A stretch of DNA of 21,185 nt. Source: Nitrososphaeraceae archaeon. GTDB taxonomy: Archaea > Thermoproteota > Nitrososphaeria > Nitrososphaerales > Nitrososphaeraceae. The translations under genes and the position numbers were made by a program. Location: assembly GCA_044870765.1 (NCBI GenBank), contig JBIOZG010000052.1, forward strand, positions 1 to 21,185. The letters are read 5' to 3'. The notes under the pieces are model-generated. The model made no database searches, was not told where the DNA came from, and saw only the letters and a program-made list of their open reading frames with translations. Shown in pieces: positions 1 through 21,185 of the stretch. Position 1 is the stretch's first letter, and each line of letters begins with the position of its first letter.

Positions 1-242
1 AATATACATGAGACCCATCCTGCCTGAGGAGCATATTGGTGCTGAATAGCCATATGTCTCCGCAAGGCTTCTTCTTGTTGAGGTTTTGATAGCCTGATAT
101 CTATGTGTCGCGGTCCATGAAAATGAGCAAAATTTCTCAGACCATAGAAATAAGCTTCTTCACTCATAGGATCATGTTTTCGCTCAACGTTTGGTAACGA
201 TCGTATGAAACTACTAATTTGTTCTTTCAAGCTGAGACCCAT
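1..242 (-). CDS. Luciferase-like/DUF5519-family protein, partial (3' end outside window)
   Basis: Not in the ORF track. Manual translation from ATG at 242: MGLSLKEQISSFIRSLPNVERKHDPMSEEAYFYGLRNFAHFHGPRHIDIRLSKPQQEEALRRHMAIQHQYAPQAGWVSCI..., open to the window edge. The FAHFH..HIDIRL and H..AP..GWV pattern resembles DUF5519. Confidence 0.65.
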   Translation of the reverse strand, partial: MGLSLKEQISSFIRSLPNVERKHDPMSEEAYFYGLRNFAHFHGPRHIDIRLSKPQQEEALRRHMAIQHQYAPQAGWVSCI

Positions 243-371
243 TGCTATTAAATATATACTCTTTATTGTTTATCTATCTTTTTGCAATTATCTTAAGTTT
301 GTATGAGTAAAATAATACTTCAAGTCCTATTTATTCTACAGCTCACTTGAATGGATGCGCGAACATCAGAA

Positions 372-839
372 TTATCTGTTACTCAATAGAATTAACTCTT
401 TGTCAACAAACTCCTGAAAAGCAGGATCAAACCACTTTTCCATCTCTATTTTATTTTTCCATATTTCCTTTATCATTCCTTGGTCAAAAGCGCTCTTCAT
501 CCATCGCAACCATCCAGTCCATTCATTGTCACTCAAGACCTTTCTTGTCCGCATATGAAACACGTGTGCAAAGGTGAACAATATATGATAAGCATATGCA
601 ACTTCTGATGACCAATCAGACTCAACTTTGCTTACTACCTTTATTAGCTCTGGCCTATCAATCATTATATTGGTAATTTGATGCATTCTCTCATCCAAAT
701 CATTAAGAATTTTGGTTTCTATATCAACAGATAGAACCTCCATTTGTTTCCTCGAAAAATACAGAACAACAAACATTGTGGCAATTATTCCTATTGCTTC
801 ACCCATGCCGAAATACTCAGTTAAACCAGCCTCAATCAT
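372..839 (-). CDS. Hypothetical protein with N-terminal membrane anchor
   Basis: 155-aa ORF with a hydrophobic segment (AIGIIATMFVVLYF) followed by a helical Trp-rich domain (W..W...FDP.F..F). Confidence 0.75.
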   Translation of the reverse strand: MIEAGLTEYFGMGEAIGIIATMFVVLYFSRKQMEVLSVDIETKILNDLDERMHQITNIMIDRPELIKVVSKVESDWSSEVAYAYHILFTFAHVFHMRTRKVLSDNEWTGWLRWMKSAFDQGMIKEIWKNKIEMEKWFDPAFQEFVDKELILLSNR

Positions 840-1129
840 TTTTTTTAAAGCAACCCTTCATATCTTGTGCATATTAAACAACAACTGCCATCTTCGTCAA
901 AAAGATGGAGTTCTCTTGTATGCTTACACTGACTGGACTTTTCCGATTTTCTAATCACTGAATTCTTGGTTTCTACCGAGGCTATAACCATTAAATAGTA
1001 ATCTTCTAGATGTTCAGTTTCGAAAATTCTTCGGATTCCCTGTCATACACGGCTAAAAATTAATGGATTGCCATAAAATGAGCCGCAATGTAAAAATACT
1101 GCATATATGATACATGATATGGTAATGGT

Positions 1130-2059
1130 TTGTCATTAATTACTACCTTGTGTTTCTTAACAATTGTTATTATTCTTTCATTAAACATTGGCACTGTAAA
1201 TTTGGAGGATAAGTTTTTTGAACCTTTCAATGCTCAGGCCAGTATGAATACAAATTATAACTCAACTGATTCAAACAGCATACAAAATAACATTTCACTA
1301 ATTACAAATATCTTGGCAAAGAATCTTGAAAATCGCATTCAAAAAACAGGTGCCATTCTTGAAATAACAAGCAAATTACCACAGTTAAGAGATGTTCCCT
1401 ATGCACACTTGCTTAATCAAACATTAAACACATTACATGGAATACCTCAATTTGCAGACATAGAAAAAAGACAAGTAGTTAAGAACATACTATCTAACAA
1501 TAATGATTTATATGAAATTTTCCTTCTTATGCCAAATGGAAATATGTATTTTCTCGAGCCTTATTCTATACAACAGACTCTTGCCGTGAACAATTTTGCA
1601 TTTAGAGATTATTTCCAAGGGGCAATTAGTACAAATGACACCTATTTGGGAAACGTGCATACTACTGCAGCTGCTTCTGGTGCTAGAACAGCAAAGATTG
1701 CCGTTCCGACGTATTCCTTAAAGGATAACTCTACTATTGCTGGAGTATGGGCCGGTAGTATTGATTTTAATGTTTTAAATAAAGAACTTCAATCACTTAA
1801 TCTTACATCTTTAGGTGACAGTACACGTATTGTCTATGTGGATGGTAAAGGACAAAAGATTGCTGATTCTGATATAAATAAAAGTAAAATTCCTGAATCT
1901 TTTGTTAACCTAAAGGGTTTTAAGGCTGCTATAGGTGGGCTGGCTGGTTCAACTATAGATACAGTGAATAACACAAGGATGTTGGTGTCATACCAGCCAG
2001 TAAATGCATTTCATAATACTTGGGTTGTTCTTTTGATGCAACCATCACTATCACTATAA
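1130..2059 (+). CDS. Stand-alone Cache (dCache-like) domain protein with N-terminal signal/TM
   Basis: Hydrophobic N-terminus plus Cache motifs IFLLMPNG, FAFRDYFQGA, YLG, IAVP, YVDGKGQKIADS, SYQPV..WVVLL. No second TM or output domain. TTG start is uncertain. Confidence 0.85.
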   Translation: MSLITTLCFLTIVIILSLNIGTVNLEDKFFEPFNAQASMNTNYNSTDSNSIQNNISLITNILAKNLENRIQKTGAILEITSKLPQLRDVPYAHLLNQTLNTLHGIPQFADIEKRQVVKNILSNNNDLYEIFLLMPNGNMYFLEPYSIQQTLAVNNFAFRDYFQGAISTNDTYLGNVHTTAAASGARTAKIAVPTYSLKDNSTIAGVWAGSIDFNVLNKELQSLNLTSLGDSTRIVYVDGKGQKIADSDINKSKIPESFVNLKGFKAAIGGLAGSTIDTVNNTRMLVSYQPVNAFHNTWVVLLMQPSLSL

Positions 2060-2214
2060 TAATTAGCGGATATTTAGTCTCATGTAATCGAAGCTCTAGT
2101 AACACGTTGGGTTTTGTTATAATAGCATTCTAAATCATTTTTATAGCGTCATATACTCTTCAGGGTAACAATTTAAAACTCCCAACAACATTGTTATTGT
2201 TAAATAATTTGTTG

Positions 2215-2406
2215 GAGTTTGCTCATCTCAAAGGTATCGCATCCCAAACAATACTTCCAAAGATTTTCGATGCTTGCAAGATAAATAGATTTAAAGTATT
2301 TGGTGAAATCAATGACGATTTGATGAAAGCATTAGCACAAATGGGTGGTGTGAATTACCATTTTTTAACGGGATTTTCTTGGTTACAGCATATAGACGAA
2401 ACATAA
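2215..2406 (+). pseudogene. Probable 3' remnant of an ABM/putative quinol monooxygenase-like gene
   Basis: AHLKGIASQTILPKIFDACKINRFKVFGEINDDLMKAL...FLTGFS resembles, from memory, the C-terminal half of thaumarchaeal ABM-like proteins. No N-terminal half or convincing start. Confidence 0.35.
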
Positions 2407-2517
2407 GACAGTATTAGTAACTATTTCGTTACTTACTTCAGAAGTATGGACTAAGGATCAACAAATCCATTCCAAGACAGCCTGAATTGATTAAAATAAA
2501 AAAGACGAAGTCCGTTA

Positions 2518-2850
2518 TTATTTTGCCGCATCTACTTCCTTATATTGTTCTAATAAGCGGAGCATATTCAGCGCTATTACAGTCTTCACGGCTTCCTTAG
2601 AATCCAGACCCTTTATTTTCGCAACTAAATCTGCATCTTCATTCGCTTGCATTTGAGCCAGGACTGGATGTCTTTCTTTTATGTTCTTACTCAAAGTATC
2701 GACATCAATTACTGCTGTCATATTACCTTGTGCCGTTAAATTACCTTGTGCATATGCCATCTTTCCCGGATTGACAATCAGTGCGGCAGTGCCGAGTATT
2801 GCGACTGTTGATACAAAAATAGCCAGTTTCATCACATTTTGATTCATCAT
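2518..2850 (-). CDS. Secreted hypothetical protein
   Basis: Signal peptide ending AYA|Q, short duplicated AQGNLT/AQGNMT sequons, helical C-terminus. TATA-like TTTAAAT lies about 22-28 nt upstream. Confidence 0.8.
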   Translation of the reverse strand: MMNQNVMKLAIFVSTVAILGTAALIVNPGKMAYAQGNLTAQGNMTAVIDVDTLSKNIKERHPVLAQMQANEDADLVAKIKGLDSKEAVKTVIALNMLRLLEQYKEVDAAK

Positions 2851-3074
2851 ACTATCTATAGAATTTTATAATTTAAATATGAGTTAGAATTTGGTCTCTC
2901 AATGGTGGCACTGAATTTAAAAAGTCAACAGAATATGTTATTGAATTATCTAGAACAAAATAGATTCCTATATCGTTATATCTGCTTGCAAAAATTTGAT
3001 GGCTAGCAGATAACTTTCTTATTTCAACTATAATTTTTTTGACATACCAATGTTAGAGATGTTAGAGAAGAACA

Positions 3075-3126
3075 AAAAGCTAAATATTATGTAGGAGTAC
3101 CCTGCTACATGCAAGGTTCGAATCCC
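3075..3126 (+). repeat. Dispersed repeat family A, copy 1 (BRE/TATA-like box, hairpin, tRNA T-loop-like motif)
   Basis: AAAAGCTAAATA-n19-TACATGCAAGGTTCGAATCCC. Matches 7150-7202 at 12/12 and 19/21 in the two conserved blocks. Confidence 0.6.
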
Positions 3127-3396
3127 GATGAATCAGATGCTCGGTGTTCTCTAAATCCTCGAGTGTATTTAGCAATGATAACCTTCAGGTTACATGAAAA
3201 AATCTTAACGCAAAGTCTTAAAATGGTAAAATAACAATGAATGTTCGAAATATTGGGCTTCATGAAAATTAAAAGCAGTCATAGTGTTAAATTTATTATG
3301 ATAAAAATCTCTATCTCAATCAGAGTAACAACATACTATTAATTGAACATTACCAATAGTATTAATCCGGTATGTTGGTTTTAATTTTTTTCTATT

Positions 3397-3741
3397 TCAT
3401 AGCGGACCAGTAACGGTAGGTAAACCAAGAGCAACTGTTATGAAATAGGAGATTATCCATATAATGACTGCAATAATTGCAGATCTAGTCCAGCTAAGTC
3501 CATATATACCTCTTAAGGCAAATAGCCAGGCAATGCCTCCAACCACTATTGCCAGTAATCCATGACCGAAGAGATAATATGTAACAACCCAAACTAGCGC
3601 TCCTATTAGAGCTGTTATGAATGCTTTTCCTATGTTTGTTCTTTCTCTAAATATCTTGGTTACAATGAAAATTATAATTGTTGAAATCACTAGACCTATT
3701 ACAAAAATGACGGCTGGATTATCTATTTCTAACGATGCCAT
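3397..3741 (-). CDS. Small integral membrane protein (about 4 TM helices)
   Basis: 114-aa ORF with four hydrophobic segments and an ATG start. Confidence 0.85.
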   Translation of the reverse strand: MASLEIDNPAVIFVIGLVISTIIIFIVTKIFRERTNIGKAFITALIGALVWVVTYYLFGHGLLAIVVGGIAWLFALRGIYGLSWTRSAIIAVIIWIISYFITVALGLPTVTGPL

Positions 3742-3840
3742 TATGATCTAGATTAGTATGAAAAAGATAAATAGTTGTATAGAATCCCATCACAATCAAA
3801 TCCAGCGTCTCGACATGATAATGATAACATTAAGTTTTGT

Positions 3841-3861
3841 GTCCACAGTCCACAGTCCACA
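3841..3861. repeat. Short tandem repeat (GTCCACA)x3
   Basis: gtccaca-gtccaca-gtccaca read directly, in intergenic DNA. Confidence 0.8.
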
Positions 3862-4024
3862 GCCTGTAGCGGTTGCCAAACGTATTCAACGGTATTAAAC
3901 GTTGGTAAATAACACATTGACACAACCAACAAGAGGTAAATTTTACAGCTAAAATGATGGCACTAAAGCAACTTGAAAAAGATGAAAGTGATTCCCAAAG
4001 GCTACTTTGCAAATGTTTTGACTG

Positions 4025-4918
4025 CTATTGTTGTGATATTGTATTGTTTTGACCGTTGTCTGTTATTAGAGAATACTCGTCACTTTGAACATTGAAGGCC
4101 ATAGATTTGATTTTCTCAGGATTATCTACGTAGAACGAAAATTCAAACGGCGCTTTTTTGTTTGGGCTGATTATGTCTGGATTTGTAAACACGTAATCTG
4201 TGTCCGTCACCTTGTGTTTTTCGTCGTAAAATATTGCTGACACCTTCACAGCATTGGCATCATTTTTACCCTGATTCATTACTTCTCCAAGGACTCTAAA
4301 GGTGTTTGAGCTCTTAGAATTTTTGCCGACACTCAATTGTAACGCCTCAGGTTTATCGTCCATAGATTTTTCAAAGCTAGTTGTAAGAGTATACTTACTC
4401 TTAGTGGGTAACGTTTCATCTAAAAAAATGTCAAATCCAGACCTGCTTCCAGGCTTTATTAGGTAGTCGTTAACGTATTTGTCTCCTGTTGCAACAATAA
4501 TTCCGTTCTTGTCATATACTGTTGCTGTAATGCGAACTAATTCAATAGGATAACTAAAATTATTTAGCACTTCACCGACTATGGTGTCCTTATTTAATGC
4601 AGAATATAATATATCGGGTCTTGGTTCAGCATCTTCACTTTGAGTACTATTAGATATGGGAGTTGACACATTCTCATCCACAGTAACCTCAATTTGAGCG
4701 TTTGTTGATGAAGCCATTAAAGAAAAAAGAAACCCGGCAATGGCAATTGATAAGCACGGGGGGCTGCCAAATTGGCTAGCAAAGTGCGAGTTCTTTGCTA
4801 AATATTCTGGAAAGTATTTATCGATACTATTCGTTAACAACTTTCCAAGTAGGGTGTATTTCATGCCATCCTTTTGGCTTGTCTGTAACCCATGCTCCCC
4901 AAATATGAACATGGTCAC
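4025..4918 (-). CDS. Secreted protein with two FxLYD (DUF3426-like) domains; true start probably downstream of 4918
   Basis: Two repeats, IVGEVLNN..ATVYDKNG..IKPG and VLGEVMNQ..AIFYDEKH..ISPN..PFEF, plus signal-like LSIAIAGFLFSLMASSTNA|Q. The annotated 5' end overlaps the upstream gene by 92 nt. Confidence 0.85.
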   Translation of the reverse strand: MTMFIFGEHGLQTSQKDGMKYTLLGKLLTNSIDKYFPEYLAKNSHFASQFGSPPCLSIAIAGFLFSLMASSTNAQIEVTVDENVSTPISNSTQSEDAEPRPDILYSALNKDTIVGEVLNNFSYPIELVRITATVYDKNGIIVATGDKYVNDYLIKPGSRSGFDIFLDETLPTKSKYTLTTSFEKSMDDKPEALQLSVGKNSKSSNTFRVLGEVMNQGKNDANAVKVSAIFYDEKHKVTDTDYVFTNPDIISPNKKAPFEFSFYVDNPEKIKSMAFNVQSDEYSLITDNGQNNTISQQ

Positions 4919-5870
4919 CTTCCTTTGGAAGAATTATTCCGCTTTTGCCTTGATCAGGTGGAACTATTTCTACCACTAAGAATCCATCTGTTTTATCATT
5001 GTTCTTTTCATTTGTTAGGAACTTGAATTTATCATCTAACTTCAAGAAAAACTTGAAATCGCCATCATCCATCTTTTTAGTATGCATAACTACCCCTGTT
5101 GCTTCTTGACAATCGCTCAGGACCCTCAAGTCTTCCTCATTTGAAGCACCAGCTAGAACATTTCCGGTCTTACAGTCAGGACCTGTGAGTGCTTTATGCT
5201 GTGTTACTATAACGCGATCTGAAGATTCAACCCTATTCTGTTCTTCTAAGGGAATAGGTGCCTCACCTTCCTCTTCTGAGATAGCGATCTCTAATTTCTG
5301 TTTCAACTGAATGTTATTTTGGATGTTAACTGTCTGATTATTCTGAGTTTGCTGTTGAGTTTCTATGGTTTGGTTAATATTTTGATTCGATTCACTTTCA
5401 CCAGATGTCTGAGTTGAGGTTTGATTATTGTCTTCAGAGCTTTCTTCACCACTCAAGGCTTGACCACCGGTTGCCTCTGTTGATGTTTGATTATTGTCCT
5501 CAGAGCTTTCTTCACCACTCAAGGCTTGACCAGTTAAATCGCTACCGGTCTGATTTGCACCTACGGACTCCTCTTCACCACTCAAGGCTTGACCAGTTAA
5601 ATCGCTACCGGTCTGATTTGCACCATCGTAATCTTGACTAAAATCAGGAGAAATTCCTATACCATTCTCAGTTTTATCTTGGATTTTTATGTAATAGTTC
5701 TTTAATATATCGCCTAAGGGTAGAGACGTGTCAGCCCAGGATTTATTCATGTAATTGTTTAACGTTCCTGCCGATGCCACTAATGCGATAGAAAAGCTTA
5801 ATATCAAAAAACATGCTGTTCTGATTCTATACTCTTCCATTAATTTTATCAATTTGCAATAGGCCAACAA
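4827..5870 (-). CDS. Secreted protein with low-complexity repeats and C-terminal OB-fold-like domain
   Basis: Signal peptide, S/T/Q/E-rich repeats, then a C-terminal domain with DDGD, LVVEI, GDHVHIWGAWV.D, GWHEIHP. Start may be ATG 5840. Confidence 0.8.
   Translation of the reverse strand: MLAYCKLIKLMEEYRIRTACFLILSFSIALVASAGTLNNYMNKSWADTSLPLGDILKNYYIKIQDKTENGIGISPDFSQDYDGANQTGSDLTGQALSGEEESVGANQTGSDLTGQALSGEESSEDNNQTSTEATGGQALSGEESSEDNNQTSTQTSGESESNQNINQTIETQQQTQNNQTVNIQNNIQLKQKLEIAISEEEGEAPIPLEEQNRVESSDRVIVTQHKALTGPDCKTGNVLAGASNEEDLRVLSDCQEATGVVMHTKKMDDGDFKFFLKLDDKFKFLTNEKNNDKTDGFLVVEIVPPDQGKSGIILPKEGDHVHIWGAWVTDKPKGWHEIHPTWKVVNE
5413..5624 (-). repeat. In-frame intragenic tandem repeats (66- and 63-nt periods)
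   Basis: Core TCTTCACCACTCAAGGCTTGACCA at 5443, 5509 and 5572. Encodes GANQTGSDLTGQALSGEE x2 and GQALSGEESSEDNNQTST x2. Confidence 0.9.
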
Positions 5871-6032
5871 ACATTATAAAGAAGATCTTGTTCTCGATAA
5901 TGAAATACATTTTAAACGCACAAAAAATTTTTAAGCTAAGACGTCCAGGTCACTAAACCTTTACGGAAATGATTTCTGAGTAGAGCTCAGTTAACTGATA
6001 AACCTTAACTAGTTTATGGTCTTATTTCAATT

Positions 6033-7043
6033 ATGAGGACGACGTTACAATGTGTTTTGATTATTGGTATCGTCTTAGTTATTATTTTTGTATTACCTAG
6101 GAATCATTTATCATTTAGCCAAAATTCCACAGTTCCATTCCCGCCAATACCAACGGAGACAATAAAGATAGTTAAGCCGGTCACAACCCAAAACGTAAGC
6201 AGTCAAGAGGAGTTAATAATATCAGGTCAATCATCAGATAATAACTTGAAAAATTGCTCAGTCACTGTCATTGTCAATGACGTAAGGCCTTACCAAAAAG
6301 CTGTTGCAAAAGGATCGGGCGGTGCAACCGATTTTTCTGAGTGGGAGTTTGTATTACATAACAATTATACTCATATTAATGTAGGTCAGAACAAGATAAC
6401 TTCAAAGCTATTCTGTGAATCAACTTCTCCCCGCTGGTATAGTGTATTCGTAAATGGAGTTACTAATTCTAGTAATGAAGATGTGTTCTCTCCTGTACAG
6501 TCTGGAGAACAGCAGCAAAATATACCTACTACCAATATGTCTGGGACTAACGAAATAGATGGTATACAGTCTGAAGAACAGCAACAGCAGCAACAATATA
6601 TAGACACTACCAATATGTCTGGGACTAACGAAATAGACGGTATACAGTCTGAAGAACAGCAACAGCAGCAGCAAAATATACCTACTACCAATATGTCTGG
6701 GACTAACGAAATAGACGGTAACAGTAATGAATTACAAGTTTCAATAGTTCCTCTGAAAAATCCTGTCGAAAGAGGGGACTCTCAGGATGCTACAATAACT
6801 GTTACCGATTCGGGTTCCAGACCAGTGGCAAATGCAGAAATAGTTGGAAAATTAATATATCCAGGAGAAAACTTCGAGAAAGATTTTAGTGGCATAACGG
6901 ATTCTCAGGGAAAATTTGTTTATTCATGGATTATCGGAGAGAAAGGGGACGTTGGAGCGCTTTCCATAGAGGTGGAAGTATCAAGTCAGGGATATCCTCC
7001 CTCTTCGGCTACGGGTTCTTTTGATGTAGTAGATAACTCGTAA
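6033..7043 (+). CDS. Secreted protein with two Ig-like beta domains joined by a polyQ repeat linker
   Basis: Signal peptide; N-domain IKIVKP..ISGQSSD..C.V.VIVN..Y..A..DFSEW..GQNKITSKL.C; C-domain ITVTDS..PVANA.I.G...TDSQGKF.YSW. Confidence 0.85.
   Translation: MRTTLQCVLIIGIVLVIIFVLPRNHLSFSQNSTVPFPPIPTETIKIVKPVTTQNVSSQEELIISGQSSDNNLKNCSVTVIVNDVRPYQKAVAKGSGGATDFSEWEFVLHNNYTHINVGQNKITSKLFCESTSPRWYSVFVNGVTNSSNEDVFSPVQSGEQQQNIPTTNMSGTNEIDGIQSEEQQQQQQYIDTTNMSGTNEIDGIQSEEQQQQQQNIPTTNMSGTNEIDGNSNELQVSIVPLKNPVERGDSQDATITVTDSGSRPVANAEIVGKLIYPGENFEKDFSGITDSQGKFVYSWIIGEKGDVGALSIEVEVSSQGYPPSSATGSFDVVDNS
6496..6720 (+). repeat. Three in-frame tandem units (69, 78, 78 nt) with CAG/CAA tracts
   Basis: Units start at 6496, 6565 and 6643. 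Each encodes QS.EQ(3-6)..TTNMSGTNEIDG. Confidence 0.9.
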
Positions 7044-7149
7044 CGATTGCCCAACAGGATATTGCATTTTTCCTTCCAATTCTGACAAGCTTTTACACTA
7101 GGTCACTTGGATTAGCTTAACGCAAATTTTCTGTATCTCTAAGAATCGG

Positions 7150-7202
7150 AAAAGCTAAATACCAAGTTATTAGAACCCTAATACATGCACGGTTCTAATC
7201 CC
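7150..7202 (+). repeat. Dispersed repeat family A, copy 2
   Basis: AAAAGCTAAATA-n20-TACATGCACGGTTCTAATCCC, containing the hairpin TATTAG-AACC-CTAATA. Confidence 0.6.
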
Positions 7203-7955
7203 TACAGATGAAAACGAAGAGAATGGATAATTTGTTTATTAACAGTATTGACATTTTCATCATAAATTACAGGGATCTTAAGAAATCAAAATTGAGTGTT
7301 AGTTATCAGCTTGAATGTTTACAATGATAGTAATAGTTCCTATGCGAAATAGTCATATGAAATCATTAAAATACATAAAATCGAACATCTGTACAATAGG
7401 AATGATTGTAGGAATTCTAGTTATTACTAGTTTGTTTTTAATACCATTAGAAGAACACTGGTGAGGTATTGAAAAGAATCCAGCCGGAGGATGAGAACTA
7501 CAACCGTTCCGATTGAATATAGTCATATCGCTCTGTGATTGGAACCGAACTGTTAACAATTTGATTCCCGACATCTGTGAATCAAATTTACTCCTAACCT
7601 ACATGAATTCGCTTTCTTCGGGGTTAACCATTCTTGGCATCAGCATCAAATTTAGCCTTACCTTCTTTGTATATGCATTTCAAACACCACCACCTGCCAA
7701 TTCTAGTTGGGTCATTTAGAGGAACTAACCGGTCGACCGAATCTCCACAGTTATCACACTTTTTACCTTCGTGATTAATCATTAAATCGACCATGTGGTA
7801 TGTTAATATTTAAAGATACTTTCTTGGGCGAGTCTAATGGGTATGTTAGCGTTATAAGTTACAATAATTTATTCGTCATTACATGATCTGTCCCTACATG
7901 ACGAAGTGAACTTTTGAATTGTCCTGATTGTTACTAATATCGATTGAGTAAAATG

Positions 7956-7963
7956 TTATATAG
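7956..7963 (+). promoter_or_regulatory. Putative archaeal TATA box for a leaderless micro-ORF
   Basis: TTATATAG 23-30 nt upstream of ATG 7986, preceded by purine-rich GAGTAAAATG. Confidence 0.5.
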
Positions 7964-7985
7964 TATCACTGGATTTAAGCAGTTA

Positions 7986-8114
7986 ATGGCAGACGATGAA
8001 GTCGTAAATACGGGGTGTTCTCGCTGTTGGGGTGCTGTAGATTCGGAAACAAAAAATTGTAAAAGTTGTAACGGCCCCCAGGAAACCTGCGAGTGTAAAA
8101 TCGTGCCACACTAA
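7986..8114 (+). CDS. 42-aa Cys-rich zinc-finger-like micro-protein
   Basis: Below the ORF track cutoff: MADDEVVNTGCSRCWGAVDSETKNCKSCNGPQETCECKIVPH, with CxxC, CxxC, CxC and a terminal His. TATA box at leaderless spacing. Confidence 0.75.
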   Translation: MADDEVVNTGCSRCWGAVDSETKNCKSCNGPQETCECKIVPH

Positions 8115-8268
8115 GCCAAACAAAAGTATAGTTAAGAAAAAATAGCAATATTAAAGGCTACCAAATTTAGTAACTTTAACCTAATTAAAAGGATAAAGGC
8201 GTTATTAAAAAAGATATTAGATATTTGCAATTATTTTTATTATAGTTTGTATAATTATTCCTTAGACC

Positions 8269-8406
8269 ATGAGCGACGAATCTGAAAGAGAAGTGAAAGA
8301 GGAAGAAAGGGAAGAAATCAAGGATGAAACACATGAGCTAGAAGACACTGAACAGGACGAGGAAGAAGAGAAGGAAAAGGAGGAGGAAGAGCAAGAGGAG
8401 TCATGA
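8269..8406 (+). CDS. 45-aa hyper-acidic micro-protein
   Basis: MSDESEREVKEEEREEIKDETHELEDTEQDEEEEKEKEEEEQEES (27/45 D+E). Purine-rich GAR codon pattern, tandem TGA TAA stops, TTTATTAT box about 26-33 nt upstream. Confidence 0.7.
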   Translation: MSDESEREVKEEEREEIKDETHELEDTEQDEEEEKEKEEEEQEES

Positions 8407-8500
8407 TAAGTGAACACAAACTTATTGTTCATGTTAAATTTGTCCATATATACCGATTGATTAAGCTAGTAGGAAAATCCTTTATTAAACCCGACTTTTA

Positions 8501-8523
8501 GAACCGATAGCGTCATGGGAACC
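8501..8523 (+). repeat. Dispersed repeat family B, copy 1
   Basis: GAACCGATAGCGTCATGGGAACC, 21/23 identical to 16328-16350. Confidence 0.65.
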
Positions 8524-8620
8524 TGCGATTCGATGTAAATCAAAGTTAACAAGCATTCGAAAATATGAATTTTGAATACCAGTTATTCTTAAAGAAATAA
8601 TTGTATTATCAACAAAAAAA

Positions 8621-8890
8621 TTAAATGGTTGTAGCAAACGATAAGTATGTGTCTGCCAATAGCTTTTGGTTAATAGCACTCAATTTATTACCTGATTGTA
8701 TGTTTTTTTCCATTTTATCCAGCTCTTCATTCGCCTTTTGCTTATAATATTGCACTGAATTCTCATGCATATCGCGAAAACTTTCACTCAAGTTTTTCAT
8801 CAACTCATTATAATCAGATGATAATTCATGATGGAGTTCTCCCTCTAGCTTATCTTTCCTTGCAATTAACTCATTTAGATCATTTGACAT
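8621..8890 (-). CDS. Small coiled-coil hypothetical protein
   Basis: Helical charged sequence MSNDLNELIARKDKLEGEL...; ATG 8890 preferred over 8914. Confidence 0.7.
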   Translation of the reverse strand: MSNDLNELIARKDKLEGELHHELSSDYNELMKNLSESFRDMHENSVQYYKQKANEELDKMEKNIQSGNKLSAINQKLLADTYLSFATTI

Positions 8891-9235
8891 ATAATTACTA
8901 CGGTTTCGTAACATATAAACATGTCCCTAACCACCAAGAATATTTAAGTCAATGTCGTTTTCCAACACGTAGTAAAATGTGCTATGTTCCCCTTTACTAG
9001 CAAACTTAACCTTATTAACAAAAATAAATAGAACAAAATTACGCTCACCGGACCAGTTACTCATCAAAACGGACTAACCATTAGTTATGTATGTTTCCTA
9101 AGCAAAATACTCGTTATATTGGTACATACAGAATTAATTTTTTGTTTCCAAATATTAGAAAACTTCATTAGGGTCAAATAAATGTCTGTGACACTAAACA
9201 CATAGATAGATATACGATGAGCGTGTATTATAAAC

Positions 9236-9520
9236 ATGCACAATTCTCTTTACGGAAATTATCCTCTTAGTAATAAACATAGACCAACCCCAACTGTGCG
9301 ACCAGTGAATAGATCCAAGAAGCAACTCCAAGAGTTCCGGGACATTATTTCAAACCCCAGAACATCTCAAGATTCAAAAAAAAGGTTTATGGTTGAGAAA
9401 GGAGGCGGTTATTGTTCTATGTGTGGTGATATAGCAACTCAAATAGCAAGTTATGATTTGATTGATGCTACGCTAGTAGAAAAGTATTGTGACACTTGTC
9501 TAGCAAGGGGAATTAATTAA
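9236..9520 (+). CDS. Small zinc-finger protein (CxxC...YCxxC)
   Basis: GGYCSMCGDIATQIASY...VEKYCDTC with a basic N-terminus. Confidence 0.8.
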   Translation: MHNSLYGNYPLSNKHRPTPTVRPVNRSKKQLQEFRDIISNPRTSQDSKKRFMVEKGGGYCSMCGDIATQIASYDLIDATLVEKYCDTCLARGIN

Positions 9521-9732
9521 AAATGGACTATTTTAAGCAAGAATGACACCATAGTAACAAAATTCTTCTAAAAAAGTCATTTTACATGATTCAAGTCCCA
9601 AATACTCATTACCAAATATGAGGAAGAAATATTTTGCCAGACTAGTATTTAATGTGAAAAAAATCTTCGAAATCATGCTCAAAACATAAACACTGGGCTA
9701 TAAGGTTATTAAATTGCATAACAGTATGCTGT

Positions 9733-10611
9733 TTGATGACCGAAGCTGATAAGTTCGGTGCAGTTAAGGATGCAACAGTGGCGATAGGTCTTGCCAACAA
9801 AGATACAAAAGATGTCATAAGTAGTTTTGGTACAGGTTTTTTCATAGGCGGAGAATACATTGTCAGCTCTGCACATATTTTTAGTCAATGCATTAAGTAT
9901 AATGCTCAGAATAAGGATAAGAATAAGGGTATGGAAGGAATATATTCCGCATTCAACATTACCACAAATGGAGATCAGCTTGAGCTTAACACGTATCACA
10001 TAATAAAGGCTATCAGACTACCCCCTGTTAGAGAAGTTATGGGATTTACCGGGTCAGTAGACCTAGATATAGGGATAGGAAAGCTAGATCGTCATTCAGA
10101 TAATTTCTTACATATCAAGGAACCTACCCAATTGAAACTTTACGACGAGATTGTAATATGTGGTTTTCCTAGTGGAAGAATATCGTTGGTTCTGTATAGA
10201 AATAAACATGAAGATGGAATGGGAATCCATTTACGCCCCATAATTCAATTTGGACGTATTGCGGGATTAATGCCCTATGATGACAGTAACAACCCATGGG
10301 GAATACAAACGGATATCGTTGCCATGGGAGGTTCCAGCGGCTCGCCTATTATAGATCCGAGCAGCGGAGAAGTAATAGGTATGGCTCAGCAAGTTATTGC
10401 AACAATGACTACAGTAGACAAGGAGGGAATGCCATCAAACCTATTTGAATTGACTAAAGGTCCATTGTATGGAATAGCTCCGATCGGATTAGCTTACGGC
10501 GTCACCAATCAGATATTATCGCCGCTTCCTCATATTTGTAAAGATTATTTTGAAAAAGGTCTTCCCCCCGACTTTTTATTTGATAGTACGGGACCTATAG
10601 AACTTTTCTGA
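9733..10611 (+). CDS. Trypsin-like serine protease (S1/Trypsin_2), no signal peptide
   Basis: GTGFFIGG, SSAH (His), DIGIG (Asp), GFP, and GGSSGSP (Ser) followed by GEVIGM. Confidence 0.9.
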   Translation: MMTEADKFGAVKDATVAIGLANKDTKDVISSFGTGFFIGGEYIVSSAHIFSQCIKYNAQNKDKNKGMEGIYSAFNITTNGDQLELNTYHIIKAIRLPPVREVMGFTGSVDLDIGIGKLDRHSDNFLHIKEPTQLKLYDEIVICGFPSGRISLVLYRNKHEDGMGIHLRPIIQFGRIAGLMPYDDSNNPWGIQTDIVAMGGSSGSPIIDPSSGEVIGMAQQVIATMTTVDKEGMPSNLFELTKGPLYGIAPIGLAYGVTNQILSPLPHICKDYFEKGLPPDFLFDSTGPIELF

Positions 10612-10939
10612 TTTCATTTATTTTAAAATTTGTCATCTAGATAACCATGGAATATCAAAAATTGTTACTAATATTCGCACAAGTTTGAACATCAACTCGA
10701 AATGATATAATAATTTTACAGTTTGTTAACTATCCATCTAGTGAAGCATCAAATAGACCTAATGAAGTTTGGAGGATTACTTATCTACCATCTCCATCGA
10801 GTTATCTGTTTTGAGGATCGTTTAGCTGATCGTATTAGAAACATAAATGGAATTTCATTGAATGAATTTTAACGTCTATCCGTATAGGTAAATTATTACT
10901 CAAAGCTAAGTTTAATTTGAATCAAGTACAATTAGATTT

Positions 10940-11425
10940 ATGGAAGACCTGGAAAAGGAGTTAGGGCCTTTAATAGAAAATTTTCAAAATCTAGTGAAGG
11001 ATGCCAAAGCAAAGAAGCTCGAATCATTAAGAGAGGATGAAGATTTCAAAGAGGAATTTAATCAATTGTCGAAGGATGTTATTGAACCAGTGATGAGAAA
11101 ATTCGAGAGTTACTTAGATAGTAAAGATGTGAACTCAAGTGTTAATATCCAATCACAAATTGTTGCCGGAAAAAATCCTAGTATTGAATTCAGTTTGCAT
11201 CTTAAATTGACACATGAATCGAGATATCCTAATATTAAATTCTCATCATCCGGCGAAAAAATATCAGTTCAAGAAGAACGGTTGATGACTAAGGATGAAG
11301 TCAGTCAGGATATGATACCAGAATATTATGATAACGAACTAATAACGGAGGAATTTGTCAAGGAAAGACTCATCAGACTAATTAAGTCATGCTTTGATAA
11401 AGATTGGCAATCATTTTACTCCTAA
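10940..11425 (+). CDS. Hypothetical cytoplasmic protein
   Basis: 161-aa ATG ORF, charged, alpha/beta pattern. No family recognised. Confidence 0.8.
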   Translation: MEDLEKELGPLIENFQNLVKDAKAKKLESLREDEDFKEEFNQLSKDVIEPVMRKFESYLDSKDVNSSVNIQSQIVAGKNPSIEFSLHLKLTHESRYPNIKFSSSGEKISVQEERLMTKDEVSQDMIPEYYDNELITEEFVKERLIRLIKSCFDKDWQSFYS

Positions 11426-11724
11426 ATGATACTAATTTAATGTAGATTCACATTGTAAACAATAAACGATGCGAATTCTACCAGCACATGTTAACACTCA
11501 TGTTATATCGCTACACTTGCGATTAGTATACTTGAATTGTACGATAGTTCTTTAAACGCCTGTTTGGAATTGGATCCGAATTGTTAACAATGCGAAACCT
11601 GACTGGACATGTAAAATACAAGTGTATCCCATTCCTCTTACATCCTGTTTAATCAATAAATGTTAAGAAATTAGAGATGGATTAAATATCAAATTTATAT
11701 GTCAAATACGGTGGATCTACGATA

Positions 11725-12666
11725 TTGACATCTTATTATCTTCTTTTTTGTATTGGCCTATCTTTACTGCTTATGATTCCTCAGTATACGTATTCAAGTT
11801 TATTTAACGTAGCAACTGTTGGTGACTGGGGATGCAATGATAATTCCAAGAATACTTTAAAAAATATTTCAAGTAAAAAACCGGAATTAATTCTTGCACT
11901 CGGAGACCTCTCGTACCAGAAAACTGCTGAATGCTGGCTTGAAATAATGTCCCCAGTAGATAACATAACTAGCATAGTCCGAGGAGACCATGACAATGAT
12001 TTTCGTACTAGTCAATATATGGAGCATTTCAACATGTCAAGTGAATTTTATTCATTTAATCATTTCAATATTCATTTTATGATAATGTCCACAGAATTAC
12101 CATATGAAATAGGATCTAAACAATATGAATTTGTCAAGTCAGATTTAGATAATACACTAACGAATTCGTCCATCAAGTGGATAATAATCGCATACCATCA
12201 ACCTGCATATATATCGCCAAATGATTGTCAAGGGTGTAGTCCAAGGGTAACTTTAAGAGAAGTGTACCATCCCTTGTTTGATAGATATAATGTTGATCTG
12301 GTATTACAAGCACATAGTCATAATTATGAAAGAAGTTATCCCATGCTATACAACAACAAGGATTCAGAGAACCCTATAATAGTCAATACAAACAAAAACA
12401 ATTACAATTACGATATTAATAATTTTCATGGAACCATCTTTGCTACCGTTGGAACCGGAGGAGCAGAACTTCATAATTTTAAACTAAAGGCTCCTTATAT
12501 TGTAACACAGCACCGTGGTTTTGGTTTCTTGAATTTAGAGCTTATAAACAATGGTACTAGACTAAATAGTACCTTCTATGATAACAATGGAACAGTATCA
12601 GACCAATTTATTATTGACAAATTAGTGAGTACACAGGCAAATTTAGCTTACAATGCTACTTCTTGA
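11725..12666 (+). CDS. Secreted calcineurin-like metallophosphoesterase (purple acid phosphatase-like)
   Basis: Signal peptide and motifs GDWG, GDLSY, GDHD, YHQP, AHSHNYER, VGTGG. Confidence 0.9.
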   Translation: MTSYYLLFCIGLSLLLMIPQYTYSSLFNVATVGDWGCNDNSKNTLKNISSKKPELILALGDLSYQKTAECWLEIMSPVDNITSIVRGDHDNDFRTSQYMEHFNMSSEFYSFNHFNIHFMIMSTELPYEIGSKQYEFVKSDLDNTLTNSSIKWIIIAYHQPAYISPNDCQGCSPRVTLREVYHPLFDRYNVDLVLQAHSHNYERSYPMLYNNKDSENPIIVNTNKNNYNYDINNFHGTIFATVGTGGAELHNFKLKAPYIVTQHRGFGFLNLELINNGTRLNSTFYDNNGTVSDQFIIDKLVSTQANLAYNATS

Positions 12667-12814
12667 GATTAGTAAATAAATACGCGCGTTACAGAAGAGG
12701 TCAAGGAAGTATGACCCGAGCTAAATTAGAATGAAAAGAGTGGAGTAATATTATATTATATAGAAGTAATATCCGATAACGAACTAGTTATTTTTATAAG
12801 GATATCGAAATTCA

Positions 12815-13078
12815 CTACTTTGGCTTTAGTCTGGTGGAAAGCTTAACGTACCTGACCCAGGATTGATCGGATAGCTCAGATATGGCTTCTTGTGAAATTG
12901 TGGTAGGGATTACTTCTGGAACATTTTTATTAAATGTTAGACCTAATTTCTGTAGATACTCTTTTTCGTCTTGGCCAAGTCCTTTTTTTACACCTACAAA
13001 GACTGGAATGAGATTCTTATCTGTTTCTTCAGACTTTAGCGCGGCAGCAAGAGCAGCGTCGACTTTATTATAGTTCAT
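12815..13078 (-). CDS. Stand-alone subtilase-prodomain-like protein (putative cognate inhibitor/chaperone)
   Basis: Aligns by eye with the N-terminal about 108 aa of the adjacent S8 protein: YNKVDAALAAAL/LEKIDPSLTVVL, VFV/SFV, VIPTTISQEAISELSDQSWVRYVKLSTRLKPK/IRTAFFPLDSLDEVSEDDRIKRIIPAQYLKMK. Only 12 nt from the S8 stop. Confidence 0.7.
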   Translation of the reverse strand: MNYNKVDAALAAALKSEETDKNLIPVFVGVKKGLGQDEKEYLQKLGLTFNKNVPEVIPTTISQEAISELSDQSWVRYVKLSTRLKPK

Positions 13079-13090
13079 TACCTGAACTTA

Positions 13091-14830
13091 TCAAACTTGA
13101 GACATATCAATCAATCCGTGACCCCACTTGGTATCAAATGTATTCTGTGGGTGTCCTGGAATTCGCGCATTGGCACGAAGAATGGACTTCACACCATTTG
13201 GGTCAAGGTTATTGTCTCGTTCCAATAAGAGAGCCACAATTCCAGTAATAAATGGTGTAGCCATACTCGTTCCTGCCATCATTCTCAGACTTTGCGATAC
13301 CATAAATCTTCTATCTAGTTCAGAATCGGCTGATAGAGATGAGCAAATATAGGCTCCTGGAGCTGCAATGTCTGGTTTCTGAATCTCATTTCGAAGAGGC
13401 CCCTCGCTACTGAAATCCGAGATGCTGTCAAGTGTGAACGCGATACTTCGCTGAACGCCATCAATATCTATCCATTTGTTTTTAGTCGTGTACGAAGCTA
13501 CGGTTACTGCTTCAGTCGCAGACCCCGGCGAACCAATTTTTACAGAGTCGCTCACGCTTGTTCCTGTAAAGAATGACTCTTGTTGATCCAAGTTATCAAA
13601 AATCCAAATATCAACTCGGCCATTGTTAATTAACTCTCCACGTAGCAATACCTTCCAAGTCGTTTCAACAGGTAACGAAGATAAATTATGCGGTTCAACA
13701 TAAACAATGAAGTTATGATCACCATTGGATGGGTCAGGAGGCGAAGTAACTATTGTTACTTTTCCATCAGGAAGATCATATTCCCTTGTGGGATCACCGC
13801 CAGTAATGACTTTCTGATAAGGGGTATTGAATCCAGTCGGAGATTTGACACTTATTTTAATTTTGTCTGTACCAGAATACCATCCGTTTAGCGCTGCCCA
13901 TTGAGGTCCTTGTTTAGGGATCATAAAACGAATACTACGAACTTGATTTTTGGCCACCACTTTCTGTGAATGAATATTATCGGTCCCCTCGTTTCCTGCT
14001 GCACAACATACTATTTTACCTGGACCAACTTCAGAGGAAATTATCTGAGATAATGGATCAGTCCCGTCATGAGGATCGAAATGCCCACCAAGACTCAGAT
14101 TAACTACGGCAGGCTTGCCGAGATCTGACGCAACTCGGAATATGTAGCGTATTCCATCAGCTATATGTGCATTTTGAAAGTCGGTTTTGACTATTAAAAA
14201 TTTTGATTTAGGAGCTACTCCTGCAAATTTAGGTTGCATTCCGCCAGCCATACCAGCAACATGCGTCCCATGTCCGTGTACATCTCTTGAGGCCGTAAGC
14301 ATATTTCCAGAAAGCTCCAACCCATAATGCCCCTCGTCGACTCCTGGTCCTGACAATCCCTGATCCCAAATCTTTAGAATTCGACCATCAAAGGAAGCAT
14401 GATTAGGATCGATGCCAGAATCAACGATTCCAATTATGACACCGTTTCCACCTAGACCTGTACTATTTACAAAGGTAGGAAGATTCACCTTTCCGGGAGC
14501 AATATCCATCTTCATTTTCAAGTATTGTGCTGGAATAATCCTTTTGATTCTGTCGTCTTCAGATACTTCATCAAGAGAATCAAGAGGGAAAAACGCGGTT
14601 CTTATCTTGCCCTTCTTTTGATTGACGATAATGTTGCGAGTAACAAGGTTATCAAATTTTGCATTACTATCACAATAAACAAACGATACTAGTCTAGGAA
14701 GCTTGGGAGAATTCTCAGTGGATGAAATTATCCCTAACGAATTCATGTGTTTTTTAAGACCATTCAATCCCTCCAGTTTAAAGTTCTTTAGTACGACTGT
14801 CAGACTAGGATCAATTTTTTCAAGCTTCAT
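13091..14830 (-). CDS. S8 subtilase, CspA/CspB-like with an inserted beta domain, no signal peptide
   Basis: Triad motifs GIVDSGID, HGHGTHVAG and GTSMATP, oxyanion AAGNEG, an insert of about 150 aa before GSPGSA..AVTV, KPDIAAPG, and C-terminal WGHG. SD-like GGAGGA upstream. Confidence 0.95.
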   Translation of the reverse strand: MKLEKIDPSLTVVLKNFKLEGLNGLKKHMNSLGIISSTENSPKLPRLVSFVYCDSNAKFDNLVTRNIIVNQKKGKIRTAFFPLDSLDEVSEDDRIKRIIPAQYLKMKMDIAPGKVNLPTFVNSTGLGGNGVIIGIVDSGIDPNHASFDGRILKIWDQGLSGPGVDEGHYGLELSGNMLTASRDVHGHGTHVAGMAGGMQPKFAGVAPKSKFLIVKTDFQNAHIADGIRYIFRVASDLGKPAVVNLSLGGHFDPHDGTDPLSQIISSEVGPGKIVCCAAGNEGTDNIHSQKVVAKNQVRSIRFMIPKQGPQWAALNGWYSGTDKIKISVKSPTGFNTPYQKVITGGDPTREYDLPDGKVTIVTSPPDPSNGDHNFIVYVEPHNLSSLPVETTWKVLLRGELINNGRVDIWIFDNLDQQESFFTGTSVSDSVKIGSPGSATEAVTVASYTTKNKWIDIDGVQRSIAFTLDSISDFSSEGPLRNEIQKPDIAAPGAYICSSLSADSELDRRFMVSQSLRMMAGTSMATPFITGIVALLLERDNNLDPNGVKSILRANARIPGHPQNTFDTKWGHGLIDMSQV

Positions 14831-14863
14831 AATTATTTTTCATCCTCCATTCTGAGCATCATT

Positions 14864-14980
14864 TTACCTAATTCCTCTTTTGCTTTTTTTATCCCTGGCC
14901 CCAGCTGGAATTGTAATTGTTCTGAATTTGACGCCATATGAAGGATCAGGGAATATATCCTCAGCTTCATTACTCAACAT
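14864..14980 (-). CDS. 38-aa peptide ORF leading the subtilase operon
   Basis: MLSNEAEDIFPDPSYGVKFRTITIPAGARDKKSKRGIR. ATG lies 22-29 nt below a TTTATAAA box, and the ORF ends 33 nt before the S8 start. Confidence 0.6.
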   Translation of the reverse strand: MLSNEAEDIFPDPSYGVKFRTITIPAGARDKKSKRGIR

Positions 14981-15001
14981 ATGACCTTAAAGTAGCCGTA
15001 A

Positions 15002-15009
15002 TTTATAAA
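15002..15009 (-). promoter_or_regulatory. Archaeal TATA box of the peptide-S8-prodomain operon
   Basis: TTTATAAA at canonical leaderless spacing from ATG 14980. Confidence 0.6.
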
Positions 15010-15210
15010 GACTATGCAGCACTTATTAGTTGATAAGTGATCCTTTGATGAGGTATGTTTATAAAAAAGACGTTTATTCTGAGTGTTTTTGAACAAGAAT
15101 ATTTGTTATTAAATATGAATCAAGCAATAATAGGCGTGAAATTCAGTTTCCAGGAGAGATATTCCTAAAGATTTCTTTCAGTGGAGTAAATACAGGATAT
15201 TTATTATTGT

Positions 15211-16251
15211 CTATTCACTTGACTTAAACATTTGAATACGGTCTATAATAAATTCACTTACGTACACATTACCAGAAGAATCGACAGCAACACCCCCTGG
15301 TCCAGAAAATTGGCCTTCTCCACTGCCTGAAGATCCCCACGTTGTAATAAATTTACCATCACTGGTAAACTTCTGAATACGGTCATTACCCTCATCAGTT
15401 ACGTACACATCGCCAGAAGAATCGACAGCAACACCCTGCGGGTTAGAAAATTGACCATCGCCACTGCCTGAAGATCCCCAAGCCCTAAGAAATGAATATT
15501 GTTGCTGTTCCGCAATTGTCGTTGGTTGGGATGGTGTTATTAGTTGGGGCGTTGTCGTAACATTTACTTTGACCTGCTGGGGTAGATACACAGAAACATA
15601 AACTGAGAATATGGCTGCAATTATAGCTCCTATAGCGACTACTAAAACTACAGTCCTTTTCGAACTGAGCCTATATTTTTGCTCCACTCTAGGTGATTTT
15701 GCATGTGGGACCACTGGTGATTCAATTTTAGGCTGGACTTCTGCCTTGGGGACTTCAGGTTTGATTTCTTCTTCCGTGGGGACCTCGGTGTTTTTTATCC
15801 TGTCTTGTTTTGATTCTTTTACCGGTTCTGCTGTTCCCTGTATTGTTGTATCTAACTTTGACTGTAGTTGAACCAAGTGCTTAATTTTACCATATATGTT
15901 TCTGGCTAGTTGATTTTCATTAGCAAATTCAATTCCTTGAAGCTTTCCTATTCCCCACTTTAACTCATTTCCTTTTATTCCACTATAAAAACATGGAATA
16001 ATTTTTTTGTTCTTGTTCTGAGCTTGTAATATCTCTTTTTCTACTTCCTTGCTCTTTAGAGCAGCAAAGGTGACTATTAAAATAAAAATATCACACGAGG
16101 CGATATTATCCTCGATAGTATTATTCCAATCCTCACCAACCTGAATATTGCTTACATCGGTGAAAACACTGTGCTCATCCTCTAATGTTTCAGAGATTTT
16201 TTCAGCAAAGTCACTTGCATCTCTTCTGGAATATGAGACAAATATTTTCAC
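15211..16251 (-). CDS. TIR domain - Pro/Glu linker - transmembrane helix - NHL repeat protein
   Basis: KIFVSYSRRD, VFTD..I..GEDW...I...I..CD.FILIV, S.EV.KE and IIPC (TIR_2). TM VVLVVAIGAIIAAIFSVYVSVYL follows KYRLSSKR. Two WGS.GSG.GQFS.P.GVAVDSSG.VYV....DRIQ.F repeats. GTG start. Confidence 0.92.
   Translation of the reverse strand: MKIFVSYSRRDASDFAEKISETLEDEHSVFTDVSNIQVGEDWNNTIEDNIASCDIFILIVTFAALKSKEVEKEILQAQNKNKKIIPCFYSGIKGNELKWGIGKLQGIEFANENQLARNIYGKIKHLVQLQSKLDTTIQGTAEPVKESKQDRIKNTEVPTEEEIKPEVPKAEVQPKIESPVVPHAKSPRVEQKYRLSSKRTVVLVVAIGAIIAAIFSVYVSVYLPQQVKVNVTTTPQLITPSQPTTIAEQQQYSFLRAWGSSGSGDGQFSNPQGVAVDSSGDVYVTDEGNDRIQKFTSDGKFITTWGSSGSGEGQFSGPGGVAVDSSGNVYVSEFIIDRIQMFKSSE
15233..15480 (-). 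repeat. Two NHL-coding direct repeats, 141-nt period
   Basis: Shared blocks TGAATACGGTC, TACGTACACAT, CCAGAAGAATCGACAGCAACACCC and CCACTGCCTGAAGATCCCCA. Confidence 0.85.
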
Positions 16252-16327
16252 ATTTAACGAGAATAATATGAGTGTGTGTGTTTTAAGCTTTTATCTTCCG
16301 GAAGTAAATGCAATCAACTATAATTTT

Positions 16328-16350
16328 GAACCGATAGCGTCGTGGGTACC
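16328..16350 (+). repeat. Dispersed repeat family B, copy 2 (with GCGTCG/CGACGC hairpin)
   Basis: GAACCGATAGCGTCGTGGGTACC, with the stem GCGTCG-n7-CGACGC extending to 16355. Confidence 0.65.
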
Positions 16351-16630
16351 GACGCATTCGCACCTGTAACAGTTCATGAATATTTTATCTATAGGTACAT
16401 CGTTAGAACCAACGATTAGAAAAGTATTATCGCATTGGATACTAAAAATCGAGGTTTACATTCTTAATTCAAGAAAAATAGGACAATGATCTGACGCTTC
16501 GTAATTACCACTAACATCATGAAATCTTTTATAATCCCACTTGATCTTATTTTCTTCATTTTTTTCATTTAGGTAACTGAATTTTATGCAGTGTGAATTT
16601 CATTTCCATCTAATTAATTAATGTAAGCAG

Positions 16631-18769
16631 CTATTTTGGAAAATAAATAGTTTCTGTTCCAATTGTTGCAGATTCTACTGGAAGGTAACTTGGAGAGGTA
16701 GCAATCTTTTCGGCAATTCGGAATGCTAGCGCTGAAATTGTCAATGAGGAATTAACCCCTATAGATGTTGGCACTATCCCACCATCTACTACATAAAAAT
16801 CGGGGTAAGTTTCAGTAACCGTAGCAGCATCTCCTTTGTAAACTTGGCCGAAATTATTCACTACACCATTATCTCTGTCCTTTCCCATAGAACACCCTCC
16901 AAGATTGTGAAGCACTATAGTCAAACTCCCATTAACATTTGTAGGATCCCACAGTGGCGTAGAAAAACTTTTTGAACCGCTTTTTCCCAGATACTTTGCA
17001 ATCCTTTCCATATTATTCCTCATTTTAGTAAATAATGGAGTAAGTTTGTTGGGATCGAATTCCACGTTTAGTACATTTAATGCGTTCATATCCCTATCAG
17101 GATTATTTTTCCATGAATCTTGTAACTTCACTATCCCATCGGAAGTATCTGTTCCCATTCCTGAAAGGAGTAATGTATTTGCAAGGTCTTCTTCCGAGGC
17201 TTGAATAGGAAGGTTAGTATTTCTAACGGCAACTCCTGATGGATTCTGAGTAATCATGTTTATAATTGACTGCGTAGATCCAGTTCCCACGAATGCAAGC
17301 AAACTTCTAAATGAATTTCCCTGAGATAATAGTCTTGATATACCAGAGAACATCTTAGGAATACTACTATCCTCTATTGTGTATACAAAACCGAGTCCTT
17401 CATTAAATTTAATTGCCGAAGTAACTATAGGACCTCTCGTTGCATGAATATTTGTCTTTGTAGGAGTTACCACCCCTAATAGATCTCCATTTGTGGAATA
17501 GCCCATACCTAGTCTGCTGCTGAGCTTGAGTTTTTGACCACTAGTACGTATAGTGTTTATGGACTTGAGCAAAATTTCTGTGCTTCCGATTGCTCCCGCT
17601 GCGAGAACCAATCTCTTGCAGTCCAATATTTTTTTTCTACCCCCGTCAACGAACCTAAATAATTTTACATTTAACTTGTACGAGTTAGGACCGGTATTCC
17701 AATTGAAGTCCATCTGTTTCCAGTCTCTTCCAGCGAAATCTGTATAGTATAGTCTATAGCGATAGCTAGACGAAGTCAGTGGTTCTATATCATAAACTTC
17801 GCTTAAAGCTCGTACCTCAAAATGTTTCCTTTTTGCTGGATGGTTCAAGTAATCAAATAATTTCTTGTTATTAAGATGACGGGCCAGAGGGATACATCCA
17901 AGGACACACCTACCTTGTCTCTCGCACACATTTGGTTCTGCAAAATACTTTCTTACAAGTACGGCCAATTTTTCTTGAGTCTTCAAATTGTTCTTAATAT
18001 TATCTAATATCGTCGAGTAAGAATAATTACCAGCTGAATCAAGTAAATAAGATGCCTTCTTAAATACTGTAACCTCATCTTCTCTAAATGGTATGTCAGT
18101 TATTGATAAGTCTACTGCAAAAATATCTTCAGCAGAAGTATTTTGATCAGGATCTAGAGGATCGAAGGTATTCTCATTAGTAACGACCCCTGGCGGTGAT
18201 TCTTTTTTGATTTTGTCAGCGGCGTCTTGAAAAGCCTTTGCCTTGGGTAACTTAAAGCTACTAATTCCTGCGGTAGTCGTGATCTTATTTATGCCAATGA
18301 AACCCTTTGCCATAGCAAAATAAGATGATAGGTTAGTGTGATTGATTCCGAGGCTGAGTTCAGTATCCCATCTATCAATGACAGAGTCATGAGGCTTTTC
18401 AGTAACATTTGCATAAACTAAAGAACCACCGCCTACGCCACTAGCAGCCAAAGTATGAACGTTCTTAGAAATCCTATAATCATATAGACCTCTTCTATCA
18501 ATGATGCGCAAGGTGTTTAGAAATTCGGATAATCCGTCGATATTATCAGGATACGCCCAGGTCCTGTAAGGAATATCGTTTAGCTCTAAATATTCTCTTA
18601 ATCCGGGCTTATGCTGAGTTGGGTCCACAGTTTTTTGTTCGTTGAAGCCTCGACTTTTTGGTACCTCATGGCTAATCCACCATTGCCCACGTTCAAGCAG
18701 GATTACTTTTCTTTTGTCAGGATCCGGAGCTAGCTTATCTTCCTCATGAAGTTGATTTACTAACGACAA
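16631..18769 (-). CDS. GMC oxidoreductase body (downstream fragment of the frameshifted gene)
   Basis: 712-aa ORF with GMC motifs. The frame is open from 18799, but as annotated it lacks the GxGxxG. Confidence 0.75.
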   Translation of the reverse strand: MSLVNQLHEEDKLAPDPDKRKVILLERGQWWISHEVPKSRGFNEQKTVDPTQHKPGLREYLELNDIPYRTWAYPDNIDGLSEFLNTLRIIDRRGLYDYRISKNVHTLAASGVGGGSLVYANVTEKPHDSVIDRWDTELSLGINHTNLSSYFAMAKGFIGINKITTTAGISSFKLPKAKAFQDAADKIKKESPPGVVTNENTFDPLDPDQNTSAEDIFAVDLSITDIPFREDEVTVFKKASYLLDSAGNYSYSTILDNIKNNLKTQEKLAVLVRKYFAEPNVCERQGRCVLGCIPLARHLNNKKLFDYLNHPAKRKHFEVRALSEVYDIEPLTSSSYRYRLYYTDFAGRDWKQMDFNWNTGPNSYKLNVKLFRFVDGGRKKILDCKRLVLAAGAIGSTEILLKSINTIRTSGQKLKLSSRLGMGYSTNGDLLGVVTPTKTNIHATRGPIVTSAIKFNEGLGFVYTIEDSSIPKMFSGISRLLSQGNSFRSLLAFVGTGSTQSIINMITQNPSGVAVRNTNLPIQASEEDLANTLLLSGMGTDTSDGIVKLQDSWKNNPDRDMNALNVLNVEFDPNKLTPLFTKMRNNMERIAKYLGKSGSKSFSTPLWDPTNVNGSLTIVLHNLGGCSMGKDRDNGVVNNFGQVYKGDAATVTETYPDFYVVDGGIVPTSIGVNSSLTISALAFRIAEKIATSPSYLPVESATIGTETIYFPK

Positions 18770-18774
18770 TGATG

Positions 18775-19134
18775 CTATAGTGCCACCAAATCCTGAACCT
18801 CAACTGCTTCACATTTGCTTAATTCACCGGTCTCAACTAATGGTATGAATGGTGTGGCCAAGGTTGTAGTTTTGTGAATTTCCTTTCCATCATGATCGAA
18901 AATTTTAATGTATAGATTAGGTTCGTTACTAGGCGATTCCCAAAACTCTCCAGGTTTCTTGAAATCCTCCTTCGTAAAGGCTATGCTAAATGCTCCATCA
19001 TCAAGAGTTACACTACTTCCTATTGGATCATCTAACAGGTGGATGATAGGATCCTCATCAAATACTTTAATCGTATAGTAAGGAAGAGGTTTACCAGCTC
19101 CATCTGTTAGTTTTCCTTTTAATAGAAATGACAT
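18775..19134 (-). CDS. Transthyretin-like/carboxypeptidase-regulatory-like domain (upstream fragment of the frameshifted gene)
   Basis: LKGKLTDGAGKPL..Y.IKVFDED...DD.IGS..T.DDG.F.I.F.......EPNLYIKIFD. Confidence 0.65.
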   Translation of the reverse strand: MSFLLKGKLTDGAGKPLPYYTIKVFDEDPIIHLLDDPIGSSVTLDDGAFSIAFTKEDFKKPGEFWESPSNEPNLYIKIFDHDGKEIHKTTTLATPFIPLVETGELSKCEAVEVQDLVAL

Positions 19135-19722
19135 GCAATTAGTGTTCAAACCATGTATAAAACAATTTTTTATTTACTTTATTGTTGCTCAATTTAAAAA
19201 AACATGGACTATCTTAGTAAGTGTTCGATGGATTGCAACTAGCCCATAAAAGCAATTTTTCTTTATACTTGCTTAATTTCTATCCGACCTAGAAATATCA
19301 GAACAAAATGAAATAGAAATTTTCAAGGAGTGATTGGCAGTCAGTTTCAAAATTTACTTTGTCCGCGACATTAACCAATTTCTCATGTGCTGTCCGAAAA
19401 GATATTGCTCCCCCAGATGGATGAGCCCTTTAGTTTAAGATATGCCGCGACACATACTGGAAGCTCATAGGATGCTATGGTGGCTACCATGAGGGCTAGT
19501 AGATTATTCGGAGATATTTTCGGCGCCTAAATAATTCGTTTGGCGCACTTTTGATTGACAATATTAGTACCATAGATGAGAACTGATAATGAAACTCAGA
19601 TCCTGCTTCGTATAAAGTTAAGTTAATTAACAAGTTTGGTAGGTAATAATTTGATGTCAAGAATTATTTTTGCCTCTACGACGTTATTGTTGGCTAATAG
19701 CAAGACCGCTATGTGAGTAGCA

Positions 19723-20352
19723 TTGTTCCTTAGTTTAATTTTACCTAGAATCGTAATTAGAACATTCTTAGTGACCTTAGTATCTCTATGCGTAGTTATA
19801 GCAGCTTGTTCTGACTCTTCTCTGGGCTTTAAACCTTCTAATCCTGATACTAATTCACCACAGCCTTCAATTTCCGACTCAACACCTTCAACTTCGCCAT
19901 CTACTCCCAATTTGAGTCTCAAATTGAAATTATATGAAAATGACGACTTGGGAATCAGTCTCAAATACCCGTCGGATTGGACGATTAAGAAATTAAAGGA
20001 AGGTGTCCAATTTGTAAATCAAAAAGATGCTAATTACGTGGAATTACGTGACCACGGTACGGCTACCAAAGACCTTAAAGAGTCTGTATATGATCATATA
20101 TCCTCTAGAAATGATTCTAGAACTGATTTTAAAATTCAAAATATTTCAGAAACTAAAATAGCAGGCGTTCCCTCATATGAGGTCATTTACACATTCTCAG
20201 GTGGCGGGGATCAACAAATCGAGAAAGTTTTGCGATATTATTATATAGTAAATAATAAGGAATATACCATAGCTTACATATCGAATATTGATAGTTATCA
20301 ATCCTACTTGCCAGCTGCTAAGTCCATAATAAATTCTATTGATTTCAAATAA
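19723..20352 (+). CDS. PsbP-related (Mog1p/PsbP fold) exported protein, possible lipoprotein
   Basis: YENDDLGISLKYPSDW, TKIAGVPSY...Y, Y.I.Y......Y..Y.P....IINS. Lipobox-like VIAA|C followed by an S/P/T linker. Start uncertain. Confidence 0.85.
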   Translation: MFLSLILPRIVIRTFLVTLVSLCVVIAACSDSSLGFKPSNPDTNSPQPSISDSTPSTSPSTPNLSLKLKLYENDDLGISLKYPSDWTIKKLKEGVQFVNQKDANYVELRDHGTATKDLKESVYDHISSRNDSRTDFKIQNISETKIAGVPSYEVIYTFSGGGDQQIEKVLRYYYIVNNKEYTIAYISNIDSYQSYLPAAKSIINSIDFK

Positions 20353-21185
20353 GAGAATCCTGATACATTCGACTATCTTCGTAAACATTTAGAATTATTA
20401 TCGCATTATTTAGAGTATTCCAGCAAAGCCGTTCCTGATGCTAATGCTGTTAAGCGCCATTTGGACATAGTAACTCATAAAGCAGTTTATGAAGTTATCG
20501 GTCCTATAAATGAGAATTTAGAACAGGACTGGATTGAGCTTCTTGGTTCATTACTTTCCATAGTTGCGTTGTCAAAAGATGAGCTTATTTTGACAAAAAA
20601 AGAGAAGGATTCATTTTCAAATGTAACCAATCTGAATATTTTTAATATCAGTAAAAAGCTTATGGTCCCTATTAGAGATTTATAGATTTTATCAGCAAAA
20701 TCACCCGAATCCCTTCTGGAGTACGAACGAATATTTTCACATTAACTGAATTGCTATCTGCCAATGAGTGTAATAAGTTTTTTTCTTCAAAATTGCAGTG
20801 GGAAATAATATATTATTTGAAATATTGGATCATCATTCGCTAATGTTGGATCATATCAAAAGGTAATCCATGGGTTCTTCATTCCAACGACTTATTTCTC
20901 ACATATCTACTATATTGGCTCTGTATTAACGGTCCTTAAACTAATGAAGACTTTTATTGTAGAATAATTCTTTATTATCATTGGAATATGGTGACGATCT
21001 TTATGAAGAATTTGGCAACATGTGGTTCTCATATACGGGATCTTCTCGTAAAGATTTAAAACCTTGGCACTGGAAGAATTGTAAAATATCGTTTGAAAAA
21101 AATTCAGATGAAACTATAAGATTTATGATAAAACGTATAAAAAATATATTTTTGGATAATAACACCAAATTACGTTGGGATAAGA
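20353..21185 (+). pseudogene. Degraded coding region of unknown family
   Basis: Open frame 20353-20685 with no start before TTG 20461, further short protein-like pieces, and a frame open from 20963 to the window end. Confidence 0.35.

Follow-up and report, generated by a model that had tools for sequence, protein, structure and literature searches.

A Csp-like cytoplasmic subtilase and its conserved partner, a free-standing paralogue of the protease N-terminal domain and putative trans-acting inhibitor

It is textbook knowledge that the prodomains of subtilases serve as intramolecular chaperones and, for a time, as inhibitors. Why, then, should the gene for a self-inhibited protease be accompanied by a second inhibitor gene, encoding a detached copy of the prodomain? 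This question is raised by a locus on contig JBIOZG010000052.1 of a Nitrososphaeraceae archaeon, within the 21,185-nt stretch of DNA analysed here (the window). A first-pass annotation had described the locus as a three-gene module composed of a leader peptide, an intracellular subtilase and a free-standing second prodomain. All three minus-strand open reading frames (ORFs; 87, 579 and 38 aa) exist where it had placed them, and the 12-nt gap that it reported between the protease stop and the start of the 87-aa ORF is confirmed. The features discussed below are the following:

12815–13078, minus strand: 87-aa gene, free-standing paralogue of the protease N-terminal (pro)domain; ends in LKPK, aligned to protease K107
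13079–13090, minus strand: 12-nt spacer, from the protease stop to the small-gene start
13091–14830, minus strand: S8 protease gene, 579 aa; ORF with a Pfam Peptidase_S8 match
13091–14509, minus strand: predicted mature protease, residues 108–579 plus stop; subtilase domain with D137, H187, N280 and S522
13595–13969, minus strand: beta-rich insert, about residues 288–412; interrupts the subtilase domain at the position of the Csp-type 'jelly-roll'
14510–14830, minus strand: protease N-terminal domain, residues 1–107; presumed cis prodomain, with the junction YLKMK then MD
14831–14980, minus strand: 5' leader region, containing the 38-aa ORF and an overlapping 45-aa ORF
14864–14980, minus strand: 38-aa ORF; open frame, coding status unsupported by comparison
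14833–14970, minus strand: 45-aa ORF, overlapping the 38-aa ORF in a different frame
15002–15009, minus strand: TTTATAAA, candidate for an archaeal TATA box; the ATG of the 38-aa ORF follows 21 nt downstream
15058–15065: TTTATAAA, second identical copy, in the same intergenic region as the first

The 579-aa protein matches Pfam PF00082 (Peptidase_S8) with 145.7 bits (cut-off 21.8; E = 2.4e-42). Its catalytic residues D137, H187 and S522 occur in that order, together with the oxyanion residue N280, and are invariant in 32 aligned homologues, while residues 1–40 are free of any hydrophobic signal-like stretch (maximum Kyte–Doolittle mean over ten residues, 1.06); the intact S8 triad and the absence of a signal peptide noted at first pass are thereby borne out. 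The N-terminal domain is present in all 32 homologues and has the same helix/strand order as the model of the 87-aa protein. In the AF2 model of the protease, the linker at residues 103–109 has a pLDDT below 50, and an all-beta segment (strands E288–E412) lies inside the subtilase domain. A hidden Markov model (HMM) alignment with CspB (4i0w_B) runs as one continuous stretch over profile positions 116–537 (E = 8e-37), and the top ten Foldseek matches are all CspA, CspB or CspC chains (E = 1e-32 to 1e-28, TM 0.63–0.81), the next family appearing only at E = 1e-15. The clostridial Csp subtilases (CspB, CspA and CspC; PDB 4i0w, 9pr8, 9pr9 and 6mw4) share the domain order of the window protease and are its best matches in both sequence and structure, but they are 18–24% identical to it in structural alignments. 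The protease also misses the NCBIfam cut-offs for CspBA (117.3 versus 1250 bits) and CspC (58.6 versus 675 bits), and Pfam and NCBIfam hold no family specific to it. It is Csp-like in architecture and stands outside the curated Csp families. Judged by its sequence, it is a cytoplasmic subtilase that begins with a prodomain-like domain and continues with a subtilase domain whose catalytic residues are intact and into which the beta-rich segment is inserted; cleavage would be expected at the junction between the N-terminal domain and the mature part.

The small ORF shows the constancy of a gene: its 32 near relatives are all 87 aa long (62–100% identical), its wider family comprises 221 representative clusters at E ≤ 1e-3, mostly stand-alone proteins of 85–100 aa, and dN/dS is 0–0.44 (0.10–0.22 for the protease). 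At first pass it had been aligned end to end with the protease's own prodomain, a claim that stands at the level of profiles but not in the pairwise comparison. BLASTP finds no significant similarity between the 87-aa protein and the protease (E = 0.8, 26% over 50 residues), whereas hhalign of 82 small-family sequences against 28 protease N-terminal domains returns a probability of 98.6% and E = 1.2e-15. This alignment is end to end (family columns 1–88 versus 1–106) and places K87 against K107, just before the invariant M108–D109, with about 21 extra residues in the protease domain. The N-terminal ~106 residues of protease ORFs from 80 bacterial loci are likewise hit by an HMM of the small family (80 long ORFs at E ≤ 1, with the 58 best-scoring domain matches inspected), with full-sequence E values of 2e-11 to 3e-7 among the matches listed. 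Because the pairwise comparison is not significant, the homology is one seen by profiles only; on these comparisons, we regard the 87-aa ORF as a real gene and as a paralogue of the N-terminal domain of the protease.

The predicted structure of the 87-aa protein (AF2, pLDDT 75.5) points the same way. When it was searched against 48,161 chains, the top ten matches were all subtilase prodomains or the I9 inhibitor POIA1 (Z 4.6–6.5), including 3afg_B (Z 6.5, r.m.s.d. 3.9, 84 aligned) and POIA1 itself (1v5i_B; Z 5.5, r.m.s.d. 3.5, 66 aligned). These Z scores are middling, at most 6.9 across searches, and Foldseek likewise placed prodomains on top at E values of 0.035 and above. At the level of sequence families, the small protein of the window matches no Pfam family at E ≤ 1, only three of the 82 family members touch Inhibitor_I9 (PF05922; best E = 0.019) and two touch CspB_prodomain (PF18425; best E = 0.0048), and none of the 28 protease N-terminal domains matches any prodomain family. 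In the ESM Atlas, the protein lies near a cluster of 87-aa bacterial proteins, 32% of which carry PF18425 (feature score 0.93). The model suggests a fold of the subtilase-prodomain type. Its best structural matches being S8 prodomains and POIA1, at modest Z, the proposal of an intracellular Csp-like subtilase followed by a free-standing prodomain copy gains support from the fold search as well as from profile homology and the Csp matches.

Modelled together, the small protein and the protease reach an ipSAE of 0.96 in three of three runs, against 0.11 for the best of three controls, a score that may owe more to likeness with solved prodomain–subtilase complexes, of which there are examples, than to properties of this pair; 58 of 80 solved complexes attain the mark by which it was judged, as do 2 of 110 mismatched pairs. 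The partner has a pLDDT of at least 87, and the runs share at least 95% of their contacts. On the protease side, the modelled interface comprises residues 137–138, 187–188, 246–249, 279–280 and 520–522; on the other side, tail residues 79–87 lie in the active-site cleft, while residues 342–375 of the insert touch the N-terminal helix of the small protein. In this predicted pose, the C-terminal tail of the small protein enters the catalytic cleft, which is what one would expect of an inhibitor or prodomain acting in trans and is in keeping with the role first proposed for it.

The last four junction-equivalent residues are often alike in the two partners (LRLL/LRLL in L003 and L004, LKMK/LKPK in the window). 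However, the tail of the small protein is not always a ready-made product mimic, since many cyanobacterial small proteins extend 1–14 residues beyond the junction-equivalent position and, in Nostocales, the last junction-equivalent residue is R in the protease and V or L in the small protein. Co-evolution of the tails was considered and is not claimed, because the P1 residues of the partners disagree in Nostocales and the loci are related to one another. It also counts against an inhibitory role that the protease keeps a prodomain of its own, which would occupy the same site.

The partnership of the two genes is seen most clearly in bacteria. Of 80 bacterial protease loci, 57 have a homologue of the small gene on the same strand, downstream of the protease, and no other neighbour is so widely shared. 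Where the gap between the two is measurable (56 linked loci), it does not exceed 400 nt in 42 and is greater in the other 14. Five of five cyanobacterial genomes without a linked copy have the small gene elsewhere, the two genes being unlinked in G041–G045 and G447, and among 121 genomes of one cyanobacterial order the same 6 hold both genes and the other 115 hold neither. The small protein can therefore be regarded, on this pattern of linkage and co-occurrence, as a conserved partner of the protease, as had been anticipated. The protease family is strongly conserved, the archaeal protein being 54–60% identical to those of bacteria of several phyla, but within its own phylum it was found in 1 of 401 genomes, this one. 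Single-protein searches of 40 relatives returned neither the protease (0/40, E ≤ 1e-10) nor the small protein (0/40); in the scan of genome contigs, a single protease query gave nothing and an alignment query was needed. The pair also occurs in L087, a low-GC relative (61% identical). The earlier remark that the arrangement is undescribed in archaea is fair for the literature searched, but the gene pair appears from these surveys to be mainly bacterial, widespread there and rare in archaea, rather than an archaeal peculiarity.

In the window, the two genes are probably carried on the same transcript. Contigs from RNA libraries cross the junction between protease and small gene in runs X1, X3 and X4 (two studies) and extend upstream of the protease ATG to 14955 (X1), 14895 (X2) and 14877 (X3), although such contigs cannot prove a single transcript, and libraries of this type can hold DNA. 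The four RNA runs give no cover at 12500–12790 or 15022–15215, gaps that are not readable as transcript ends. The spacer keeps its length of 12 nt in L083–L086, four of four close relatives with DNA covering it. Co-transcription is not obligatory, because more than 400 nt separate the genes in the 14 loci mentioned above and they are far apart in several genomes.

Further upstream, the single TATA box of the first-pass annotation is only partly sustained: TTTATAAA is present at 15002–15009, but it is not alone, the second copy lying at 15058–15065, and its count in the window equals chance (2 observed versus 2.1 expected). Both copies are kept in close relatives, in which the ~85 nt adjoining the protease start are also well conserved at the DNA level. 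The copy at 15002–15009 may serve as a promoter element, and we treat it as a candidate, at a count that chance would give. Rfam yielded no match at E ≤ 1 across 12600–15300, and a scan for sigma-70 promoters and terminators, with models unsuited to an archaeon, stayed at chance level.

Taken together, the domain homology, the prodomain-type model, the conservation and co-occurrence of the pair and the confident modelled interface favor a module of two genes, not three, in which the protease is paired with a trans-acting prodomain-like inhibitor; this is the most likely explanation, and one that we hold with somewhat better than even confidence. Autoprocessing and its site, the inhibition and the trigger of release are parts of this account that we infer. 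The protease would fold with its own cis domain and then cleave itself at or near K107|M108. Once the cis domain was gone or degraded, the free 87-aa protein would take the same surface: its beta-sheet would pack on the two surface helices, while the N-terminal helix rested on the insert and the LKPK tail lay product-like in the S4–S1 pockets beside D137, H187 and S522. The mature enzyme would stay inactive until the small protein was removed.

The same homology, and a predicted binding site identical to that of the cis domain, would also be expected of a helper rather than an inhibitor: a trans-acting foldase, or an exchange factor, itself degraded after driving out the cis prodomain, which would speed activation. 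Subtilase prodomains are folding chaperones as well as inhibitors (PMC3567191 and PMC6993865), and those cyanobacterial small proteins that extend past the junction equivalent could themselves be cut. The modelled tail in the catalytic cleft is, however, an inhibitory pose, and a second foldase looks redundant because the protease has a full N-terminal domain of its own, conserved in the 32 homologues; we consider a helper role unlikely. Somewhat harder to sustain is a toxin–antitoxin-like or anti-phage module with the protease as harmful effector and the small protein as labile antidote. The layout of protease followed by small partner would fit, as would the patchy archaeal occurrence and the TIR-domain protein encoded directly upstream in the window, and PADLOC returns weak matches to its 'subtilase' and IetS models. 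Yet the 'subtilase' match (E = 1.3e-24) and the weak IetS matches cover the generic S8 core only, the small protein has none, the anti-phage IteS model of NCBIfam stays at 21.9 bits where its cut-off is 900, and PADLOC and NCBIfam hold no specific family for either protein. The TIR neighbor is not among the gene clusters common to the bacterial loci, and the two genes co-occur even in genomes in which they are unlinked. The distance between the genes in several genomes and the generic nature of the PADLOC matches argue against a toxin–antitoxin or defense cassette, and inheritance looks vertical because 13 cyanobacterial proteases form a single group in a quick tree; we rate this reading as distinctly improbable. 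Almost nothing is left to commend the view that the small ORF is a duplicated fragment without function or a product of faulty annotation: the window copy does lack a Pfam family and its pairwise similarity to the protease is weak, but the 221 representative clusters, the constant length in 32 near relatives, dN/dS below 1, the exact co-occurrence with the protease and the confident AF2 model all speak against it, and the conservation data, as sequence evidence, already contradict it.

The third component of the original proposal, a 38-aa leaderless peptide acting as activator or substrate, fares poorly as well. Its ATG lies 21 nt downstream of the TATA-like motif, as would be expected if this archaeal mRNA were leaderless, and the RNA-library contigs cover its region up to 14955. 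In five close relatives, the ORF is identical (L083), carries one replacement (L088), is frameshifted (L084), has lost its stop (L085), or has acquired a 10-residue insertion (net 30 nt) and many replacements (L086). The frame remains open in L086 despite the insertion, but the ORF has diverged heavily there although the protease is 96% identical. The substitutions are few, too few for dN/dS, and show no bias to silent changes; the ORF has no Pfam match, and the overlapping 45-aa ORF shows that open frames arise easily in this region. Among 78 bacterial loci, there is no ORF similar to it and no widely shared small upstream ORF (largest cluster, 15 loci). The neighborhood survey suggested at first pass thus upholds the 87-aa gene and not the 38-aa ORF; on these sequence comparisons, the 'leader peptide' is not supported as a member of the module, and a functional three-gene switch seems very unlikely.

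How does the two-gene reading, a protease with a detached prodomain-like inhibitor, compare with known systems? Csp systems regulate via paralogous full-length (pseudo)proteases, and we know of none that does so via a detached prodomain gene. Csp-type subtilases are characterised by a prodomain that is autoprocessed yet retained and by a role in spore germination, through SleC activation. In contrast to these clostridial proteins, the proteases considered here come from cyanobacteria, from other bacteria outside the clostridia and from an archaeon of the ammonia-oxidiser type. In the portion of PMC3567191 that concerns CspB, the prodomain is described as staying bound, with its C-terminal residues blocking the active site, in trans too. 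Stand-alone propeptide-like inhibitors named in the corresponding part of PMC6993865 are POIA1, yeast PBI2, Arabidopsis SPI-1, Toxoplasma TgMIC5 and Plasmodium SUB1-ProM, the gene for the last adjoining its subtilase genes; as presented there, the described cases of such inhibitors are confined to a few eukaryotic proteases. The 87-aa protein, as modelled, is like the MEROPS I9-type inhibitors in fold, these being small free prodomain-fold proteins that inhibit subtilases. However, the listed examples are all eukaryotic and mostly reside in secretory compartments, whereas the 87-aa protein is prokaryotic and cytoplasmic, is clearly paralogous to a domain of its own partner, has a Csp-type partner, falls short of Pfam I9 and is a putative inhibitor. 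Bacterial proteins of ~87 aa automatically named 'Csp protease B prodomain domain-containing protein' also resemble it (ESM Atlas); the name is an automatic label only, and the window protein and most of its family fall short of PF18425, which 32% of the cluster carry. Given the PF18425-bearing cluster, automatic annotation therefore already picks up stand-alone proteins that resemble the CspB prodomain, and the literature searched contained no functional description of them or of the protease family.

If the model is right, the module would be a kind of system familiar from eukaryotes in a new, prokaryotic form, with a putative inhibitor role. A broader version, offered tentatively and on balance doubtful, is that of a widespread and, to our knowledge, undescribed two-component intracellular protease system, in bacteria and in at least one soil Nitrososphaeraceae-type lineage, in which a detached prodomain restrains a Csp-type subtilase and its regulated removal (by degradation, a signal or cleavage of the tail) switches on cytoplasmic proteolysis. 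Such a system, antitoxin-like in its logic, would match in prokaryotes the stand-alone propeptide inhibitors of eukaryotes, and the gene pair offers a simple two-protein system in which to study how dangerous intracellular proteases are silenced and released.

The origin of the archaeal copy was also considered. In the quick, unrooted tree, the clade of six to which the window belongs is set off from the bacteria by a long branch. The GC content of the two genes (0.42 and 0.39) is higher than that of the window (0.36), which would favor recent horizontal transfer, but their GC3 (0.33 and 0.34) is like that of the neighboring genes (0.25–0.33), and with an unrooted tree recent transfer was not adopted. 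Acquisition from bacteria would explain the phyletic pattern more economically, and is favored on that ground only.

The two-gene core of the locus is solid and the first-pass annotation was largely right: the three open reading frames (ORFs) lie at the positions it claimed, with 12 nt between the protease stop and the start of the 87-aa gene. The features concerned are as follows.

12815–13078, minus strand, 87-aa ORF
13091–14830, minus strand, S8 protease ORF, 579 aa
14833–14970, minus strand, 45-aa ORF in another frame, overlapping the 38-aa ORF
14864–14980, minus strand, 38-aa ORF
15002–15009, TATA-like motif TTTATAAA, 21 nt 5' of the 38-aa ORF ATG

Pfam recognises neither the 87-aa nor the 38-aa ORF at E ≤ 1. 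The 579-aa protein matches Peptidase_S8 (E = 2.4e-42), and the intact triad reported for it is borne out: D137, H187 and S522, together with N280, are present and invariant across 32 homologues. Its N-terminus contains no hydrophobic signal-like stretch, in line with the earlier statement that a signal peptide is absent, so the plain reading is that the protease is probably cytoplasmic. Homologues (about 575–620 aa, 54–60% identity) occur in cyanobacteria, KSB1, Acetothermia, Chloroflexota, Planctomycetota, Thermodesulfobacteriota and Bacteroidota. In the sequence search, it is clostridial structures that align unbroken across the entire catalytic part: CspB (4i0w_B; E = 8e-37, protease profile positions 116–537) and the CspA and CspC germination proteins. 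The AF2 model of the full-length protein (pLDDT 83.8) starts with an alpha/beta domain, followed by a linker of low confidence (103–109), and has an all-beta segment at about 288–412 that interrupts the subtilase domain; ten Csp chains head its Foldseek matches (E = 1e-32 to 1e-28; next family 1e-15), which sustains the description of a Csp-like subtilase with an insert. Since the cut-offs of the NCBIfam Csp models are missed widely (117 bits versus 1250; 58.6 versus 675), the protease has Csp architecture, yet lies outside the curated Csp families.

The 87-aa ORF is a real gene. All 32 near relatives of its product (62–100% identity) are 87 aa long, the 12-nt spacer is retained in four of four close relatives, and dN/dS against four close relatives is 0–0.44 for the small gene and 0.10–0.22 for the protease. 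Searched with a profile, 1.84 billion representatives yielded 221 clusters at E ≤ 1e-3, and almost all of the best 150 are stand-alone proteins of 85–100 aa. Sequence profiles show the small protein to be paralogous to the N-terminal domain that the protease itself carries. The end-to-end alignment claimed between the two is not significant in pairwise BLASTP (E = 0.8), but it holds at profile level: hhalign, comparing 82 small-family sequences with 28 protease N-domains, gave a probability of 98.6% (E = 1.2e-15), pairing columns 1–88 with N-domain positions 1–106, with about 21 extra residues on the protease side. K87 is thereby aligned to K107, immediately ahead of the invariant M108-D109 at the presumed prodomain/mature junction. 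The HMM of the small family likewise picks up residues 1 to ~106 of the protease ORFs from 80 bacterial loci. Pfam I9 is reached by 3 and CspB_prodomain by 2 of the 82 family members, all below threshold, and the 28 protease N-domains gave no prodomain-family match at all.

In its AF2 model (pLDDT 75.5), the small protein alternates between helices and strands, three of each, beginning with a helix, and the protease N-domain shows the same succession. A structure search without Foldseek, over 48,161 representative chains, ranked only subtilase prodomains and the stand-alone inhibitor POIA1 among its ten best matches. The Z values are middling (ProN-Tk-SP, Z 6.5, r.m.s.d. 3.9, 84 aligned; POIA1, Z 5.5; CspB prodomain, Z 3.7); taken together with the profile homology, they lead us to accept the predicted prodomain fold that had been proposed.

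The pair is conserved, mostly in bacteria. Of the 80 bacterial loci, which were fetched using the protease alignment, 57 carry a small-protein homologue downstream in the same orientation; the gap has a median of 135 nt and is ≤400 nt in 42 of 56 loci measured. No other neighbour is so widely common, the next real gene cluster being found in 30 of the 80. Two of the 23 loci without a linked small gene offer <500 nt of downstream DNA, and five of five cyanobacterial genomes lacking a linked copy have the gene at another place. Within one cyanobacterial order (121 genomes), both genes occur in the same 6 and neither in 115, an exact match, but one among kin genomes that are not independent; in 2 of these 6 the genes sit far apart. 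In one cyanobacterial genome (G556:C38:221243-223497), the protease match is in two pieces (profile positions 1–245 and 242–578) beside an intact small gene, a state that a frameshift, an interruption or a sequencing error might explain.

The presumed mature protease (residues 108–579) and the small protein were modelled as a complex in three runs, with three controls. The interface score ipSAE was 0.96 in the three runs and 0.11 for the best control, with partner pLDDT ≥87 and at least 95% of contacts agreeing between runs; as a yardstick, 58 of 80 solved complexes attain that mark, as do 2 of 110 mismatched pairs. The predicted interface takes in residues 137–138, 187–188, 246–249, 279–280 and 520–522 of the protease and the tail (residues 79–87) of the small protein, whose N-terminal helix touches insert residues 342–375, a modelled pose that is that of a retained prodomain. 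The model supports binding as a prediction, and its score may mirror likeness to solved complexes, because such prodomain complexes have already been solved. PMC3567191 describes C-terminal prodomain residues of CspB obstructing the active site, and doing so for a prodomain provided in trans as well. A dedicated trans-acting, prodomain-like inhibitor is the most likely role, favored with some reserve; the competing roles are a helper or activator and a toxin–antitoxin-like pair. The regulated 'switch' of the first-pass annotation is not supported. The small proteins of loci L020, L033, L034, L045, L060 and L077 and of other Nostocales run ~10 C-terminal residues past the junction-aligned position; the protease might cut these proteins as well.

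Contigs from soil RNA libraries of two studies cross from the protease into the small gene (X1, 12824–13958; X3, 13036–13552; X4, 13047–13195), and further contigs extend 5' of the protease ATG to 14955 (X1), 14895 (X2) and 14877 (X3). The pattern is consistent with one transcription unit whose leader is 125 nt or longer, although such contigs are no proof of a single transcript and the libraries may contain DNA.

The leader peptide proposed as a third component is not supported. Among five close relatives, the 38-aa ORF is identical in L083 and has one replacement in L088, is frameshifted by a 1-nt deletion in L084, has lost its stop codon in L085, and carries a 10-residue insertion and many replacements in L086, whose protease is 96% identical; nothing like it lies within the 84 nt that L087 offers. 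Substitutions are few, without bias to silent changes. The neighbourhood survey upheld the 87-aa gene but found no similar upstream ORF in 78 bacterial loci, where no upstream ORF family extends to more than 15, and the 38-aa ORF was rejected as a conserved part of the module. The claimed TATA box is present as a motif, but an identical copy lies at 15058–15065 in the same intergenic region and the count in the window (2) is at chance level (2.1 expected); as TTTATAAA reads the same on both strands, each copy could serve genes in either direction. Leaderless transcripts follow a spacing rule from TATA to start, and because the 38-aa ATG is placed where one could begin, its translation is possible. 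The 45-aa ORF stops (14833–14835) only 2 nt ahead of the protease ATG (14830), and the L084 frameshift fuses the 38-aa frame to its tail; if any upstream ORF is translated, its translation could conceivably be linked to that of the protease by stop–start coupling.

In the window's own phylum, the protease was found at E ≤ 1e-60 in 1 of 401 genomes, this one alone; none of 40 relatives has it at E ≤ 1e-10. Close relatives are present in soil metagenomes, and the low-GC relative L087 (61% identical) has the pair. In a quick unrooted tree, the window's clade of six stands on a long branch separate from bacterial sequences, and GC3 of both genes is similar to that of neighbouring genes. A bacterial origin of the archaeal pair is the economical reading, and any transfer is not recent. 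Two metagenome contigs (L089:1868-2127 and L090:5001-5260) hold a sole fragment matching protease residues 24–111 (81% identical), with no intact ORF across it, which gives the appearance of a degraded copy of the locus; the next ORF resembles, by eye, a portion of the TIR-NHL protein encoded in the window.

Fungi, plants and apicomplexans are known to have stand-alone propeptide-like subtilase inhibitors, and the gene for Plasmodium SUB1-ProM adjoins its subtilase genes (PMC6993865), much as the 87-aa gene lies beside its protease. Searches of open-access papers and preprints found no description of a prokaryotic stand-alone counterpart paired with a Csp-type protease; some 87-aa bacterial proteins are already auto-labelled CspB-prodomain-containing. 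We rate the protease with its detached prodomain as a new prokaryotic variant of this theme.

Directly upstream (15211–16251, minus strand) lies the gene for the 346-aa TIR-NHL protein, which combines a TIR_2 domain (E = 1.5e-19) at its N-terminus with a hydrophobic stretch and NHL repeats. TIR proteins of this kind often have links to immunity; this one is not among the gene clusters common to the bacterial loci. The window also encodes a Trypsin_2 peptidase (9733–10611, plus strand), a GMC oxidoreductase (16631–18769, minus strand) and a PsbP-like protein (19723–20352, plus strand), the last a curiosity in an archaeal genome.
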